A stretch of DNA of 64,000 nucleotides, from IMG/VR virus record IMGVR_UViG_3300044615_001997; one strand, 5' to 3'. The position numbers and the translations under genes are program-made. The stretch comes from a virus. The first letter of the stretch is position 1. The number at the start of each line of letters is the position of its first letter. A model generated the notes under the pieces. That model saw nothing but the letters and a program-made list of their open reading frames with translations. It was not told the origin of the DNA and ran no database searches. Below are positions 1 through 64,000 of this stretch, piece after piece.

Positions 1-64
1 ACTATAACGAAGCTTATAGGTTTTCTGGCTTATTAAATCTATATATAGAAAAGGTTAATGCTAT

Positions 65-1738
65 ATGGGTCAGAAATCAGATGTAAAACTCGAAGTAACC
101 CCACTTCCTGGCGTCACTGTCACTGGAATAACTCTCAATTTTACAGCGGGAGCTATACCTACCTGTATTGTAGATGTCGCTCCCGACGAAAAGGACGTTA
201 TCAAGATTGAGGGAACAGCTAAAGGAATTTTAGCTAATCCAGATCAAGAAAAACGCAAGAATGACATTCAGGTTAAATTAGAAGTAAAAAGTAAGAGTGG
301 GGCCGGAGATAAAACCAGAAAGTTAGAATGGAAGGGATATTTTGACGGATTAACTGTAGGTAACACGGTAGGACAAAATACTTATCAAGCTATTTTAAAG
401 GGGAAAGCTCAAACCTTGTTAGAGTTAACTCTTTTAACTCCAGGATTACATCCTACATCGATTAATCCATATCGTAATCCCCTTTACGCTATCATAGGTA
501 ACGCTAATGCTGGCGACGAGCAGAGTGAGGTAGCTATAAGTAGTTCGGAGTGGTCAGCTGATGTAGATATAAAACAAGATCCTATAAAATTTTATACTAG
601 TCTTATTGAGCGTTTAATAAAATTACAAAAGTCAGAATATTCTAAATTTTTAGGAAGTGAAAAGGGTACGGACGGGCAACAAGCTATTGTAAAGATTTTG
701 AGTGAACAAAGGTACACAAAAGCTTTAACTAGGGCAGAAAAATTATGGCAAAAAATAAATACTGATGCTGTTAAATCGGGTAGCATATCTGGTTTAAAGT
801 GCAGTAATCCTAACGCTGCTAGCGCTATGCGAAATATGATACTTCAAGGCCCTAACGTCATGTTGGAAAACTACATGAATTTTTTAAATTTTATGGGATG
901 TACTATGATTTTTGGCGGAGACGAAAAAATGTGGGTTGTTCCAGAGAGGTCTTTTATAAAACAAGAGCACAGTAAACCTGGAAAGAAAAAACCATCCGAT
1001 AAAGTGAATGTGGCAAACCCAGCCGATTATAATAGTTATACTTACAACGATAACGGTTATAGGGATATTTTTGCTGTCATATCCATGACTGAAGTACCTA
1101 TCGGAGGCACAACAGTTTTATCTAAAGAACTCGAGCCTGGCTTTGTTGGCTGGTATTACGATGAAAATGAATTAACTCAAGCTTCAGGTTTGCTAGTAAT
1201 TAGAAATCACCCATTTTTTCCATTTTTTTCTGTTAACGACAATAACTATGCTGACGCTAAAGAAATGAAAAATAAAGCTGACGGAGGAAGCTCTTACTAC
1301 GAGTCAGAAAAAAAATGGGGGCAAGAAAAAGAAAAAGAAGATCAAAAAAAGCGAGCCAAAGAGAAACAGCAAAAATACGAACAGACTTTAAAAGACTTAA
1401 TAAACAACTATTCTGAGACAAAATTTTATCAAGGTCGTTATGGGGATAGACGTGGAACTATTACTATGGATTTTAATCCAAAATGGTGTCCTGGAACAGG
1501 AGGCACATTATTCGTCAGAGAAACAGGATTTTTTATAGACTTTTGGGTTGAGAGTGTTACTCACCGAGTAGATATGACTCCTCCCGCAGGTGGGTCAGCT
1601 ATAACTGTTGTTAACTTTTGCTGCGGTAGAATGGGGACTAGCCCTGTAGGAACTCAAAAAGACGTATTTTTAGGTTATGACAAGGGTAAAGAAAATCAAG
1701 TAAGAGACGCCTTTATACAAGACTTAAAAGCCCAATAA
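65..1738 (+). CDS. putative tail/baseplate hub-like structural protein
   Basis: 557-aa ORF upstream of baseplate genes. C-terminal RRGTITMDFNPKWCPG...FWVESVTHRVD resembles hub/late-control-D C-termini. Function inferred from context. Confidence 0.4.
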   Translation: MGQKSDVKLEVTPLPGVTVTGITLNFTAGAIPTCIVDVAPDEKDVIKIEGTAKGILANPDQEKRKNDIQVKLEVKSKSGAGDKTRKLEWKGYFDGLTVGNTVGQNTYQAILKGKAQTLLELTLLTPGLHPTSINPYRNPLYAIIGNANAGDEQSEVAISSSEWSADVDIKQDPIKFYTSLIERLIKLQKSEYSKFLGSEKGTDGQQAIVKILSEQRYTKALTRAEKLWQKINTDAVKSGSISGLKCSNPNAASAMRNMILQGPNVMLENYMNFLNFMGCTMIFGGDEKMWVVPERSFIKQEHSKPGKKKPSDKVNVANPADYNSYTYNDNGYRDIFAVISMTEVPIGGTTVLSKELEPGFVGWYYDENELTQASGLLVIRNHPFFPFFSVNDNNYADAKEMKNKADGGSSYYESEKKWGQEKEKEDQKKRAKEKQQKYEQTLKDLINNYSETKFYQGRYGDRRGTITMDFNPKWCPGTGGTLFVRETGFFIDFWVESVTHRVDMTPPAGGSAITVVNFCCGRMGTSPVGTQKDVFLGYDKGKENQVRDAFIQDLKAQ

Positions 1739-1739
1739 T

Positions 1740-2378
1740 ATGAAAGATAAAATTACAGTAGAAAAACTTTTAGCAGATCATAAAAAATTGATCGATTCTG
1801 AGTCTAGAAAATATGCTGTAAATGTACCTCTTGTAACAGTGCAGATTGAGGCCTACAAATTAGCTAGAAAAGCTGCTGAAACCTATACTCCCGGAGATGT
1901 GAAGTTTAGTACATATCTAGTCAATAATTTAAAAAAGTTATCTAGAATCTCTACTCAGTATGGGAGCTCTATTCGTATGCCGGAAAATATTCAGTTTGGT
2001 ATAAATAAATTGAATATAGCTGAAAAAGATTTAGAAAGCTCTTTGGGTAGGGAGGCCACCGTTTCAGAATTATCTGACTACACCGGATTCAACCTTAAAA
2101 CCGTAGACAACTTATTGAAAAACAAAAAAACAATGGTTTCTATTAATAACTTATTAACCACCCCCACCATCATAGACAGTTCTAACGACGAATGGCTTTC
2201 TTTTGTTTATCACGATTTAACAGCTAAAGATAAAATTATATTCGAGCATAAAACCGGCTTTGGTGGTAAAAAAGTTATAGAGAATGATAAAATAGCTAAA
2301 AAATTAAATTTGTCGCAAGCACAGTTAAATAATAGAATAAATATTATCAGTGATATGATTAACCGAGGCTGGAAATAA
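1740..2378 (+). CDS. phage sigma70-family RNA polymerase sigma factor
   Basis: Region 2-like KFSTYL..IRMP, region 3-like LGREATVSELSDYTG, C-terminal HTH-like IAKKLNLSQAQL. Confidence 0.75.
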   Translation: MKDKITVEKLLADHKKLIDSESRKYAVNVPLVTVQIEAYKLARKAAETYTPGDVKFSTYLVNNLKKLSRISTQYGSSIRMPENIQFGINKLNIAEKDLESSLGREATVSELSDYTGFNLKTVDNLLKNKKTMVSINNLLTTPTIIDSSNDEWLSFVYHDLTAKDKIIFEHKTGFGGKKVIENDKIAKKLNLSQAQLNNRINIISDMINRGWK

Positions 2379-2379
2379 C

Positions 2380-2799
2380 ATGCAAGTAAAAGAACTCAAA
2401 GAATTATTTCAAAAAATAAAAAAATGGTACGAGGAGGATATACCTGACAAGCGTGAGCAAAACGACAAAGAAGGTAGACGTTGGTATACAGATTCTTTAC
2501 CTTGGGATAAACCTTTGAAGGTTGAAGATTTAAAGAAAGCTACCGATAGACAGCAACTCAATCAGGAGTACGTTCAACGATGGAAAGAAACAAAGCCACC
2601 GGCACGTAAAGGTGTTTCTGCCCATAAGCTAGAAATAAGCCAGCTTTATTCTTTTAATAAAACATTTGTGCAAAGATATAAAAGCAGATTGAGATATTAC
2701 CAAGACGATACTTCTCAGAAAAAGGCCAGAATAATGTATAATGTGTGGCAGTCTTTCGCAATTTTTGATAGATTTAAAAATGAGACAATGAATGGATAG
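2380..2799 (+). CDS. hypothetical protein
   Basis: 139-aa ORF tightly packed between neighbours (1-2 nt gaps). Confidence 0.6.
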   Translation: MQVKELKELFQKIKKWYEEDIPDKREQNDKEGRRWYTDSLPWDKPLKVEDLKKATDRQQLNQEYVQRWKETKPPARKGVSAHKLEISQLYSFNKTFVQRYKSRLRYYQDDTSQKKARIMYNVWQSFAIFDRFKNETMNG

Positions 2800-2801
2800 A
2801 T

Positions 2802-3281
2802 ATGCCCATAATTAAAGAAACATCAGACTATACCGGTCGTAAAAAAGACATCAGTATTCTGCAGTATCCAAATGTAGAAATTATTGATGGAGTTGAGGTT
2901 TTCCCAAAATTTGGAAAACCTTCTCGTTTTTGTGCCGGAGTACAGAAGCTTATTCAACGTTATATGATTCTGATGCTTACAAATATAAAATCTCAAGATT
3001 ATTATCCAGATTTTGCTACAGACTTTTTATGGCCTTTACAGGCAGGTATAGGTCCGACAGACAACATCACAGCTCGTCAAATATTTACATTGGCGGATTA
3101 TGCAGCTGTAAATATAATAAAGAATTATCAAATAGACAACCCTGAGCTACCTCTAGACGAGCAGTTAGATTTTACTACTCTTCGTAATATAAGTTTGTAT
3201 GGTAGTTTTGTGTCATTTGATGTTAAACTAACTACGTTGGCTGGAGAAGCCGTAGATTTTCTAGTCCCATTACCTAAATAA
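2802..3281 (+). CDS. putative baseplate wedge protein (gp25-like)
   Basis: 159 aa, directly upstream of baseplate J-like gene. GVQKLIQRYMILMLT..S..YPDFAT pattern and LDEQL motif. Confidence 0.5.
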   Translation: MPIIKETSDYTGRKKDISILQYPNVEIIDGVEVFPKFGKPSRFCAGVQKLIQRYMILMLTNIKSQDYYPDFATDFLWPLQAGIGPTDNITARQIFTLADYAAVNIIKNYQIDNPELPLDEQLDFTTLRNISLYGSFVSFDVKLTTLAGEAVDFLVPLPK

Positions 3282-3282
3282 C

Positions 3283-4917
3283 ATGGCTGAAATATTACAA
3301 GAGACCGTAGATAGGCTTACAACATTTATTTCTGAAAATTATTCAGAGGCAGATGTTTCTCCTGGTTCTGTACTGAGTGAGTTGTTAATTAAGTTAGCCG
3401 CAGCGGTACAAAACGAACAATATAACTACATAGATAGCTTATCGCAAGGCAAAGCAATTTCACAAGTACTTAGCAATGAAACAGATAGCTATCTTTCTAC
3501 AATAGATTTAATCGCATCTAACTACAACACATCTAGAAGCGAAGGTAAGAAAGTTACAGGAAATATAAAGGTAACAGTTTCTTCCCCCAACACATATTCT
3601 TTTGTAGACAATTTAACTTTTATTCAGCCTGCTCTAGGTCTTAGGTATGTTGTTACTGGAGCTTTTGATATCGAAGAAAATCCTGATTTAACTAATGGAG
3701 AATTAAAGCTATACGAAAAAAACGGCATACACTATTTTATTTTACCTGTAGTAGCTGAAGAAGTTGGCGGTAACTACCAAGTATCTTCAGGAACTGTTTT
3801 TTCAGTTGTCGAACCCTTCTTTATAAATAATTTTGTAAAAGCTGAAGCTTACGGCAATTTTACTTCAGGTGCCCCAGTAGATACAGACAGGCAGCTGATA
3901 GCTAAGTTTAAACAAACCTTAGGTAGTTCTAGATTTGAATCGGCGGCAGGTATAGCCAACAGAATTAAGCAGCAATACCCATCATTTCAGTCACTTTCCG
4001 TTGTGGGGGCAAATGATCCTGAAATGCTGAGATCTAAACAAAATGTTTTAGGTATTTCTACTTTTGGTAAGGCGGATGTTTATGTCAGAACTTCAGTAGG
4101 ACCAGAGTTAAAAACTGCTACAGTCGTAGGTACAAAGATACAGAATGGAAAATGGCGAATTCAGTTAGACAACAGCTTTTGCTCAGGATTTTATAGACTT
4201 TCTTCTATTTTACCCGCTGTAGATGATATATCTATGAGTGGAACTTTACTTACAACAAATATCTCTTACGGTTATAGGCAGTTTTTGGGTGCTAGAAATA
4301 ATGAAATTAATAACGCTCTAGAAGCTCGTTTTACAAAATATCAAACAGCCGCCATAGACTTTAGCTATAATGAAACTCCAAATATACCTTTAGTCTCAGG
4401 GCAACAACCCCCAACTAAAGAATTTGAAATCACAGCAATTTATCAACCTTACATAGAAGAAATTCAAAATCTACTTCTTTCGGATAGCGAACGATTTGCC
4501 TGTGCCGACTATTTGGTTAAAGCTGTTTTACCTTGTTTTGTTTCTTTAGAGATACCTGTTGTAAAAAAACAGAGTACAGACACTTATGACTCGTTACGAT
4601 TGAATAAATTAAAGCAGGATATATTTACATATATAAACACTATTCCTTTTGGAGAAGATTTGTACGCATCTAAAATTATAGATCTATGTCATAATTACGA
4701 CATCGCACGTGTAGATTTACCTGTAGTTTTAAAGGGAGATATTTTTTGTAATGATGGAACAATAATTACTATAACAGATACAGATTATTTATCTATACCT
4801 ACACGAATAGAAAAAGGTGTTTCTAAAATGACTACGCTTTATTTTACAGATTATTATAGATTTGACCAAGATGATGAGCTAGAAACCGTAGACAATATAG
4901 GAATTAAATTAATCTGA
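3283..4917 (+). CDS. baseplate J/gp6-like wedge protein
   Basis: D.SPGSVLSELL N-terminus, IDLIASNYNTSR..GKKVTG, VVAEEVGGNYQV, FTSGAPVDTD.QL, G.ADVYV motifs typical of baseplate J. Confidence 0.75.
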   Translation: MAEILQETVDRLTTFISENYSEADVSPGSVLSELLIKLAAAVQNEQYNYIDSLSQGKAISQVLSNETDSYLSTIDLIASNYNTSRSEGKKVTGNIKVTVSSPNTYSFVDNLTFIQPALGLRYVVTGAFDIEENPDLTNGELKLYEKNGIHYFILPVVAEEVGGNYQVSSGTVFSVVEPFFINNFVKAEAYGNFTSGAPVDTDRQLIAKFKQTLGSSRFESAAGIANRIKQQYPSFQSLSVVGANDPEMLRSKQNVLGISTFGKADVYVRTSVGPELKTATVVGTKIQNGKWRIQLDNSFCSGFYRLSSILPAVDDISMSGTLLTTNISYGYRQFLGARNNEINNALEARFTKYQTAAIDFSYNETPNIPLVSGQQPPTKEFEITAIYQPYIEEIQNLLLSDSERFACADYLVKAVLPCFVSLEIPVVKKQSTDTYDSLRLNKLKQDIFTYINTIPFGEDLYASKIIDLCHNYDIARVDLPVVLKGDIFCNDGTIITITDTDYLSIPTRIEKGVSKMTTLYFTDYYRFDQDDELETVDNIGIKLI

Positions 4918-6755
4918 TGGACTTCGATTTTATATCTAAAAAATTTCCTTCAAATGACGCAACCGACGGTAATAAGTTATACAAATCACTTGGATCGTTT
5001 TGGACTCAGATTTTTCAAGAGAAGGGAACTCTAAAAGGTTATACTTTAGGTATGGCCGAAGAGTTAATTCAAAGTTATTACTCTCTTATCGAAGTTTTAA
5101 ATTCTTATTCGATTAAAGATACTCCTATTTTTAATTTAAAGCGTTGGCAGCCTATCACTATAAAAAAATCTGAATTTAATCAGGTTTCTTTAAACTTTCA
5201 AAAAAACTCCGCTGTTTTTGGAGCTCAACCAGAAAGCGATAGATTTTATGCTGGAAAAGTTTTTCGTTTTGGTTTTCCTAAAAACACTAATAATAATGTT
5301 TTTAGCTATAAGCCAAAAATTAAGTTAAAAAAATTTAATTTGTTAGCTAACCGAATTATAGGTCCTTCTATTTTTTACATAAATGGTGTTGATGTGATTA
5401 TTGATGATTTTGATGTACTTTATTTTAATAAAAATATTTTTGAATCAAAAGAATTCCCTAAAGCCTCTATTGTTAGCGAACATGGAGAGCCAGTAACATT
5501 TAAAGATGAAAAAGGTAACATTGTTGATGACGAATTTATTATTATTTGGGCTTATCATGCTGAATTAGATAATGCTAATTTGTATGATAATTTTGGTCGA
5601 ATTTTTGAATTAAACTTACCTTCATCTCAAAGCTATAAAGATATTTTAAATGGTATAATTAATTTGTTTGTCGCTGGCCCTACTGTTAATGCAATAAAAG
5701 CTATAATGTCGGCTTTTGGAGGGGTTGTTCCGGTGATAGAGCCCGAAGAGACAGTAGAGCAAGTTTATTCAGATAATTTAAATAAGTATGTGGTTACCGA
5801 TAAAAATATATACACATTTAAACCATATCAAAATATTTTAAAAAATATAACAGTAGGTTCAACTGTTTATGGTGGAGAGATTTTAATAGACTTGGTGCAA
5901 TATTATGACCTTTTAACTACGCCCCAATGGTGGCAAAAAGAGATTACTACACCTAAACTGGCACTTTCGTCGCATATATTTTTAGGAAATTATAAGCACC
6001 AGCTTTTTTTACCTAACAATGTAGATTTAATTACTTTAACTACTCAAGACAATCTAGTTTTTCCGATTCAGGGTAGAGCAGAGGATGTCAGAGAATTTCA
6101 TAAACACATAAACAAGCCAGAAAATAAACAAGAGTTAAAACAAAAGTTGGGATTAACACCTGACTCTCCATCTACGGTAATAAATCCCGTAGACTTTGTT
6201 TTTACAAACATACTAAAAAATAATACTGCGTTATTAAAATTTAATTTTAACAATCCTGAAGAATTAGCATACTTTTTTAATTTTTTACCGCTAATTAAAG
6301 ATTACCTACCTCCACACGTTTATTTACTGTTTTATATTAACCTTAATTTGCCTATTGATGTTTTGGATAACTTGAATGAGCGTTACAGTTTAAAGGATTT
6401 TCCAAATATTCCTTTAAGTATAGACGGTTCTTTAGGGAATGGTCTACGTCCCCAGCTAGCTACAAACGATATCTCATATTACAAAGATTATATAAATAGA
6501 CTTTTTTGTATTAGTGAAGGACCCTACGCTGAAGACGCTGCCCATGGAGGCACAATTCCAGCTTCTGAAGAAGATAAAGAGCCATTACACAAAGAACAAA
6601 ATTTATTAAAAGTAACTATGATGACTGAAGGGCAAGGAGCGGCTATTCCTGGACAAGCTAGGGTAATTAGTGGTAAAGTTTTTACTAGCATACCTGAAAC
6701 ACCTGTACCGACTACTAGAGAAATTCCTACAGTGTTATTAATCGACTTTTCCTAG
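4917..6755 (+). CDS. putative baseplate wedge subunit
   Basis: Follows the J-like gene with a TGATG overlap. LYDNFG..F, GPTVNAI and YLPPHV motifs resemble wedge/tail I-like proteins. Confidence 0.5.
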   Translation: MDFDFISKKFPSNDATDGNKLYKSLGSFWTQIFQEKGTLKGYTLGMAEELIQSYYSLIEVLNSYSIKDTPIFNLKRWQPITIKKSEFNQVSLNFQKNSAVFGAQPESDRFYAGKVFRFGFPKNTNNNVFSYKPKIKLKKFNLLANRIIGPSIFYINGVDVIIDDFDVLYFNKNIFESKEFPKASIVSEHGEPVTFKDEKGNIVDDEFIIIWAYHAELDNANLYDNFGRIFELNLPSSQSYKDILNGIINLFVAGPTVNAIKAIMSAFGGVVPVIEPEETVEQVYSDNLNKYVVTDKNIYTFKPYQNILKNITVGSTVYGGEILIDLVQYYDLLTTPQWWQKEITTPKLALSSHIFLGNYKHQLFLPNNVDLITLTTQDNLVFPIQGRAEDVREFHKHINKPENKQELKQKLGLTPDSPSTVINPVDFVFTNILKNNTALLKFNFNNPEELAYFFNFLPLIKDYLPPHVYLLFYINLNLPIDVLDNLNERYSLKDFPNIPLSIDGSLGNGLRPQLATNDISYYKDYINRLFCISEGPYAEDAAHGGTIPASEEDKEPLHKEQNLLKVTMMTEGQGAAIPGQARVISGKVFTSIPETPVPTTREIPTVLLIDFS

Positions 6756-6779
6756 CATTAACGTATAATTGTAGAAAAT

Positions 6780-7355
6780 ATGATAAACACAGAAAGTACT
6801 AATTTGAACAAGTCCATTTCCGGATTCATAAAGGTATGGAAAACCTCGCCGGAAACAGGTGAGAGCCAGTTGATCGTAGACCAGCCTAATATGATTTTGT
6901 ACGGCGGGGCTAGACTAATGTCTTACGCTATTTCTGGAAGAGAAAATGCAAAAATTTGGGGAATGTACATTGGCTTTAATAACAACCCAAATGGCGAATT
7001 TACCAGACCCGTCATAGACCCATCTTATTCTCAACCATTTGCAAATTTAGATCCTGACGATGGATTTGGTTATTTAAGAGAGCCTTTAACATTTACTCCA
7101 ACTTATCTATCAGACGGCATTTATACAGATAATACCGCATTATTTAGCGTTATGGTAACGTCATCTACCTCCATTAATGCTACACCATTTTTGCATGATG
7201 TTAGCCGTATTTACGAGGTAGCTCTGGTAGGATCTTTAGATCCTTCCAACAGTACGAAGGACATAGTTTTTTCTAGAACAGGTTTTAACCCTGTTAAATA
7301 TGATACTAATTTTAATTTTACAATAACTTGGGGGATCAAATTCCTCGTAGACTAA
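6780..7355 (+). CDS. putative baseplate/tail-fibre attachment protein
   Basis: 191 aa. NMILYGGA.LM, IYEVALV, VFSR..F.PV..D.NFNFTITWGI pattern. Structural context. Confidence 0.45.
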   Translation: MINTESTNLNKSISGFIKVWKTSPETGESQLIVDQPNMILYGGARLMSYAISGRENAKIWGMYIGFNNNPNGEFTRPVIDPSYSQPFANLDPDDGFGYLREPLTFTPTYLSDGIYTDNTALFSVMVTSSTSINATPFLHDVSRIYEVALVGSLDPSNSTKDIVFSRTGFNPVKYDTNFNFTITWGIKFLVD

Positions 7356-7363
7356 TTTTAGCC

Positions 7364-9469
7364 ATGCCTATCACACCTTGGGTTCCTACAGTAAGAACGA
7401 TCAGAGACGGGGAAGAAGTTTCTCAGTCTGTGGTGAACGTACCTCTCGAACAATTAATTCAGAGGGAGCAGCACCTGTATGAAAAATTTGAAGAATTGCT
7501 CGGTAAATCTGTTCTCATTGCGTTTGGGCAACCAGTTTATCCTACAGAGCTGCAAGGGACCAAACCCCTACACCAAGATGAACTAAATATTGTTTATTTT
7601 AGAGAAGACTCTGGTGGTCGTGGTGTGGCTAGAGCTTTAACAGGGTTTTCTTCCACTAGTACTAAGGGTATGTATGCACCCAATAAGTCTAATTATTCTT
7701 TTGGTATTGTTAAAGCTATGTCTCCAGGAACGACTCCGTTGGTAGACACCTATATTGAGGGACTATGCGAGTTATCAATTGATTTAGACGATCCAGACCG
7801 TGGTTTAATTGAAGTCGAAAGAAACCATTTAAATGAGCCTGTCGTGGAACCTTTTGAAGTAGGTCCTTATTATTTATCCAGAAAATATCCTGGCAAGATA
7901 ACCAAAGATCCTGCAGGTATCCCAACTTATGTAGGATACGCTATATCTAAACGTAAATTTTTGTTACATGCCTCAGTTGACGAGTTTTCTCAATTTTTTA
8001 TTAACTACAGATATAATGTTTTGGATCGACCAGCCGCAACACCATTACTGACAGGAAGTACTTGGACGATACCCACAACCGGTAATCCAAATAGGCTTGG
8101 TTGGATAGCAGCTAATTCTAATAATTTACCTGGTTATTCAATTCCTTCAGGAGCTAAGTTTTTTTATTATATTCCTGAAGGACTATTGCTGCCTACTTCA
8201 CCAGACGCAGATTCATTGACAGAAAGTGAAAAAGTTGAGGCATCAGAATTAAAAGGATTACTTCCTCCTGTACCTTCAAACTTTGTAGAAATCAAAGCAA
8301 ATGGTATTACACAACGTTTGTTAGATGAGTACACACCGGACGGTATATATAAAATAGATAACTATGGTTTATGGTGGTTCGATGACCAGGCGGGATTTCA
8401 ACCTTGGGCAGATGACATTTTGTCGGAAGGTGTTTGGACTCCGAACGACTGGCTAGAATATAGGGGTAGTAACTTTAGAAGACCTAGGCTTTTTATATCT
8501 TTTTCTAAATTTAACCCAGCTTTGAGAACACAGTTAGTTAGTTCTCTAACTCCTTATAATGATTTGGAAAACTCTAATGTCCCTGCAGGTGAAAAAAATA
8601 ATAGTGAGGAATTTATAAAGTTTTATTTAAAGGAAACAATTACTTCAGCCGTAGTCAAAGAATCTAAGACAGGTGACTTGGCTGTAAAAGTTACACCTAA
8701 GTTTATTCCTAAAGGAGTCACAGGATCAGCTCCAATCCCACCGCAAGCACCTACAGCCACCTATACATCTGACAGAGGTGTAGCTGACCTATCTTTCGAC
8801 CAAGCAGCAGGAAAGTTTGTAAAAGTTTCTACACCGGTAGTAGCTAAAATAAATGGTCAGGGCGGAATAAATGTAACTCCGGCACAGAATCAACCAGGCG
8901 TATTCAACATATCATATATGTCTACAGGTATCTATGGTGCCATCGATTCAATAGAGCCTGTTAACGCTAGATTGGAGTTTAGAGGATTAAGTTCTTATTT
9001 AAAATTTCCATATGCTCAAACGATAACAGTTCCTTATGGTGTCATAGGTAAAATATTATTAACTAAAAAAGCTATAGCCGCTCCCGCTAATCTCAAAATA
9101 TATGTTCAAGCCTTCGGCACTGCGAGCTATGCACCAGAAGCTACCGATAAACAAATAGCTTTTACATTTGAATATGCTGCAACCACAGCTGCCAATAGTG
9201 AAGCTCCAACATCGGTCAAGATAGCAAATAAGTCTGTTTTAACTGCCGCAGTAAGCAGCTCGGTTGTTTTAACCACTCTCACACCAATAGAGGAAGGTTA
9301 TACTGCGTATGATGTAGTTAATCTTGAAGGTAACCTTGTTATCCCAGCTGCTAATATAGCCGAGGACACTGTAGTAAATTTTAAATTAATGCGAAACATC
9401 ACTGAAACCGGTAATTACTTAGGAGACCTAGGTATACTTGGTTTATACTGGGGTGTAGAACTAACATAA
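7364..9469 (+). CDS. putative tail/baseplate structural protein
   Basis: Start moved to ATG 7364. N-terminal IRDGEEVSQSVVNVPLEQLIQREQHLYE resembles tail-fibre N-termini. Confidence 0.5.
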   Translation: MPITPWVPTVRTIRDGEEVSQSVVNVPLEQLIQREQHLYEKFEELLGKSVLIAFGQPVYPTELQGTKPLHQDELNIVYFREDSGGRGVARALTGFSSTSTKGMYAPNKSNYSFGIVKAMSPGTTPLVDTYIEGLCELSIDLDDPDRGLIEVERNHLNEPVVEPFEVGPYYLSRKYPGKITKDPAGIPTYVGYAISKRKFLLHASVDEFSQFFINYRYNVLDRPAATPLLTGSTWTIPTTGNPNRLGWIAANSNNLPGYSIPSGAKFFYYIPEGLLLPTSPDADSLTESEKVEASELKGLLPPVPSNFVEIKANGITQRLLDEYTPDGIYKIDNYGLWWFDDQAGFQPWADDILSEGVWTPNDWLEYRGSNFRRPRLFISFSKFNPALRTQLVSSLTPYNDLENSNVPAGEKNNSEEFIKFYLKETITSAVVKESKTGDLAVKVTPKFIPKGVTGSAPIPPQAPTATYTSDRGVADLSFDQAAGKFVKVSTPVVAKINGQGGINVTPAQNQPGVFNISYMSTGIYGAIDSIEPVNARLEFRGLSSYLKFPYAQTITVPYGVIGKILLTKKAIAAPANLKIYVQAFGTASYAPEATDKQIAFTFEYAATTAANSEAPTSVKIANKSVLTAAVSSSVVLTTLTPIEEGYTAYDVVNLEGNLVIPAANIAEDTVVNFKLMRNITETGNYLGDLGILGLYWGVELT

Positions 9470-9474
9470 CTTAA

Positions 9475-10377
9475 ATGCCTTGGATAGATTCATTAGATTA
9501 TTTAAACTTAAACTCCTTGAGACGTTATCCTTTGAGAGAAGGAACGTCTGTTAGGAGCATAGATGAACTATTTGAAATTCCCGATACTTTAATCGTAGAA
9601 TTTTCTTTGGCAGCGTCTAACGACGTCAGCAAACGTTATTATATATCAAAGTTTTTTAACAAGATCTTTTCTGCCACAATAGAGATATCAGAAATTTCTA
9701 CAATCCCCGACCTCGTTGTTGGCAGCTTCGATATAGATTTTAATACACATAAAATCAACGATACTTATTATTTAACAGCCACTAACGACTATGTTGGGGC
9801 AAGGGGAAGAATTACTTTAGGTAGTATAGAGGATCTTAAAAATCAGCCAGCCGGTAATTTTATTTTTTCACCAGAAGCCACAGAGCTTGAGCCTAAAACA
9901 ATAGTGCCGGGATTGGCTGGTGTAACAAGAATTAAATATATTGATTCAGAGTCAAATACCAGAAGTTTAACTGGTGATGTGATTATGCAGGCTCGGAACA
10001 ATATGAGATTTCAATATGAGCTTGATGAAAATCGCGTGGTTATGGATGTGGGAGATAACCTGGGGTTAAATAAAAATTGTGAAGTAACAAACTGTATCAA
10101 GAGAATAAATGGTGTGGGTCCTGATCCTGACACAGGAAACATTAGTTTGTTAGGTATTGATTGTTTAAATATTTCTAGTACATCGCCATATACAATAGAG
10201 TTGGATGATAGTTGCTGCACACCTTGCTCTGGTTGTGAAGATTTGTCTGAATTAACAACCAGGCTTACAAGTTTAGAAAATAAATTTATTGAACTTAAGA
10301 ATTTCTATACAACTATAAACGGACAATTAACAAATTATTTAACAACCGTTAATTCTAATTGTGAATGTCCTGATTAG
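9475..10377 (+). CDS. tail fibre/adaptor paralog 1
   Basis: YLNLNSLRRYPL N-terminal motif, IKRINGVGPD..GNISL, Cys cluster CCTPCSGC followed by a coiled coil. Confidence 0.55.
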   Translation: MPWIDSLDYLNLNSLRRYPLREGTSVRSIDELFEIPDTLIVEFSLAASNDVSKRYYISKFFNKIFSATIEISEISTIPDLVVGSFDIDFNTHKINDTYYLTATNDYVGARGRITLGSIEDLKNQPAGNFIFSPEATELEPKTIVPGLAGVTRIKYIDSESNTRSLTGDVIMQARNNMRFQYELDENRVVMDVGDNLGLNKNCEVTNCIKRINGVGPDPDTGNISLLGIDCLNISSTSPYTIELDDSCCTPCSGCEDLSELTTRLTSLENKFIELKNFYTTINGQLTNYLTTVNSNCECPD

Positions 10378-10386
10378 AATTAAGGT

Positions 10387-13300
10387 ATGTCTGCATACGA
10401 ATATTTAACAGTAAATAGTTTGACTACTTATCCGTTTAGAGACGGTAGAGCTGTTAATTCTATTCAACCTATAGATGCGGATGTTTTTTTAGACATTCTT
10501 TTTGTTGTTTATGACCCGACGATAAAACGTCCTTACATAAAACAAATAAAGTCTGAAGACGGAGGAGTGTCTATAGATTTTCATGATGTAGACGGAGATC
10601 TTAAAATTTTTACAGTTGAAATACCTTCGGCTGAATTTGTAAGTCATTATAAAAATTTTGATAAATCTTTTTTTGGATATATACCGAATGAATATAGGCC
10701 TAAGGCTGCAGTTAAATTAGTGTTTGGTCAGGGTATTTCTAAGATAGCAGATGTTCAATCTACCGTCGTATATACTCCCGATGAAACAGAGTTATCGCCA
10801 TCAGCAGTACAATATTCTGTCCCAGAGGTTTCTACTTTAGAGTTTGAGTCTTGGTTCCCGGACTTTGATAGTAAGAACTATAATCCTAGCGCAGGGCAGG
10901 ATATAATTTCTGTAAAAACTTATTTAAGGGAAGAAGAAGTTAAAATGCGTTATGGGTTTAATAACGTATTTAATTACTTAGCTCCGAGAACAATGTTTTT
11001 AGACGTAGCTAGGGGAGCTGGGCTGGGGCTGTACGACCCATGCGATAATATCCCACCGCACGATTTAATCACTAGAATAAATCAAGTTGAACCTGACCCA
11101 TCAGGTAATATTTATTTCAAAGTATCAGATTGTCATTCATTAAGATTGTTGACTGACGATGAGCGAAACAGCGCATTGGAAAGAATTTTGGCTGACGGTA
11201 CTGACTACGTTAATTTTAATGTTAAACATTATTTAAAATTTTGGGATCAACTACCTTATCAAAACTATAATGAAACTATTTCACCTAACGGAAAAAACGT
11301 TAATATTTTGGGGGACGGTCAAAACGGCACAATTAATTCTATTAATCATGGATTTGTTTTAGAAAATCACTGTAAACCTAAATGTCCTCATGAAAATTTA
11401 AATGCTTTTGCTGAATATTTAAACCGAGTAAAAGATGGAGTATCTGAACTTTTTAAAGTGGTTGAAAACCCTATTGAGACTTGCGGTTACGCCACTATCA
11501 ATGGAGCTATTTTAACAGCTACTAGTTTTTGTGACCAAAATATAATAAATTCTAATTGGCTCGAAGCTCCTCTGTGTAATCAAGGATTTAAAAAATATTT
11601 TCATGAAGGTAGAAAAATTAAAATTCGTTATAATAATGCTACTTTTTATAATCCTGAAATAGTGGAAGTAATCGAAGGTCAAAACGGTTTAAACACCCAG
11701 ATTGTGTTAAACCAAGAACTTCCAGATTTTCTACCAGGAGAACAGTATTTATTTAAAGTTTTAGACTTTGGTTTAGTTAATAAATTAAATTTTGAAATCA
11801 TTAAACATAATAATGCATTAATAACCACAAACTCACCATATATTGAGTTTAACTATGGTACTGTAGAGGCATTTAATAATGATGATGAATATGTTACATT
11901 TATAACAACAGTTACCGTTGTATATAATCCAAGTGAAGAAGAAATAACTGTCGATTTTACTTCTGCAGTAAACGATATAACTACCTTAATAGATACTTCG
12001 GTTAAGGTAAAATATCCCGACGGTGAAATACGTTACGAAGAAACGGAAGCGGTGGTACCTTGTAAGGGTTATGCTATTTGGGAAGCTATTTTTTATGTTC
12101 CTTGTAGTCCTGAGCTTCCCGCACCTCCAAATGAAGGACATGTTATAATTTCAGTGGTAAATCGCAGCACGGGAGAAATTTTAGAGAATGCTCCAAAAGA
12201 AGTAAAATTAAATAGTGCTAATTGTGTTAACATTGATATCAAGACAATACGAACCTCAGCTAAAGAAAACGATTTATTTAAATTTAACATAGTAAAAGCT
12301 TTAAATTTAAGTGATGTTGCAAACATATCTTTTGCGGGAAATATTCCTGCTTGGTTGAATAGAGACACTTCTTCTACTGGTGCAGTTATTCCAGGTATTG
12401 AAGATAATGAAGGATACCACCTTTGGGGGACACCAACGGCAAATAATCAAGGAATTTTAAATGAAGAGTTTTCTATAGATATAACGATAACTGCTTCTGG
12501 TGTGTTTAGAACAACATTATTTTTAAGCTATATCGCAAAACCTAGAATAATTTCACATACAAATGGACAAATTATAGAAATAAACCCTCCAGATACATTC
12601 ACTAGAACTTACACACAAGGATCACCGTTAATTAGAATAAATGCAACCAACACCCCAATTGATTATAGATTTGAATCTGCGATACCTGGTTTTGGTCAAG
12701 CTGGCGCAAATTCTAATAAATTTATAGGTAGATATGGGTATAATCCAACATTTGTTTTTCCAATAACTTATCCAGTTAGACTGTTTGCCATAAATAGTGC
12801 ATCTTCTGAGGAGGATGAACTGTATGTAGATATTTTTGTAAAAGTTTATAATGTTGGGCAGACAGCTTCAACAGCTTTTCAAGATATTGCATATTGTTTC
12901 ACTATTCCAAACCCAGATTCAGCAGCACTAACATTAATTTCTACACTACCTTTATGGTTAAATTTTGATAGAAATGCTGCCGAGTGTAATTTGAGCGGAT
13001 TAAATAGTTCAAATATTTCTGTTATTGAGCGCGTGGTTATTCGATACGATTATGCCAATGGCTTTGAAAATAGAGAGTATTCGATAGGCTACAGGGCACG
13101 CCCTGTTATAACTTACCCACCCGAGCAAGTTGGAAACAATATTTTCACATTAGAGTTACGACCCCCAGACTACACAGTTTCAGGGCTTTCTAAAGTTTAT
13201 AACGAGCAAAATCCTTTAATTAGTGTAAAAATTTTAGATGCCTCTAGTACCGGATTAGTTTACTCAGCCGAAGGACTACCTACAGGCTTAGAAATAAATG

Positions 13301-16300
13301 AATCTGGTAAGATTATAGGACAAATAGATGAGTCGGTTATTCCTGGAGATTATCTCATAACCTTAAGAGTGGCTGATCCGGCTTTTTCCGGAACATTAGG
13401 AATAGCGGTACGACAGATCAAATTGATTTTAATTGCCGATGAAAAATTGTTTATAGCTAGAGAAAACTCTAATTTTTGTTTAAAGTTTACTGAATTAGCT
13501 TCTGCATCTAGTTATACAGTAAAAGATTGGTTAGATGGAAAACCAACTTGGCTGACTGAAGCTAATAGAGTTGGAGCAGCTTGTCATTTAACTAATTCGG
13601 ATAATTTGAAGCCGAGCGGTGACTTAAGTAAAGACTATAGATTTACATTGGCGTACATCACAGCAACTAATCCACCCATACAGTTAGAAGTGAACTATCT
13701 TTTAAGGTATATAGCCAAACCAAGAATATTGTATCCACAAAATGGAGAAGTTTTTCAAATAGCTTCCGAAGATTTATCAGAGGTGGTATTTACTGAAGAA
13801 AATCCATTACTGTCTTTTGAAGTAGTCAATGATCCCACTAATTATGAAATAACTGGACTGCCATCAGGATTAAGTTTGGTAAATGGAAAAATTGTGGGAG
13901 CTGCTACAAACGCTAATCCTGTAGGAGATTATAATGTTACTTTGTATGCTAGCAATACAGCAGGTGTTTCTAGTATTAGTATAAAAATTAGCATAAAAAA
14001 TATCACTATTCAAAGAGCTTTTCAGCTTGATGCATTTTGTTATAAAATCACCGGAATTTCAAACGCACTATACTATTCTTTAGAGGGCGATAAACCAAAT
14101 TGGTTAACCTTCAATCCAGCTTCAAATGCTGTTTGCCCTGTAGGAAATTTATATGGAACACCTCCCATCAGCGCAAATCAAAGTGCATCATATGATTTAA
14201 TATTGGTAGCACACAGAGGTAGTGGGGAATTAAGACAAAGCTTTAAACTAGAATATTATGCTAGACCAAATATAACTTATCCTTTACCAGACACCGTTTT
14301 TACAATTTCACCACCAGACTATAATAACCTTTTATTCACAAGCACAAATCCACTATTCAAAATAGAGGCAGATAATAACCCTACTTCTTATAGGGTAAAT
14401 GGTTTTCCTGAAAGAACTTTTCGCGTAGACGGTAATGGTAATATTATAGGCAGTTCTGGTGCCACCATAACAGACACACAAATACCAGTACAGCTTTATG
14501 CTCGCAATGAGGCAGGTGAATCTACTCCTGTCAGAATCTTTATAGTTATTACAAACCAGATTAACACAATTACTTTTAATTATACAGCAGCTACACCTTG
14601 TGCTACTGGAGCAAAATATAAATTTGAACTCGAGGATCAACCTGAAAGCATCACATTAGTAGGGCATCCAACTTGGATAACATTTAACCCGAGTTTAACA
14701 ACCGATTGTAATTTAACTTTCGGCAATAATAGACCTGTTTTAACTACATCACAAACGATACCATTAACTCTTACTAGAAATTATCGTGGAGGCAATACCA
14801 AAGAAACATTTAATTTATTAATCACCACAATACCAATTATAACTAATCCAATAAACACAACTTTACCGACAAACAGAATACGTTATGTTATATCGCAGCC
14901 AGATTTTAATAATAGAATTTATTCTGTACAGTCACCACTTTTAACAATTACTGCCACAAATTCTCCAACAAACATAACAGCTTCAGGATTACCATCAAGT
15001 TTAAGTGTAGTAACTTCTGGGCCTGATATAGGCAAAGTAATAAGTGTCAATCAAAGTATTCCAGTATCTGAATTAGGCTTATTCATAGTAACCGCCACAG
15101 CTTCTAATGGGGCAGGTAGTTCTATGACAGTTGTTTTTGAGATCGAGGCTAAAAACGAAATAATAGAAATATCCACACGTCAAGGCGAGGCCATCAATAA
15201 TGAATTTTGTAAACTTATTACAAGGGACAGAGCAACATCTTATTCTATTGTAGCCGGAACATTATTGAATGGTTTAAATTTTTCAGGCTCTACAGATGCA
15301 GGCTGTAACTTTTTTGGAGTACCTTCGGGAGGTAATGACGAACTATCTATTTTAGATGTGAGAAGTAATTATGTAGGAGGATTTTCAACTTTTAGAATAA
15401 GATTTTCACATATAAATAAACCCAGCATTGTTAGATTTACGAGAAACGGCAATACTATTATAGATGACGCTTTATCTGTTTTACCTGGTGTTTACGTGGG
15501 CACGACTTTTACGGAAGAACTACCACTATTTTCAATAGATACTACAGGAAATCCTACCAGTTTTTATGCTGAAGGTTTCCCGCAAAATTCAACTTTATCT
15601 ATAAGCTGTAATGGTAAAGTTATAGGAACTATTAATCAAGCCGCTGCAGGTAAATATACTGTGATAATAACAGCTGTAAATGAGGCAGGCGAATCAGAAA
15701 AAAGAACAATATATTTAGACTTTTCTCAAGCAGTTCCAGTAATCACGTGGGAAAATCCTGACGATATTACACATCCAACCCCGCTTAATTCTATAGATCA
15801 TTTAAACGCTACAGCTAATGTTCCTGGGTCATTTGCATATTTACCACCAGCAGGCAACATTCTTTCTGCCAGTACGCAGCCAAGGGTGCTTACAGTTACG
15901 TTTACACCTACAGATCAAATTACTTACGCTACAGTAGCCAAATCCGTAACGATACGAGTTTTCAAGGCAACTCCCACAATAACGTGGAACACTCCATCAG
16001 CTATAAGTTACTATACCGCATTAACTGCAGCACAATTAAACGCAACGGCAAACATAGCAGGTACATTTGTATATAGTCCGGGGTTAGGACACATATTTAA
16101 TGCTGGGACGCATTCTATAACAGTAACATTTACACCTGTAGATACTACAAATTATAATTCTGCGACAAGGCAGACGGAATTAGTAGTTAACAAAATTACT
16201 GTTACCCCGAGCAATATCTACTGGTCTACTCCATCAAGTATTGTCTATGGTGTTGCTTTGAGCGGTACACAATTGAATGCGTTAGCTAGAATCAGTTCTA

Positions 16301-19200
16301 CTGATGCCACATCACCAGCAATACCCAGTAATTCAAGTTCTTATGTTTATTCTCCTGTTCTCGGAACAGTTTTGGCGGTGGGAACCCATAATTTAACTGT
16401 GACATTTGTTAGCAGCGATTCTACCAATTTTACTGTTACCCCCGTACAAAAAGTTGTAACAATTTCTGTGGTGGCTCAAGCGCCACCCATCACTTGGAAT
16501 ACACCAGCAGCCATTACCTATGGCACCCTGCTTAGTAGTACTCAATTAAACGCAACCAGTACCATAGCAGGATTAACTTATACTTATACTCCTACATTCG
16601 GAGCATTATTGAATGCAGGAACACGAACACTATCTCTCACGGTTTCAGGAAACCCAAACTACGCTTCAACTACCGTGACGAGAGAAATTTTAGTAAATAA
16701 AGCAGCTTCTTCCATTACATTTACATCTCCAACCTCAGGGAGAGTAGGAGATCACATATTATTAACTACCGAGAAAACAGGTTCAACCAGTCCGGTTGTT
16801 TATAGCTCGGCTTCTACAGCTATTATAAATATTATTAATGTAAATAGGGCTAATTTGTTAACTGCAGGAACGGCTTCGGTAACAGCTCAAGTCGAGGAAG
16901 ATGCCAACTTTTTAGCCGCAGCAAGATCTCAAAACATCACCATCACTCGTGGTCTTAGTACTGTAACTATAACTTCCACAAATTCTACTAAAGTAGGAAA
17001 TACATTTACTTTAGCTGCTACAGCCACCGGATCTACAGGCCAAATATCTTTTAGTAGTAGTAACGCTAATTTGTTGAGTATAACTGGAGGTTCTATCGCA
17101 ACTGCTCTTGGGTCTGGGCAAGTCACACTCACTGCCTCTGTGGCTGCAACCGCAAATTACGATTCTGGCAGCAGTACACAAACTATAACAATCGCTAAAG
17201 GTGATTCAAACATTGCCTCGATAAATATGGTAAATCTTTTCCAGGGAGAAACCTCAACAATCACAACACAAAGAACAGGCTCCACCGGCGCAATCACATA
17301 CACCAGCAGCAACCCCGCAGTCATAAGTATTTCTGGTAACATAGCTACATTTAATTCCGGAGGAACAGCTAATATCACAGCAACATTGGCGGAAGATAAT
17401 AATTATTTGGGCACCACTAGAACACAATCTTTCACAGTTACACCCAAATCAACAGTAACAATAACATGGTCAGGTGTAACAACTTTAACTTTAGGGCAAA
17501 CTGTGCAGGTTATACCTTTTTCAACTACCGCCCCAGCTTTAGCTGATTCTCTCATAACTGCAACAACCGCAGATTCTACAATTATAAGAGTTATAACTGT
17601 AGGTGGTATAGTAGGACCTGTACTAGAAGCAATAAAGCCAGGAACTACGCAAATAACGCTCAGAGTTCCAGGCACAATAGATAGACAAGAGGCTACTTTA
17701 ATTGTAGCCATGACAGTTCAAAAAATTTCCAGCACATTAACGATAAATAATTTAATTAATAATAATTTAACTGTTCCATTATCTAGCACCAGCTATTTCA
17801 TAGGATATTCTATTTCCCCAACATCCCACGTTTATGGTGGTACTGCCCCAGCATTTGATAATTTAACAAGTAGTGTTACCTCGGTTGCCACTCGCGACCC
17901 AAATAGTTCTTTTGGTCACGTTAATTTACTTTCTGTTGGAACTACCACAATTACATTTAATAGACCAACTAATACATTTTGGGAAGCTGTCTCTAGAAGT
18001 TTTACATTAACAGTAACCAAAGGTTCTTCTACGTTAAACATTACTGGGCCTACTTCCGCCAAAGTCGGGCAATCTGGAACAATAACGTTTACAAAAACAG
18101 GATCTACAGCAACTCCAGTTTTTACAGCTGCCAGCGGAACAGGATTAATTATAACAGGCAACGCCGTAAGCTATACAAAAGCAGGTTCCCAAACACTCAC
18201 AGGAACTTTAGCTGGGGACACTAACTATGATGGGATTACTTCAACAAGAACATTAAATGTTTCTAAGGGGGATACGTCTTTATCTTTTGAGTATTTTGTA
18301 AATAGTGTATGGACTGCGACTAAACCCACCTCTGTCCTTCCAGGTCAAAGCTTGAGAATTAGACGAGTTGTCTCAGGCTCTACGGGTACAGTTACTTTAA
18401 CCGCCACACCCAGCGAAAACTTAGGAGCAACATCTGAATGCGTTGGAAGTAATTCAGGTGTTTGTGAAGCCGTAATCGTATTTAACAACACATCTCTAGG
18501 CGTTCAAACTATTACTTTAAGCGTTGCTACAGATACAAATTATAATGCAGCAACAGTTACAACAAACATAACAATACAAAAAGGAAGTTCCACATTAACT
18601 GTAGGAACTCCCAATAGCTTAACTTATGGCACACCAGTAGCTCTCAGCAATATTCAATTAACTAGAACAGGTACTACTGGAGCACCAGTATTCAGTACCA
18701 ATGACAGTAACATACAATTTACACAGCAAGGATTAACTTTTTCTTCAGTCAATACGTTGAGTAATCCCGCACCGAACCCTGGGTCTGGAACATACAGTGT
18801 TACGTTAGCTGCAGATGACCAGTATAATTCTATTACAGCCAGTAAAACAGTGACATTACTTAAAGGAACACCGACTTTCACTTTTGAGTATAGTGCAGTA
18901 ATTTCTGGAGGCGCTTCATTCACATGTGCTACGCCTATGACTAACGTCAAACCTAATATCCAGGCAGGAGCCCGTAGTGTGCTTGTTAGAATTAATCCGA
19001 ATATGCAGCCTAATCAATTCGCAACTTTCTCTTTCTCTGCGACTGGTGGAACAGCTCAACCGATACCTCTAGCTTGTAATTTTTATAACTTCTTGTATAC
19101 CTCCCCGCAAACAACAGGGCAAGTAACGGTAACGATAAATTATTCGGGAGATGGCAACACTAACGCAACTTCAACTACTATAACTTTTAATATCGTTTAA
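10387..19200 (+). CDS. giant Ig-like repeat tail fibre/adhesin (paralog 2)
   Basis: 2937 aa. Shared paralog N-terminus, then GLP.GL....G.I.G repeats, four ITW.TP..I.Y...L...QLNA repeats and Thr/Ser-rich Ig-like repeats. Confidence 0.7.
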   Translation: MSAYEYLTVNSLTTYPFRDGRAVNSIQPIDADVFLDILFVVYDPTIKRPYIKQIKSEDGGVSIDFHDVDGDLKIFTVEIPSAEFVSHYKNFDKSFFGYIPNEYRPKAAVKLVFGQGISKIADVQSTVVYTPDETELSPSAVQYSVPEVSTLEFESWFPDFDSKNYNPSAGQDIISVKTYLREEEVKMRYGFNNVFNYLAPRTMFLDVARGAGLGLYDPCDNIPPHDLITRINQVEPDPSGNIYFKVSDCHSLRLLTDDERNSALERILADGTDYVNFNVKHYLKFWDQLPYQNYNETISPNGKNVNILGDGQNGTINSINHGFVLENHCKPKCPHENLNAFAEYLNRVKDGVSELFKVVENPIETCGYATINGAILTATSFCDQNIINSNWLEAPLCNQGFKKYFHEGRKIKIRYNNATFYNPEIVEVIEGQNGLNTQIVLNQELPDFLPGEQYLFKVLDFGLVNKLNFEIIKHNNALITTNSPYIEFNYGTVEAFNNDDEYVTFITTVTVVYNPSEEEITVDFTSAVNDITTLIDTSVKVKYPDGEIRYEETEAVVPCKGYAIWEAIFYVPCSPELPAPPNEGHVIISVVNRSTGEILENAPKEVKLNSANCVNIDIKTIRTSAKENDLFKFNIVKALNLSDVANISFAGNIPAWLNRDTSSTGAVIPGIEDNEGYHLWGTPTANNQGILNEEFSIDITITASGVFRTTLFLSYIAKPRIISHTNGQIIEINPPDTFTRTYTQGSPLIRINATNTPIDYRFESAIPGFGQAGANSNKFIGRYGYNPTFVFPITYPVRLFAINSASSEEDELYVDIFVKVYNVGQTASTAFQDIAYCFTIPNPDSAALTLISTLPLWLNFDRNAAECNLSGLNSSNISVIERVVIRYDYANGFENREYSIGYRARPVITYPPEQVGNNIFTLELRPPDYTVSGLSKVYNEQNPLISVKILDASSTGLVYSAEGLPTGLEINESGKIIGQIDESVIPGDYLITLRVADPAFSGTLGIAVRQIKLILIADEKLFIARENSNFCLKFTELASASSYTVKDWLDGKPTWLTEANRVGAACHLTNSDNLKPSGDLSKDYRFTLAYITATNPPIQLEVNYLLRYIAKPRILYPQNGEVFQIASEDLSEVVFTEENPLLSFEVVNDPTNYEITGLPSGLSLVNGKIVGAATNANPVGDYNVTLYASNTAGVSSISIKISIKNITIQRAFQLDAFCYKITGISNALYYSLEGDKPNWLTFNPASNAVCPVGNLYGTPPISANQSASYDLILVAHRGSGELRQSFKLEYYARPNITYPLPDTVFTISPPDYNNLLFTSTNPLFKIEADNNPTSYRVNGFPERTFRVDGNGNIIGSSGATITDTQIPVQLYARNEAGESTPVRIFIVITNQINTITFNYTAATPCATGAKYKFELEDQPESITLVGHPTWITFNPSLTTDCNLTFGNNRPVLTTSQTIPLTLTRNYRGGNTKETFNLLITTIPIITNPINTTLPTNRIRYVISQPDFNNRIYSVQSPLLTITATNSPTNITASGLPSSLSVVTSGPDIGKVISVNQSIPVSELGLFIVTATASNGAGSSMTVVFEIEAKNEIIEISTRQGEAINNEFCKLITRDRATSYSIVAGTLLNGLNFSGSTDAGCNFFGVPSGGNDELSILDVRSNYVGGFSTFRIRFSHINKPSIVRFTRNGNTIIDDALSVLPGVYVGTTFTEELPLFSIDTTGNPTSFYAEGFPQNSTLSISCNGKVIGTINQAAAGKYTVIITAVNEAGESEKRTIYLDFSQAVPVITWENPDDITHPTPLNSIDHLNATANVPGSFAYLPPAGNILSASTQPRVLTVTFTPTDQITYATVAKSVTIRVFKATPTITWNTPSAISYYTALTAAQLNATANIAGTFVYSPGLGHIFNAGTHSITVTFTPVDTTNYNSATRQTELVVNKITVTPSNIYWSTPSSIVYGVALSGTQLNALARISSTDATSPAIPSNSSSYVYSPVLGTVLAVGTHNLTVTFVSSDSTNFTVTPVQKVVTISVVAQAPPITWNTPAAITYGTLLSSTQLNATSTIAGLTYTYTPTFGALLNAGTRTLSLTVSGNPNYASTTVTREILVNKAASSITFTSPTSGRVGDHILLTTEKTGSTSPVVYSSASTAIINIINVNRANLLTAGTASVTAQVEEDANFLAAARSQNITITRGLSTVTITSTNSTKVGNTFTLAATATGSTGQISFSSSNANLLSITGGSIATALGSGQVTLTASVAATANYDSGSSTQTITIAKGDSNIASINMVNLFQGETSTITTQRTGSTGAITYTSSNPAVISISGNIATFNSGGTANITATLAEDNNYLGTTRTQSFTVTPKSTVTITWSGVTTLTLGQTVQVIPFSTTAPALADSLITATTADSTIIRVITVGGIVGPVLEAIKPGTTQITLRVPGTIDRQEATLIVAMTVQKISSTLTINNLINNNLTVPLSSTSYFIGYSISPTSHVYGGTAPAFDNLTSSVTSVATRDPNSSFGHVNLLSVGTTTITFNRPTNTFWEAVSRSFTLTVTKGSSTLNITGPTSAKVGQSGTITFTKTGSTATPVFTAASGTGLIITGNAVSYTKAGSQTLTGTLAGDTNYDGITSTRTLNVSKGDTSLSFEYFVNSVWTATKPTSVLPGQSLRIRRVVSGSTGTVTLTATPSENLGATSECVGSNSGVCEAVIVFNNTSLGVQTITLSVATDTNYNAATVTTNITIQKGSSTLTVGTPNSLTYGTPVALSNIQLTRTGTTGAPVFSTNDSNIQFTQQGLTFSSVNTLSNPAPNPGSGTYSVTLAADDQYNSITASKTVTLLKGTPTFTFEYSAVISGGASFTCATPMTNVKPNIQAGARSVLVRINPNMQPNQFATFSFSATGGTAQPIPLACNFYNFLYTSPQTTGQVTVTINYSGDGNTNATSTTITFNIV

Positions 19201-19225
19201 GTACTATATTTGATACTATATTTTT

Positions 19226-20548
19226 ATGGCAATTTATACGTTAGATTTTTTAAATAAAAATAGGTTTAGAAGATTCCCCTTCAAGGCGGAAACCTCATTG
19301 ACTTCTATTAATGGACAAGTACTAAGCAATGACTTGATGGTAGGGTTGTCTATAACCACAGCCTCAGGTAGAACTAACATACATATAAGTCAAATATACG
19401 TAAAAGATCAGTTTATTTCTGTGGTATTATCCGGGACGAGCAATGGTAGAAAAATTAGTTTAGGTAGATTTGTTGGAACGATATTAGAAGATTACTCTGT
19501 TTTATACTTAGAGCAGTTTGAAAGATTTATTAACGGCATTTTAATAATCGGTAGTGTTACCGAGATTTTAAAAATGCGTGGTGGGTATTTTTTTAGCCCC
19601 CAAGCTACAGCTATAGAAGAATCTACTATTTTTCAATACACACCACCACGTGTTAAAAGTATTGTCAACGATTCAACACATTTACGGGGCAGGGTTGAGT
19701 TTGGAACTTTAACCAATCTAGTAAAGACAAAAGAAAATCAAAATATAAAAATAAGTACAACCACAGGCACACAGATAGCTAGTTTGGCGGATAAATCTTC
19801 TCAATTTAGAAATTGTGCCACCCCACTTATTTATTCAATAAATAATGCTGTTCCATTTAAAGATTCTTCTAATGATTACCCTATTTTAGACGGTAACATT
19901 TATATGGTTGGAATTAAACCTATTGTTTTTTATGGTGAGTTCGGTGCTCCAGGAGAAGAATCAAGTGTAGGAGGAACCATATTGGCACAGACTATAGATA
20001 TAAATAACAATCCATTAACTCTAGATACTTTATGTACTGCGAGAAATAAAGTTTTGCCTCCGATAAATCCAGTTTATTTAAACAACAGACCTGACAATAA
20101 AACTGTTACACCTACATTTGTAGGTAAAGAAAATTATTACACTAAATCTTTTATAAAACCTGTTAATTTTATAAAAGTAGTAGAACCTGAATTTTTGTCA
20201 TGGCCTCAATTTTTTAAAAATTTTACTGACTATGTTACAGGATTATCTCAAGGGCAGCAAAAAACCATTGTAACTGTACCTCCAGGAAAATCTGGAGTTA
20301 TTAAGAGAATAGTGTTGAGAAATTCTCCAACGCAAAATAATCTCGCCGGAGCCGGGCTACAGATAATTTTTAGAAAAAATAACGCCACTATTACAGCGTT
20401 AGATGCTTTTAATTTAAATCAAGACCAAGCCATAACTATTAATGGTGTAGAACTACCGTTTGTGGCTGGAGATACTTTCAGTGTATACTTAAATCAAGTA
20501 ACCGGCTCCAACCCCTACATGTTACAAACAATTCTTTTTTATAGATAA
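19226..20548 (+). CDS. tail fibre/adaptor paralog 3
   Basis: FLNKNRFRRFPF N-terminal motif, IYSINNAVP...GNIYM. Confidence 0.5.
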   Translation: MAIYTLDFLNKNRFRRFPFKAETSLTSINGQVLSNDLMVGLSITTASGRTNIHISQIYVKDQFISVVLSGTSNGRKISLGRFVGTILEDYSVLYLEQFERFINGILIIGSVTEILKMRGGYFFSPQATAIEESTIFQYTPPRVKSIVNDSTHLRGRVEFGTLTNLVKTKENQNIKISTTTGTQIASLADKSSQFRNCATPLIYSINNAVPFKDSSNDYPILDGNIYMVGIKPIVFYGEFGAPGEESSVGGTILAQTIDINNNPLTLDTLCTARNKVLPPINPVYLNNRPDNKTVTPTFVGKENYYTKSFIKPVNFIKVVEPEFLSWPQFFKNFTDYVTGLSQGQQKTIVTVPPGKSGVIKRIVLRNSPTQNNLAGAGLQIIFRKNNATITALDAFNLNQDQAITINGVELPFVAGDTFSVYLNQVTGSNPYMLQTILFYR

Positions 20549-20550
20549 TT

Positions 20551-21339
20551 ATGGCTGAATATAACATATTACCTTGGCAAAATGAAAATAGCCTATCTAG
20601 CTATCCGTTGGTTTTTCCATTGGATTATGATGGCTTTATTGTAGATGCTTCCTTTATACAATTTGACTACTTTGTACCGACGTTAAACACAATTTTTGTT
20701 GGGCAAGATTATATCGAGATCACTATAACCTTTGATAGCGGAGAGCTGACCCAAGTTTATTATAATTCTCAATACAATGCTGGTGTAAGAGAGATTAGGT
20801 TTATTGAGGATAACGCGCGCTATTTAGGCTGTATTACTGTTGGTGAAAATACTTCATTTTTGTGGGAAAATTTTGTAGGACAAAAGTTGATAAAAAACAT
20901 ACCTTTTTTGGCTAGCGTAGTTAAAAGCATACCTTCAAAAGACGCTGTTTATACTCTAGACAGCCTATACGGAGACATTGTTTTTGGTGTAGAGCTAGAG
21001 GAGGTTACAAATTTTTCGTCCATAGGCGGATTTAATTTTCAAAATAACTTAATAGGTGGTTTAGTGTTTCAAAGTACTGGTGGAGGTAGTAATATATTTT
21101 ATAATTATAATATTGGAAAAAATGCCTTGATTTTTAATGCTGTAGCTAACCACACTTTCCCAGAAGAATCAATATGGGCTTTAAAAAGAATTAATTTAGT
21201 TCCACCTATAAATAACAACATTTATTTAGCCAGCAACGATGTGTTAAAATTTAAGTCTATCAATAATCAAAGACTACAAATTTCTTTGGCGGGAGAATCA
21301 GCAACCGGAGCATCTATAGTTCCAACTCTTACATCATAA
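20551..21339 (+). CDS. tail fibre/adaptor paralog 4
   Basis: WQNENSLSSYPL motif, LKRINLVPPINNNIYL. Confidence 0.5.
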   Translation: MAEYNILPWQNENSLSSYPLVFPLDYDGFIVDASFIQFDYFVPTLNTIFVGQDYIEITITFDSGELTQVYYNSQYNAGVREIRFIEDNARYLGCITVGENTSFLWENFVGQKLIKNIPFLASVVKSIPSKDAVYTLDSLYGDIVFGVELEEVTNFSSIGGFNFQNNLIGGLVFQSTGGGSNIFYNYNIGKNALIFNAVANHTFPEESIWALKRINLVPPINNNIYLASNDVLKFKSINNQRLQISLAGESATGASIVPTLTS

Positions 21340-21340
21340 T

Positions 21341-22234
21341 ATGGATAATGTAATTGAATGGTTAAATGAAAATGAGCTAAGGGCTTACCCTCTTATCGAG
21401 GGCGAGAGATCTGAACTTGTACCTGAAAATTTTCTATTAGACTTGATTTTATTGGTTAATGAAAATGTTTCAGATCTGCATTTAGTAAAGTTAATGAATA
21501 TAGCTACTGAAACAGAGGGAATCTCGGTTCAATTTTCTGGAGAAGGGAATACTTTTTTTGTACCTCGCAATCAAGCCTACCCATTGTACGTAAGGAATCA
21601 AAACGGCAGTTTAGCGGTTTTTGGCCCAGGTGCAGAACAATTTATGGATAATTTAAACACTTCGGTAATTCTCTGTGATATACCTGTAGAGCCTTCCAAC
21701 ATTTTTAAGTTTGATATGGCTTGGCTCGGGGTGTCTAGTATATCTACGTACAAGAATTATCAGTCTATTGAAGATAGCTATGTACCTTTGACTCCTCTAC
21801 AATTAAGTAGCGTTGGCAACTATTCTCTCGAGGAAGACGTTGAATTTTATCCTGGGTATAATTATAAGATAGACTTTAGTGACGGAAAAATAAACATGAC
21901 TGCTGGGTTTAAATTAGGTATGGCTATGGACTGCACTACTCAATTTATATCTCCAGAGTTAAAAGATTGTGACAAAGTCATCTCCTACATCAACGGTATT
22001 CCTGCAGACTCTGCCGGAGCTTTTAGATTTACTTCCGGAGAAAATATTTATATGTTCGATGGAACTACTGTAAATGAAGATATACCTGACACTAATCCTA
22101 AAATAGAGGAGTTGTATTACTCACAAGGCAAACCACCTATTTCAAGAATTAATCCAAATACTCTATTTATCGGGTTGACATTTCTCGAATCTGATTTATG
22201 TTCACCTATACAACTTTTACCTACTAATAATTAA
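21341..22234 (+). CDS. tail fibre/adaptor paralog 5
   Basis: WLNENELRAYPL motif, ISYINGIPADSAG. Confidence 0.5.
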   Translation: MDNVIEWLNENELRAYPLIEGERSELVPENFLLDLILLVNENVSDLHLVKLMNIATETEGISVQFSGEGNTFFVPRNQAYPLYVRNQNGSLAVFGPGAEQFMDNLNTSVILCDIPVEPSNIFKFDMAWLGVSSISTYKNYQSIEDSYVPLTPLQLSSVGNYSLEEDVEFYPGYNYKIDFSDGKINMTAGFKLGMAMDCTTQFISPELKDCDKVISYINGIPADSAGAFRFTSGENIYMFDGTTVNEDIPDTNPKIEELYYSQGKPPISRINPNTLFIGLTFLESDLCSPIQLLPTNN

Positions 22235-22235
22235 T

Positions 22236-22559
22236 ATGAATATAAGACCTGAGAAAAAAAGAATGATTCTCACTAGCGTTAATCAAATTTTAACCCTGAT
22301 TAAAAGCAACGATAAGCTTCAAAATTTACCTAGATTTAAGGGTTTAAAAGACAAAGAGCTCAGCACAACACCATCTAAAACATGCAATTGTGCTAGGCCT
22401 ATAAGAACTCCTGATGTAAACAAGCAAATTTTGGAAGGTGTTTTATCTTCTTTAACATCTAAAGATTTTCAAGATATAAAAGATGCTTTGGGGTTGGATG
22501 AATTGTGTTATTATAATAGAAATACCAAAACCAACAAATTAGAGATGATTTGTGTTTAA
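22236..22559 (+). CDS. hypothetical protein
   Basis: 107-aa ORF tightly packed in the operon, with a CNC motif. Confidence 0.55.
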   Translation: MNIRPEKKRMILTSVNQILTLIKSNDKLQNLPRFKGLKDKELSTTPSKTCNCARPIRTPDVNKQILEGVLSSLTSKDFQDIKDALGLDELCYYNRNTKTNKLEMICV

Positions 22560-22561
22560 CA

Positions 22562-23200
22562 ATGTCTGAACAAACCCCATTCTATTCAAATACTGAAGAC
22601 GGTAAAACTGTTCCTGTGAATTTAACTGCCTTTCACGGGATTCAAACCGTTAAAAAAAGTTTATTGGTGGGAAGAAAAGTAGAACCTGCAGATTTTTTTA
22701 TTTCTTCTACAGCAGGCTTTGGGTTTCCAGGTATACCGTTTGTTCCCGGGGAAGCAAACCCAGCTAATTTTTGCCAAGGGGAAGATGTGATATTCGATGC
22801 GTTTCTGTATTACCAAGGCGAAGCCGTAACTCAAAATGATTACGATATATTAGTGCAAGTAAAGTCTTCTTTGCGTAGTCCCACCGCATTTTGGGTAGGA
22901 GAAATTCAGAACGGCGTCTACCCTGAAGAAAATCCAGGTTATTACACGATATGGCTGCCTGCAGAGAAAACAATGACGTTGTTTGCTGGTTCTTACAATT
23001 TAAATGTATTTTTATCTCAACAGGTAGGTAAGGGTTCAGGACCTCACGATAGAAAAATTTCTCTAATCGATATTGCTTTTAATATTGAGTATTGTGGCGG
23101 AAGTGAAAATCCTGAAAATGTGAGACTGACTGGAGATTTACCTCATAGAGCTTCTATAAAAAGAACCTGGCCTAATGCTCCCGACATTATACAGGGTTAA
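22562..23200 (+). CDS. hypothetical protein, possibly structural beta-sandwich
   Basis: Last gene of the structural block. ATG 22562 preferred over the upstream near-cognate start. Confidence 0.5.
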   Translation: MSEQTPFYSNTEDGKTVPVNLTAFHGIQTVKKSLLVGRKVEPADFFISSTAGFGFPGIPFVPGEANPANFCQGEDVIFDAFLYYQGEAVTQNDYDILVQVKSSLRSPTAFWVGEIQNGVYPEENPGYYTIWLPAEKTMTLFAGSYNLNVFLSQQVGKGSGPHDRKISLIDIAFNIEYCGGSENPENVRLTGDLPHRASIKRTWPNAPDIIQG

Positions 23201-23236
23201 CCCCCAAATATTAATAGTTAATTTTTTTGGTATAAT
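23198..23236 (+). promoter_or_regulatory. putative promoter, extended -10 TGGTATAAT with upstream TAACCCCC box
   Basis: TATAAT at 23231-23236 preceded by TGn. A second copy with the same spacing lies at 24250-24288. Confidence 0.5.
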
Positions 23237-23310
23237 TTATAAGTAAGTATCCTTAGCTATTTTAGTTAATAATACTTGCCTCAACTTAATTTTAGTGTAG
23301 GTTAATAGAA

Positions 23311-23829
23311 ATGAAAGCGGTAATAAATAAATGCCATGGCGGGTTTAATCTTTCTCCTAAGGCGATAAAAAAATACTGTGAATTAAAAGGCATGCCTTGT
23401 TTTTTATTTTCTTATGACTACGCTCAAAATAAACATGTTTTAATTGATGAAGAAAAAGCAGAGCAACTAGGTTTTTGGGTGGCTTATAAGGTGGAAAATC
23501 CTGATGAATTAATAAACTTTGTACATCCAGAAGAGCAACCACCGGAAGGTTTATTTGGTGATGGCTTAGAGCAATGGAATGCGTTCCAACTCAGTAAAGC
23601 TGTAGAAGCCACTATTCAAAATAATGAAAATTTAAAAAATTCTGTAATTGCTCCAGGAAATAATCGAGCAGAGATTGAATTAATACAAACTGTTGAAGAG
23701 TTAGGGTTAGAGGCTTCTGGAAACTTCAGTAATTTGGTAGTTATAGAAATTCCTGACGACATAGAGTGGTTTGTAGTAAGTAGTGGTGGTAAAGAACACA
23801 TCGCAGAAAAGCATAGAATATGGGAATAA
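23311..23829 (+). CDS. conserved phage hypothetical protein
   Basis: MKAVINKCHGGFNLS...VEELG..ASG..S.L.VIEIPDDIEW...E.IAEKHR pattern, which I recall as common in phages. Confidence 0.7.
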   Translation: MKAVINKCHGGFNLSPKAIKKYCELKGMPCFLFSYDYAQNKHVLIDEEKAEQLGFWVAYKVENPDELINFVHPEEQPPEGLFGDGLEQWNAFQLSKAVEATIQNNENLKNSVIAPGNNRAEIELIQTVEELGLEASGNFSNLVVIEIPDDIEWFVVSSGGKEHIAEKHRIWE

Positions 23830-23830
23830 G

Positions 23831-24025
23831 ATGATAAAATTTATATTTATTTTATTTTTATTTTTTAGTTTTTTAATCTCTATAGTTTCTTTAAACTGTA
23901 AAATTAATAAACTTACGTTAGCTACAGAAAAATCGAGAAATGAATTAACTGTGTTAAATAATCAATTAAAAGAAAGTAATGTTTTAATTGGTGAAATTGA
24001 CACTGCTTTAGAGCTGCCAGAATAA
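23831..24025 (+). CDS. small membrane-anchored coiled-coil protein
   Basis: ATG 23831. Hydrophobic MIKFIFILFLFFSFLISIV followed by a heptad-like tail. Confidence 0.5.
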   Translation: MIKFIFILFLFFSFLISIVSLNCKINKLTLATEKSRNELTVLNNQLKESNVLIGEIDTALELPE

Positions 24026-24028
24026 CCG

Positions 24029-24265
24029 ATGCATATGGAATTAAATACTCCTATCGACTCTGAAAGTATCAGACAAAAGAACAAGCTTTCGAGAGAAAAT
24101 GCTCAACTACATATATTAGCTGAGGATATGGCTAGAGTGTTAAGGAGGTGGCTTGATGACTCCAACATGAAATACTTCTGGACGAGTGAAGATAAAGAAG
24201 CTCTAAATGCCTATGATAGATTTAAAGAAGATGTTATTTGGAAACAATATAACCCCCCCAGTTAA
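24029..24265 (+). CDS. hypothetical protein
   Basis: 78-aa ORF in an operon arrangement. Confidence 0.55.
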   Translation: MHMELNTPIDSESIRQKNKLSRENAQLHILAEDMARVLRRWLDDSNMKYFWTSEDKEALNAYDRFKEDVIWKQYNPPS

Positions 24266-24288
24266 TTGCTCCTATTTTTTGTTATAAT
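24250..24288 (+). promoter_or_regulatory. putative promoter, extended -10 TGTTATAAT with upstream TAACCCCC box
   Basis: TATAAT at 24283-24288, at the head of the non-coding region. Confidence 0.5.
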
Positions 24289-24418
24289 ACTATGCTGACG
24301 GTTTGTCGGTCTATTAATTGAAAATACTTTCTTAATAGACCTATTCTTAAATAGCAATATACTTTTTTTAAAATTTATTTTACTGGTTAATTTTTAATAA
24401 TTTTTAGCTGGCAGCTAT

Positions 24419-24612
24419 TGTTGCGCTCGGGTTATATATAACAAAGATCTATTATATATACGCTCAACGGGAATGACTCCCACCACATAAAGGAACAACT
24501 TACCTGGTTTAGTTGTATGGCGATAATCTGAAATGGTCCGCAGCTATTTCAGCAAACCGCTCGCTAGATAGTCGATGTGCGCAAATTGACTATATTAGAA
24601 CGTGGCGCAACA
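24419..24612 (+). ncRNA. putative multi-stem structured RNA (~195 nt)
   Basis: Closing helix TGTTGCGC/GCGCAACA encloses five hairpins, e.g. CTGAAATGG/CTATTTCAG, ATAGTCGAT/ATTGACTAT, ACAACT/AGTTGT. Confidence 0.5.
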
Positions 24613-24616
24613 CCCA

Positions 24617-24645
24617 TTGACTTTTAGTGTGTATTTATATATACT
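24617..24645 (+). promoter_or_regulatory. sigma70-type promoter
   Basis: TTGACT (24617-22), 17-nt spacer, TATACT (24640-45), immediately before the first hairpin of the large RNA. Confidence 0.7.
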
Positions 24646-24650
24646 AATAA

Positions 24651-25366
24651 TCTGGCCGTGTGCGGCCATAAGATAACCCCAGTAATGGGGACAAAGTGAA
24701 CTCTCATCACCGTGAGAGTTTGCGGGGATCTTCGATCCCTCTGAGCACACAAGGAGGTAATCATCTTTTCTGCCTGTTGAGGGTTAGAAAAGTTGCTCGT
24801 CGGTTGAGACCCGATGGGTGAGTGCGAAAGTACAATAAGGAAACCTTTAGCTGATATGCGAGCAACTGGACTGGTAATCCAGCAATCGCGTTTAGCAGCC
24901 TAGAAGTTGTCGCTAGAGCAATCTAGAGGCAACTACGAAACAGTGACGACCAGTCACAGGACTAGTAGCGCATCGATTCCCTCAAAAGGGGAGTTGGCGG
25001 AACCCGCAAGCACTAGTTCGGAAATCTCGGGTGAACATGACTTGTCTCGAAAGAGACTCATTAACCAAAAAGGAAAGCCTTGCGGCTTCTGCAGTGAAAG
25101 ATGACTTCGTCCCAAGTTACGCTTGGGGTTTGCTGGCTCCCTAAGGCCAGTATGATAGAGGTTAGGATAATCTTTGGATACCGTTGCTGGTATTGGAGGG
25201 TGCGTAGCCTTCACAGAGAGGAACTAGCGAACAACTGTGGTTGAAACCCTGACTCAGGGAAATTGAGTCGTCATTGCTGGGTACGTTGCAAAACAACGTG
25301 GATAAAACGGAGAATCAATATACTCCGTCAGAGACCAGTACTTATAGCTGTAATCTCAAGCTATAT
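24651..25366 (+). ncRNA. large structured ncRNA, GOLLD-like (~715 nt)
   Basis: No credible ORF, dense hairpins with GNRA loops (CCCCA-GTAA-TGGGG, GTCTC-GAAA-GAGAC, GTGC-GAAA-GTAC). The 3' part CATTG...GTGGATAAAACGGAGAATCAATATACTCCGT...GCTGTAATCTCAAGC resembles my recollection of the GOLLD 3' domain. Not verified with a covariance model. Confidence 0.6.
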
Positions 25367-25370
25367 AATT

Positions 25371-25655
25371 TTCTCGACTTGGCGAGTATAAATAGGATGT
25401 AAGCCAAGAGCGTTGCAGGTATGAGTATCTGCAGAATTCGGAGCGGTAGACCTTCTAGAGGTTACGGCTCCCTGGCCCAGACTTGAGTCACTTCAGGTCA
25501 AAAGTGTACTGAGGCACGTGAGTGAACCATACAACAGGTACATTGCCAGAACAAAAACGGGGGTGCTTCTTAATTTGTTGCCCGTATACTTTCAGGGAGG
25601 TGTGGAGATCAAAATCATTGATTACTCTTGTACGGAAAAATCTCGTACACCTCCC
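25371..25655 (+). ncRNA. putative structured RNA (boundaries uncertain)
   Basis: Stems CTTGGC/GCCAAG, GCAGGTA/TATCTGC, GAGC.GTA.ACCT/AGGTTAC.GCTC, ACGGG/CCCGT, and GGGAGGTGT/ACACCTCCC (25595-25655). Confidence 0.4.
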
Positions 25656-25661
25656 AAACTT

Positions 25662-25783
25662 TTGTAGGATATGCTGAGGGTTCTGGAGGATATGGTGGGG
25701 ATCATGGGCTCCAGCACGATAGGTTGCTGCCAGTCGTGGCATCGGTAAGCATATATAATTGAGAGTGATGCACTCACCTACAA
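25662..25783 (+). ncRNA. putative structured RNA module
   Basis: Closing helix TTGTAGG/CCTACAA. Inner stems ATATGCT/AGCATAT, TGGAG/CTCCA, CACGA/TCGTG, GAGTG/CACTC. Confidence 0.45.
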
Positions 25784-25788
25784 CTTAC

Positions 25789-25912
25789 TTTGAATGCGTG
25801 ACGAAAGTCTCGTTACGAATAGTGCTAAAAAATAACTCGCCCATAACTATACACCGACAGGATTAGGCGAAAGTCGGGGAAGCAATAATCCACGTTAGCA
25901 TACGCATTCAAA
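25789..25912 (+). ncRNA. putative structured RNA module
   Basis: 11-bp closing helix TTTGAATGCGT/ACGCATTCAAA. Inner TGCTAA/TTAGCA, GGATT/AATCC and two GAAA tetraloop hairpins. Confidence 0.5.
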
Positions 25913-26027
25913 AATTTGTTTTGGCTTACTGAGCTGCTGTGGTGAGCTCGGCAAGGAACCTACAAAGTTTCACAACAGTGAGTGCCACAGCACTTGTGAA
26001 ACTAGGAACCAGCCAAAACAAATTTTT
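25910..26027 (+). ncRNA. three-way-junction RNA with complementary (kissing) loops
   Basis: 17-bp perfect closing helix. Two hairpins whose loop regions GCTGTGG and CCACAGC are complementary. Confidence 0.6.
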
Positions 26028-26034
26028 AGCTATT

Positions 26035-26365
26035 TGAGGTTAGCCTCATAAGGTGCACGATGGCCGACTACCATCTAGTGAGATCCTACTCATGATTGAA
26101 GCCAGGTCGTTCTGGTAAAATGGGGCTGGTTACCGCAACCCGCTGACGGTCAGCGAGAGTCAGAAAGTTTAACTTTCTTCAGGCGAGGCGCGTTTATGTA
26201 TCTAGGACAGGCAAGATCAGTCGTGTCTGCATGATGGTACTGCGTCGTAGACCTTGAGACACGACAGCCGCAAGTTTCGAACGGGTAGCCTCCTCCGTTA
26301 ATGGGTGACTAGGGAACATGTGCGGCGGCGCATAGGACTCCAAAAGTAGAATCAATAAACCCGCC
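26035..26365 (+). ncRNA. putative structured RNA module(s)
   Basis: TGAGG/CCTCA, GATGG/CCATC, TGAAG/CTTCA. Closing helix GGCGcGTTTAT/ATAAACcCGCC (26187-26365) encloses GTCGTGTCT/AGACACGAC. Confidence 0.45.
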
Positions 26366-26407
26366 AAAAATTTTTGTGGTATCTAATACATACACACATA
26401 CCACTGA

Positions 26408-26447
26408 CCCAGCAGTGAAGCGACACAATCTGGGCACTTTTTTAGCT
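26408..26447 (+). terminator. possible terminator ending the RNA array
   Basis: CCCAG/CTGGG stem followed by ACTTTTTTAGCT. Confidence 0.35.
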
Positions 26448-26457
26448 ATTAAACATT

Positions 26458-26778
26458 ATGGACAACACAATATTCAATTATGGCGGAATTCCTGTAGTCA
26501 TTGACGTTTCATATGACTACGAGGAAGATTGTACAAAAGCCTGGCACGATTTGAATCATGCCGAAACAGGCGAAAATATCACAACTATCGATTGGTCACC
26601 TTATTCTATTCCTTCTAATGAGGAAGTTGAGTTATGGTTGGGATTAGGTGCCCCAGGGGGAGTTTATCGACAAGGAGAGCACTACGAGTCTCACCACAAC
26701 TTCAATTCCGAAGTACTCCAACTCGTTATAGAGGAAGAGGCTACCGGTAAAGAACCTACCTATATAATTAAAAGATAG
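26458..26778 (+). CDS. hypothetical protein
   Basis: 106-aa acidic ORF with an ATG in an A/T-rich context. Confidence 0.6.
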   Translation: MDNTIFNYGGIPVVIDVSYDYEEDCTKAWHDLNHAETGENITTIDWSPYSIPSNEEVELWLGLGAPGGVYRQGEHYESHHNFNSEVLQLVIEEEATGKEPTYIIKR

Positions 26779-26784
26779 ATCGTG

Positions 26785-26813
26785 TTGACAAACAACCGAC
26801 ACAACTATATGTT
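26785..26813 (+). promoter_or_regulatory. possible sigma70-type promoter
   Basis: Perfect TTGACA (26785-90), 17-nt spacer, imperfect -10 TATGTT. Confidence 0.4.
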
Positions 26814-26906
26814 TTAGATACTTGGGGTAACCACTAACCCTCTGGTAATAGGTATTGCAAAGAAAATGGAAAGTTTCTGTGAGTAAATCCTGCCCCAAGT
26901 ATCTAA
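26814..26906 (+). ncRNA. putative small structured RNA or leader element
   Basis: 14-bp perfect inverted repeat TTAGATACTTGGGG/CCCCAAGTATCTAA enclosing two hairpins, ending 3 nt before ATG 26910. Confidence 0.45.
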
Positions 26907-26909
26907 TTT

Positions 26910-27098
26910 ATGTATACAGTAGAATTAAAGTTTAAAGGAGTGGATTATAAAATAGGCATAATCATGACTTCTTGGGATAGTTTTAACTTAGAGCTTAGAA
27001 CACGAGAACCTCTTTCAGGAGACGATTTCCAAGGATTAAGGAACTACCTCGAAGAGGAAGGTTATATAGATATGGCCAGAGAACACAAATTTAGTTAA
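26910..27098 (+). CDS. hypothetical protein
   Basis: 62-aa ORF, first of a tightly packed run. Confidence 0.55.
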   Translation: MYTVELKFKGVDYKIGIIMTSWDSFNLELRTREPLSGDDFQGLRNYLEEEGYIDMAREHKFS

Positions 27099-27103
27099 AT
27101 ATT

Positions 27104-27349
27104 ATGAATGTTAAAGTAGATTTTGAGTCAATGACTCTTAAAATTATGGATTGTGATCCGCTTGAAGGTAATATTCTAGAAATGACTGACGGTAAATTGA
27201 TAGAAATGGTTCTAGTCGATTCATCCACAGAAGAAGACCATATTAAAGATTACGAAGAGGCAGAAAAACTTATGGAAGAAGCTATTAAATCTGGAAAAAA
27301 CTCAGACATTAGCGAATTGTTAGCTATGGCTAAAAAGGAAAATATATGA
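27104..27349 (+). CDS. hypothetical protein
   Basis: 81-aa ORF with an ATGA overlap to the next gene. Confidence 0.55.
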   Translation: MNVKVDFESMTLKIMDCDPLEGNILEMTDGKLIEMVLVDSSTEEDHIKDYEEAEKLMEEAIKSGKNSDISELLAMAKKENI

Positions 27350-27636
27350 GCACAATTACAGAAAAACATTACACAGTTAAGGGAGAGCATCCCTCCGATA
27401 GAATTTATAAAGATAAAGAATATATCAACAGACTACAGAAACACATAGATAAAGTTTTTGATAAACTGGCAAGGCACCTAGACCTGAATGAAAAAGGTAC
27501 ACAATGGTTATTTGATTATGTTTTTAATGAAGATCACTCAAAAGATTTCGAAGAATATATAGACATCTATAATTTAAACTACTCAGATTTAGTTAATGAG
27601 GAAGATATCAAATATCCCCCAGAAGGGCATATTTAA
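27346..27636 (+). CDS. hypothetical protein
   Basis: 96-aa ORF. Confidence 0.55.
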   Translation: MSTITEKHYTVKGEHPSDRIYKDKEYINRLQKHIDKVFDKLARHLDLNEKGTQWLFDYVFNEDHSKDFEEYIDIYNLNYSDLVNEEDIKYPPEGHI

Positions 27637-27640
27637 AACT

Positions 27641-27853
27641 ATGAGCAATAAAATTAAAAAGTGTTGGATTGTTGAAGCGGACGATTATCACGCTTTTAAA
27701 GAATACAGCTATGCTTATGGTATGGCTGGGTTAAATACGGATTATAAAGAAGTAGGTTGCAATGGATCTTATCATGCTGTTTTTTGGTTAGGTAAAAAGA
27801 CCAAAGAAGTAGATACGATGATACGTAATCTAGAGATAAAACTTACATGGTAG
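27641..27853 (+). CDS. hypothetical protein
   Basis: ATG 27641 preferred because it avoids overlap. Confidence 0.5.
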   Translation: MSNKIKKCWIVEADDYHAFKEYSYAYGMAGLNTDYKEVGCNGSYHAVFWLGKKTKEVDTMIRNLEIKLTW

Positions 27854-28233
27854 CAATCGACATTAAAAGAGAATCGGTTGTGAAGATGATCACAAAGTAC
27901 AGTGTTGAAGTCGAAAAAAACGACCTCAAAACCAGACTTATAAAAAACTTTATTGATGTGATCAATGACTATGTCGATGCGGACCTAGAAGACCTCAGGT
28001 TACAAGTAGACAGCTTTTCAGAATGTCTTGAAAATGTCAGTAAGGGAGACTGGGAAAAACTTTTTTCCACAGGCTACACACCTATGCTGCTCGACAGGGA
28101 GACTATGAATGCTGTTGAACGCTTTTTTTATGACAAGAAAAACAAAGAACACTGTACCTCTACTGAACTTGAAATCGTTGTCGTTGACGATGATTGGAAA
28201 CATTACATAAGAGAAGTACATATAGATTATTAA
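27847..28233 (+). CDS. hypothetical protein
   Basis: 128-aa ORF. Confidence 0.55.
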   Translation: MVAIDIKRESVVKMITKYSVEVEKNDLKTRLIKNFIDVINDYVDADLEDLRLQVDSFSECLENVSKGDWEKLFSTGYTPMLLDRETMNAVERFFYDKKNKEHCTSTELEIVVVDDDWKHYIREVHIDY

Positions 28234-28234
28234 T

Positions 28235-28723
28235 ATGAACAAAGAATCAGAACTTATATTGTTAGAGAAGTATCCAAAGATCCTAAGAGACTACGGTGGG
28301 GACATGAAGCAAACCTGTATGGCTTGGGGAATGGAATGTGGGGACGGTTGGTATAAACTGTTGGATGAAGGCATGGAAAAAATACAGTATTTCTGCGACC
28401 TCTGTCCATCAGGTATACAATTAGTAGCCGACCAAATTAAAGAAAAATACGGAACATTGCGGTTTTACTATCATCTAGAAAATGCCGAGAACAAAGTCGA
28501 ATCTTCTATATTGGATGGCATAGTTTCTCAAATGGAAAGTCAGTCTTCTATTACTTGTGAAATTACAGGAAACCACGGCACCTTGTGTGCCCGAGGTGGA
28601 TGGCTTTCGACGCGATGCCATGAAGAAGCCAGAAAGTCTGGCTATATGGCTACCAATGAAGGAGTGGAAGAATACTGGAAAGATTTAGATAAAAAGGCGG
28701 AAAAAATTTCTAGCGCAAGCTAG
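28235..28723 (+). CDS. conserved phage hypothetical protein (QIKEKYGTLRFY type)
   Basis: ECGDGWY..L, QIKEKYGTLRFY and CEITG..G motifs. Confidence 0.65.
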   Translation: MNKESELILLEKYPKILRDYGGDMKQTCMAWGMECGDGWYKLLDEGMEKIQYFCDLCPSGIQLVADQIKEKYGTLRFYYHLENAENKVESSILDGIVSQMESQSSITCEITGNHGTLCARGGWLSTRCHEEARKSGYMATNEGVEEYWKDLDKKAEKISSAS

Positions 28724-28730
28724 TACGTGA

Positions 28731-28878
28731 GGGACACGCTACACCCCTGTAGTCCCGCAGCAGACGAATTGTGAGGCAATAATCCTCGGCTGTAAATCTT
28801 CTTTTGTGACTAGTGCGTAGAGAGAGTCTACGACGAGCCTAAACCTTAATTAAAAAAGTTAAAGTTGGTTTGTTTGCT
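28731..28878 (+). ncRNA. putative structured intergenic RNA
   Basis: 12-bp G-U-rich helix 28759-70/28867-78 enclosing GAGG/CCTC and CGTAGA/TCTACG hairpins. Upstream GGGAC..TACA/TGTAGTCCC hairpin. Confidence 0.4.
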
Positions 28879-28922
28879 ACGGCTATATAAACACACATTA
28901 GAAGTACCTACACAAAAATATT

Positions 28923-29315
28923 ATGGGACTAGACATGTTTGCATATAGTGTGTCTCCTGAAGACGCACTCACACCATTTAAAATCAAAAAAGAGGCTAAC
29001 CGTGAAGAAATCCACTATTGGAGAAAGCATCACGACCTGCATGGTTGGATGGAGAACCTTTGGAAAGATAAATTAAGTTTTTCTAAAAATCTACCTAAAA
29101 AGCAGTTTAATTGTCAGCCGATAGCTTTGAGCTTAACTGACCTGGAAGAGTTGGAAAAGGCTTTGTATGAGGGCGACTTACCAGAGACCACAGGATTTTT
29201 CTTCGGGAATAATCCTCCAGATGAAGAAACTAGAAAAGACGACATGGAGTTTATACGAAAAGCGCGTGAAGAAATTGAGAAGGGTAGAGTTGTTTATTAC
29301 GACTCTTGGTGGTAG
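28923..29315 (+). CDS. conserved phage hypothetical protein (MGLDM...YWRK...YDSWW type)
   Basis: MGLDMFAY, YWRKHHDLHGWM, LPETTGFFFG and YYDSWW motifs. Confidence 0.7.
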   Translation: MGLDMFAYSVSPEDALTPFKIKKEANREEIHYWRKHHDLHGWMENLWKDKLSFSKNLPKKQFNCQPIALSLTDLEELEKALYEGDLPETTGFFFGNNPPDEETRKDDMEFIRKAREEIEKGRVVYYDSWW

Positions 29316-29321
29316 AAAATT

Positions 29322-29546
29322 ATGAATCCGTTACAAATATTAAGCAAAGAAGAACGTGTAGCACTTTTTTATGAGAGTCTACAGTTAGTTAGTAATGATG
29401 AAGATATTAACGATTTAATATCTGGTGAAAAGATAACCAGTATTTTGGAAGGACTGGAAAACAAGAAATTAGTTCCTCCTGACTTGGGCGGTTGCTGGAA
29501 ATTAACCTCTAGAGCCTGCAAAAAACTATCTGTTTTTTATAGCTAG
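29322..29546 (+). CDS. hypothetical protein (possible winged helix)
   Basis: 74 aa. LEGLENKKLV......WKLTSRA resembles a wHTH C-terminus. Confidence 0.45.
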   Translation: MNPLQILSKEERVALFYESLQLVSNDEDINDLISGEKITSILEGLENKKLVPPDLGGCWKLTSRACKKLSVFYS

Positions 29547-29553
29547 ATAGGTT

Positions 29554-30855
29554 TCAGGAGCCTACCTCTTTATCGGGGGTAGGCTCCTCAGGAACTACTT
29601 GTACTTTATACGAGGTGAGCTGGATCATGCTTAGGAGCTGCTTCACATATTTTTCATTGATAAAAGGTATACCTATACCTAACTTCAAAAATTGTGTTCT
29701 TACTCCCTTAGCAAATAAATAAGAGCTGGTAAAATATTTATCATTCATTTCAAATGGAATGAACGATTCATTGTGGTGTATAAATCCACACCAAAAGAAG
29801 TCATCGCCACGCTTACGTATCTCTTTTATGTCTAGGGCAAAATTAGTGAGTTGTTCTTCTTCACGAGCTTTGATAAGAAAGTAGGAAGTTCCTCTACGAA
29901 CAAAAGTTTTATTGTGAACAGTAAACTGTTGTTCTTTGGCTTCTATCCAATACGACATTAACTTTTTATCTGTTCTTTTTTCTAGCTCTTGTATTTGTTG
30001 GTGGGTAAGACTGGCTACATGATGCTCTACACTGGCATTTCCCTCCATACCGATAAGTCTATCTACAGGATCATCTTGAAACTTACTTCTTTTTACTTCG
30101 CTCCATATCTGAATAAGCTGATTCGTGTCAACACCTTCAGATAACTTGACAGCGTTTTCCAGCCAAAAGTCAGCTTTGTAATTCCAGGTAAAGGCGGGTT
30201 TAATTTTTAGCTCATTGAAGTCTCTAGCTACTTCGGTATCGATTTTTCCATACCAACCCATTTCACCGTTTACGTAAATTTTTTCTCGCTCATTAGGTGC
30301 CTGGAATTTAGCTAATTCAAGTGAACAGATATGTTTAGGTGTGCAAAATGTAGGTATAACTAATACTTTTTTATATTTATGTTTTGCTCCTAGGTTTAGT
30401 TTAGGAAAAGCTTTCACGACATTTTCCGTTAGATAACCTATTTCATTTTCTAGGAATCCCGGCATTCCAGCAGCCATTAAGATATCTTTAAAATACATTA
30501 CTTTTTCTCCATGTCTTGCACGATGTTTAGCTACTTCTTGTTTTGACAGGACCCACGCACTTTGATATTGCATGTGTAAATACTGATTTTTAAATAACGA
30601 TTTTTCGGCATAGTCAGACCTGGGGAGATTAAAGTCTAGACAATCGTCGAATTCGTTGAGAATTTTTGAATACAGAGTTTTCCATTCCTCGGTTTCAAAA
30701 AAATCAAAAATGTTTCCTATGAAATTGCCTTTTTTAGCTTTGGCATACCACCCAAAAATCGGCATTCTTACGAAATTAAAATCATTTACTTTTAACCCCA
30801 GTTTTGATACTACTTTAGGAAGGTTAACTTTTGAATTGAAGTCGTTTATATTCAT
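29554..30855 (-). CDS. hypothetical protein, weak degenerate primase-like features
   Basis: 433-aa ORF filling the gap exactly. KVNLPKVVSKLGL...GNIFDFF N-terminus and EQLTNFALDIKEI C-terminal segment. Confidence 0.55.
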   Translation of the reverse strand: MNINDFNSKVNLPKVVSKLGLKVNDFNFVRMPIFGWYAKAKKGNFIGNIFDFFETEEWKTLYSKILNEFDDCLDFNLPRSDYAEKSLFKNQYLHMQYQSAWVLSKQEVAKHRARHGEKVMYFKDILMAAGMPGFLENEIGYLTENVVKAFPKLNLGAKHKYKKVLVIPTFCTPKHICSLELAKFQAPNEREKIYVNGEMGWYGKIDTEVARDFNELKIKPAFTWNYKADFWLENAVKLSEGVDTNQLIQIWSEVKRSKFQDDPVDRLIGMEGNASVEHHVASLTHQQIQELEKRTDKKLMSYWIEAKEQQFTVHNKTFVRRGTSYFLIKAREEEQLTNFALDIKEIRKRGDDFFWCGFIHHNESFIPFEMNDKYFTSSYLFAKGVRTQFLKLGIGIPFINEKYVKQLLSMIQLTSYKVQVVPEEPTPDKEVGS

Positions 30856-30880
30856 GGTTAAAATTAGACAAAATACTATT

Positions 30881-31924
30881 ATGAATTCATTTGATCAATC
30901 TACAGATTACTCTAAAAAAGAACTTTATACTCTACTACGTGACGCAGATTTACCAGAGTATGTAAAAACTGCGGAAGTTGATGATTACGATCAACTTGCG
31001 AGTTTGCCAAAACAAGCTTTTGCTGACAGCAATCGTAAAATTTACCCAATAAATGATCCATCCCGTGTTTATATTTCTAATGCTTATTTCACCAGCAAAA
31101 AAGCAGATATACAGAAAATATACGGAGATAAGTACGCCAGTCAAATAGAAAATCGTATTAAAGAAGCTGCCGAGATATTTGGAATCGCTGAAGATTTAGA
31201 AGCTTATTCACAATCTCACGAGAAAAAAGCTTCCGAAGATTATGAGCAGCAATATTTAGGTGAGTTTGTTGTGGCGGGAAGTGATGTAAATCTCTATCCA
31301 GTTAAAACAGCTCAAGACGTTATTGACAATGCTGAGCACTTTGTAAAAAATATAAATAATTATCCTTTTGATTGGAGAGCTAAGATAGCTGGCGAGATAG
31401 TTAAAATTGCCGGTCAAAAGGGTGTAGATGAGCTTCCTGATCTCGTATTGAAATACGCAGGTTATTTCTACCCAGATTTTGAAAATCTCGAAACCGAGGT
31501 CTGGCGTCGTAGCACTAAGCTCAAAAAAGAAGCAAGTGTGGATGCCTATAACAAATTAAAAGAAGACGTTAAAAATATTTCTTCCGTTGATGAAGTGATG
31601 AAGTTGGCTGAAACACTCTATCTCATTGAGAATATGGAGGGACTCTATGATAACGTTAAAGTTGCAGGTGTTTTGGGTGACCCTGTGGATAAAATTTTTA
31701 CAAAGAGTATTGAGAAGGTCGCCGAAGACCTGAGCTTCATCGAAGCCCATGGAGATAAATATGCTGTGGAAGATCTACAAAAAGTCAGCAAGGACAAATA
31801 CCAAGAAGCTTTTGGATTTGATCTTGATCCTGCCGACTTAGAGAAGTTTGCTGACGTATTTCCTACAATGCCACGTTCAGACATTAAGCTGTTCGAGGAA
31901 CTTGCAGGAGTTAAACCCATCTAA
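30881..31924 (+). CDS. K-x-A motif-rich protein, putative virion/head-associated
   Basis: ATG 30881 preferred (347 aa). 16 K-x-A tripeptides. Followed by a strong terminator. Confidence 0.6.
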   Translation: MNSFDQSTDYSKKELYTLLRDADLPEYVKTAEVDDYDQLASLPKQAFADSNRKIYPINDPSRVYISNAYFTSKKADIQKIYGDKYASQIENRIKEAAEIFGIAEDLEAYSQSHEKKASEDYEQQYLGEFVVAGSDVNLYPVKTAQDVIDNAEHFVKNINNYPFDWRAKIAGEIVKIAGQKGVDELPDLVLKYAGYFYPDFENLETEVWRRSTKLKKEASVDAYNKLKEDVKNISSVDEVMKLAETLYLIENMEGLYDNVKVAGVLGDPVDKIFTKSIEKVAEDLSFIEAHGDKYAVEDLQKVSKDKYQEAFGFDLDPADLEKFADVFPTMPRSDIKLFEELAGVKPI

Positions 31925-31951
31925 CCTTAACTAAAATTAATTAAATCACAA

Positions 31952-31983
31952 AACCCGTCTGGAAACAGGCGGGTTCTTTTTTT
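31952..31983 (+). terminator. intrinsic terminator
   Basis: AACCCGTCTG-GAAA-CAGGCGGGTT followed by CTTTTTTT. Confidence 0.85.
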
Positions 31984-32439
31984 ATGCACATGCCATTATA
32001 TAAAATGTACTGGAAACGAGTTGGGCACGTTAAACGCTCAAGACTACCCGAAGCAGTGACTTGTCCTGTAGAATATGATGCCTGGGAACTTTTAAAAGCA
32101 CAAGCGCTGCACGACGGTTATCAATATGTTGTATTTTGTAAACCTAGATTGACAGAGCATACTTACTTTAATATTTATTGTAACCTTTATTATAGAAGGG
32201 AACAACCTAGAGAGAATTTTGACGGAACCCGTCGATATTGGGATTATATTTTCTTTAAATTTAAATACCCAAATTTAAAGCCGGAAGCGTTAGCAAATAA
32301 ATCAGAGTATCAGCAGGAGACAATTTTAGAAAACAGCGTACATGATTTCAGTGGAATACCTTACGCACATTTCAACAATATCTCCAAGATAACTGAAGCT
32401 ATATTTCGTTACGGAAGCGAATATTTTACCATAAGATGA
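31984..32439 (+). CDS. hypothetical protein
   Basis: 151-aa ORF with an ATGA overlap to the next gene. Confidence 0.5.
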   Translation: MHMPLYKMYWKRVGHVKRSRLPEAVTCPVEYDAWELLKAQALHDGYQYVVFCKPRLTEHTYFNIYCNLYYRREQPRENFDGTRRYWDYIFFKFKYPNLKPEALANKSEYQQETILENSVHDFSGIPYAHFNNISKITEAIFRYGSEYFTIR

Positions 32440-32846
32440 ATAGATTTGAAAAATTGGTAGAGTTGGCTAAAGCGATTCAGCCGGACGTTATTGTTAATAA
32501 CTTCCATGTGTCTTTTGTCCTGTATAAAGGCAGAATAGTATCTGTAGGTATAAACAGTAAAAAGACACACCCACTCAATTTAAAATATCCAAAAATAAGC
32601 AGGGAGGGTGTAAATGTGAGTCCACATAAATTTACATGCTCTGAATTGAATGCGTTCGTTAAGTTGAAAAATTTAACGAACGTACCATTCAATAAATGCT
32701 CTGTTGTAAATGTAAGAATTTTAAAAAATGGAGATCTAGGTTATTCTGCTCCTTGCCAAAGCTGCAAATCACTGATATCTTATCTAGATATTAAAGAATT
32801 ATATTACACAGATTTTACTGGAAAATTTATCAAATATAGCAGATAG
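32436..32846 (+). CDS. zinc-dependent cytidine/dCMP deaminase-family protein
   Basis: H.SFVLYKGRIVSVGIN, C-S-E in place of H/C-A-E, and SAPCQSC (PCxxC). Confidence 0.7.
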   Translation: MNRFEKLVELAKAIQPDVIVNNFHVSFVLYKGRIVSVGINSKKTHPLNLKYPKISREGVNVSPHKFTCSELNAFVKLKNLTNVPFNKCSVVNVRILKNGDLGYSAPCQSCKSLISYLDIKELYYTDFTGKFIKYSR

Positions 32847-32853
32847 TATTGAT

Positions 32854-33411
32854 ATGAAGACAGATATACAAATCTTAAAAGATGAAGATGCGCCAGTGGC
32901 GGCCCTTTTATCTGTTGTGATAAAAAAATATGGGGTAGAGTGCTTTGAATGGGAATCAGTAATTTTAAGAAATGAAATTGAAACTGATTTTGATTTTGAG
33001 TTAACAGATTTACAGTCAGACAAAATACAGGCAGGGATTACCGTGTTAACTACCGACATGTATGAAAGCGATATAAGAACTTTCGAGGTTTGTACAAGAC
33101 TGTTTAATTCCGCTGCACAAGATTTCGAAGACTTTGAACCTTTAGAGGCGGAAGAGTTGATTTCTGGTATGACTGAAGTTATGTTGCTGAAAATGGAAAA
33201 CTTAGATTTTACTCCAGATGTGAATGCCTACGCTGGCGAAGTGTTTTTTAACTACGGTTTCTGTAAAGCTCCTAAACTGTTTCCTACAGCCATAATACCT
33301 GATGGAAAACCTGTTACGTGCGACGACTCAGAAAAAAACGAAGCTCTCCAAGAAATCTTTGACGAGAGAATAAAAACAGTTAAAGATTTCTTGGACAAAA
33401 TGATAAGCTAA
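32854..33411 (+). CDS. hypothetical protein (acidic)
   Basis: 185-aa ORF. Confidence 0.6.
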   Translation: MKTDIQILKDEDAPVAALLSVVIKKYGVECFEWESVILRNEIETDFDFELTDLQSDKIQAGITVLTTDMYESDIRTFEVCTRLFNSAAQDFEDFEPLEAEELISGMTEVMLLKMENLDFTPDVNAYAGEVFFNYGFCKAPKLFPTAIIPDGKPVTCDDSEKNEALQEIFDERIKTVKDFLDKMIS

Positions 33412-33413
33412 CT

Positions 33414-34577
33414 ATGGATAATTTATTGCCAGCCGAGCGTAGTTATGTTGGGATGTTTGAAAAACCTTCTGGTCTGGCGCATCTCAAAATAGAGTATTTG
33501 TATAATTTAATTTTTGGAAAATTACCGTCTCGTCTATATATACAAGATCCATTAGACATATTAAAAACATTGGCGTACATCCAGGAAAATTTTGAAAAAT
33601 TGTCCGTGGATTACGCTTTTAGAAATAGTAATTTACACGAAACAGCTTTTTGGAGAGGTTTAGGTAAATACGAAGATGTTGTGCTGGAGGTAACCGAAGC
33701 CAAGCATACAAAGTTTGGGGATCATTTATCCGAGCTAGTAGACGAGATCTATGGAGACGTCGGAGAAACTACCGAGCTGACTAAGAATGAGATTACTACG
33801 TGCAAGGTAAATTTAGCTTCATCAAGTCCAGAAAAGTTAAAAGAGCTATGCTCAGAATTTGCTAAATATACTTCTAAAAAAGCTTCTAAGATACATTTAT
33901 TAACAAACAGTTATGGTGATGTTGTTTTACAGCCTATAGATATAACACCTTCTACTGTCGACCTAGAATTAAATTATGGTAAAAAATTTGTAGAGATACA
34001 TGACCAAATTATAAACTCTTTGAGTAACAAACTTTCCGGGTTATATTTGTTTTACGGTGATCCGGGAACTGGTAAATCTTCTTACATTAAATATCTTTTA
34101 AACTCGGTAACTTCGCGAAAAATTGTGTATGTTCCGATTAATCTTATAGATAGTTTAATTTCTCCGGACTTTCTTCCACTATTAATATCAAATAGAAATT
34201 TAATACTTGTGATAGAGGACGCTGAAAAGGCTCTTCTTTCGCGCGAAGAAAACACAGGCAATTCTTCCATTGTCTCAGCTATACTAAATTTAACAGACAG
34301 CTTTATTGGAAATGCGTTGAATGTAACGATTATAGCTACATTTAACACTAAAAAAGACAATATCGATAAAGCTCTTTTGAGAAAGGGTAGGCTCAAGTTA
34401 AGTCATGAGTTTAAAAAATTAGAAATAGCAGAAGCTCAAAAATTAATAAATTCATTAAACTTTGAGCATACAGTTGAAGAGCCTATGAGCTTGGCTGAGA
34501 TTTATTATCTATACGAAGATAACAAATTTAAGGAAGAGCGCGATAAAGATCGTATTATTGGATTTGGGAAGGCTTAG
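33414..34577 (+). CDS. AAA+ ATPase
   Basis: Walker A GDPGTGKS, Walker B LVIEDAE, SRH ATFN...IDKALLRKGRL. Confidence 0.85.
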   Translation: MDNLLPAERSYVGMFEKPSGLAHLKIEYLYNLIFGKLPSRLYIQDPLDILKTLAYIQENFEKLSVDYAFRNSNLHETAFWRGLGKYEDVVLEVTEAKHTKFGDHLSELVDEIYGDVGETTELTKNEITTCKVNLASSSPEKLKELCSEFAKYTSKKASKIHLLTNSYGDVVLQPIDITPSTVDLELNYGKKFVEIHDQIINSLSNKLSGLYLFYGDPGTGKSSYIKYLLNSVTSRKIVYVPINLIDSLISPDFLPLLISNRNLILVIEDAEKALLSREENTGNSSIVSAILNLTDSFIGNALNVTIIATFNTKKDNIDKALLRKGRLKLSHEFKKLEIAEAQKLINSLNFEHTVEEPMSLAEIYYLYEDNKFKEERDKDRIIGFGKA

Positions 34578-36274
34578 TCTTCCCTGGCACTTGAGCTAGG
34601 TCCCAATAAACCGACGTCTCCTATAGCCATATAGGCTGAACAAGCGGCATATACAAGGCTGTGCATGGCGTCATCGGGTTGATTGTCGTTATGTGTATAG
34701 AACATTTCTTGACCGTAAAGACCATCTTTCACTTCGATATATACATTTAAAAGATCTTGCATATAGTCAGAAACATCTTCCCAGGCAGGAAAGTGGATCT
34801 TTCCTTCTTTAATTTGACGAATAATGAGAGATATTACATCTGAGCGATGCAGAATCCACCTATTCTGTCTCCAGTCGTAATCTCCTTGATCGTAGTATTG
34901 TATAACTTTAGATCTGCGATAAGCAGCTAATTGTGATCTTGTAGGACTTGTGAGTTCGCACAGCTTAATTCCACGTATAGGATCAGGACCAGAGTCACAA
35001 ACACAGTAGGCATTTAAACCGTTAGCAATGTCAGCTATTTGGCGTATATGCGCTTCGTGGTCAAATCCACGAAATATTTTTGTATAAACCACATCAAAAG
35101 TTCCGTCGTTTTTTATACCTCCAACCGTCATCACGGTTCGGCTTTGAACCATTGACACACCCCAGTCAACACCTACAGTATAAATTTTATATTTTAATTT
35201 ATTATCATCCACTATACGCATTTTACTTGAAGCATTTTCCATTCTACCTAATGTGCAGACTTTACGTAATTCTTCTTCGGTGATTGGTTTTGTTCCTATA
35301 TCAAAACTTAAACCAAAAACCTCATTCATTATTTTTTTCTGGTCATATTTACCACTAGTACATTTTATATAAATTTCTTTCCATTCTTTTTCAGTCTCGT
35401 TAAAAAACGGTAATATGGGTTGAGCTAAATGATACCCAGCCATTAAATAGTTTTTTGGATTACCTGCCGCCCATTCTCCAGAACGAGCATTTAACTTTTT
35501 AGAGCATTTAGAACAACTTAAACCATGAGACATGATCATTTTCATAGGCTCGTTGCCTTCGGTCAAGCTGTTCCAATGCCCACATCCACACCTCATCATC
35601 CATTCCAACTGACTACTCGTTTTCCACAGACTGTGTATAGTATTAGTGCTGTCTAATGGAGTTCCTGCAAATATTTCACGTTTATACGGAGACAATGCCA
35701 TTGTTTCTTGGATAATCGGTATTTGATCATAATTGATATCTTGAACTTCATCGTAAACAATACAATCAACCGCAGGTCCACGAACACGTGTAGCATCATC
35801 TTTTACATATCTAAACAATATACTACTTCTTGTGTCGCCCATTATTTTCTCAAATACATCATTCTTAGCCCAGCCTTTCACCAACATTTTTTTAACCTTA
35901 GGGCTATCAAATCTAGGTGGAAGATAATTACTCGAAAAATATTTTACCGTTAATTCCTGAGGGCCGACATAGAGCATCTTATAATAGTTCCAACGAATCA
36001 AATTCAAACACACAAAGTTACTGAGCAGCGTACTCTTTAAAGTTTTACGGCTGCATTTTAACAGTAATTTTTGAGGCATGTGGTCATACACATGTTTCAG
36101 CATCGGGAAGTCAGTTAAAACCTGAAGCCGCCCCTCATTATCAAACAAATAGTTCTCGACAAAATGAGAGGGAGGAAGTACCGAAAACATCAATTGTCGG
36201 GCTCGAAAAGCTGACTCCTTATTTCCGGAGTTCAAAAGCTTTTCAACAGTATCTTTGATTTCTATATGGGACAT
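34574..36274 (-). CDS. terL: terminase large subunit (GpA-like)
   Basis: LKCSRKTLKST Walker A variant, RVRG...IVYDEVQD Walker B, AGTP motif, CGC...CSKC zinc knuckle, nuclease VGVDWG and PDDAMHS. Confidence 0.8.
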   Translation of the reverse strand: MSHIEIKDTVEKLLNSGNKESAFRARQLMFSVLPPSHFVENYLFDNEGRLQVLTDFPMLKHVYDHMPQKLLLKCSRKTLKSTLLSNFVCLNLIRWNYYKMLYVGPQELTVKYFSSNYLPPRFDSPKVKKMLVKGWAKNDVFEKIMGDTRSSILFRYVKDDATRVRGPAVDCIVYDEVQDINYDQIPIIQETMALSPYKREIFAGTPLDSTNTIHSLWKTSSQLEWMMRCGCGHWNSLTEGNEPMKMIMSHGLSCSKCSKKLNARSGEWAAGNPKNYLMAGYHLAQPILPFFNETEKEWKEIYIKCTSGKYDQKKIMNEVFGLSFDIGTKPITEEELRKVCTLGRMENASSKMRIVDDNKLKYKIYTVGVDWGVSMVQSRTVMTVGGIKNDGTFDVVYTKIFRGFDHEAHIRQIADIANGLNAYCVCDSGPDPIRGIKLCELTSPTRSQLAAYRRSKVIQYYDQGDYDWRQNRWILHRSDVISLIIRQIKEGKIHFPAWEDVSDYMQDLLNVYIEVKDGLYGQEMFYTHNDNQPDDAMHSLVYAACSAYMAIGDVGLLGPSSSARED

Positions 36275-36441
36275 CGCTCGAAAAAAAGAGTAAAGAAAAA
36301 ATTAAAGTATGGTAATAACTTAGTATATATGTATGATTATGCAAATAATTCTTTAGGTGTATTATTTGATACCATATATAAAAACTTACCTAATTGCAAA
36401 AAGTATTATCGCGTTTATAAGTCTTAATGTATAATAGATGC

Positions 36442-36702
36442 ATGAGTAAAACAACAAGGTTTTATAGCGTTCGAGACAGACTTAATCGTTACAGAAAAAC
36501 AATTAAGGATATCTTTCGCAGCAGTTATTATACGGAAAGCAGTAGATCACACAAACGTAAAATTATAGCCGAAGATCGAATCAATACTATTGATGCTATA
36601 CAAAAAAAAGATGATAAATTGCAAGGAGCAGGAAATGTTGTCCTTCCCTTATCGTCTGAAGCTAAAATGCATGTACATCACCGGTTAGATCGTCCAAGCT
36701 AA
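36442..36702 (+). CDS. hypothetical basic protein
   Basis: ORF divergent from the terminase. Start 36427 or 36442. Confidence 0.45.
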   Translation: MSKTTRFYSVRDRLNRYRKTIKDIFRSSYYTESSRSHKRKIIAEDRINTIDAIQKKDDKLQGAGNVVLPLSSEAKMHVHHRLDRPS

Positions 36703-36709
36703 AGTTAAA

Positions 36710-37123
36710 ATGCCTAGACATTTATCTGTAAAAAAATCACATATTATATCGGCACCTAAGAAAAGAAGAGGAAGACCTCCTAAAATAAATAAAACAACTT
36801 CTTTTGCACCTGAAGTTAGTTCTGTGGTAAAAAGACGAGGTAGACCTCCTAAGATTAAAACCACAGATCTTCCTAAGAAAAAAGAAGTCGTTGTAGAACA
36901 AAAAACTCCTCAAGAAAAATTGATGGAGGGACATTGTTTTTATCCAGCTGCACAGTGGATAGAAAATAACATAGATCATATGGAGGAAGCCTACCTCCGT
37001 AAGATAGCAAGAAAACACGGATTGACCATGATGCAGGCCATAATGGACCACATGCTTGGTTATTTTTCTATCAGAGGTTCTGAATTAGGAAAAGCAATCA
37101 GAGAATCTAGAAAACACACATAA
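36710..37123 (+). CDS. AT-hook DNA-binding protein
   Basis: Two KRRGRPPKI motifs. Confidence 0.6.
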   Translation: MPRHLSVKKSHIISAPKKRRGRPPKINKTTSFAPEVSSVVKRRGRPPKIKTTDLPKKKEVVVEQKTPQEKLMEGHCFYPAAQWIENNIDHMEEAYLRKIARKHGLTMMQAIMDHMLGYFSIRGSELGKAIRESRKHT

Positions 37124-38688
37124 TGGAGTTTTTAACAAAATTTAAAAATTATTATGCTTCTGGTTATTCAAGTTTATTTATTTTGACACACGAAGAACAG
37201 CGTGTAGTTAAAGATATTATAACTTTAACCGAGGAGCACGAAGATATAACAATACATGAATGGGATGCCCAAACAGGGCTTGTACGTTCAAAAGACCGAG
37301 AAGTCTTAGGAGAAAATCTACAAAACAGTACAGAATTACTTCGGTTTATTCAAAATGTAAAGTCTCAAGGAAATATCTTTATTCTAAAAGACTTCCATCT
37401 TCACTTTGACAAAGTGATCAATATTCGCATGCTGCGCAACGCATGGAATTTGATGAAGAGCCGTGGAAACATGATTGTGTTTGTAGGGCACAAATTCGCC
37501 ATACCGGCAGAATTAGAAAAAGAAATACAGTTGATTGACTATGATTTACCTGATGAAAAAAGCATCGGCGAAAGACTTCAATATATAATTGATTCTGTCA
37601 ACAAACTCAGAGTCGAAAAAGATAAAGAAGCCTTGGTTGTAGATAAACACATAGCAGATGGAGCTATCGAAGCCGCTAAGGGAATGACCTACGGCGAGAT
37701 AGAAAATGCTTTCGCTATGGCGTACACAACCAATAAAAACTTCGATCAAAGCTTCGTCTCAACTGTATTTGACGAAAAGATAGCTCAGCTAAAAAAGAAT
37801 GGTTTATTGACCTATATTCCAGCCGACATATCTTTTGATAATGTTGGCGGGCTAGGTGGATTAAAGCGTTGGTTACGCTCTCGTAAAAAGGCCTATACCC
37901 AGGAAGCCAGGGATTACAAACTACCTTTACCTAAGGGATGTATGTTCTGCTCTGTTCCTGGTGTAGGTAAAACAATGCTGGCCAAAGCCACTGCCAACGA
38001 ATTTGATTGTCCACTATTCTTATTCGACATGGGTAATGTTTTTGGTTCACATGTTGGTGATAGCGAACGTAACATGAGAGAAGCCATCAAAATCATTGAG
38101 AGCATTGGAAAATGCGTTATCTTGATTGATGAAATAGAAAAAGCTATGAGCAAAGATGCTGTGAGTGGTCGTGGAGATACTGGTGTGAGTTCACGTATAT
38201 ACGGAACTTTTCTAACCTGGCTCAATGACCGTAAAAATCCAGCCTTTATCATTGCTACCTCTAACGATCACACCATTCTACCTTCTCCCTTGATTCGCAA
38301 AGGCAGATTTGATCAACTGTTTTGGATAGACCTTCCTTCTGAAACCGAGAGAGAAGAAATATTCAATGTAGTGATTAAGAAGTACGGTAGAAATCCCGAA
38401 GACTTCGTGGTTTCTAGATTTGTAGCAGCTACCGAAGAGTTCACGGGCGCTGAAATAGAAGATGTTGTTAAATCTGCACTATTCAGAGCATTTGACAACG
38501 GTGGAGAAATATCCGATAAAGACATTATGGAGGAGATCACTGAGTTTATTCCTTTTGCTAAATCGCACGAGGACGAACTTCATCAAATGCGCCTCCAAGC
38601 CAGAGGAAAATTGGTTGTTCTTTCGGAAGAAGGAGAAACACAAACAGTAGATAACGCTCTTCGTAAGTTGAGCATAGGACTTAACTAA
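37123..38688 (+). CDS. Ycf46-like AAA+ ATPase
   Basis: THEEQR N-terminus, ILKDFH, VGGLGGLKRWL, VPGVGKT, IDEIEK, FLTWL, RKGRFDQLFWIDLP. Confidence 0.85.
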   Translation: MEFLTKFKNYYASGYSSLFILTHEEQRVVKDIITLTEEHEDITIHEWDAQTGLVRSKDREVLGENLQNSTELLRFIQNVKSQGNIFILKDFHLHFDKVINIRMLRNAWNLMKSRGNMIVFVGHKFAIPAELEKEIQLIDYDLPDEKSIGERLQYIIDSVNKLRVEKDKEALVVDKHIADGAIEAAKGMTYGEIENAFAMAYTTNKNFDQSFVSTVFDEKIAQLKKNGLLTYIPADISFDNVGGLGGLKRWLRSRKKAYTQEARDYKLPLPKGCMFCSVPGVGKTMLAKATANEFDCPLFLFDMGNVFGSHVGDSERNMREAIKIIESIGKCVILIDEIEKAMSKDAVSGRGDTGVSSRIYGTFLTWLNDRKNPAFIIATSNDHTILPSPLIRKGRFDQLFWIDLPSETEREEIFNVVIKKYGRNPEDFVVSRFVAATEEFTGAEIEDVVKSALFRAFDNGGEISDKDIMEEITEFIPFAKSHEDELHQMRLQARGKLVVLSEEGETQTVDNALRKLSIGLN

Positions 38689-38708
38689 AACCTTAACAAA
38701 TTAATATT

Positions 38709-38969
38709 ATGGAAAAATATACAAAAATTATTAGCAGAGAACAAATTACCGAACTTCTTAACGGTAAAAATATCGAAAACGTAGAAACTAAAAGATTCAA
38801 AGGTGTACTCACGCAGTATGCAGATATCATCAATACTCTACGCGAAACACACAAACTGAGCTATTTGCAAATTCATAAATTTTTGCAAGCTGAGTGCAAT
38901 TTAAAATGCACTTATCTTACGTTGCTCAACTTCATCAAAAAAAATCAAAATAACAAAATCCAAGACTAA
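38709..38969 (+). CDS. small HTH-like protein
   Basis: LSYLQIHKFL....LKCTYLTLLNFIKK helix-turn-helix-like pattern. Confidence 0.45.
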   Translation: MEKYTKIISREQITELLNGKNIENVETKRFKGVLTQYADIINTLRETHKLSYLQIHKFLQAECNLKCTYLTLLNFIKKNQNNKIQD

Positions 38970-39967
38970 TGGACTACAAAATAACAGAAACACTGCAAAA
39001 GTACTACGACCAGGTTTTCCAAGACGGCAAACTCGTCAATCTACATATTGCAATGTGGGGCATGAGCTATAGTCTCACTGAAGACGATATCAAATTGGAT
39101 AAACGCCTTCCGGAGATTATTAAGCTAGGTAAGAAAATGCTTATCAGACCCTCGGTCTATAATGCTTTTCGTAATCTACAAAGCCGTGCCCGTAATTATC
39201 TGTACGGTCATTCGTTCTCATTCCCACTTGTTCCGCAGGCACATTTCGTGCCTCGGACCAAGTACTTGGAAGTGAACAATAAATTGAATGAATATAGGAC
39301 GGAATTCCTAAACTTAAAGCAGGAGTTTATAGAAAATTATAATAGATATAAAGAACAGGCTTTAGAATACTATGCTCAACACGCAGATCAATTAAACATT
39401 GAGAGCTTAGAAGCCTTGTATCCTGATATCGATTATGTTGCTAGTAAATTCTCATTCGAGGTTGTTTCATTTGAAGTGAAGCTCCCTACAGAATTTGCCA
39501 ATATTGATATTCATACTGAAGTTGCTCGTGAACTTGCTGCGGATGCAGCTAAACAAGAAAAGTCTCAAGAGTTTCAGCAGGAATATCAAAATCAATTAAG
39601 TACACACATGAGTAAAATCAATGAATTTGTGGGTGAGGTAATTGATACCTTACGCTCAAAAGTCATCGAACATTGCTCTATAGTACTTAAAAAGATTAAG
39701 AAAAAAGACGTTGTAACTGATGCTAGCATTAAAATGTTGATGACTCACATCAACGAATTCAGGAGCCTTAACTTTATTGAAGACAAGGCTATTGAGACAG
39801 AGCTACTGAAAGTTGAAAAATTGCTTGTGAGTGGTAACGACTTTGCAAAAGACAAAGACGCAGTTCAAGAATTGCAAAATTGCCTTAATGGTGTTATCGA
39901 CGAAGCAAAAAATATGTCAGATGTGGCAAATATTTCAGGTGAATATTTCCGTAAATTAGAGGTATAA
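38969..39967 (+). CDS. DUF3150-like protein
   Basis: LVNLHIAMWG...L..DDI...KLGKKMLI...RARNYL...SF.F...HFVP pattern. Confidence 0.6.
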   Translation: MDYKITETLQKYYDQVFQDGKLVNLHIAMWGMSYSLTEDDIKLDKRLPEIIKLGKKMLIRPSVYNAFRNLQSRARNYLYGHSFSFPLVPQAHFVPRTKYLEVNNKLNEYRTEFLNLKQEFIENYNRYKEQALEYYAQHADQLNIESLEALYPDIDYVASKFSFEVVSFEVKLPTEFANIDIHTEVARELAADAAKQEKSQEFQQEYQNQLSTHMSKINEFVGEVIDTLRSKVIEHCSIVLKKIKKKDVVTDASIKMLMTHINEFRSLNFIEDKAIETELLKVEKLLVSGNDFAKDKDAVQELQNCLNGVIDEAKNMSDVANISGEYFRKLEV

Positions 39968-39968
39968 T

Positions 39969-40283
39969 ATGAGCACATTCGGAGACGATAGTGCCACCAT
40001 GAAATTACCTTCCTACGATATGCTTTGGATATCTTACGATAAACCAGAAGCAGATACGCCTCCACAATTCGCAGTAGTCCTACCCTACTGCGAAGTTGCG
40101 GATGGTGATATCGTGGAGTTGAATCCTGGTGGTATTGTTATAAATAAAAAAGAAGAACTTATAAATTTAGACTATCCTCAATTTGTAAAATTAATTGAAA
40201 AGGGTATGCAAAATGGAAAAATTACTTATCTTATGGTGCAGATGAAAGAGTCTCCTAAGGTAATACAAATTCCCGTCAAATGA
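39969..40283 (+). CDS. hypothetical protein
   Basis: 104-aa ORF in the operon. Confidence 0.55.
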   Translation: MSTFGDDSATMKLPSYDMLWISYDKPEADTPPQFAVVLPYCEVADGDIVELNPGGIVINKKEELINLDYPQFVKLIEKGMQNGKITYLMVQMKESPKVIQIPVK

Positions 40284-40669
40284 GTCATTCAGTAAATGTT
40301 TTAACTCAATTTAAAGATATTAAATTATTGCAGTCTGTTTTTGAATCGTTTGACTGGAATATCAAGACAGATACAAAATGTAGAACTTATCCAACCGATC
40401 CCAGCAAGGACGTGGTGCACCAATATGTTGCTGTAAACCCACTTTCTCATGGATACGATGTAGGTATCGATGTAGACTCTGATGGAAATGCCGTATTTAC
40501 ATGCGACTTTTTCGACAGATCTATTGAAGAAAAGTTAGGAAAAAACCTTAAAAATATTAAACAAGGTTATTCTCTCTCTAAATTGAAAAAATTTATGAGT
40601 GAGGAAGATCTAGATTACAAGGTAGAAACCTTAAACACCGGTGAACTTAAAATCATTGCCACTAAATAA
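40280..40669 (+). CDS. DUF1257/Ycf35-like protein
   Basis: MSH.V.V.TQFKD...L, YDVG......G..VFTCDFF, IKQGYS. Near the Ycf46-like ATPase. Confidence 0.65.
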   Translation: MSHSVNVLTQFKDIKLLQSVFESFDWNIKTDTKCRTYPTDPSKDVVHQYVAVNPLSHGYDVGIDVDSDGNAVFTCDFFDRSIEEKLGKNLKNIKQGYSLSKLKKFMSEEDLDYKVETLNTGELKIIATK

Positions 40670-40670
40670 T

Positions 40671-40937
40671 ATGTCCGAAACTAAAGACTTCAATCAATAT
40701 AAATCACGCCTGGCTAAATCGTTACACGAAACGCTACTGAGGGATTGTGATCCTCAACCAGATGAGCTACACATTCCATATAACCTAATCGTAGAAGATA
40801 AGGACGAGCCTTGGCATGCCTATGCCAAAGTGACATACATTGTGTTTTGCCCCACAAAAAAAGTGCATACTGTTACCATTCGTTTTCAATACGATAAGTT
40901 TGGTAAGTTTATGCTAGAGACGATGAAATATGTCTAA
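40671..40937 (+). CDS. hypothetical protein
   Basis: ATG 40671 preferred. Confidence 0.5.
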   Translation: MSETKDFNQYKSRLAKSLHETLLRDCDPQPDELHIPYNLIVEDKDEPWHAYAKVTYIVFCPTKKVHTVTIRFQYDKFGKFMLETMKYV

Positions 40938-41127
40938 GCATATAGAATTTTCTATAGATGTAGAAGGCAATGTAAAAATCCAGAAATTAGAAGGTTATGG
41001 ATCTGGTTGTGTAGAGGCTACAAAATTTCTGGAAAGATCTCTCGGTAATGCCGACGAAAGCTCCAGAGAATACACCGAAGAAATAACCAAGTCTGCGAGC
41101 AGCGCAGATGACTACATCACATTATGA
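40930..41127 (+). CDS. DUF2997-like protein
   Basis: IEFSIDVEGNVKI...GYGSGCVEATKFLERSLG......TEE. Confidence 0.7.
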   Translation: MSKHIEFSIDVEGNVKIQKLEGYGSGCVEATKFLERSLGNADESSREYTEEITKSASSADDYITL

Positions 41128-41417
41128 CCGAAACCGTGTATATAGATGCTGATGGCTCTATACACGGTTTAAATGGTTTTATACTAGACAATGTAGAAAT
41201 GGGACCAAAGAAGGTATCTAGAGTTTCTAACATCGAATTCAATCATTTCATTCAGCTATGGGAAGCCATTGACGCTGAGGGAAATCTTATCGGTAGAAGC
41301 AGCTCTAGAGCCTCCTTGGTCGATCTAGAAAAAGATTATTTAAACAATAAAATAGAAGCAAACTATGCGTCGAATAAGAACGGCTTTTTTCAAAAAGATA
41401 AACAAACGAGTAACTAG
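41124..41417 (+). CDS. hypothetical protein
   Basis: IDADGSIHGL...G...VSRVSNIEF....WEA pattern. Directly follows the DUF2997-like gene. Confidence 0.55.
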   Translation: MTETVYIDADGSIHGLNGFILDNVEMGPKKVSRVSNIEFNHFIQLWEAIDAEGNLIGRSSSRASLVDLEKDYLNNKIEANYASNKNGFFQKDKQTSN

Positions 41418-41730
41418 AGACTATGTTCTTGAGTTGGTAGAAAGTTCTTCTGGAAGTTATTATCTTCTAGAAAATGAGCTAGATTATGATAACGGAGAGT
41501 TTAAAAAAACTGAACTTTTTAAAAGTCACACCGACTTGGAAGAAATTGAAGATTACTTTAGAGCACAGTGCAGTAAGAAGTTAAAAGAGAAATATTCGCT
41601 AGCTGAAAATGGCGATACGTTTAATCATGTAAAGTTTTTACTGGATTATTCTGAACAGCACATTAATAAAGCTGAACAACAAACAGCACTTGAAACTACC
41701 GAAGAAATGCCTAGATTAATTAGACTATGA
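41365..41730 (+). CDS. hypothetical protein, WGR-domain-like
   Basis: DYVLELVE...Y.L ... F...CSKKLKEKY resembles a WGR fold without the WGR motif. Confidence 0.4.
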   Translation: MRRIRTAFFKKINKRVTRDYVLELVESSSGSYYLLENELDYDNGEFKKTELFKSHTDLEEIEDYFRAQCSKKLKEKYSLAENGDTFNHVKFLLDYSEQHINKAEQQTALETTEEMPRLIRL

Positions 41731-42821
41731 AATTTCTAGTCATATCAGATCAGCATTTAGGACATAAGCTATATAATTTCCCTGAGCTTGAAAACGATTC
41801 CAGGCAATTATTTTCTTCGGTTGTGGACCTGGCGCAGAGCTTAAAAGTAGATTATTTGGTCTCTGTCGGAGACCTTTTTGACAATAACCGTCCTACATCA
41901 GAACTAATCGACTTTGTGTCATTTGAGCTGGATCGATTGAAGGAAGCTGGTATAGGCGCTGTAGCCATTGCTGGAGATCATAGCAAACCATTGGATGGCG
42001 TTACTTGGGAAAAGATCTGTGGATTTAAACCCATTAACTCTGTTCCTGAGTTTGTTGGAATTGACTACAATGATAATCCCAAACAAACACTGGAGTTACT
42101 TAACAAGGAATTAAACAACCGGCCTGAAAATAGCGTTAAGTTTATTTTTATGCATCAACAAATTCCCGAGCTTTGGCCGTTTTGTGACGAGAAGAAAATA
42201 ATACCTTTAAAAGACATAGATTTTTCTAATCATTGCCACTCATTAAAGGCTGTGTTTTTGGGCGATATTCACAAACGCAAAGAAATGTGGTATAAAGATC
42301 CTGTCTGTAACTCGAAAATATTCATAGGTTATTGTGGAAGTTTAGGTGTTACTGCCTCGGATGAAACTGAAAAAGAAGGTTTGTATCTTTGGGCCGACGA
42401 TTCTTTGAACTTGGTGGAATATTCATTGCCTAGACAGTTTATCAGCATTACGATCAATAAGGACAACATCGATACATTAGTAAAATCTCAGTTTGATAAA
42501 TATCAAAATTCAGACAGTAGACCTGTATTTATATGTAAATATTCTCCAGATGTTTCTGAGCAGCTGAATAAGCTAAATTTCTTGTATGAGTTAGGAATAG
42601 TTAAATTCACGAGAGTTAGGATAGATAAAACAGAGGCAGAAGAATACATAAACATACGTTCTGAATTAAAGACAAACGACAGAATTTCTATTGTTTTAAA
42701 AAATTTGATTAATGGTCGAAAAGATGGAAATGTATTGTACGATTATGGATATCGTTTACTGCTGGATGAAGATCCAGCTAACGTTCTAGATGAATTAAAA
42801 TTAAATTATATAACAAACTAA
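41727..42821 (+). CDS. sbcD: SbcD/Mre11-like metallophosphoesterase nuclease
   Basis: SDQHLG, VGDLFD, AGDH, MHQ, LGDIH and YCGS motifs. Confidence 0.85.
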   Translation: MKFLVISDQHLGHKLYNFPELENDSRQLFSSVVDLAQSLKVDYLVSVGDLFDNNRPTSELIDFVSFELDRLKEAGIGAVAIAGDHSKPLDGVTWEKICGFKPINSVPEFVGIDYNDNPKQTLELLNKELNNRPENSVKFIFMHQQIPELWPFCDEKKIIPLKDIDFSNHCHSLKAVFLGDIHKRKEMWYKDPVCNSKIFIGYCGSLGVTASDETEKEGLYLWADDSLNLVEYSLPRQFISITINKDNIDTLVKSQFDKYQNSDSRPVFICKYSPDVSEQLNKLNFLYELGIVKFTRVRIDKTEAEEYINIRSELKTNDRISIVLKNLINGRKDGNVLYDYGYRLLLDEDPANVLDELKLNYITN

Positions 42822-42822
42822 T

Positions 42823-43149
42823 ATGAGTAAAAACATAGTTAAAAAAGTCGAACCTACCGGAGATGTTTGCGTTAAATTCACTGAAGAAGAAATGCAGCAA
42901 TTAAATATCGCCCCTGGAGACAAGTTCTCAATGGACATTGTCGATGGCGGTATCATGCTCAAAAAATTCGTCAAAGTAGAAATAGATATATCAGATTGGT
43001 CCAGAGAACTGTTGGAAAGCTTGATAGATGTTTCTTGCACGGAAGATATCAGCGTAAATGAAGTTATATCAAACATCATTAAAAAAAGAATATCTAAAGA
43101 TGGCGTTATTTCTGGTGACGTAGAGCCACACGAAATACCGGAATGGTGA
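42823..43149 (+). CDS. AbrB/MazE-like DNA-binding protein
   Basis: GDVCVKFTEEEMQQLNIAPGDKFSMDIVDGGIMLKK swapped-hairpin signature. Confidence 0.65.
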   Translation: MSKNIVKKVEPTGDVCVKFTEEEMQQLNIAPGDKFSMDIVDGGIMLKKFVKVEIDISDWSRELLESLIDVSCTEDISVNEVISNIIKKRISKDGVISGDVEPHEIPEW

Positions 43150-45203
43150 TGGAATTAATCCAATTAAATCTTAAAAACTTTAGAACTCACAAAAAACTAG
43201 AGCTATCCTTCAAGGAAGGAATTACCGGCATCATTGGAAATAATGGTGCCGGTAAGTCTAGTGTGATTGAGGCTATATCCTTCTTGTTAACTGGTGAAGG
43301 CTATGGAGCTAAGGCAGACATGTTGTCTGTAGGAGAAACATCTGGGTATGTATTAGGTCATCTAAAAATAGATGGGAAAGAAGCTGTCCTGGAAAGACAT
43401 TTAGATACTTCTAAAGTTGCTTTTAAATATGACGGAATTATTTATAAAAAAGCCGGAGAAGTATCTGCCATATGGGAACAATTGTTTCAAATAGATAAGA
43501 ATATATTTAAAAATATAATTATTTCCAAGCAGGGTGAAACAGCCTTATTGTTTTCTGGTGATAATAGTATAAAAGAAAAAATATTTCAAAAGATTTTCTT
43601 AGTACCTAACACCACAAAAATACGTGACACCATCTGGAATAAGTATATTAAAAGTGCTCCACCAGAATATCCGGTTCTAGATGAAGAACAAACTTTAAAA
43701 GACCTGATTAATTTGGAAAGCCAGATTATCGCCAAGAAAGAAAAGCTTAGCCGATTTCCAGTTAATATCGACTCAGAACATATCAGTTTATCTAGCCGAC
43801 AAACTTATTTGATAAATTGTAAAAATTCTGAAGCATATAAAGATTCTATTTTATCTAAAATAGCTGCATTAACTCAGGAGCAAGAACAGGTTAAAGCTGA
43901 GATAGAAACTAGCAAAACTAAGTTATCTTTAATAGATTACAATCAAATTAACGCAGCTTTACAGCAATTAACACTGAGTAAGCCAAAACATGATCAAAAA
44001 ATAAAGATTGAAAAAGATTTACACGAGATTAAAGAAAGCTTAAATAGTCTAGACTCTAAAGATTTTTCTAAATTAGAGGGGCTAGCCAGCCGTAAAGCTG
44101 AAATAAGTGCTGAATATGTTTTGTTCGATAAAGAGTATAACAGCATTAAGTCTAAGATAGATAAATTTAAGTCTAATGATTTAACTGAGGCTGAAGCTTG
44201 TCCTTACTGTGGTTCTGAGTTGAAAGACTTGGCAGCCTACTTAACGCATTTAGAAGCTAAGCTTCCAGAGCTGATTAATAAGATAGACAGCTACAGCCAA
44301 ACACTCGAACAACTCAAAACCGAATACACTGATTTATCTAAAAAGAAATTAGCGTACGAAAGTTTAAATAATGAGTTTTTACAGTTAAGTAATTCTTTAG
44401 ATGCGCTTAAAGATATTCGTTTTGATGAGGGGGAGTATAATTTATATAACAGCGTCATCAACCAGTACAACGAACTCAGCGCTAAAAAAGACGAACTAAA
44501 TGCCAGAGTTCAAGACTTGTCAGCCAGTATCATAGATCAAAATGTAAAACTTATATCTGTGGCTATTTACGATAATGCTACTAAGTCTCTAGATGAAGAG
44601 CTTTCTCAGGTTGTAAAAGACCTAGAAAAAATTAAAACAGACTTAGCCTCTAAAAAAGAGCTTGAGCTGGGTTTAGCCAAAGATGAGCAAGTTTTGGCTA
44701 TTACTCAAAAAACATTTGAAAATAACAAAGAAATTAAAGCTAAGAATGAGCAACGTAATAAGTATCTTTATATACTGAATGAATTGTATGAATTATTTCA
44801 TACTTCTCAATTTCCTAGAAAATTGATACAGACCTATGCTGGCACAGTGTCTGAATATCTCAACGAGCATCTTCAATTATTTAATTTTCCATACAACGCC
44901 AAGGTTAATGATAATTTTGGAATAGATGTGACTCACACTAATGGACATAAACTTCCATCAGTTTCAGGTGGTCAAGAAATTATGATTGGTGTTGCCCTGA
45001 GATTAGCTTTACATAATATGTTCGGTTCGGCTTTTCCCATGATGATACTTGATGAAGGTTCAGTACATTTATCTGCAGAATCTAAAAAAAGCTATTTTGA
45101 AATTATTAAAAATTTAAAGAAGATTAGCAATTTTAAACAAATAATAATTGTAGACCACGACGATGACTTATCTTCTGTGGTCGACAACACTATAAAACTA
45201 TGA
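43149..45203 (+). CDS. sbcC: SbcC/Rad50-like SMC ATPase
   Basis: GNNGAGKS, Q-loop, coiled coil with CPYCG zinc hook, VSGGQ signature, ILDEG, VDHD. Confidence 0.9.
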   Translation: MELIQLNLKNFRTHKKLELSFKEGITGIIGNNGAGKSSVIEAISFLLTGEGYGAKADMLSVGETSGYVLGHLKIDGKEAVLERHLDTSKVAFKYDGIIYKKAGEVSAIWEQLFQIDKNIFKNIIISKQGETALLFSGDNSIKEKIFQKIFLVPNTTKIRDTIWNKYIKSAPPEYPVLDEEQTLKDLINLESQIIAKKEKLSRFPVNIDSEHISLSSRQTYLINCKNSEAYKDSILSKIAALTQEQEQVKAEIETSKTKLSLIDYNQINAALQQLTLSKPKHDQKIKIEKDLHEIKESLNSLDSKDFSKLEGLASRKAEISAEYVLFDKEYNSIKSKIDKFKSNDLTEAEACPYCGSELKDLAAYLTHLEAKLPELINKIDSYSQTLEQLKTEYTDLSKKKLAYESLNNEFLQLSNSLDALKDIRFDEGEYNLYNSVINQYNELSAKKDELNARVQDLSASIIDQNVKLISVAIYDNATKSLDEELSQVVKDLEKIKTDLASKKELELGLAKDEQVLAITQKTFENNKEIKAKNEQRNKYLYILNELYELFHTSQFPRKLIQTYAGTVSEYLNEHLQLFNFPYNAKVNDNFGIDVTHTNGHKLPSVSGGQEIMIGVALRLALHNMFGSAFPMMILDEGSVHLSAESKKSYFEIIKNLKKISNFKQIIIVDHDDDLSSVVDNTIKL

Positions 45204-45406
45204 GCAATAAATACGACGACATAATACCTGCCATTTTGACTGCTGCTTCAGCAGTTTATCTAGGTATGAACAGGCAGGGTAAGAAATTAAAAAATGTGGC
45301 AAAAGACTCTATACATTGCCTCTTAGACGACGGTCATAAAAAACCCAACAGGTTCAGAAAAAAATCTCGTGCTAAATTTAGAAGAAAAGAAGAGACAACT
45401 GTATAA
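45200..45406 (+). CDS. hypothetical basic protein
   Basis: 68 aa with an ATGA overlap. Confidence 0.45.
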   Translation: MSNKYDDIIPAILTAASAVYLGMNRQGKKLKNVAKDSIHCLLDDGHKKPNRFRKKSRAKFRRKEETTV

Positions 45407-45563
45407 CTTGCCTACAGGATACAGAATAACTATGGCTGTAGCCATATTTGTTTCTTTTCTGTTAGATAAACCTTACAGTAATTTTATCATGGGGGGTATA
45501 GCAGGAATACTGCTATACCCTCTTGTGGAATATTTTATCTACGTAACTTCCGATAAATCTTAG
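45369..45563 (+). CDS. small membrane protein
   Basis: Two hydrophobic segments. Start uncertain (45369 GTG or 45432 ATG). Confidence 0.4.
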   Translation: MLNLEEKKRQLYNLPTGYRITMAVAIFVSFLLDKPYSNFIMGGIAGILLYPLVEYFIYVTSDKS

Positions 45564-45565
45564 CT

Positions 45566-47035
45566 ATGCATATAGAAATAACCAGGTTTGATGGTGGGTT
45601 GAGGTTTAAGCCTTTTCCTCCGTATTTAACAAAATATTTAAAATATCACCATCGAGAAATGCAAACCATACAATACAAACGCGAATGTGTGTTTGTGGAA
45701 AAACTTCTCTATTCTGTAGATGCTTCTGGGTATGCATTCACTCTTCCTGGATTTTTTAAATCTGTAGTTGAATTAATACATAAGCATCATGACACGTATA
45801 ATGTAGATGATTTGAGAACAGTTCTTCCTCCTACAGACTGGGACAGAATTAAAAAGTTTAAATTAAGGGATTATCAAATCCCGTTAGTGGCTGAACTCAT
45901 ACTTAAAGGTGAAAACGATAGTGGGGTTATTAATGCTGCTGGCGGTATCGGCAAAACTCATTTAGCTGCCGTTACGTATGCCGCATGGAATAACTTAAAC
46001 ACCATACTAGCCATACCTCTAAAAGAAGTGGTTCGACAGACTTATCAAAAGTTTAAGACTTTTTTTCCTGAAAAACATGTTGGAATAATGGGGGATGGAA
46101 TGAATGATCTCAGTAACGACATAACTATAACTACGTTCAAAAGTCTAAAAAATTGTGCATTGGAAAAATGTGAATTGTTGTTGGTGGATGAGATGCAGTC
46201 TGCTGGTAGTCCTACCTTTAGAAATTGCATGAATCTAATGAAACCTGTACGTATGTTCGGGTTCAGCGCAACAACGGACGGCTTATTTAACAATACCGAT
46301 AAGTTATTAATAGGTCTTTTTGGTGAAGATTTAATTTATTTTCCTTATACAGAAGCTGAAGATGTGGCTGCAGTTGTTCCAGGAGTTGTCTACATGATTA
46401 AAATGCCTGAAAATTACTACATGTCTGATTACTCGAGTATAGAAAACAAAATTAAACACGGCATCAAAAAATGTGATGCTAGACATGAAATAATAGGTGA
46501 AGTCTGCAAAAACGTACCTGCAGATTGGCAAACTATTATATTTGTCGATCACGTTAAAGATCATTTAGTGCCGCTATATAAATATCTTCCCACAGGGACA
46601 AAATATTTGCATAGGGAATCTAGTAAAAAAGCTGTAGGCTCTTTTGCGCTCACTAATAAAGAACAGAAAACTACCGCAGAAAGTTTTTCCAACAACGAAT
46701 TTCAATTCTTGGTAGCTACAGACGCTTTCAGAGCGGGTGTAGATATACCTAATTGCAGAGTTGTTATACAGGCTTCTGGAGGATCTTCTAAAGTTGAAGT
46801 ACTTCAGGAGGCGCTACGTGGAAGCCGTATTCTTCCTGAAGAACAGCGAGCTAAATTTGATTTAACAGAAAAAACACACTTCATACTGATTGATATGATG
46901 GATAACCATGACGATGTATTAAACGGAATGGCTAAAAAAAGAATTCAGTATTATAAAGAGCAGGGCTGGACAGTCAATATCATAGACTCCATTAAAGATA
47001 TTGATTGGTTACAGATTAACACAAAATCGATTTGA
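45566..47035 (+). CDS. superfamily 2 helicase (UvsW/XPB-like)
   Basis: LRDYQ, AGGIGKT, VDEMQ, SAT, AGVDIP and QEALRGSR motifs. Confidence 0.85.
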   Translation: MHIEITRFDGGLRFKPFPPYLTKYLKYHHREMQTIQYKRECVFVEKLLYSVDASGYAFTLPGFFKSVVELIHKHHDTYNVDDLRTVLPPTDWDRIKKFKLRDYQIPLVAELILKGENDSGVINAAGGIGKTHLAAVTYAAWNNLNTILAIPLKEVVRQTYQKFKTFFPEKHVGIMGDGMNDLSNDITITTFKSLKNCALEKCELLLVDEMQSAGSPTFRNCMNLMKPVRMFGFSATTDGLFNNTDKLLIGLFGEDLIYFPYTEAEDVAAVVPGVVYMIKMPENYYMSDYSSIENKIKHGIKKCDARHEIIGEVCKNVPADWQTIIFVDHVKDHLVPLYKYLPTGTKYLHRESSKKAVGSFALTNKEQKTTAESFSNNEFQFLVATDAFRAGVDIPNCRVVIQASGGSSKVEVLQEALRGSRILPEEQRAKFDLTEKTHFILIDMMDNHDDVLNGMAKKRIQYYKEQGWTVNIIDSIKDIDWLQINTKSI

Positions 47036-47037
47036 CA

Positions 47038-47074
47038 TGTGGGTGTAGTGAGATAACTTCAAGCTACACCCACA
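47038..47074. promoter_or_regulatory. inverted repeat adjoining a TTGACA box
   Basis: TGTGGGTGTAG/CTACACCCACA 11-bp stem directly after TTGACA (47032-37). No U-tract. Confidence 0.45.
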
Positions 47075-47080
47075 CCATTT

Positions 47081-47194
47081 ATGAAAAAACTATTTTTAAT
47101 ATCGTTGTTTTTGTTTAGCTATTCATTGTTTATAGCTTTAAATACTTTCGTTATCACGTCGACAATTCATTACACACTCAAGTTACTTTCTTGA
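47081..47194 (+). CDS. 37-aa hydrophobic peptide (not in ORF track)
   Basis: MKKLFLISLFLFSYSLFIALNTFVITSTIHYTLKLLS. Stop ends 1 nt before the primase ATG. Confidence 0.45.
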   Translation: MKKLFLISLFLFSYSLFIALNTFVITSTIHYTLKLLS

Positions 47195-47195
47195 T

Positions 47196-48122
47196 ATGGC
47201 TAATGCCGCAATTTTAAAATTACTAAAAAATAAGTTTGGTAAAGCCAAAGGGGTTTCAGGTGGGAATTACCGTGTAAAATGTCCCACCTGCGAATCTAAA
47301 AACAGCGGCAAAATGAAACGCTATATTTCACCGGCGTGGCCTATGAGCAATTGCTTTATTTGTGAAAAGCTTTTAAAAGTAAGCGATCTTTTAACTACTG
47401 AAAGTTTTGCCTTTGTTGCTAATTATGACGTTGGTTCCGAGGAGATAGATGAATACCCTAAAGCAAAAATTTATCCTTTTGAAAAGGTAAACTTTTTGCA
47501 TGCTATGTCGGAAAACGAGCCAGTGATTCAATTCATGAAAAAAGATCATCTGACTGACTTTGCCTACTACTCTTCATTAGGTATAGCCTATATTCCTATT
47601 GATGGTGGAATGAATTTAGAGTTTGACTCTGGCTATAAAATTAACACAGCGGACAGCCTGTTTTTCCCTGTACGCCATAATGGCAGGTATGTCGGTTGGC
47701 AATTACGTTTCATTCCAGGAACAATCAATGGCGATCGTTTGCAGTATATGCGCTATCTCCACATGTTCCCGAAAGGAAATTTTTTGTACAACTACGACAA
47801 CGCTAAAAAACATGACAACGTTATTGTGGTTGAGGGAGTTAAGAAAGCTTTAAAGCTGCCAAATTCCGTAGCAACCTTTGGAAAAGGTATTTCTTCCGCA
47901 CAAAAACAGTTGATTCAAGAATGGAAGCGTATTACATTGATTCTCGACGGAGAAAACCAAACTCAGGAATTAGCACAAGAACTAACCGCCGAGTTTAAAT
48001 ACAATGGTAGGCAGGTAGTGAACGTCGATCTCAGAGATTATGGTTTAACTTCTCCCGACGAAGCCACAACAGGACAACTAAACGAAATAGTCACCAAGTT
48101 ATGGACACCGCTAACTCAGTAG
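47196..48122 (+). CDS. DNA primase (zinc finger + TOPRIM)
   Basis: CPTC...CFIC zinc finger, FFPV..NGRYVGWQLR, LYNYD, VVEGV, ATFGK, LILDGE. Confidence 0.8.
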   Translation: MANAAILKLLKNKFGKAKGVSGGNYRVKCPTCESKNSGKMKRYISPAWPMSNCFICEKLLKVSDLLTTESFAFVANYDVGSEEIDEYPKAKIYPFEKVNFLHAMSENEPVIQFMKKDHLTDFAYYSSLGIAYIPIDGGMNLEFDSGYKINTADSLFFPVRHNGRYVGWQLRFIPGTINGDRLQYMRYLHMFPKGNFLYNYDNAKKHDNVIVVEGVKKALKLPNSVATFGKGISSAQKQLIQEWKRITLILDGENQTQELAQELTAEFKYNGRQVVNVDLRDYGLTSPDEATTGQLNEIVTKLWTPLTQ

Positions 48123-48646
48123 AATTAGAGCAAATTAAAGCACGCTTAGAAGAAAATTATTCTTATATCAGAAGCGTCATTCAACCAGGTTATGAATATC
48201 ACCCTTCACCAAAATTTGATAAAGCTTTTATTAAAGCAAGCAAGTTTTGCAAAGACAACAATTTGTCACCGGAAGAATATGCCTATGGTTTGATGTATAG
48301 TTTGGAACTCGGAAGAAAAGAATGCTTTTATCCTTCCTACTTTGGGTCTGCCACAGCCAATCAAGCTGTGCTCCAATACAAGAAAGAAAAAGCTATTGCT
48401 TACGAAGACTTACTAGAACATCAAAAAGACTTATTGTATATACAGATCAATAAGTTGGGGCGTGATTACAAAGCTGTTCTAATGGATCCCAGGTTAAAAT
48501 TCCATGCCTGGTTCAGGATATTGGCTACTGCCAACCCCGAACCAGACATTATCAACAAGTATAGCGATACAGCCAGAGCTGAAATGACGCCTGAATTGTT
48601 GGCTTTTTTGAAACAAAACAACCTAGATCTAGATAGAATATTATGA
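48101..48646 (+). CDS. hypothetical protein (possible helicase loader)
   Basis: 181 aa between primase and helicase. Role inferred from position only. Confidence 0.5.
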   Translation: MDTANSVELEQIKARLEENYSYIRSVIQPGYEYHPSPKFDKAFIKASKFCKDNNLSPEEYAYGLMYSLELGRKECFYPSYFGSATANQAVLQYKKEKAIAYEDLLEHQKDLLYIQINKLGRDYKAVLMDPRLKFHAWFRILATANPEPDIINKYSDTARAEMTPELLAFLKQNNLDLDRIL

Positions 48647-50043
48647 ATAAAAACTTATACGAAGATTCCGATTTCATTGAATTAGTCATTAAGCATATTG
48701 TTAGAGATAACAATATCTACAATTTGGCTAAAGCTTATGACTTCGGTATGGATGATGTTGGAAGTATAGATATATACAGGGCGTTCATCAAAATTGTTTT
48801 TGATGTAGGTGAAGTGCCTATCAGCATTAACTTGTTCCTGCTAAAGATCAAGGAGGCTTACTTACACGGACTACTAAATCAAACACAGGAAAATCAAATA
48901 CTCCAATTTCTTTACTGGATCTATGATGAACAACCACTCGATTCAAAATATATCGAGGAGCATATTCCTAAAATGCTGAAGCATAGAAGAATGGGAGCCA
49001 TCTTAAACTCAAAGGAAAAAGATTTCGACAAGATTGCACAAAATCTCAGTTCGTTGGCTTTTCAATTTGAGTCGGCTAAAGATTCTGAAGACGACACAGT
49101 GTTTTACCCATTCCTGAACCCAGTGTTCAAAACAAAGCAAGAAGCCTATGGAACAGGATTTATGGAAATTGACGCAGTGGCAGCAGGCCTAACACGTCAG
49201 GAATTTGGCTTGATTATTGGATATTCTGGTTCGGGTAAAACTGCTGTGGCGGTACATTCAGCACTACAAAACGCACTCAACGGAGTTAAAGTGCTCTATA
49301 TATCTCTTGAGGAGTCTTCTCCCAATATCTCAAATCGTCTCTATGCAAATTATTTTAATATAAATTATAGCGACCTTCACCACGTTAGAAACGGTGCCAA
49401 TGCCGAACTGCAGAGCAAAATTTCAGAAATGAAACCTGAAGAGCTTGATGTTCTGAAAAATATCAGAATTGCCCCACTAAAAGACAAGGCTCCTGTTACT
49501 GTGAGGTTTATAAAAGATTATCTAGACAACCTATATAAAACCGAAGGTTATGCGCCTGAGCTAGTATATATAGATCAGATGGATTATCTCGAACCTTCTG
49601 AAGATTGTGATGCTTCATGGGAAAAATACTCCAAAGTTGCTTTCGAGGTAGACGATTTATCTAACCACCTCATTGGTGGGGAGAAGCCCTTCTCGTTATG
49701 GTTACTTCATCAAGCCTCTGGAAAAATGAAACGTTACTTCACCAATGCCGACATTTCGGGGTTTAAAGGAATTATTAAACCGGCTGACTTTGTTTTGGGT
49801 ATTGGTAAAGATAAACCTGAAGATGAGACTGTTTCGCTGTTCTCCTTAAAATGCCGACATTCTAAAAATTTCACTTTTGATTACTTTGCTGACTTGGCCC
49901 ATATGCGTTTTGGAGCCATGAATAAGGGAGGCGAAGCAAGAATCAAAAAAGAAAAAGAAATGTTGGGGAAATCTACGAGACGCTCACACTTCAATACACC
50001 TAAACAACAAACATTACCATCACCCGACGGTGCTTTTGATTAA
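48643..50043 (+). CDS. dnaB: DnaB-like replicative helicase
   Basis: TGFMEID....GL, GYSGSGKT, LYISLE, VYIDQMD, LHQ, ADFVLG, KCRH. Confidence 0.85.
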   Translation: MNKNLYEDSDFIELVIKHIVRDNNIYNLAKAYDFGMDDVGSIDIYRAFIKIVFDVGEVPISINLFLLKIKEAYLHGLLNQTQENQILQFLYWIYDEQPLDSKYIEEHIPKMLKHRRMGAILNSKEKDFDKIAQNLSSLAFQFESAKDSEDDTVFYPFLNPVFKTKQEAYGTGFMEIDAVAAGLTRQEFGLIIGYSGSGKTAVAVHSALQNALNGVKVLYISLEESSPNISNRLYANYFNINYSDLHHVRNGANAELQSKISEMKPEELDVLKNIRIAPLKDKAPVTVRFIKDYLDNLYKTEGYAPELVYIDQMDYLEPSEDCDASWEKYSKVAFEVDDLSNHLIGGEKPFSLWLLHQASGKMKRYFTNADISGFKGIIKPADFVLGIGKDKPEDETVSLFSLKCRHSKNFTFDYFADLAHMRFGAMNKGGEARIKKEKEMLGKSTRRSHFNTPKQQTLPSPDGAFD

Positions 50044-50594
50044 TGCTATTTACTGACGACATACATTACTGTGCTAGCTACGTTCCAGAAAATTTTGAGT
50101 TTGTTGTTTTGGGTACCACCCAAATACTCAGAGATATTCCAGAGCTAGCTTATCCTGTGGTAAAAGAAACTATCATTGGAGATAATAAATTCATATCACG
50201 TAGTTATGATGACGTTTATTTAATACCCATAGCCTCTAGGTTGGAATACACCAAAGAGGCTATGGAAATCCCCCTAGAACTTAAATATGACGAATACAAG
50301 AAGCTCAAAGAGATAGATTTAAAAGATTTTAAATTAGACGATGAGACTGAAACGTTATTAGTAAGATACCCGCTTTCATTCACTCCGGACGTTGATAAAG
50401 AAATAAAGCTTAAACTGCACGAAGGCAAGTTATATAAACGAATTAAATTATCCGAAGATGGAACTATAATGAGCGATGATTGGGAATTAATACATCCCAA
50501 CCACCCATTCATAAACTCATTCATGAATGACATGGTGGAGGATATATTAAAAGAATTATCGCTCGGAGAACCACAAGACGAAAATGAATACTAA
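50043..50594 (+). CDS. hypothetical protein
   Basis: 183-aa ORF with a TAATG overlap. Confidence 0.55.
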   Translation: MLFTDDIHYCASYVPENFEFVVLGTTQILRDIPELAYPVVKETIIGDNKFISRSYDDVYLIPIASRLEYTKEAMEIPLELKYDEYKKLKEIDLKDFKLDDETETLLVRYPLSFTPDVDKEIKLKLHEGKLYKRIKLSEDGTIMSDDWELIHPNHPFINSFMNDMVEDILKELSLGEPQDENEY

Positions 50595-51018
50595 AGAACA
50601 AACATTTACAATTAAACAATTTGACACCTGCTCGAAGAGCTTTCCTACCGTTAAATTTGAAATGCCTGAATCTTCATCATTAGATGATGTCATCGAAGCA
50701 TTTGAAGCATTCTTAATAGGTGTGACTTTCGAGCTGCCTAAAGGAGCCAGGCTAGGATTGGTATACGATGAGGAAACAGAAAGACAGAAGTTGGAAGAAA
50801 AATATGGTAAAGACGAAGATAAAATTGACTCTGGAAAAGAATATCAAACATTAGCAGGAACTACACCTGATGGTGGAGGTTGGTCGATTTCTCATCCTGT
50901 GTGGTCGGAGTCTTTTACTTATCCAACAACTCAAACACTCACCACTTCTACTCCAATAACACCAGCACCGGCAAAGACCGCTAAAAAAAAGAAGAGTAAA
51001 AAGAAGAAAAATAAATGA
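50584..51018 (+). CDS. hypothetical protein with Lys-rich tail
   Basis: LDDVIEAFEAFLIGVTF core and C-terminal KKKKSKKKKNK. Confidence 0.55.
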   Translation: MNTKEQTFTIKQFDTCSKSFPTVKFEMPESSSLDDVIEAFEAFLIGVTFELPKGARLGLVYDEETERQKLEEKYGKDEDKIDSGKEYQTLAGTTPDGGGWSISHPVWSESFTYPTTQTLTTSTPITPAPAKTAKKKKSKKKKNK

Positions 51019-54000
51019 AAGCTAAATTAGCTATAGGACGTCGACTCACGGCGAGTGAAGATATTTTAAAATGCGAGATAGCTGAACTTCGCCATGAAAC
51101 TGCAAAAAAACTTGGTTTGAAGGATCAGCATGGTCTGACTGGTTCAGATGAGTCTAGACTCGAGAAACATAAAGTTGGTGTTGGTGGAGAAATAGCTGCA
51201 GCTGCTTGTTTAAAAATTGAAAATTTTATTCCTGGCGAAGGAGGGTTCAAGAGAATTCCAGATATAAATCTTGTTTGGCGTGACGGTAAGTATGTTTATG
51301 ACCCAAAACAAGACCACGGAGGTTTAGAAATCGAAGTCAGGACTTCTACCACACACGACGGAGCTCTTATTATAAGAGATAGCGATAGGAAATATGGAAC
51401 TTCTAGACCCTTTATTCTCGAGACTTTTGAAAATGGTCAATATGTTATGCGGGGTTGGATTCCAGAAGGAAGGTTAGCTTTTCAAGATAAATATTATACA
51501 GACAACAACAATAATCGTACTAAGGCATATTTTATGCCTCAAGAAGATTTATACCCCCTTGAATCGTTATATGAATTAGTAGGAATAAACGTTGAGGATG
51601 TATTATCTACACCAGGTATAACAACCGGAGATACTGAAATAAAAGAAAAAGTACGTGTAGCTCCTCGTGGTAAGCGTGGAGCAAAGTACATGCTTATCTA
51701 TTCGCATCCCGGCAAGGACGATCTGCAATCTAAGATGTTTGGTTATGCTGGTTACGCTGCCGAAGAAACTATCGCAGCGTTAAAGTCTGTGGGAATTGAC
51801 CCACAAGAATGTTATTTCACTGGAATGGTTAAGGAGGGTATTGGTAACAAGCCCAAGCCCACAGCAGAGCAAATTGAAAAATGGGCGGCTGAACTTGACC
51901 AGGAGATAGAGATAATTAAACCTAAAATAATCATCAGCTTGGGTGCCGAAGTATTTAAGCGGGTGATGAAAACAAATATCAAGGTAGGAGACTACATTGG
52001 AGAAATTATAGATTCTCCGTATGGAAAGCTTCTAGCTAATTATTCTCCTGCTATGGTGGTTGTTCAAGACCCAACCAAACGACCCGAATTCCAAGATATA
52101 TTTGAATTGGCTAAAAAAGCCGTAGAGAATAACTTGGAATACGACAAATATACTTACAAGGTAATTTCAGATCCTGCTGAAAATATAGCGGTATTGCAGA
52201 GTTACATCGACAGAGGTATGTTTAGTATTGGTTATGACGCTGAGTGGTTCGGGGCTAAATTCACCGATGATGAGGTGATGTACGAATTTCAATATAGCTG
52301 CGAAAAAGACGTAGCCATTATATTGAATATATCTCCTGATGGTAAAACAGAAAATCGTGAGCTGCTCAACACAATGAAGCTCATACTGGAGCATCCCAAA
52401 GCTGATAGGCTAGGATGGAACATCAGGGCTGATGACATTAGACTGGTTTATCGTGGGTTTAATCTCGCAGATGAAACTTTGGGGTTTGATGGAATGAAAG
52501 CTGTGGCTTTCTATGACTCTAGACTCGGTAAGGGATTAGAAACTGGGATTAAAAAATTTACAAATTATCCACCATATTATGTCCCATTTAATCGCAAGAT
52601 GAAGGAGCATAAGCTGGCTAAAAATGAATTGGCAAAACTCAAGTTTTTTGAACCCGATGTTTATTATAATTATTGTGCTGGTGACGCCGTGGCTCATCGT
52701 GAAGCATGTTTAAATATGCGTGACGGGTTTCCACAGGAAGTCTGGCCATATTATAAAAACGTATACTTACCATTGACTAATTACTTCTTGGATATGGAGC
52801 TTACCGGTATTCCAATAGATATGGATGTGTTGGAAGATATCACTGGAAAGTATATGTCTAAGTATGAAGAAATTAAGCTGGAGTTGGGGAATTTTCTAGA
52901 ACAGAGCTATGGAATAAAGGAATTTAATCCTAACTCAGCTCTACAGAAAAAAGAGTTCTTGTTTAAAACTTTAGGGTTGAATCCTGCTTATTATACAAAA
53001 GCAGGTAAATCACCTAAGTCTAGGACATGGTGGGAGAGACAAAAGCCACAAACTCAAAAGTTATTCTCTCCTTCCACCAACGGTAAATCTCTATCCACAA
53101 TTAAATTTGAATTGGAGGAAGAGATGGCTAAAAACAATTCCCAAGATCTAAAAAACGCACATCAGGCAATTAGTTTATTGTTAAACTTGAACAGAGTTAG
53201 TGTTTTTGCCAATAAGTTCTTGTCCAAGAAAGGTATAGTTGTGACTGAGGATGATGACGATGAACCACTGAAACAGAGTTATTGGGCGGCTATTTCTAAG
53301 GATGGGAGAATACATCCCAGCTTTTTTGAGTTGCTTAAAAACTTCAGATCTTCGAGTTCACCAAACGTACAGAATCCAGCTTCCAAGGTGTTGACTTACA
53401 TTCCGGATATTTTTATCCCGGGATATAACAAACTAACTAAGGAGGAGCAATCACAACATGACTCCAAACTACCGGCAAACTTACGCAATATATTCTATCC
53501 AGGACATAAAGATTTTAACTGGGTAGAGTTGGACATTGCTGGTGCTGACCTGGCTATTATGGCCTTCTTGAGTCAAGATCCTAACTTTATTGGTGACATT
53601 CGAGCAGGAAACTTCCACCAGACTAAAATGAGGGAATACTTCCAGGATGAAACATTGAGCAAAAAGGACACGGCAAAGTATGTTATATCGAAAGGTATTA
53701 CTTTCCGAGTATCGTATACTGCAGGTCTTGATTTTGCTGCGATACCTATTCAGGCAGACATCTATGCTGAAAATGGACTACACGTTCCATTGCAGCTAAT
53801 TGAGTTTGCGTTGGAAACTTGGAAGCGTTATGAAACCTATATGCGCTATAGACAGCTCTGCAACCTTGAAGTACAAGAAAATAAAAGTATAACTTGTGCC
53901 AGAGGAATGCGACTCAACTTTGAAGAAACAGATAATTTTGGAATTCTTGCCGGATGGATGAATGAAAGTTTAGCCTTTCCGGTAGCCTCAGAATTAGCTC

Positions 54001-54308
54001 TCTTCATGTGGGAAGCGTCTGTTAATGTAAGAAACTTGTTGAAACGCGAAGGCTTATGGATGCGCTGGATTTACCCTGTGAATGTGGTGCATGATGCCAA
54101 TTACTGGATAGCTCACAAAGACTTGCTCAAGGGCAATTATCTTCCTGAGCTACTGAGAACAGTGTTTTGTAAAAGCACAAAAATTGCCACCGGCGATAAC
54201 TTAGGCTGTGAATTAGTCGTGAGTGATCGTTGGAAAGGCAAAGAAAAAATATTCGAAAAAGAAACCGTTTGGAATAACGAACTTAATGAATGGGTTTGGA
54301 GTTCTTAA
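51015..54308 (+). CDS. polA: family A DNA polymerase with N-terminal nuclease-like and UDG-like domains
   Basis: Exonuclease motifs YDAE, GWNIRADD, YCAGDA. Polymerase motifs DMELTGI, FNPNS, RSSSSPNVQN, A ELDIAGADL, B SKGITFRVSY, C VVHDA. UDG-like IKPKIIISLG domain. Confidence 0.85.
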   Translation: MKAKLAIGRRLTASEDILKCEIAELRHETAKKLGLKDQHGLTGSDESRLEKHKVGVGGEIAAAACLKIENFIPGEGGFKRIPDINLVWRDGKYVYDPKQDHGGLEIEVRTSTTHDGALIIRDSDRKYGTSRPFILETFENGQYVMRGWIPEGRLAFQDKYYTDNNNNRTKAYFMPQEDLYPLESLYELVGINVEDVLSTPGITTGDTEIKEKVRVAPRGKRGAKYMLIYSHPGKDDLQSKMFGYAGYAAEETIAALKSVGIDPQECYFTGMVKEGIGNKPKPTAEQIEKWAAELDQEIEIIKPKIIISLGAEVFKRVMKTNIKVGDYIGEIIDSPYGKLLANYSPAMVVVQDPTKRPEFQDIFELAKKAVENNLEYDKYTYKVISDPAENIAVLQSYIDRGMFSIGYDAEWFGAKFTDDEVMYEFQYSCEKDVAIILNISPDGKTENRELLNTMKLILEHPKADRLGWNIRADDIRLVYRGFNLADETLGFDGMKAVAFYDSRLGKGLETGIKKFTNYPPYYVPFNRKMKEHKLAKNELAKLKFFEPDVYYNYCAGDAVAHREACLNMRDGFPQEVWPYYKNVYLPLTNYFLDMELTGIPIDMDVLEDITGKYMSKYEEIKLELGNFLEQSYGIKEFNPNSALQKKEFLFKTLGLNPAYYTKAGKSPKSRTWWERQKPQTQKLFSPSTNGKSLSTIKFELEEEMAKNNSQDLKNAHQAISLLLNLNRVSVFANKFLSKKGIVVTEDDDDEPLKQSYWAAISKDGRIHPSFFELLKNFRSSSSPNVQNPASKVLTYIPDIFIPGYNKLTKEEQSQHDSKLPANLRNIFYPGHKDFNWVELDIAGADLAIMAFLSQDPNFIGDIRAGNFHQTKMREYFQDETLSKKDTAKYVISKGITFRVSYTAGLDFAAIPIQADIYAENGLHVPLQLIEFALETWKRYETYMRYRQLCNLEVQENKSITCARGMRLNFEETDNFGILAGWMNESLAFPVASELALFMWEASVNVRNLLKREGLWMRWIYPVNVVHDANYWIAHKDLLKGNYLPELLRTVFCKSTKIATGDNLGCELVVSDRWKGKEKIFEKETVWNNELNEWVWSS

Positions 54309-54587
54309 ATGTATAAAAAACACACACTATACACCTTTCAAAGCAACGAACCATGTCCACACTGTAATTCGACAAAAATTTTGAGCTTTGAAATCGAAGA
54401 AAACTTAAAAGAAATACATGTTGCTCGTTGCCAAGATTGCGGTATCGAAGATGTTGCGATATATGATCTCAGTAACGAGTACATGTACACAGACTATGGT
54501 GACACATACCACGAACCTGGCTATACCAGGGTTAAACAAATTAAGCGGCCTAGAAAGCTTGAATCTGTCCGACAACAGGAAGACTAA
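54309..54587 (+). CDS. zinc-ribbon protein
   Basis: CPHC...CQDC. Confidence 0.55.
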   Translation: MYKKHTLYTFQSNEPCPHCNSTKILSFEIEENLKEIHVARCQDCGIEDVAIYDLSNEYMYTDYGDTYHEPGYTRVKQIKRPRKLESVRQQED

Positions 54588-55296
54588 GTTTTTCTCCGGT
54601 CATAAAAACACATTTGGACTGCGGACAGGTTTACCTAAATATGGTGGAACCTGTCCCAGTGCAACCTTTGGCGAAGGCGGATGTCTATGTGGTAGGGGAG
54701 CTAAAGGCGAACCTACTTGCTATGCTGCCAAGCTGCGTAGAATATACCCTAATTATGGTAAAACCGAAGACTATAATACGGATCTACTTCTAAACGCCTC
54801 GTACGAGGATATGGTGGTCATTATTAGAAATACTGTTATGAAATGGCTCCTTAATGGTGGTCATAAAAAGCAGTACTTCCGCCTACATATGGGTGGAGAT
54901 TTCTTTAATGAAACCTATACTCGTGCCTGGAAGCATGTCATTGACGAATGGCCCCTGGTTAAGTTTTGGACTTACACCAGATCCATGTTCGCTCTACCTA
55001 TTTTGGCAGATTGTAAAAACCTGTCATTATATCTGAGCTGCGATCCTGCCAATGCCGAAGAAGTTCGTAAGGCCTACGAACCATATAAAAGCTACAGTAA
55101 TGTAGCCGTTGCTTGGATGGGGAATAGCTTTCCTGAAGCTGTTCTCAACGACAGGAAATATTTAAAATGTCCTGAAGTAGCCAAGAAGCTAAAAAGTACT
55201 AAAGTCGAAGGTGCATGCTCTAGGTGTAGAGCGTGCATTGACAGACCGTTGAAAGATGGTAAATTGAGGCATATTCAATTTCCTATCCATAAATGA
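54496..55296 (+). CDS. Gp88-like Cys-rich (Fe-S/radical-SAM-like) phage protein
   Basis: NRKT...FGL..G.....TCPSA....C...CYAAK, FRLHMGGDF, FWTYTRS, CPE...CSRCRAC. Start uncertain. Confidence 0.65.
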   Translation: MVTHTTNLAIPGLNKLSGLESLNLSDNRKTKFFSGHKNTFGLRTGLPKYGGTCPSATFGEGGCLCGRGAKGEPTCYAAKLRRIYPNYGKTEDYNTDLLLNASYEDMVVIIRNTVMKWLLNGGHKKQYFRLHMGGDFFNETYTRAWKHVIDEWPLVKFWTYTRSMFALPILADCKNLSLYLSCDPANAEEVRKAYEPYKSYSNVAVAWMGNSFPEAVLNDRKYLKCPEVAKKLKSTKVEGACSRCRACIDRPLKDGKLRHIQFPIHK

Positions 55297-55697
55297 ACGT
55301 GAATATTCATCAATACAACACTCCTCTTCTAGAGCTAGATAACAATACGGAAGTTGAAAAACTTTTGTTACCTAGCCTAGAATACGCCATGACGATAGCT
55401 TATCCACTACACAAACCCGAAACATTCAGAGTTATATCTGGGTCTAGCGGCGTTAGAAAAAGTGAGTTAGGAAAAATAATCATGGATGTATATAAGCAGA
55501 TCTATAGAGAAGAAGTCGAAGACTCGGGTCCTCCGATGTATCATCCGACAGAGCCCAGACGAATAGAGTCTAGTGGACGTCATGGTATCTGGGGGCATGA
55601 CCTAGAAGATCTCTGGTTGAGCTGGGTTGAAATAGATAATAACTTAAACAAAATAACACCTATTGTTACTACAAAAATAAAAACTTATGAACATTGA
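55293..55697 (+). CDS. hypothetical protein
   Basis: YPL..P, YKQIYREE and GRHGIWGHDLEDL motifs. Confidence 0.6.
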   Translation: MNVNIHQYNTPLLELDNNTEVEKLLLPSLEYAMTIAYPLHKPETFRVISGSSGVRKSELGKIIMDVYKQIYREEVEDSGPPMYHPTEPRRIESSGRHGIWGHDLEDLWLSWVEIDNNLNKITPIVTTKIKTYEH

Positions 55698-56385
55698 TAC
55701 AAATAAAATTAGAAGTACTTATTTTAAGGGAAAGAAAGCCTACTTTGTGAGCGATATTGCTGCACAGTTGGGAGAACGTCCTGTAAATCGACTTACAAAA
55801 AATAAAGCTATCTTCAAAGCTAGGGTTAAGGACGAAGGTAATAGTCAAAATCGTCGTCTGGTATTCCATAAAGATCTACAAAATCTTTCTATGGAAAATA
55901 TTGAAAAGGGAACAGAGAAACTTTCTATGTTTACACGCATTAAAAAATACTATCAAAAAAATAAAGAAAACTTCAAAGGCGCTGAAAAAAAGCAGACTCC
56001 TGTTTTAGTAGATATTTCACTAGATAAAATTCGCAAAACCTCTATTTCTTTGGAAAAAGAGCGCAATAATATGATGAAAGATCGTATTAAGCAGCTCTGT
56101 CAGAATGAGGGTAAGCGTACAGTCGCCGCCAAGAAAAAAGCTGGCGAGACTGTAGATGCTGAGCGTATGGAATATCGTGAGCCGTACCTAGTCATGTATT
56201 CGGCATTTGATCGCTATATGCGTATCGAGCTTAACAAGCTTAACATGACTTTGGAAGACATCGGTTTGGGTCGTGCCCGTAACGAGGGCAAGAAACCCTA
56301 TATCGACAGAATTGCTGAAGCAGGTCAGCTCCATAACTTGCTCGTCGTGGCTGAGGCGTTATTTCAGCCAAAAATCAACAACTAA
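55687..56385 (+). CDS. Bro-N/antirepressor-like DNA-binding protein
   Basis: N-terminal IRS....GKKAYFVSDIAAQLG resembles Bro-N. Basic composition. Confidence 0.5.
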   Translation: MNIDTNKIRSTYFKGKKAYFVSDIAAQLGERPVNRLTKNKAIFKARVKDEGNSQNRRLVFHKDLQNLSMENIEKGTEKLSMFTRIKKYYQKNKENFKGAEKKQTPVLVDISLDKIRKTSISLEKERNNMMKDRIKQLCQNEGKRTVAAKKKAGETVDAERMEYREPYLVMYSAFDRYMRIELNKLNMTLEDIGLGRARNEGKKPYIDRIAEAGQLHNLLVVAEALFQPKINN

Positions 56386-56397
56386 CACATACCATAT

Positions 56398-56655
56398 ATG
56401 GACAGAAAATACACAATCAAAATCTCGGATAACACCGGACATACAGAGCTCTTGGAGCAAACGACAAAACAAACCGTTGATGCTGTGATGGAGAAAGTTT
56501 CGAGCCATGCCCACTGGGTCTGGATCGATGGTCAACTGTTCGAGTTCGAGCAGGGAGATATCAACTCCAAAGCCAACGCCGATAAATTGGCTGCTCGTCT
56601 CGAAACTGCCAATGACCCCACAGTGGTCTTGTCAGGTACCCTCATCGGGGGTTAA
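56398..56655 (+). CDS. ubiquitin-like small protein with C-terminal Gly-Gly
   Basis: 85 aa. Strand-strand-helix-strand pattern (YTIKISD.TGHTEL...WVWIDG...VVLSGTLIGG-stop) compatible with a beta-grasp fold. Close to E1 and JAB genes. Confidence 0.7.
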   Translation: MDRKYTIKISDNTGHTELLEQTTKQTVDAVMEKVSSHAHWVWIDGQLFEFEQGDINSKANADKLAARLETANDPTVVLSGTLIGG

Positions 56656-56677
56656 TCGAGTCTAGAAGACTTAATCA

Positions 56678-56705
56678 AGAAGGGGGAGCTTCGGCTCCCC
56701 CTTCT
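56678..56705 (+). terminator. strong hairpin/terminator after the Ubl gene
   Basis: 12-bp stem AGAAGGGGGAGC-TTCG-GCTCCCCCTTCT then ATTTATT. Confidence 0.75.
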
Positions 56706-56728
56706 ATTTATTGCTAACCCATACACTT

Positions 56729-58792
56729 ATGAATATATCTACCAAAAAATTCAATTCCTTTGTAGACGAGTATAGTAAAGTTAAAAAATTCGTTACCGAA
56801 GGCAATGTAGTGATACGCGAAGATTGGAGCAAGCGTAATTACAACAAGCCAAACAACAACGAAGATGAAGTATATTCTATACACTACGAGAACTTAAAAT
56901 TTAAAAATCTATCTAACGCACATAAATTTACTCAAGTTAGCAGAATCAATGGAAACCCAAAAATACTAACCGTAGAAAATAAAAAAGATCCTAACTCTCC
57001 AGAAGTTAAGATAAAAGAGTCTATCGCTGGCAATCTCTCAGCGGGGTCGTTACTGATGGTTACTACTGCAACCGCACAAAATTTAGCCAAAGATTATAAA
57101 TCTATGCGGTTTATTCCCAAAACTGATCTAGATAATAAGCTCAAGTTTCCAAAAATTATTTCAAAGCCACCGTACGAGATAATGGAGGGAAATAACACCT
57201 ATCGTGTGCTTTGTCGTTCTGGTTACGGTATTTATTTTATCGGTTGCGACACTGACGACATTTATGATTACCTCGATGAAGGATTCTTCATTTTAGGTAT
57301 AACCGGAGTAACGCCTTCAGGTAAAAAGAATCGACACATGGTTGTAACGAACCAGTTGGATATCAATACCATGCATATTTTTATCCTGTGCCAGTTCCAG
57401 CCGAAGTTTTGTGAAATGTTACATAAAGGATGTTTTGTCCACACTAATGATGCACAAATGATGCGTCTTAAAATGGAAAAGAAACTTCCGGAAAAATACA
57501 AAACTAAGTACGAGCATGCCCGTGAAGCCATTGAGAAAGACTATCAAAACAACACCTCACTGATTCTTATTAATAACCTAAATAATAAAGAAATCGCCAA
57601 GGTGGCATTGAATGATATCGAGCTCACCAGTAACTCGGCCTCTTACGACAGAATCAAAATAGAGGCAGACGACCTCCTGAATGTAATCTATTCAAAGGTT
57701 AACTTTGGTGGCGAGTTTGATATTTATTCTGTGGTAGAAACTTATGCCGACCACATTCAAGAAAAAGTGGACGGAGCTCAATTGCCTGAAGAAGGGCAAT
57801 TTAGAACTCTACCTACCATAAAGATCAATGGTTTTAACATTAATATAACCACATCACATACCGGTGTACGTAGAATTAATGGAAAGCGTATCAATAAAGC
57901 AGAAATTAAGGATGCCGTCTACCGAGCTAGTTGTCATCATACTCAAGAAGATTACGACTTATTCTTAAATCGTATCTCGAGAATGAGCTTATTGTGGCAC
58001 GATATTCTGGCAAATGGCTTACCTGTTAAAATTCACGACAACATGACGTGGGATGAGTATAGGGAGCCAGAACCATCTGCCGCCGCTCCGGCAATTAAGT
58101 TCTTTATCGATAAAGAAGATCGTTGCATCAAGATTAAAACCGAGGATCCTAAAGGTTGCCGTGTTCGTTTAGGGCAACTAATTAAGAAAATCGATACAAT
58201 CAATCGTAAAACAAATAATCGCTGGACGCGTGGTGGTATGGAGAGCCGTAACAGTAGGTGGGCCAGAAAAGAGCTAGCTAAAGCCTTGAAAGAGGCCACC
58301 ACGTTTGATGTTAAAACCAAGCGGGAAGACGGAACTGTAGAGACTCGTTCTGTTACAGGTATAACTGCAGCAGACATCACAAAGCTGATTCAAATAGCAG
58401 ATGAATACAAGAAGGCAGCTATCGAGAGAAGCAAAAACTTCCTCGCTACAGCTGTTCAATTCACGGGTGCAAAAGAAATTGAATTTATGGGTAAGCAAGC
58501 CTATAAAGTTGATGGAACGTTGCGTTCGTATGCTGTAGTTATAGAAACTGCCAAGGTGTATGACTATCAGACAAAACAGTATCGTTGTATCGTAAACGAC
58601 AACCATTTCCGTGGTGCAGGTTACGACGACATTGCCGCTAGACTATATGCACTGAAGAATGACTCAGTTATGCAGAAAGTGATTGGAACATTGAAGGGTG
58701 CCGCTCAGCCAGGAGCTGAGAATGCACACAATGACTATGTTCCTGACCGTGCAGTAGATGACGCCGTTCTAGAAGGATTAAATCTAGATTAA
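56729..58792 (+). CDS. large hypothetical protein in the Ubl/E1/JAB locus
   Basis: 687 aa from ATG 56729, no recognised family. C-terminal domain IERSKNFL...YRCIV...GYDDIAARLYALKND. Confidence 0.65.
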   Translation: MNISTKKFNSFVDEYSKVKKFVTEGNVVIREDWSKRNYNKPNNNEDEVYSIHYENLKFKNLSNAHKFTQVSRINGNPKILTVENKKDPNSPEVKIKESIAGNLSAGSLLMVTTATAQNLAKDYKSMRFIPKTDLDNKLKFPKIISKPPYEIMEGNNTYRVLCRSGYGIYFIGCDTDDIYDYLDEGFFILGITGVTPSGKKNRHMVVTNQLDINTMHIFILCQFQPKFCEMLHKGCFVHTNDAQMMRLKMEKKLPEKYKTKYEHAREAIEKDYQNNTSLILINNLNNKEIAKVALNDIELTSNSASYDRIKIEADDLLNVIYSKVNFGGEFDIYSVVETYADHIQEKVDGAQLPEEGQFRTLPTIKINGFNINITTSHTGVRRINGKRINKAEIKDAVYRASCHHTQEDYDLFLNRISRMSLLWHDILANGLPVKIHDNMTWDEYREPEPSAAAPAIKFFIDKEDRCIKIKTEDPKGCRVRLGQLIKKIDTINRKTNNRWTRGGMESRNSRWARKELAKALKEATTFDVKTKREDGTVETRSVTGITAADITKLIQIADEYKKAAIERSKNFLATAVQFTGAKEIEFMGKQAYKVDGTLRSYAVVIETAKVYDYQTKQYRCIVNDNHFRGAGYDDIAARLYALKNDSVMQKVIGTLKGAAQPGAENAHNDYVPDRAVDDAVLEGLNLD

Positions 58793-58796
58793 CTTA

Positions 58797-58831
58797 TAGA
58801 GCCCCTGTAGGCAAATCCTACAGGGGCTCTA
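58797..58831. terminator. 15-bp perfect hairpin (terminator or stability element)
   Basis: TAGAGCCCCTGTAGG-CAAAT-CCTACAGGGGCTCTA, without a clear U-tract. Confidence 0.6.
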
Positions 58832-58857
58832 ATACATAAACTTAAACAAATAATTAA

Positions 58858-59508
58858 ATGAAAACATATATTATAGACATTGAAACTGCTCCATTACCTC
58901 AAAACCAAATAGAGGCATTTCAGCCAGAATTTAAAGCCGATACTCGTTTGAAAGACCCTATAAAAATAGCGGAAGATATTAAAAATAAAAAAGAAAAGTT
59001 TATAGCTAACGCTGCTTTAAATCCTCTTACTTCGTATATTTGTGCTTTGGGTGTTTGGGAAACTTCTCAAAAAGAACCTGAGTTATATATCTCTAATAGC
59101 GAAAAAAATATCATTGAAGCATTTTTAGAGTTAATCAAAGAAGAAAATTTAACCAGAACAAGAATAGTGACATTTAATGGAATGAACTTCGATATTCCGT
59201 TTTTATGTCGAAGAGGTTTACTCTATGGTCACGATATATTCCCAACATTCTATAGAATAGATGGATGCTTTAAAATTTTAGATAAAGCTCCGGTATTTAT
59301 AGACTTGGCTGCTATATGGGATTGCCGTAGAAAAGACTATATTAGTTTGAATGACTTAGCTATCTATATGGGGGTAGGTAAAAAAAATAAGAATGAAGAT
59401 CTTTTTTATCAATTGCTAGAAAAAAATAAAGATGTCGCTAAGGATTATTTAATTAATGATTTAAAATTAACTAAAGATATAGCAGAAAAATGGGGATTAA
59501 TTAAATGA
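58858..59508 (+). CDS. DEDDy 3'-5' exonuclease (PolB exonuclease-like)
   Basis: IIDIET, TFNGMNFDIPFL, YLINDL. Confidence 0.8.
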   Translation: MKTYIIDIETAPLPQNQIEAFQPEFKADTRLKDPIKIAEDIKNKKEKFIANAALNPLTSYICALGVWETSQKEPELYISNSEKNIIEAFLELIKEENLTRTRIVTFNGMNFDIPFLCRRGLLYGHDIFPTFYRIDGCFKILDKAPVFIDLAAIWDCRRKDYISLNDLAIYMGVGKKNKNEDLFYQLLEKNKDVAKDYLINDLKLTKDIAEKWGLIK

Positions 59509-59966
59509 GATTAATAGAAAAAATAAATAAGGGGTTAGCTAGAGCTGTAGCTACGGCTACAGTGGAATGCGGTGACTCTAAAGAAGAAGAAGGAGGGATT
59601 ATTCTCACTAATAATCAATCTTCAGGAGCTAGAGATTATAAATTTATAAAAGTTATAAACGACCGACGTGGAACACTCTCTGCTCGAGGACTATATGTGG
59701 CAAACCCTGAAGATTTTGGAAAGCATGTATTTCCATCAATTTCTGAAGGTTGGAATATGTATGCAAGTTTTCATACTCATCCCACCTTTTCAGCTACACC
59801 TAGTTCTCTAGACGAAGATAAATTATTCAGAGGATTTAAATATAATTTTATATTTTCTAACTCTGAAAGGACTGTATCGTGTTCGGAGTGGTCTCCGCAA
59901 AACGATTTGCATACTGTGTATTTAAACATTATAACCTTACTATACTTAGCTAATGAGCAAGATTAA
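59505..59966 (+). CDS. JAB/JAMM (MPN+) metallopeptidase
   Basis: EEEGGIIL plus HTHPTFSATPSSLD, an exact H-x-H-x7-S-x2-D match. Confidence 0.85.
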   Translation: MRLIEKINKGLARAVATATVECGDSKEEEGGIILTNNQSSGARDYKFIKVINDRRGTLSARGLYVANPEDFGKHVFPSISEGWNMYASFHTHPTFSATPSSLDEDKLFRGFKYNFIFSNSERTVSCSEWSPQNDLHTVYLNIITLLYLANEQD

Positions 59967-60549
59967 AAAAATTGGTATTGCCGGTGCCGGTGGCATTGGA
60001 TCAAATTTACTGGCTATATTATTTGATTACGGTTTTAATCGTAAGCAATTTGACTATTCTTCTGTGGATGTTGATATATACGATGATGATGTGGTAGATC
60101 TAAAAAATCTACTACATCAAAACTTCAAGATGGAAGATATCAGCAAGTACAAAGTAAAAGTTCTTGAAGATAAATACGTTGTGAAGGGCATCACTAAATT
60201 CATGGATGAAAAAGACTTTAAGAAATATGACGTTATTTTCAGCTGTGTAGACAGTATGGAATTTAGACGTAAGCTCTATAACTATGGCTTTGAAAATAAA
60301 ACCAAGCCGTTTTGGATTGATGGTCGTTGCACTAGTCGTCAAGGGGCTATCTTCAACTCTGATGTTGCTGAAACTGAACTAAAAAAATATATTACCGAAG
60401 ACGATATTCGTGGAGGCTGCCTCCTAAATTACGAGAAAGAACAAAACATAAGCCATACTATCCCGCTTGTAGTGGCAGGAATGATGGTACAAACATTCTT
60501 GAATTTCTTGCGTGGTGAAAAGACCGACAAGAAATTATTTATGGTGTGA
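59953..60549 (+). CDS. ThiF/E1-family adenylyltransferase
   Basis: IAGAGGIGS, DDDVVDLKNLLHQ, K.K, SCVDS...RR, WIDGR, candidate Cys in GGCL. Confidence 0.85.
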   Translation: MSKIKKIGIAGAGGIGSNLLAILFDYGFNRKQFDYSSVDVDIYDDDVVDLKNLLHQNFKMEDISKYKVKVLEDKYVVKGITKFMDEKDFKKYDVIFSCVDSMEFRRKLYNYGFENKTKPFWIDGRCTSRQGAIFNSDVAETELKKYITEDDIRGGCLLNYEKEQNISHTIPLVVAGMMVQTFLNFLRGEKTDKKLFMV

Positions 60550-60854
60550 TGATTGCTTATAAATTACTCAAAAAAAGAAAAAATGGAACCATAGGTTCCC
60601 TGTTTATAAACAAGAGAGCTGTTTTGGAAACTGGTAAATGGTTGGTGGCTGAAGACCATAAAACAAATGGCTTCTCCCACCGACCAGGATGGCACTGTAC
60701 AGTTGCTGCTAAGGCACCTCACTTAAAAGAAGAAGGACGTGTGTGGTATAAGGTAGAAGTATCTGGTTATCGCACCTTCAATCGCCCCAAGAGTCAGGGA
60801 GGAAAATGGCTCATTGCAAATAAATTAAGAATATTAACACCATTAGAAAATTAA
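60549..60854 (+). CDS. hypothetical protein
   Basis: AYKLLK.RKNG..GSLFIN...RPGWH...APHL...SQGGKW pattern. TGATG overlap with the E1 gene. Confidence 0.6.
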   Translation: MIAYKLLKKRKNGTIGSLFINKRAVLETGKWLVAEDHKTNGFSHRPGWHCTVAAKAPHLKEEGRVWYKVEVSGYRTFNRPKSQGGKWLIANKLRILTPLEN

Positions 60855-60855
60855 T

Positions 60856-61599
60856 ATGGGATACACACATTACTGGGAAACTTTAAGAAGTTTTACCGAC
60901 GAAGAATGGGACAGTTTAACAAAAGAAGCCAACCGTATTATAGGGTTGGCTAAAAGTTTAAATATATCATTAGGAGATGCTCTTGGTGATTTTGAGCCTG
61001 TAGTGACTAAGAAAAGAATAGCCTTAAATGGCTATGGTAACGCAGGATGCGAGTCCTTTATTTTAATGAAAAATAAAAGAGAAGCTGCAGACTGGGAAAG
61101 AAAACGTGAAAACGACGCAGTTTTTGATTTCTGCAAAACTCGTCAATTACCGTATGATGCTGTGGTAGTTTCTATATTATTTGCAGCCAATAAAATAGCT
61201 CCGGACGCACTACGTCCAAGTAGCGATGGTGGTGATATATTTGAATCTGCTATAGACATAATGGCAGCTAAAATGTTGAGCGCTGCACCGGTAGAAAAAA
61301 ATTATCACGAAACAAATTGCGAGATTGTGGAAAAAAAGATGCGTGAGACGCTTGACAATATCTGCAATCAACTCGATATTAACTTCATGAAGTTTGGTGT
61401 TTCAGAAGACTTACACAAAGCAATATTGTTAAGATTTAATGATATTTATGAACGTGTAGATTCTTTAACAAGTCTCTTCAAAACATATGACTCGTTTTTC
61501 GAGGTGGCCGATGCGCTGAATACTGAAATTAAAAAAGAATACAAATTATTCAAAAATCTAAATGAACTTACTTTAATAACACAATATGCCAATAATTAA
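60856..61599 (+). CDS. conserved phage hypothetical protein (MGYTHYW type)
   Basis: MGYTHYW, FDFCKTRQLPYD.VV and SSDG motifs. Confidence 0.65.
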   Translation: MGYTHYWETLRSFTDEEWDSLTKEANRIIGLAKSLNISLGDALGDFEPVVTKKRIALNGYGNAGCESFILMKNKREAADWERKRENDAVFDFCKTRQLPYDAVVVSILFAANKIAPDALRPSSDGGDIFESAIDIMAAKMLSAAPVEKNYHETNCEIVEKKMRETLDNICNQLDINFMKFGVSEDLHKAILLRFNDIYERVDSLTSLFKTYDSFFEVADALNTEIKKEYKLFKNLNELTLITQYANN

Positions 61600-62662
61600 A
61601 CCTAGCCTTAAATTCGAGGGTGCTGAAACAGGTACTACTCAAAATACAACACCATATCTACGTGAAGATGTACGCAAAGTTATCTTTAATAAAAATAACA
61701 ATCAAAACGGAGTTTATCTATACTTTCTCCCACCTTATCGAGCGGATAGCTTGGGTAATGGTGTATGGTACAAAAGCATAGAAATACGCGACAATTTTGG
61801 CGATAAGTACAAAGAAAAATATCTGGTTGTCTCTCGTGAAAATGATCCTGCCGAATATTTTGGAAGAAATTTTAAATTACTCTATCCAGAAGAATCCAAA
61901 CCAGGCACAATTGTAAATAACGGAAAAACATTCAAGAAATATCCGAATTACGGCCGTGTCACTAAGCGTGTGCTTTTCAATGTGGCATATGCTAACAAGC
62001 TCGAAGCAGGCCCACATATCTTGGACCTGCCTCTAGCTAACGGTGCCAGCCAGCTATTTGACTGGCTAAGCAAGACCGATATTGCTGGTAACCCTCGTCC
62101 ACTGGTAAATAATCCAGAGGCAGCGTTCCCAGTATTTCTTCAATTAAAAGATTCTGGTACAAATCCTTGGCAATTGAATGTGGAAGCTAGCCAACCAGCT
62201 ATACTTCCTGAGGCAATCGCCACATCAGATAATCTCTACAACTTAGATGAGATTCTAGTGATTCGTTCCAAAGAAGAAATTATCGGAAAACTCCGTGAAA
62301 TGTATCCTCAACATGTATTCGATGACTGCATGAACGGATATCCTGGGTTAAAAACAGCTAAATCTGCTGGTTTTGGTCCTGGGCCTGTTCAGCCGCAATT
62401 CTCTGCCGCAACTGTTAGTCAGTCTAATACTCCTACATTTTCCGCAGCTACGCCCGTAGCGAAACCAGTTCCAGCAGGAAATATTAATCTTCCTATTCCT
62501 GGCACTGCTCCTGGCGTTGTTCAGGCAGATGTACCGGTTAAAACTTCACTACCTAGCGTTACAACCACAGCACCAATAGACCCTTCGGAACTTCCTCCGA
62601 ATCCTATGGCTGCTATGTCGTCCATGACACGCGAACAAGCTGAGAAGTTCTTGGCATCCTAA
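61586..62662 (+). CDS. putative single-stranded DNA-binding protein
   Basis: YFLPP motif, low-complexity tail, directly upstream of recA. Inferred from position. Confidence 0.45.
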   Translation: MPIIKPSLKFEGAETGTTQNTTPYLREDVRKVIFNKNNNQNGVYLYFLPPYRADSLGNGVWYKSIEIRDNFGDKYKEKYLVVSRENDPAEYFGRNFKLLYPEESKPGTIVNNGKTFKKYPNYGRVTKRVLFNVAYANKLEAGPHILDLPLANGASQLFDWLSKTDIAGNPRPLVNNPEAAFPVFLQLKDSGTNPWQLNVEASQPAILPEAIATSDNLYNLDEILVIRSKEEIIGKLREMYPQHVFDDCMNGYPGLKTAKSAGFGPGPVQPQFSAATVSQSNTPTFSAATPVAKPVPAGNINLPIPGTAPGVVQADVPVKTSLPSVTTTAPIDPSELPPNPMAAMSSMTREQAEKFLAS

Positions 62663-62666
62663 TCCT

Positions 62667-63860
62667 ATGGATTTTGACGCTTATTTAAACAGTATCAAGA
62701 AGGACTTTAATAAAGCCTTCAAAGGTTCTGAGGCATCTCTAGAATTAAACTCTGTAGACAAGGAACTTCCTCCTACAGGTATTACTCTAGATAATCCGCT
62801 CTTGGAATATGCATTTGACCGTAGGTTCATAGCCTACGGTAGGTGCTACCTAATCTATGGTAAAAAGGGTTGTTCAAAAACCACATTGCTGTTTGAATTG
62901 GGCAAAATCTTCCAGAGAGCCGGAGGCAAGATGATCTGGGTGGAGACGGAGAATGCTCCTGACTTTGACTATATGAAACGTCAAGGACTGGACCCTGCTA
63001 ACGTCATTTATCATAATCCCAAATCTTTGGAAGAAGCTCTAACACTGATCAAAACCATGATCGAGAATATACCCAAACACGATCCTGAAGGTAAAACACC
63101 TATCATGATTGCCTTGGACTCGATCGCTGGGGCGGCTTCAGAGTATGAGCGCGACCAAGACATTATCGGCCAAACCAAAGTCGGTGAGCACGCTAAACTT
63201 ATGAGTGGGTTTTATCGCCATATCATTCCATACTTAGAATCCGAAAGAGCTATTCTGGTTGTAACAAATCAACTAAAAGAACAAATCGGAGGCATGATGG
63301 GCTTTGGAACTGAAAAACCCGAAGCTCTGATCGGCGGAGAAGCTCAAAAGTTCAACTCTACATATCAATTCAAAGTAGCCAGAATCACTGACCTACTTGA
63401 AGAAGATCATATGGGAGTTAAGCGTAAATGTGGATCAACGCACTCCCTCACTGTGAAGCGTAACAAGCTGGGCCGTGAGGGTAATAGTCAAAAAATCACC
63501 TTTGATATCTATATTAATGGTGGTATTGATTGGTATTCTCCGTTGGTAAAACATTTAGGTGAAAGCTATACTGCTATAGTCGGAAAGACTGGTGGATGGT
63601 ACACATGGAAAACACCTGACTGTAAAGCCACAATCTTGATTGATGGTGAACCAACAGAAGTCGATATCGATACTTCTAAAAAGTATAGAGACAAAGAATT
63701 AGGATTCTTGATTGCAAATAGCCAAGACGCTAAAGAAGTCTGCCGTAAAGCCTTCGGTATACCTGATATGCCGGATGCTCAAACCACCCAAGCTATTGAA
63801 GCCAAGAACAAGAGTAGGAGAAAGAAAAAATCAGACCTAGAATCGGATCTTGAAGAATAA
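62667..63860 (+). CDS. recA: RecA/UvsX-like recombinase
   Basis: YGKKGCSKTT, WVETE, IALDSIA, VGEHAKLMS, TNQLKE.IG, GGEAQKF. Confidence 0.85.
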   Translation: MDFDAYLNSIKKDFNKAFKGSEASLELNSVDKELPPTGITLDNPLLEYAFDRRFIAYGRCYLIYGKKGCSKTTLLFELGKIFQRAGGKMIWVETENAPDFDYMKRQGLDPANVIYHNPKSLEEALTLIKTMIENIPKHDPEGKTPIMIALDSIAGAASEYERDQDIIGQTKVGEHAKLMSGFYRHIIPYLESERAILVVTNQLKEQIGGMMGFGTEKPEALIGGEAQKFNSTYQFKVARITDLLEEDHMGVKRKCGSTHSLTVKRNKLGREGNSQKITFDIYINGGIDWYSPLVKHLGESYTAIVGKTGGWYTWKTPDCKATILIDGEPTEVDIDTSKKYRDKELGFLIANSQDAKEVCRKAFGIPDMPDAQTTQAIEAKNKSRRKKKSDLESDLEE

Positions 63861-64000
63861 TGACTGACTATATGCAAAAACTGGCCGATGTAGCCCAGCT
63901 AATCAAAAAAATGGATTTGCCGGAATACAGAAAATCAGTTAAACATAACACAGACTTAAGATGGTTGAAAAATAACTTACATGTAAAAAATGGTAAGCAC
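63860..64000 (+). CDS. hypothetical protein (truncated by window end)
   Basis: TAATG overlap with the recA stop. Open to the end of the window (MTDYMQKLADVAQLIKK...). Confidence 0.5.
   Translation, partial: MTDYMQKLADVAQLIKKMDLPEYRKSVKHNTDLRWLKNNLHVKNGKH

Follow-up and report, generated by a model that had tools for sequence, protein, structure and literature searches.

A gene-free block of structured RNA

What does a phage encode in a 2.2-kb part of its genome that contains no gene? The block of structured RNA in question spans positions 24266–26457, on the + strand, of the window, by which we mean the whole 64-kb stretch of DNA that was analysed from a genome of 121 kb. This phage is called W below, and the related loci carry L-numbers. 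Terminase and replication genes, recognised by Pfam and PHROG scans, indicate the phage setting; among the ~40 nearby proteins scanned, neither an RNA ligase nor an RNase or RNA polymerase was recognised. The explanation that we favour, with a probability of about 70%, is that the block is one non-coding RNA operon, cut by a Pistol ribozyme at ~25434/25435.

An earlier, sequence-only reading of the window had singled out the block as its only long stretch without open reading frames (ORFs), as richer in G+C and as heavily base-paired, and all three features were recovered here. When ORFs of 90 aa or more are counted on both strands, the widest gap is 23830–26457 (2628 nt), followed by one of 567 nt; when the limit is lowered to 60 aa, the three widest gaps are all within the block. 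The G+C content is 0.43–0.49 in the block versus 0.27–0.39 in the flanks. Averaged over 160-nt windows, folding z-scores come to −1.82 for the + strand and −1.08 for the − strand, against −0.61 for the coding flanks (Mann-Whitney p = 1.8e-4). The proposed comparison with shuffled sequence likewise favoured the + strand, where single modules reached z = −2.6, −3.0 and −5.4. The G-U pairs fit the + strand as claimed (125 G·U versus 24 A·C cells in supported helices), in a test that is tilted to this strand because the structures were predicted on it. Minimum-energy folding of the whole 1 kb behind the ribozyme gave inconsistent domains, and comparative folding was used instead.

The block appears non-coding in its relatives as well. 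When lineages are compared, its largest chance ORF contains 1-nt and 2-nt insertions or deletions, and gene callers predicted no gene in the block of L023, L026 and L027. The claim that tRNAs are missing was confirmed by ARAGORN and Rfam for the 64-kb window, and Rfam detected no tRNA even at E up to 5; three tRNAs are present elsewhere in the 121-kb genome. Relaxed ARAGORN settings did yield candidate tRNAs within the block. These were rejected, as they had low scores and either differed between lineages or sat within GOLLD.

Eight syntenic lineages from metagenomes, W included, keep the order promoter box, M0, GOLLD, Pistol, M1/M2 and M3 (M0–M6 being the structured modules described below), where the promoter box and M0 were judged only in lineages whose contigs reach them. 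The apparent short variant in L030 proved to be a 100-N scaffold gap and not a deletion. A blastn search with the block gave no match among 50,697 phage records, and the IMG/VR loci L002–L022, found via their phrog_16527 protein, contained neither RNA-block sequence nor matches to the M0 and M3 models. Exact pattern scans for the junction from the GOLLD end to Pistol and for the Pistol core of this clade returned nothing from viral contigs or genome contigs, and the empty scans of genome contigs therefore give no hint of the host. The 106-aa protein encoded downstream has no relatives in viral contigs.

Covariation among these homologues, another proposed check, is present: compensated pairs occur in M0, the GOLLD 5′ domain, M1/M2, M3 and M6. 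It derives from only 4–8 related lineages, so that its statistical power is modest, and related sequences may beat shuffles without any structure. Shuffles and slid alignments served as controls for all of these except the GOLLD 5′ domain. Modules M0–M6 have no match in Rfam 15 at E up to 5 (W and L028) or at E up to 0.01 (other relatives). At least five covariation-supported modules are absent from Rfam. GOLLD sits amid this conserved set of structured RNAs, which are candidates for RNA family databases and for cryo-EM.

GOLLD RNA and the Pistol ribozyme

GOLLD ranks among the largest RNAs of bacteria and phages. To our knowledge, the sole hints at its function until now have been its cage structure and the adjoining tRNA genes. 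GOLLD loci of phages and prophages were reportedly described by Weinberg in 2009. The RNA has a structured 5′ region of several hundred nt that is less conserved and varies between loci, followed by a variable linker, and it is known near the tRNA islands of phages and prophages. Cryo-EM has revealed that it assembles as an RNA-only 14-mer cage (PMC12286853).

A GOLLD-like RNA had already been suspected in the block, and the cmscan search against Rfam recovered the GOLLD 3′ domain together with Pistol. The match to RF02032 at 24958–25362 (+ strand) is untruncated (141.2 bits, E 1.1e-38). It comprises the first hairpin, the linker and the 3′ domain, at model positions 1–416, with the linker aligning to positions ~64–136. 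A 5′ domain at 24653–24957 (+ strand) lies outside the coverage of the Rfam model, and brings the full RNA to 24653–25362; this domain shows 81–91% identity across all lineages, and 15 of its 100 predicted pairs are compensated. Full-length matches to RF02032 were also found in seven relatives. The score remains 9 bits below the gathering score of 150 bits in W, and the relatives reach 128–141 bits, where the cut-off is a curation threshold and not a structural feature. We treat the clade as a divergent subgroup of GOLLD.

As in known GOLLD loci, a full-length model match is combined with a more variable 5′ domain of several hundred nt, in a phage genome and within a cluster of stable-RNA genes. 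By its family membership, GOLLD of this phage would be expected to form an RNA-only cage as well. In contrast to known loci, scores here are 128–141 bits against the cut-off of 150, the neighbours are undescribed structured modules instead of tRNAs, and a Pistol ribozyme stands 5–9 nt past the 3′ end or after an ORF of 57 aa. Our literature search found no paper that ties GOLLD to a ribozyme or to an array without tRNAs. The link of the GOLLD 3′ end to a self-cleaving ribozyme in eight lineages points to defined RNA ends.

The Pistol family of self-cleaving ribozymes was reportedly introduced by Weinberg and by Harris in 2015. Its member in W occupies 25372–25439 on the + strand (RF02679, 47.4 bits, cut-off 34.5), 9 nt from GOLLD. 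The pair lies on the same strand and is present in 8/8 syntenic lineages, with Pistol scores of 39.7–52.4 bits. The sequence-only reading had missed both Pistol and the structured RNA at 25439–25655 behind it. Helix P1 (CUCG/CGAG), the 5-bp pseudoknot (CUUGG/CCAAG) and the linker AUAAAUA are invariant, P3 is compensated and remains paired with six different sequences, and the catalytic A and G have their equivalents. Helix P2 has only 3–4 bp. It pairs as GGAU/AUUC in W (4 bp, canonical register), and in lineages A–E solely with a 2-nt register shift (UAGA/UCUG), without covariation.

The cut is predicted in the P3–P2 junction, at 25434/25435 ± 1 nt. In the Pistol family, this junction carries the scissile bond; its consensus GU is modestly conserved, and its length of 2 nt strictly so (PMC4604425). 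The corresponding junction is AA in lineages A–E, which are most of the relatives, and GA in W if the terminal U·G of P3 is open; in the register chosen by Infernal it is 1 nt long. Owing to the GA or AA junction, the 1-nt register, the short P2 and its shifted register in A–E, activity of the ribozyme is not assured.

Features shared with the family are an above-cut-off score, helices P1 and P3 and a probable P2, a loop-to-junction pseudoknot, the AUAAAUA linker, equivalents of the catalytic A and G and an association with phages. Differences from the family are the GA or AA junction instead of GU, the short P2 with its shifted register in most relatives, and the setting: Pistol here invariably comes at the 3′ end of GOLLD or tRNA-Met, both stable RNAs, or of a small ORF, with a hairpin next in every case. 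In L037–L039, the same subtype (51.7–55.8 bits) occurs 13 nt behind tRNA-Met, and is followed by a hairpin, ~130 nt and a terminator. L028 and L040 carry the conserved 57-aa ORF between GOLLD and Pistol, and its stop codon is where the ribozyme begins; neither a Pfam match nor a copy in the W genome was found for this ORF. Since Pistol is found behind GOLLD, tRNA-Met or the 57-aa ORF alike, it marks the end of whatever is upstream.

Structured RNAs on either side

A promoter-like box at 24250–24288 (+ strand) begins directly past the stop codon of a 78-aa gene. It consists of a C-run, ~20 nt and an extended −10 element (TGTTATAAT), may function as promoter, and is kept in 4/4 lineages whose contigs reach there (W, L023, L026, L028). 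A second box of the same type precedes gene 23311, at 23197–23236; otherwise the box is unique in the 121-kb genome. It is followed by a leader (24294–24413, + strand) with a small hairpin at 24294–24310 and an A+U-rich part that ends with TTTTTAGCT at 24401. Sequence conservation of the leader is poor, and the hairpin and end motif are kept.

M0 (24418–24613, + strand) is a multi-armed RNA of ~195 nt with a 12-bp closing helix, not in Rfam. In seven lineages, 89.5% of its cells are paired and 25/53 pairs are compensated, which beats all shuffles and all slid controls, and its covariance model (R2) finds matches in this clade only. A module had been claimed at 24419–24612, so nearly the same coordinates emerge from the comparative data. 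M0 may be an RNA in its own right, or else extend GOLLD by a further 5′ domain. Between the two lies a spacer hairpin (24624–24647, + strand). All five lineages compared form a hairpin here, four of them with a GNRA loop; the sequence itself is replaced. A sigma-70-like box at 24617–24645 overlaps this hairpin in W and L026, and was considered as GOLLD's own promoter. It is unlikely to be a conserved promoter, because L023, L028 and L030, three of the five lineages, lack it and every one of the five forms a hairpin at this site.

Downstream of Pistol, all modules again lie on the + strand. M1 (25439–25473) is a hairpin starting directly after P2 of Pistol, with 4/12 pairs compensated; a hairpin starting with GGA stands behind Pistol in all lineages and in L037–L039. 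M2 (25474–25655) comprises a branched domain (25474–25553), a hairpin (25560–25584) and a long hairpin (25595–25655) with a near-invariant 15-bp stem, then 4–6 U. In the joint alignment of M1 and M2 (A2, 25439–25655), 91.8% of cells are paired and 15/59 pairs are compensated, which exceeds both controls.

M3 (25661–25784) is a multi-branch RNA of 124 nt with an 8-bp closing helix, not in Rfam. Across eight lineages, 96.7% of its cells are paired and 4/38 pairs are compensated, more than in the controls, and its covariance model (R1) matches this clade only. It corresponds to the module placed at 25662–25783 by the sequence-only reading. M4 (25789–25912) is a stem-closed module, also of 124 nt, inserted cleanly between M3 and M5. 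Of what had been claimed at these coordinates, the fold (z = −3.0) stands and the module is a clean indel, yet it was found in this phage only: 7/7 other lineages lack it, with breakpoints at the module ends. M4 is also present in an independent assembly, L033.

M5 (25910–26027) forms a three-way junction of 118 nt with a 17-bp closing helix (z = −5.4), and ends with TTTTTAGCT. It occurs in W, L023, L026, L040 and L043, and as a diverged copy in L028. The tips of two of its hairpins are mutually complementary, and stay constant while the stems vary, except for a joint change in L028. There, covariation is seen in the closing helix and both loops have changed in concert, in support of the module claimed at 25910–26027. 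The loop-loop covariation was read by eye, as MAFFT misaligned the first M5 loop of L028, and it concerns one compensated position in one lineage.

M6 (26059–26269) has two small hairpins (26059–26093) and a branched domain (26105–26269). In alignment A6 of the latter (four lineages), 98% of cells are paired and 12/61 pairs are compensated, which exceeds both controls. The sequence-only reading had instead closed a module at 26187–26365, and L028 contradicts it by having the 5′ strand without a 3′ partner; the number of at least five modules was thus right and one boundary wrong. The conserved 3′ part starts with two hairpins at 26286–26341, absent from L028 (A7, 89–97% identity, little covariation). 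The last stretch, 26376–26447, is present in every lineage at 89–97% identity and consists of two near-invariant hairpins, then a six-U run and TTTTTAGCT, 12 nt before gene 26458. It is probably the operon terminator, or else a leader of the next gene.

One operon or other explanations

Taking the observed RNA families, their conserved order, their folds and their cassette-like turnover together, we envisage that a + strand transcript would start at the promoter-like box (24250–24288). It would continue through the leader, M0, the spacer hairpin, GOLLD, Pistol, M1/M2, M3, M4, M5 and M6, and end at the two conserved hairpins and U-run, at ~26445. Pistol would then cut itself near its own 3′ end, at ~25434/25435. 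This would leave a 5′ product of M0 and GOLLD that retains the ribozyme body and ends in a 2′,3′-cyclic phosphate, and a 3′ product with a 5′-OH and four or five free bases ahead of the stable hairpin M1. The other modules belong to undescribed RNA classes, are each closed by a stem and fold independently; host RNases would presumably release them.

A polycistronic, processed RNA operon had been proposed before, and part of that proposal agrees with our results: a single strand, a promoter-like box, an internal member of a self-cleaving ribozyme family and at least five modules. No second ribozyme was detected. Module boundaries other than that at Pistol show no known cleavage signal, and processing by RNase P or RNase Z cannot be assumed since the modules lack a cloverleaf. 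Hairpin and U-run sites within the array, at 24401, ~25660 and 26027, could end transcription early. The modules beyond such a stop would then depend on read-through, as the array has no conserved internal promoter.

An alternative explanation might be that the block is one oversized RNA of the GOLLD type, with M0 and perhaps the modules behind Pistol as peripheral domains, and with a Pistol cut that amounts to a nick or trimming at most. GOLLD 5′ regions are known to vary, M0 accompanies GOLLD wherever the contig reaches M0, only a short hairpin, kept in every lineage, links the two, and 3/5 lineages lack the intervening sigma-70-like box. Yet, every module is closed by a helix of its own, a protein gene parts GOLLD from Pistol onward in L028 and L040, and the gain, loss and re-ordering behind M3 fits poorly with the fixed domains of a single particle. 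We regard this explanation as unlikely. Somewhat less likely still is a cis-regulatory leader, in which the stretch behind GOLLD would control the cluster of small genes from 26458 by attenuation or RNA stability, and trans-acting RNAs would play no part. A kilobase of covariation-supported, cassette-like, stem-closed modules far exceeds what known leaders need. Moreover, the ribozyme would sever such a leader from its promoter-proximal part, and the modules are kept in L023, L028 and L040, where the downstream neighbour differs (an extra gene of 133–137 aa). In favour of a leader, gene 26458 begins 12 nt past the last U-run with no conserved promoter between, hairpin and U-run sites recur along the array, and the last 90–190 nt are the best conserved of the block (89–97%) and almost without covariation, as for a sequence-specific signal.

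It seems very improbable that the block acts at the level of DNA, as replication origin, packaging site or recombination hotspot with inverted repeats, or that it is a decayed tRNA array, with folds that are incidental. Some modules do have negative z-scores on the − strand too, the region lies between genome modules and contains recombination breakpoints, and distant relatives have tRNA arrays at the syntenic place. These observations are outweighed by two curated RNA families in the middle of the block, both on the + strand, by common G·U pairs that fit this strand only (125 versus 24 cells), and by compensatory changes that keep pairing and not sequence. Nothing tRNA-like was found by ARAGORN, or by Rfam at E up to 5, and the relaxed ARAGORN matches were inconsistent.

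Module turnover and the place of tRNA arrays

Past M3, modules are gained, lost and re-ordered between lineages. For instance, modules X1 and X2 occur in opposite order in L023 and L029, and X2 of L043 lies between M6 and the 3′ end. Lineages thus exchange the modules behind M3 like cassettes, which suggests accessory roles acting in trans. Accessory or host-interaction functions would be expected to show such turnover between otherwise collinear phages.

A bolder version of the operon explanation, which we consider unlikely, is a co-expressed kit around the GOLLD cage. Swappable modules would serve as cargo, partners or decoys in the role that tRNAs have beside or within GOLLD of other phages, Pistol would free the modules from the cage RNA, and at least M5 would multimerise by kissing loops. 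If so, the locus would represent a family of phage RNA-only machines with exchangeable RNA parts. Small RNAs that multimerise via kissing loops include phi29 pRNA and the manA RNA cages (bioRxiv 10.64898/2026.07.01.735769). M5 shares with them a short three-way junction with complementary hairpin tips. It differs in having no similarity to them in sequence or model, and its tip contact may equally be intramolecular.

The array modules sit where distant relatives have tRNA arrays, and tRNA arrays hold the corresponding place beside GOLLD in other phages. Phage tRNA arrays, some holding GOLLD, have reportedly been described (Morgado, 2020). In both kinds of array, stable RNAs that are closed by stems follow one another in a single orientation, with gaps of a few nt and a presence that varies between related phages. 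In contrast to tRNA arrays, the array of this phage lacks any tRNA, and its modules measure 120–330 nt and have no cloverleaf. The locus shows that entire phage tRNA islands can give way to other stable RNAs. The tRNA arrays of the distant relatives L002, L005, L008 and L010 occupy the same, syntenic place, downstream of the homologous gene.

A non-coding block in the phage genome

The window corresponds to bases 53631–117630 of a 121-kb IMG/VR record that is ~62% complete. It encodes tail-like proteins (one of 2937 aa), a large terminase and a replication module with SbcC-like, helicase, DnaB-like, PolA-like and RecA-like proteins, while most of its small genes have no family assignment. The 2937-aa product stems from a single ORF (10387–19200) with faint matches to Ig-like domains. 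Its versions in relatives measure 3300–3500 aa, and it is probably a giant tail or fibre protein.

The sequence-only reading had singled out one long, GC-rich stretch without credible ORFs, and our results agree. When ORFs of ≥90 aa are counted, 23830–26457 (2628 nt) is the largest gap, ahead of one of 567 nt; lowering the limit to ≥60 aa leaves all three of the longest gaps within the block (~24266–26457). The G+C content of the block is 0.43–0.49, compared to 0.27–0.39 in its flanks. Between lineages, its largest chance ORFs differ by indels of 1, 2 and 6 nt, and gene callers placed no gene in the block of the related contigs L023, L026 and L027. Hence, the block is not coding. In the source annotation of two other relatives, the GOLLD region carries 'genes' of 500–1085 nt with products of only 16–28 residues (L040:6443–7527; L041:5185–6269 and 6406–6905), which look like gene-calling artefacts on structured RNA.

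In sliding windows of 160 nt, the + strand of the block folds better than dinucleotide shuffles (mean z −1.82), as had been anticipated, compared to −1.08 for its − strand and −0.61 for the coding flanks (p = 1.8e-4). In predicted folds, closing helices form for the modules named beforehand (z = −2.6, −3.0 and −5.4).

Conservation among relatives

A phage collection of 50,697 records contained nothing similar to the block. Distant relatives, found via the upstream phrog_16527 protein, have tRNA arrays downstream of that gene and nothing resembling our block. Closer relatives, drawn by flanking genes from a large protein collection, yielded seven further syntenic lineages: L023 (with L024 and L025), L026 (with L027), L028, L029 (with L030), L031, L040 (with L041 and L042) and L043. 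L032–L036, from other samples, are identical to this phage.

At the same place, all lineages show 2.1–2.8 kb without genes. The core (24653–25783), comprising GOLLD, the Pistol ribozyme and the stem-closed modules M1/M2 and M3, is present in all of them at 75–91% identity, a level similar to that of the neighbouring protein genes. The last 90–190 nt of the block, with two hairpins and a U-run, also occur everywhere (89–97% identity). At the other end, just after the stop codon of a 78-aa gene, a promoter-like box consisting of a C-run, ~20 nt and then TGTTATAAT is kept in all four lineages whose contigs reach this site. A second copy (23197–23236) immediately follows a stop codon ahead of the gene at 23311, and the box occurs in no further place in the 121-kb genome. 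Judged from sequence, this second copy hints at a promoter class, particular to this phage or else to its host, that serves this early-looking region. A small hairpin between module M0 and GOLLD is found in 5/5 lineages compared, with a GNRA loop in four. In our phage and L026 the hairpin overlaps a sigma-70-like box, which is absent from L023, L028 and L030; GOLLD therefore probably lacks a promoter of its own.

Covariation of the modules

Covariation among homologues, named earlier as a test of the folds, was seen in M0, M1/M2, M3 and M6 above both shuffled and slid controls. In M0 (24418–24613), whose fold is kept while its sequence diverged, 89.5% of the cells were paired across seven lineages and 25 of 53 pairs were compensated, that is, both sides changed with pairing kept. 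The corresponding values were 91.8% and 15/59 for M1/M2 (six lineages), 96.7% and 4/38 for M3 (eight lineages), and 98.0% and 12/61 for the M6 domain at 26105–26269 (four lineages). None of 500 shuffles matched the observed paired-cell share, compensated-cell count or covariation score of these modules, and in the slid controls 30–50% of the cells were paired. M3 is the weakest case, because 7/500 shuffles equalled its compensated-pair count. In the 5′ domain of GOLLD, 15 of 100 pairs were compensated across five lineages, a figure without control. Since the lineages are few and related, these numbers support the folds without proving them. The proposed helix closing 26187–26365 was not kept, and L028 lacks its 3′ strand. 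Models of M0 and M3 gave no matches outside the clade in 0.5 Mb searched.

The 17-bp closing helix of M5 co-varies in L028. In four lineages its hairpin tips are CUGUGG and CCACAG, whereas L028 has CUAUGG and CCAUAG; this loop–loop covariation is suggestive only, because it involves just one compensated position. The complementary loops recall small RNAs that multimerise.

GOLLD and the Pistol ribozyme

The GOLLD-like RNA noticed in the sequence proved to be an end-to-end match to the Rfam GOLLD model (24958–25362, 141.2 bits, E 1e-38), nine bits below the curated cut-off. This model comprises the first hairpin, the linker and the 3′ domain. Scores across the syntenic lineages are 128–141 bits, each GOLLD being followed by a Pistol (40–52 bits). 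In our phage this ribozyme, overlooked by the sequence-only reading, starts nine bases past GOLLD (25372–25439; 47.4 bits against a cut-off of 34.5). Beyond these two families, the Rfam scan of the block gave no match up to E = 5 except an unrelated thermometer model at chance level (E = 4.1). The cage structure of GOLLD and its link to tRNA islands are known from the literature; in the papers that could be searched, GOLLD is connected neither with a ribozyme nor with a non-tRNA array.

Helix P1, the AUAAAUA linker and the 5-bp pseudoknot of Pistol show no differences across the lineages and three unrelated metagenome loci, and P3 has six different sequences with pairing kept. P2 of our phage is GGAU/AUUC. 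Its P3–P2 junction is GA (25434–25435) when P3 leaves its terminal U.G pair open; the Infernal register closes this pair, which leaves a one-base junction. In most relatives the junction is AA, and P2 can pair only if its register is shifted. Activity is likely but not assured, because the GU at the cut site is only modestly conserved while the two-base junction length is strict (PMC4604425). The predicted cut lies at 25434/25435, plus or minus one base. Pistol cleaves close to its own 3′ end; its body would thus remain on the upstream RNA, and the downstream product would start with a 5′-OH and four or five free bases before the M1 hairpin. A hairpin starting with GGA directly follows Pistol in every sequence compared. 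Further downstream (25595–25660) lies a hairpin whose 15-bp stem is near-invariant and whose loop of ~30 nt varies; in every lineage, 4–6 U come next. This hairpin might act as an internal terminator or stabilise a 3′ end, and together with the Pistol cut would bound an RNA of ~225 nt. Its U-run doubles as the 5′ strand of the M3 closing helix.

In our phage and most lineages, Pistol lies 5–9 nt behind GOLLD. In two lineages a 57-aa basic (lysine-/arginine-rich) ORF is inserted between them (L028:2637–2810; L040:7354–7527), with its stop codon abutting the ribozyme. The two versions share 81% identity, with mostly third-position/synonymous differences. The ORF matches no Pfam family and has no copy in the 121 kb of this phage; its product could be an RNA-binding partner of GOLLD.

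The same Pistol subtype occurs 13 nt behind a tRNA-Met in unrelated metagenome contigs (L037:2400–2930, L038:5120–5645 and L039:3590–4110, all − strand). Behind it come a hairpin, a nearly identical stretch of ~130 nt and a G+C-rich terminator hairpin with a U-run, which together resemble a small RNA freed by the ribozyme and ending at the terminator. The shared rule is that Pistol divides an upstream product from a downstream structured RNA.

One RNA operon or another element

The best reading is that the block is one non-coding RNA operon. Pistol would give it at least one built-in cut, GOLLD would be its known member, and M0–M6 would be stable RNAs not yet described, in the position that tRNA arrays take elsewhere. 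A rival reading takes the block as one oversized GOLLD particle. Another takes it as a cis-acting leader of the next genes, the first of which begins 12 nt after the terminal U-run.

Alternatively, the block might be a DNA-level element or a decayed tRNA array. The supported helices contain 125 G.U against 24 A.C cells, in line with the + strand proposed at the outset, although this comparison leans towards that strand, on which the folds had been predicted. ARAGORN found 0 tRNAs in the window, as the sequence-only reading had reported, and the whole genome has three, near the contig ends.

Cassette turnover

Behind M3, the lineages differ by whole modules. M5 is present in our phage, L023, L026, L040 and L043, and in a diverged form in L028. 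Two further cassettes of the relatives, X1 and X2, occur in reversed order between L023 and L029, and in L043 X2 lies between M6 and the 3′ end. An apparent short form in L030 turned out to be a scaffold gap of 100 N. This turnover suggests accessory roles for the cassettes.

The 9-mer TTTTTAGCT has nine copies in the window, compared to 2.4 expected by chance. Three copies on the + strand, at 24401–24409, 26023–26031 and 26439–26447, mark the ends of the leader, M5 and the block, each after a hairpin. The 9-mer is kept at the same three kinds of place in L023, L026, L028, L029 and L031, where different cassettes join. Candidate roles are a terminator tail, an RNase site and a recombination joint.

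M4 (25789–25912) is a clean insertion found in this phage only. The loop of its hairpin at 25854–25877 has two segments, complementary to 25837–25841 upstream and 25886–25891 downstream, so a double pseudoknot (25837–25891) is possible as a structural model. Three Logan contigs of this phage from different runs (L035, L032 and L034) all end inside M4, at window positions 25859 and 25877. The population may vary in carrying M4, or the region may just be hard to assemble.

Follow-up and report, generated by a model that had tools for sequence, protein, structure and literature searches.

The giant non-coding RNA GOLLD was reportedly described by Weinberg et al. in 2009, and the self-cleaving Pistol ribozyme is said to have been described by Weinberg et al. 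in 2015. Members of the GOLLD family typically reside in phages and prophages, often beside tRNAs. Rfam models the GOLLD 3' domain alone, and the literature terms the 5' domain variable (PMC12286853, PMC12990946). The env-38 GOLLD, solved by cryo-EM, is an RNA of 833 nt that assembles into a 14-mer (PMC12286853), while the S. agalactiae GOLLD, at 700 nt and devoid of several 5' helices, forms a 12-mer and not a 14-mer (PMC12990946). Cages form from GOLLDs of both of these lengths and also from the 3' domain alone (PMC12286853, PMC12990946). The Pistol ribozyme is the subject of Harris et al. 2015 (PMC4604425), and residues A32, G33, G40, C41, and G42 of the env25 ribozyme have been implicated in its catalysis (PMC6154101). 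The locus described here belongs to a known family, GOLLD; what is new is a divergent member and its ribozyme-bounded arrangement. A search of the openly accessible literature yielded no paper that connects GOLLD to Pistol or to another self-cleaving ribozyme.

The window, the whole stretch of 64,000 nucleotides that was analysed, is contained in a 121,470-bp IMG/VR virus record with a CheckV completeness of about 62%. Neighbouring genes, including those for a baseplate wedge protein, a large terminase, a DNA polymerase, and an SbcC-like nuclease, identify a large tailed phage. The last ORF of at least 100 aa stops at 23829 and the next begins at 26458. A final 78-aa ORF ends at 24265, and the gene-poor gap of about 2.2 kb between it and 26458 has a GC content of 0.40-0.46, versus about 0.35 around it. 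A coding alternative for the gap was rejected, as its small ORFs of 65, 86, 84, and 57 aa belong to no Pfam family. A non-coding island of about 2 kb lies in this gap, and the GOLLD RNA is its first unit (Table 1). No match among GenBank phages was returned by blastn with the entire 2.2-kb gap as query. The flanking gene at 23311-23829 has relatives at 21 distant loci, of which 17 were searched, and none of these 17 has GOLLD or Pistol; no relatives were found of the genes at 26458-26778 and 21341-22234.

Table 1. Features of the non-coding island, with positions in the window.
Feature	Position	Strand	Basis or description
Sigma-70-like promoter candidate	24617..24645	+	TTGACT, 17 nt, TATACT; 10/12 match
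GOLLD 5' domain, compact, 304 nt	24654..24957	+	Profile HMM match, consensus pairs, fold
GOLLD 3' domain	24958..25362	+	RF02032 covariance-model match, full length
Variable linker of GOLLD 3' domain	25021..25087, approximate	+	Unpaired model positions ~63-136
Terminal GOLLD hairpin	25343..25365	+	7-bp stem, conserved loop GUAAUCUCA, UAAUUUU thereafter
Pistol self-cleaving ribozyme	25372..25439	+	RF02679, model 1-68; predicted cut G25434/A25435
Structured ORF-poor RNA, ~1 kb	25440..26457	+	Between Pistol and next gene (ATG 26458)

The 3' domain, the half that is conserved throughout the family, matches the RF02032 covariance model from position 1 to 416 of 416, not truncated, with 141.2 bits and an E value of 1.2e-38. 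The match came from a search of 23500-27000 at a permissive threshold, and the same match was returned when the search was repeated on the whole record. Its score lies just short of the Rfam gathering score of 150 bits for RF02032, which by that measure leaves the RNA outside the family and causes a default Rfam scan to overlook it; at gathering thresholds, the only match in the window is Pistol. The cryo-EM study gathered GOLLD members by cmsearch with E below 1e-5 (PMC12286853), a limit well within which the present match falls. Just 9 of the roughly 98 consensus pairs in the alignment are marked as non-canonical on its NC line, and a sequence-only profile of GOLLD 3' domains also matches the present one (E 6.5e-10).

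The RNA shares with the RF02032 family the whole 3' model, the terminal loop, the variable linker, a canonical start of the 5' domain, and residence in a phage. Its variable linker holds a single GAAA-capped hairpin, and ARAGORN detects no tRNA embedded there. The 3' end of the RNA reads TATAGCT (25343-25349), GTAATCTCA (25350-25358), and AGCTATA (25359-25365); the loop between the two arms is intact and identical in 27/27 comparison GOLLDs. The fold of 24652-25366 has a z-score of −7.45 relative to shuffles, versus −0.05 to −1.25 for three coding controls. A second GOLLD behind Pistol was considered and rejected, as 23500-27000 contains no other RF02032 match at E up to 10 and no match to the 5'-domain profile. 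The initial annotation had seen about 715 nt of hairpins ending in TATAGCT...AGCTATA, had called them a divergent GOLLD-class RNA from a resemblance of the last ~120 nt, and had proposed a cmsearch with the GOLLD, ROOL, OLE, and raiA models. The hairpin-rich sequence is in place and folds as described above, the resemblance extends over the full model and thus far beyond 120 nt, and ROOL, OLE, and raiA give no match in 23500-27000 at E up to 10.

The epithet "divergent" is also borne out, by the score below the 150-bit cut-off and by comparison with other phage GOLLDs. Twenty-seven of these were collected from viral contigs with a loose 3'-end pattern, whose hits were mostly due to chance, followed by a span-length filter and confirmation with the covariance model. 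They score 172-332 bits, all of them higher than the present GOLLD. In a tree of 3' domains the present GOLLD forms a very long branch of 1.34 changes per site; neither it nor the GOLLD of locus L230, described below, could be placed, both being long branches. Neither blastn nor single-sequence nhmmer detects similarity between GOLLDs, and profiles are required. Judged from its sequence, 24654-25365 is almost certainly a true GOLLD RNA, about 712 nt long and strongly diverged.

The region upstream of the 3' domain shows no similarity to the upstream regions of the 27 GOLLDs in pairwise blastn. A profile HMM nevertheless matches 24641-24893 with an E value of 1.7e-11 and 33.1 bits; it was built from the 19 canonical 5' domains that are mutually alignable among the 27 confirmed GOLLDs, and its match is stronger than that of the 3'-domain profile made in the same way. 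Canonical GOLLDs start with the P1 hairpin, a linker of the UAAAUAA type, a second hairpin, and AUAAAGUGAA. From 24654, the present 5' domain reproduces this start with the hairpin GGCCGUGUGCGGCC, followed by AUAAGAUAA, the hairpin CCCC-AGUAAU-GGGG, and then ACAAAGUGAA. The 19 other sequences, without the present one, define 113 consensus pairs, of which 60 are canonical, 24 non-canonical, and 29 deleted here. Canonical pairs thus make up 71% of the 84 that can be aligned, with 24 of them arising via changes on both sides, versus 25-40 canonical pairs (30-48%) in a control in which the partner was slid by 1-3 columns. The fold of the 5' domain has a z-score of −5.0. Homology to GOLLD is established for the 5' half of the RNA as well as for the 3' half.

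The 5' domain is nonetheless compact, at 304 nt versus the canonical 384-420 nt, and most of the shortening reflects a missing insert of about 90 nt with several hairpins. With a total length of about 700 nt and a reduced 5' domain, the RNA is similar to the GOLLD of S. agalactiae. It departs from canonical GOLLDs in its score below the cut-off, its very long branch, and a 5' domain that is about 90 nt shorter.

The Pistol motif begins 10 nt past the end of the GOLLD model and scores 47.4 bits, above the gathering score of 34.5. Like other members of RF02679, it is phage-associated and possesses P1, P2, P3, the pseudoknot, and all core residues. The pseudoknot, which joins the P1 loop to the junction, is formed by six Watson-Crick pairs, CUUGGC/GCCAAG, where the consensus is CUGGGC/GCCCAG; one of these pairs is a compensatory change from G-C to U-A. 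The equivalents of env25 A32, G33, G40, C41, and G42 are all present, as are UAAGC and GAGCGU. The exception is the linker between P3 and P2 that holds the predicted scissile site, which reads G-A and is one nucleotide short of the usual G-GU. By far the most frequent linker among 59 distinct phage Pistols is GGT, with 36 copies parsed directly and about 45 once mis-parsed rows are corrected by hand; GGC, GAU, GGA, and C-U also occur, indicating that scissile positions vary in nature. No G-A or otherwise shortened linker was parsed among these 59, and the score of the present ribozyme lies below those of most phage Pistols (47 versus 52-75 bits). On balance, the ribozyme is predicted to be somewhat more likely than not competent for cleavage; the linker, shorter by one nucleotide than those of all natural copies parsed, speaks against it.

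This position next to GOLLD is the one that tRNAs take elsewhere. A same-strand tRNA starts 8-14 nt past the GOLLD 3' end in 8 of the 27 comparison loci, and a T-run follows GOLLD in about 16 of them, mostly with a terminator hairpin 30-60 nt further on. Pistol occupies here the position of the tRNA at other GOLLD loci. The 5' end of a tRNA is the site of cleavage by RNase P, so that a tRNA in this slot would set the 3' end of GOLLD. ARAGORN finds no tRNA in the window, and each of the three tRNAs in the whole 121-kb record is more than 40 kb from the GOLLD locus. The RNA is therefore phage-borne like its family but not close to a tRNA, and it is further set apart from other GOLLDs by a promoter-like site at its 5' end and, on the 3' side, a Pistol in place of a tRNA or terminator. 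The initial annotation had noted the missing tRNA neighbour, correctly, and had described the RNA as flanked by other structured RNAs instead. In substance this description stands: the 3' neighbour is a Pistol above its cut-off, which that annotation had left unnamed, and the flanks beyond fold better than shuffles, with no family match.

Pistol and GOLLD also occur together in other phages, in the mirror arrangement. Among 66 phage Pistol loci, a same-strand GOLLD lies just downstream of the ribozyme in L234/L244/L189, in L226, and in L184 with L036 (one contig). The gap between Pistol and the GOLLD model is 308-361 nt in these loci, the length of a 5' domain, and in L226 and L184 hairpin P1 starts at the last nucleotide of Pistol, which would put the cut some 5 nt ahead of GOLLD. 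The GOLLDs of these loci form one clade (99/100 support), and no tRNA lies within 1.5 kb downstream. The present locus shares with them a Pistol that abuts a same-strand GOLLD in a phage with no adjacent tRNA, but the ribozyme stands at the 3' side here and at the 5' side there, and the 5' domains differ. The association at the 3' end probably arose independently of this clade, given that it concerns the opposite end and that the present 5' domain matches the canonical profile (E 1.7e-11) and not a profile of the clade's 5' domains (E 0.35).

Locus L230 (IMGVR_UViG_3300030382_002200) contains Pistol, about 1.1 kb of ORF-poor sequence, and then a sub-threshold GOLLD of 130 bits. Like the present locus, it unites Pistol, a GOLLD below threshold, and roughly 1 kb of unassigned RNA in a non-coding island of some 2 kb. 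The parts are arranged in a different order, and beyond the two known motifs no similarity in sequence was detected between the two islands. A strict pattern of a GOLLD end followed by Pistol gave 1 viral, 4 genome, and 9 metagenome contig matches, all of them chance matches without an Rfam match; the pattern demands exact motifs at the junction, and divergent junctions would escape it. Pistol was likewise absent from the 27 confirmed GOLLD records, in a search whose positive control on the present record worked. As no relative with the order GOLLD then Pistol was found, this order lacks comparative support.

The best explanation overall, and a highly probable one, is a GOLLD RNA within an island of about 2 kb whose transcript Pistol would cut just downstream of GOLLD. 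The precursor would start at about 24651-24654, from the sigma-70-like promoter candidate. By homology with the env-38 and S. agalactiae RNAs, GOLLD would then fold, and 10 to 14 copies of it would associate into a homo-oligomeric cage made of RNA only; the shortened 5' cap domain would make a stoichiometry below 14 more likely. A terminator scan shows no plus-strand terminator-like site in 24652-26457, which makes read-through into Pistol likely; with no convincing terminator between GOLLD and the next gene, the polymerase would continue through the ribozyme. Cleavage between G25434 and A25435 would free GOLLD, extended by a tail of roughly 70 nt that ends in a 2',3'-cyclic phosphate, and the structured RNA or mRNA downstream would gain a 5'-hydroxyl end. 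Pistol would in this way do the end-defining job that a tRNA 8-14 nt downstream or a terminator appears to do elsewhere.

The cut may matter chiefly for what lies on its other side. The downstream kilobase has a GC content of 0.47, versus about 0.35 in its surroundings, no ORF over 84 aa, and no Pfam family in any of its ORFs. Its fold has a z-score of −4.17, with a sub-module at 25910-26027 that reaches −5.5, and no Rfam family matches it at E up to 10. Neither it nor the 350 nt upstream of GOLLD is similar to L230, the five Pistol-GOLLD records, or any of the other loci compared. It may form a leader to the operon beginning at 26458, or comprise one or several new RNAs. Pistol could thus serve mainly to give this RNA or the mRNA from 26458 its 5'-hydroxyl end, with the 3' end of GOLLD arising by a separate route, such as partial termination at its last hairpin and UAAUUUU, an alternative that we consider possible but doubtful. 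It draws on the habits of phage Pistols, which start at a median of 5 nt past the upstream ORF (68 copies) and have an ORF start no more than 80 nt downstream in 29/64 copies, and on L226 and L184, where it is the RNA downstream of Pistol that receives a precise end. A hairpin that begins at 25440, directly at the 3' end of Pistol, fits this alternative, as does the T-run behind the terminal hairpin that the present RNA has in common with most GOLLDs. That run, however, has no more than four Ts, stands behind an AU-rich stem, and drew no call from the terminator scan. The setting is also unlike that of usual intercistronic Pistols: the upstream neighbour is a giant non-coding RNA and not an ORF, the next ORF is 1 kb away, and the intervening kilobase is without known family or relatives. 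The two readings overlap and differ only in which product matters.

The other end of the precursor depends on the promoter candidate. The hexamers TTGACT (24617-24622) and TATACT (24640-24645), with their 17-nt spacer, are the top sigma-70-like match within 24000-26800. The initial annotation had taken them for a consensus promoter; hexamers and spacing are as it described them and the best in the region, but hexamers of this quality occur at chance frequency, with 55 sites of at least 10/12 on the two strands of the phage record versus 54 +/- 9 in dinucleotide shuffles. In an AT-rich genome with such a frequency of sites, the hexamers are uninformative by themselves. The support for the promoter is only the position of the −10 hexamer relative to GOLLD P1, not the strength of the match: it ends 8 nt ahead of the first conserved GOLLD nucleotide, in hairpin P1. 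From about 2.7e-4 same-strand sites per base, we estimate the chance of a same-strand site in this 9-nt slot at about 0.2%. The candidate is likely to be the true transcription start, and we infer transcription by the host RNA polymerase from this placement rather than from the match itself.

The match could instead be a coincidence, with GOLLD lying inside a longer transcript whose start falls within or ahead of 24266-24616, and with the 5' end of GOLLD generated by processing. Besides the chance frequency of the hexamers, the region at 24419-24612 would be in keeping with such a transcript, as it also folds better than shuffles (z −3.6), and many GOLLDs lie inside tRNA arrays and are apparently processed from longer precursors (PMC5737381). 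Against it stand the placement of the −10 hexamer, with its low chance estimate, and a weak terminator-like hairpin at 24294-24310, behind the upstream gene. We regard a longer precursor of this kind as improbable, though a serious alternative to initiation at the candidate promoter.

That the island is a decaying remnant, with a GOLLD and a dead Pistol that are no longer functional, is very unlikely. Such decay would account for a GOLLD score that is under the Rfam cut-off and the lowest examined except that of L230 (130 bits), for the long branch and the loss of about 90 nt from the 5' domain, and for the deletion of one nucleotide at the scissile linker of Pistol. It would not account for a full-length alignment to the model with so few non-canonical pairs, for the many 5'-domain pairs kept via double changes, for the fold z-score of −7.45, or for an invariant loop GUAAUCUCA and Pistol core residues that are all intact. 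Large phage genomes are not known to retain 2 kb of dead sequence. A reduced 5' domain is, moreover, no sign of decay in itself, as the functional S. agalactiae GOLLD has one likewise (PMC12990946). A new class of large RNA unrelated to GOLLD, or the absence of any RNA gene, has a negligible probability and was rejected, for although GOLLD yields no match at the default Rfam gathering threshold, RF02032 matches across the full model with an E value of 1.2e-38, the 5'-domain profile matches independently, and there is no plausible ORF.

What sets this GOLLD apart is foremost the Pistol on its 3' side in the slot of a tRNA, and further its divergence to below threshold, the shortness of its 5' domain, and the lack of tRNAs. 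Since the Rfam gathering threshold misses real divergent GOLLDs, here at 141 bits and in L230 at 130 bits, surveys at that threshold under-count the family. As a compact natural variant of 712 nt, the RNA lends itself to studying how cage stoichiometry depends on 5' cap size. The frequent tRNA neighbours of GOLLD, which builds RNA-only cages as seen by cryo-EM, have prompted ideas of tRNA cargo or co-regulation. A Pistol in the tRNA slot, in a phage with no tRNA nearby, together with the mirror arrangement in other phages, suggests more simply that these neighbours serve to cut GOLLD from its precursor. Tentatively, and with less assurance, self-cleaving ribozymes and tRNAs may be interchangeable end-defining modules for GOLLD, with Pistol recruited at least two times independently, at the 5' side in one clade and at the 3' side here. 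GOLLD would then need precise termini and release from a precursor, not a tRNA cargo, and the RNA of about 1 kb freed by the cut could represent a novel large RNA working alongside the cage.

A second non-coding island combining a ribozyme with a GOLLD RNA is present in the phage contig IMGVR_UViG_3300030382_002200 (L230). Its Pistol ribozyme scores 51.7 bits and has a scissile C-U, the ~1.1 kb that follows contains no ORF longer than 68 aa, and its GOLLD reaches 130 bits, which places it, like the GOLLD of the window, below the Rfam cut-off. This RNA is a second GOLLD overlooked at the gathering threshold. At L234, another locus where a Pistol precedes a GOLLD, Rfam tmRNA matches of 75.2 and 45.3 bits lie ~2-4 kb away from the pair. 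Some phage contigs carry two or three Pistol ribozymes per 0.7-2 kb, each flanked by small ORFs, an arrangement that looks like operons punctuated by ribozymes.

In the window, the kilobase 3' of the Pistol folds more strongly than its shuffles, and within it a 17-bp helix closes a sub-module (25910-26027) whose z is -5.5. Comparison of the kilobase with Rfam returned no family at E values up to 10, and a search for its relatives found none. It either serves the operon at 26458 as its leader or represents new structured RNA. The stretch 5' of the GOLLD promoter candidate likewise out-folds its shuffles and gave no family match; this stretch could represent an independent small RNA or belong to a longer precursor. 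A single ORF of 2937 aa (10387-19200), which adjoins tail and baseplate genes, precedes the RNA island by some 5 kb.

Coordinates of structured stretches, motif copies and comparison loci
Feature	Sequence	Coordinates	Remarks
Folded stretch	window	24419-24612	immediately 5' of GOLLD promoter candidate; z -3.6 vs shuffles
GC-enriched, ORF-poor stretch, ~1 kb	window	25440-26457	3' of Pistol; z -4.17 vs shuffles
TTTTTAGCTAT copies	window	26023-26033; 26439-26449	exact; at module boundaries of non-coding island
TTTTTAGCTAT further copies	window	2292-2302 (minus strand); 5299-5309 (plus strand)	
Pistol-GOLLD island	L230 (phage contig)	6282-8220	Pistol, then ~1.1 kb, then GOLLD
tmRNA matches	L234	8287-8713 and 6216-6329 (minus strand)	Rfam
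Multi-Pistol stretches	L220; L232 (phage contigs)	L220:688-1430; L232:4613-6640	

The motif TTTTTAGCTAT is enriched in the window: allowing up to one mismatch, it occurs 15 times, where shuffled sequences average 4.9 +/- 2.3 and none of 100 contained at least 15. One of the exact copies in the island lies 9 nt upstream of the ATG at 26458, and the motif may serve the phage as a regulatory element or be associated with terminators. The 3' end of the Pistol (25429-25439, CTGCAGAATTC) contains overlapping PstI and EcoRI recognition sites. The same bases pair in P3 and P2 of the ribozyme, and the presence of the sites is thus most likely a coincidence rather than a cloning artefact.

A different motif, GTTCTTTGAA(A), which does not occur in the window, is common to many main-group GOLLD loci (L122-L140), where it lies 12-90 nt 5' of P1, the first conserved hairpin of the GOLLD 5' domain. 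It may be a promoter or processing signal common to the main GOLLD group.

Follow-up and report, generated by a model that had tools for sequence, protein, structure and literature searches.

Three-way-junction RNAs such as the purine riboswitch and the hammerhead have parallel arms and loop-loop contacts, and in T4-type phages the PeSL sequences are promoter/stem-loop cassette joints. The packaging RNA (pRNA) of phage phi29 is known only from phi29-like phages, where it is encoded near the left end of a genome of ~20 kb, at positions 147-320 (PMC5066667). GOLLD RNAs form giant RNA-only cages. In the nanocages of GOLLD and ROOL, quaternary kissing loops were visible by cryo-EM and have covariation support (PMC12286853). 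Furthermore, orphan structured RNAs have been described near self-cleaving ribozymes as well as within tRNA/GOLLD/ROOL islands of phages (Weinberg et al. 2015 and 2017; PMC5737381, PMC6765202), and self-cleaving ribozymes have been proposed as processors of polycistronic transcripts (PMC6765202).

Here we describe a three-armed RNA domain of 118 nt, which is encoded on the plus strand at positions 25910-26027 of the window, that is, of the whole 64,000-nt stretch of DNA that was analysed. The window belongs to an IMG/VR virus contig of 121 kb with an estimated completeness of 62%, and the element lies at 79.5 kb of this contig. An earlier note on this DNA had set the element beside phi29 pRNA. 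Like domain I of pRNA, the element measures ~118 nt, has paired 5′ and 3′ ends and a three-way junction, and carries complementary loops. In principle, these loops could link molecules hand in hand in the manner of pRNA. Unlike pRNA, to which it has neither sequence nor profile similarity, the element is accessory within its clade, lies in mid-genome and has very unequal arms. Moreover, its comparative data favour tips closed to tetraloops, and it has no link to packaging. A kinship or function like that of pRNA is not supported: RF00044 gave no match at E ≤ 10 in window positions 24000-26800 or in the whole 121-kb record, and membership of the phi29 pRNA family is rejected.

The element is closest in kind to the orphan structured RNAs that neighbour self-cleaving ribozymes or occupy the tRNA/GOLLD/ROOL islands of phages. 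Like them, the element is a small, covariation-supported motif in a phage non-coding island, next to Pistol and GOLLD. Unlike them, it is none of the described motifs and is so far known from one narrow metagenome clade. The search against Rfam 15, in which all ribozyme classes were included, gave nothing that overlaps the element at E ≤ 10. We regard it as very probable that the element is a genuine, conserved structured RNA domain of the GOLLD-Pistol island. The family has not yet been described; its members are about 110-120 nt in size and fold independently. The motif is real, new and narrowly distributed, and it belongs to a clade of large phages (~195 kb) known from metagenomes.

The phage genome encodes a baseplate wedge protein, helicases and an SbcC-like nuclease. 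Upstream of the window, at 16755-19742 and 20917-22779 of the contig (G000; loci L098 and L099), split proteins resembling the β and β′ subunits of multisubunit RNA polymerase are encoded, as in jumbo phages. Because 121 kb correspond to 62% of the genome and because baseplate wedge and RNA polymerase genes are present, the genome that carries the element is that of a large myovirus-like phage of ~195 kb. A search with PF03237 for a terminase or packaging ATPase gave no match in the genome or in five relatives.

The plus strand of the element folds with a minimum free energy (MFE) of -46.1 kcal/mol (z = -5.45), and 0/200 shuffled sequences were equally stable. In the window copy, the minus strand folds equally well (-46.6 kcal/mol). 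The positions of the helices and of the neighbouring features are collected in Table 1. As the earlier note had claimed, the window copy is closed by a perfect helix (P1), the two arms of which are 17 nt each and 100% complementary. Hairpin 1 (H1; CUGAGCU/AGCUCGG) was also correctly placed; it consists of 6 Watson-Crick pairs and one U-G wobble (U21-G41), the latter of which had been overlooked. The 10-bp stem of hairpin 2 (H2; AGUUUCACAA/UUGUGAAACU) was likewise found. What had been drawn as its loop, 18 nt in length, encloses a 5-bp stem of its own, AGUGC/GCACU. Thus, every feature of the earlier drawing is located where it had been drawn, but the drawing lacks one helix, P3 (GGAACCU/AGGAACC), which lies between the junction and hairpin 2. 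The three-way junction itself, which is formed by P1, H1 and P3, holds and is backed by covariation in the homologues. Its linker strands are 2, 3 and 0 nt. Because there is no nucleotide between their 3′ strands, P3 is predicted to stack on P1. The same strand lengths predict that H1 lies alongside the other arm, as in the purine riboswitch and the hammerhead. Unlike in those RNAs, the arms of the element differ about three-fold in length, conserved sequences of a ligand pocket or a catalytic core are missing, and there is no Rfam match.

Table 1 Coordinates of the element and of the surrounding RNA island in the window
Feature	Position	Strand	Remarks
GOLLD RNA	24653..25362	+	3′ domain 24958-25362: RF02032, 141 bits, E = 1e-38; gathering score 150
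Pistol self-cleaving ribozyme	25372..25439	+	Rfam; 9 nt after GOLLD
Block B, structured RNA (~190 nt)	25590..25783	+	directly before the element in homologues except the window lineage
Module A	25784..25909	+	structured insertion of 119-126 nt (the 119 nt being 25784-25902) between Block B and the element; in the window only, among fetched loci covering the position
P1 5′ arm	25910..25926	+	inner 12 nt (25915-25926) conserved; outer AAAAA fully paired in the window lineage only
H1 hairpin	25929..25951	+	6 conserved pairs including the U-G wobble; apical R-CUGUGGU-R
CUGUGGU, H1 apex	25937-25943	+	invariant
P3 5′ strand GGAACCU	25955..25961	+	alignment A7
H2 arm	25966..26003	+	9-10 bp stem, invariant ACAGUG internal loop, inner stem
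H2 inner stem AGUGC/GCACU	25981-25994	+	capped by CACA
CCACAG, H2 tip	25985-25990	+	invariant
P3 3′ strand AGGAACC	26004..26010	+	alignment A7
P1 3′ arm AGCCAAAACAAAUUUUU	26011..26027	+	invariant except one C->U, which gives a G-U pair
Tail motif ACAAAUUUUUAGCUAUUU	26018..26035	+	overlaps the end of P1; invariant
Second tail copy	26436-26452	+	5 nt before the ATG at 26458

The homologues were reached through the small ORFs that flank the island, with which a large protein collection was searched. The downstream ORF (26458-26778) led to loci L072-L075, the upstream ORF (24029-24265) to L076-L083, and members of the protein clusters of the flanking ORFs to L084-L094. Eight further distinct homologues of the element were obtained, all on metagenome contigs; together with the window copy, they give nine distinct sequences (alignment A7). 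The covariance models R1 and R2 score the element at 96-149 bits on the plus strand (96-146 bits for the eight further sequences) and at ≤25 bits on the minus strand. It was found in L076/77/78, L080/81, L082, L087, L088, L089 and L092. In L090/91 the element was matched in a sequence that is cut at the 5′ end, and L084 and L085 gave a score identical to that of the window copy (148.7 bits).

Element cassettes are present in some lineages and missing from others with the same backbone. For example, L072 and L074 possess GOLLD, Pistol and Block B without the element, and the relative G006 possesses only GOLLD and Pistol. MAFFT suggested an H1-like remnant in L074; this was rejected because it is not significant (local alignment, P ~0.1). 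The single-sequence model R1 found nothing in 21 loci with an upstream phrog_16527 gene or in 21 whole related IMG/VR records, and model R2 found nothing in 31 related IMG/VR records. Similarly, blastn of positions 25440-26460 against 50,697 GenBank phages gave no match. Exact and degenerate DNA patterns derived from the element gave none in IMG/VR or the JGI metagenome collection, and patterns from Block B gave none in the metagenome collection or IMG/VR. The Pistol pattern matched only G006 in IMG/VR. When 185,579 prokaryote genomes were scanned with a pattern, three matches were obtained, all of which were rejected by the covariance model; one of these, L095, resembles a chance match when read.

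On alignment A7, 93.5% of the cells of the nested structure are paired. Both-sided changes were observed at six pairs, three of them in H1 and the others in P3, H2 and the inner stem. The double changes in H1 are U-G to G-U, G-C to A-U and C-G to U-A. In P3, the pair C50-G97 changes to U-G and then to U-A; in H2, the pair 58:93 changes from G-C to G-U and then to A-U. The inner-stem pair 74:83 is U-A in five sequences and G-C in four. In addition, the AA/AA internal loop of P3 in the window is paired as AA/UU in 6/9 sequences. The covariation score lies above 500/500 shuffles and every slid control. All homologues that were folded have the same shape (z from -4.7 to -5.8), and in 7/8 of them the plus strand is more stable by 1.2-10 kcal/mol. 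Read from the opposite strand, the G-U pairs would turn into A-C mismatches; the RNA therefore comes from the plus strand. Thus, compensatory changes and strand-specific G-U pairs, which are expected of structured RNAs in general, were both found; since six pairs are changed on both sides and the G-U intermediates fit the plus strand only, we conclude that the element is a genuine RNA. Between lineages whose stems differ, approximately 25 unpaired nucleotides stay the same, among them those of both arm tips.

The island occupies an ORF-free, G+C-richer stretch (~24270-26457) between plus-strand genes. Every locus with the element has GOLLD and Pistol upstream of it, and the order in every homologue is GOLLD, Pistol, ~150 nt, Block B, element and tail. 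The element is not a part of GOLLD, because the RF02032 match ends at 25362 and Pistol and ~470 nt intervene. Other identities were also rejected. No ORF longer than 32 aa crosses the element, which argues against a coding role; no tRNAs were found, and a tRNA or tmRNA identity was rejected; and the element is present in a single copy in the genome, which argues against a repeat or MITE. RNAalifold predicted a long-range helix of 5 bp in which the beginning of the Pistol 3′ product pairs with the AGCU in the tail; this helix was discarded because it is not kept in the window or L082.

The spacing from GOLLD to Pistol is 6-12 nt in every related locus, and in L076 ~190 nt are inserted between them. 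The two RNAs span 24958-25439 in the window, 4290-4774 in L070, 346-819 in L072, 242-721 in L074, 6927-7595 in L076, 6952-7433 in L080, 2116-2595 in L082, 1222-1700 in L087 and 4943-5421 in L092. As judged from the sequences, this adjacency implies that the 3′ processing of GOLLD would be defined by the ribozyme. Our literature search found no report linking GOLLD with Pistol. Block B is a multibranched RNA, which is present in all backbone-bearing relatives and shows both compensatory changes and plus-strand G-U pairs; it has no match in Rfam. Block D (window 26300-26457) is ~95% identical between lineages, and the protein identity of the neighbouring ORF is 69-72%. It ends with a hairpin and a second copy of the tail, UUUUUUAGCUAUUA, and the ATG that follows has no Shine-Dalgarno sequence. 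In the ENA scaffold L073, a run of N (1349-1447) coincides exactly with the variable segment that separates Blocks B and D, which fits a polymorphic or mosaic site that was difficult to assemble.

The homologues show which part of P1 is conserved. Only the inner 12 bp are conserved, and the corresponding pairs 9-20:107-118 of A7 are never broken. In the outer part, the pairing is lost in 2-5 of 8 homologues. The perfect 17 bp of the window are therefore specific to this lineage, in which the A-run accompanies the insertion of module A. In homologues, the element is directly followed by the invariant tail ACAAAUUUUUAGCUAU. The same tail follows unrelated hairpins in L074 and G006, which lack the element, and it also follows Block D. 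Directly 3′ of the tail, one of three unrelated modules was found: module Y in the window and L082, module X in L076, L087-L092, L072 and L074, and module Z in L080. Because the tail recurs at module ends, we consider it a mark of two things at once, namely where a structured unit ends and where modules are exchanged at a joint. The tail was rejected as a genome-wide promoter, since only 3 exact copies are present in 121 kb.

The joint motif can be written as CA(A/C)(A/U)UUUUUAGCUAUU and occurs at 26018-26035 and 26436-26452 of the window, 1658-1682 of L072, 1163-1177 of L074 and 5088-5105 of L070. At this motif, non-coding modules (X, Y and Z) and small-ORF cassettes swap between related phages. 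For example, L072 carries a cassette with a 74-aa Cys-rich ORF between 26-nt direct repeats (TTTAAATGTAGGTAGGCAGCsGAAA). Like PeSL, it is a short motif that recurs at joints where alternative modules swap between related phages. Unlike PeSL, the cassettes here are non-coding RNAs and no promoter is recognisable in the motif.

The explanation that we prefer, with a probability of roughly 0.45, is that the element is a conserved plus-strand domain which forms the 3′-terminal part of a non-coding RNA released by Pistol, as a terminator-like or stability end. The island would be transcribed as a single precursor. Pistol self-cleavage would then separate GOLLD from ~0.5-0.6 kb of downstream RNA, and the element may be the 3′-terminal domain of this released RNA. 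The long P1 together with the U-run could act as a terminator-like stop and as a barrier to 3′ exonucleases, and the invariant tips C-UGUG-G and C-CACA-G are putative recognition surfaces. The role in defining or protecting the 3′ end is tentative. In its favour, the U-run and AGCUAU stay constant as the partnering A-run decays; the tail also follows other hairpins, as described above; and differing modules are joined right after it. The arrangement resembles an intrinsic terminator in that a helix is followed by a conserved U-run (an invariant U5 after the conserved 12-bp helix). However, the helix closes a branched domain with an A-U-rich base beside the U-run, unlike typical intrinsic terminators, and a scan with the terminator consensus made no call. 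Furthermore, the second tail copy stands immediately before a start codon, which would be odd for an efficient terminator, and the sigma-70-like promoter (TTGACW-N17-TAYACT) before GOLLD is kept in only 3/6 lineages (the window, L080 and L082, but not L076, L087 and L092). In addition, the termination rules of the host may not hold here, because the phage has genes for a multisubunit RNA polymerase of its own. Finally, a 3′-end role alone leaves the ~25 invariant unpaired nucleotides unexplained.

These nucleotides include the two tips, and it is possible, if unlikely, that the tips CUGUGG and CCACAG pair with each other, either between molecules as head-to-tail dimers, rings or chains like those of pRNA-style self-association or within one molecule as a pseudoknot. 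In the window, GCUGUGG (25936-42) and CCACAGC (25985-91) are complementary as the earlier note had pointed out, and the longest Watson-Crick run is 7. On one sequence, such a loop-loop match is suggestive only. The conservation of this match was confirmed in part, and the loss of complementarity that the earlier note had named as a refutation was not observed for the core. The hexamers CUGUGG in the H1 tip and CCACAG in the H2 tip are invariant and complementary in 9/9 sequences, so that six core pairs (C28-G81 to G33-C76) and the pair U34-G75 can form in all nine. In contrast, the seventh Watson-Crick pair, G27-C82, is A-C in 7/9, and the extension by G-U pairs, although possible in the window, is inconsistent across the sequences, since 35:74 fails in 4/9. 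The six core pairs are constant, and covariation therefore speaks neither for the kiss nor against it. The H1 tip is fixed, whereas 8/14 stem positions below it vary; the H1 tip is therefore under selection for something. In the window, the loop duplex is calculated at -15.6 kcal/mol as compared with -5.8 kcal/mol for the competing inner stem, and a 3-bp stem with an 8-nt loop would accommodate the covarying pair 74:83. The neighbouring-island phage RNAs GOLLD and ROOL assemble via kissing loops (PMC12286853), and large assemblies from short RNAs are feasible (bioRxiv 10.64898/2026.07.01.735769). As with GOLLD and ROOL, complementary loop pairs would be the glue, and the element shares its island with GOLLD. 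Unlike the GOLLD and ROOL contacts, the putative contact of the tips shows no covariation and is predicted from sequence.

The variable nucleotides beside the tips bear on the same question. The pair U26-R35 is U-A in seven sequences and U-G in two, and R27-U34 is A-U in seven and G-U in two; both of these pairs and C28-G33 can always form. The MFE structures of L080, L076 and L092 have H1 closed to a UGUG tetraloop, and the inner stem is closed to a CACA tetraloop in all of the five relatives folded. Thus, the variable flanks, including the G75-C82 region, keep local pairs that close both tips, and by sequence comparison this variation fits local closure to UGUG and CACA tetraloops. A six-base kiss is possible provided that the top pairs open. 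The chance of such complementarity is P ~0.002-0.006 for this hairpin pair alone; however, an equivalent pair arises in 8% of shuffled 2.2-kb islands, and at the scale of the 64-kb window, there are 16 pairs of adjacent hairpins whose loops share 7 or more complementary bases, as compared with 9.5 in shuffles. Moreover, the arms are ~7 and ~19 bp in length and an intramolecular contact would need sharp bends. We therefore consider that, if the tips pair, an intermolecular contact is more likely than an intramolecular one. The fuller proposal, that the element is a small self-associating RNA which is co-expressed with GOLLD, released by Pistol and joined head to tail through its tips into rings or chains, seems improbable to us.

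A trans-acting small RNA or a protein-binding RNA would account for the unpaired nucleotides in another way: the tips and the invariant internal loops (ACAA and ACAGUG) would recognise a protein or an RNA of host or phage, and the complementarity of the tips would be incidental. The invariance of ~25 unpaired nucleotides despite the stem changes is what this reading needs, and a separable, lineage-variable cassette is what is expected of an accessory function. Furthermore, CUGUGGU is also present in the GOLLD 3′ domain (window 25235-25241; 6/6 lineages checked), and this copy is a second possible partner of CCACAG. However, the GOLLD copy sits inside a long-range helix of GOLLD, and the chance that a 7-mer recurs once in ~700 nt is ~0.04. 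We hold this reading to be doubtful.

A new self-cleaving ribozyme or another catalytic RNA is very improbable. A Pistol ribozyme is encoded ~470 nt away, the three-way junction has invariant junction and loop nucleotides, and intergenic regions near known ribozymes yielded twister-sister, hatchet and pistol (PMC6765202). However, many structured RNAs adjacent to ribozymes did not cleave (PMC6765202), the Rfam search at E ≤ 10 gave only the separate Pistol and no ribozyme over the element, and the sequence bears no mark of a cleavage site. An element that acts as DNA, such as a cruciform, a recombination site or a MITE-like inverted repeat, is scarcely credible. The window copy on its own would fit, since it is a perfect 17-bp inverted repeat of which both strands fold equally, and it lies at a hotspot of module exchange; nevertheless, the homologues show G-U pairs and intermediates and a more stable plus strand in 7/8, the outer part of the inverted repeat is not kept in them, only one copy is present in the genome, and target-site duplications are absent. 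Finally, a true packaging RNA of the phi29 type, which as a ring on the portal would dock the packaging ATPase, is extremely improbable, because only the size, the three-way junction and the two complementary loops speak for it, whereas pRNA is known only in phi29-like phages, this phage is ~195 kb and myovirus-like with the element in an accessory island, and L072, L074, G006 and 31 IMG/VR records lack the element, which would not be expected of an essential part of the motor.

The element lies in a locus in which GOLLD stands in a conserved operon-like arrangement with Pistol immediately downstream and exchangeable structured RNA modules thereafter. The element is the best defined of these modules beside GOLLD. 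It offers a putative co-expressed partner of GOLLD, a natural case for the role of Pistol in vivo and a candidate self-associating RNA. Should it be no more than a stability hairpin at the terminus, it would still mark the 3′ end of a new phage non-coding RNA released by a ribozyme. The significance would rise if the tips drive self-assembly beside the cage-forming GOLLD RNA: self-association, if true, would be a second independent RNA-only assembly, or a cargo or adaptor of GOLLD, from the same phage operon.

Further observations were made around the island. By eye, a segment of module A, CACCGACAG (25857-25865), is complementary to the H1 tip with 8 pairs and one bulge. In the relative G006, a phage tmRNA (103 bits; L070 2362-2867) and a tRNA are encoded just upstream of GOLLD. 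More distant phages carry tRNA arrays and two HEARO RNAs in the slot downstream of the phrog_16527 gene (L015 8248-9690, L005 3903-6039, L008 and L010). Because tRNA arrays and HEARO RNAs occupy the same slot, this slot is a general island of RNA genes. Elsewhere in the window, at 10387-19200, there is an ORF of 2937 aa, the homologues of which in relatives are 3302-3496 aa long and have He_PIG (PF05345) matches; its product is probably a giant tail or fibre protein.
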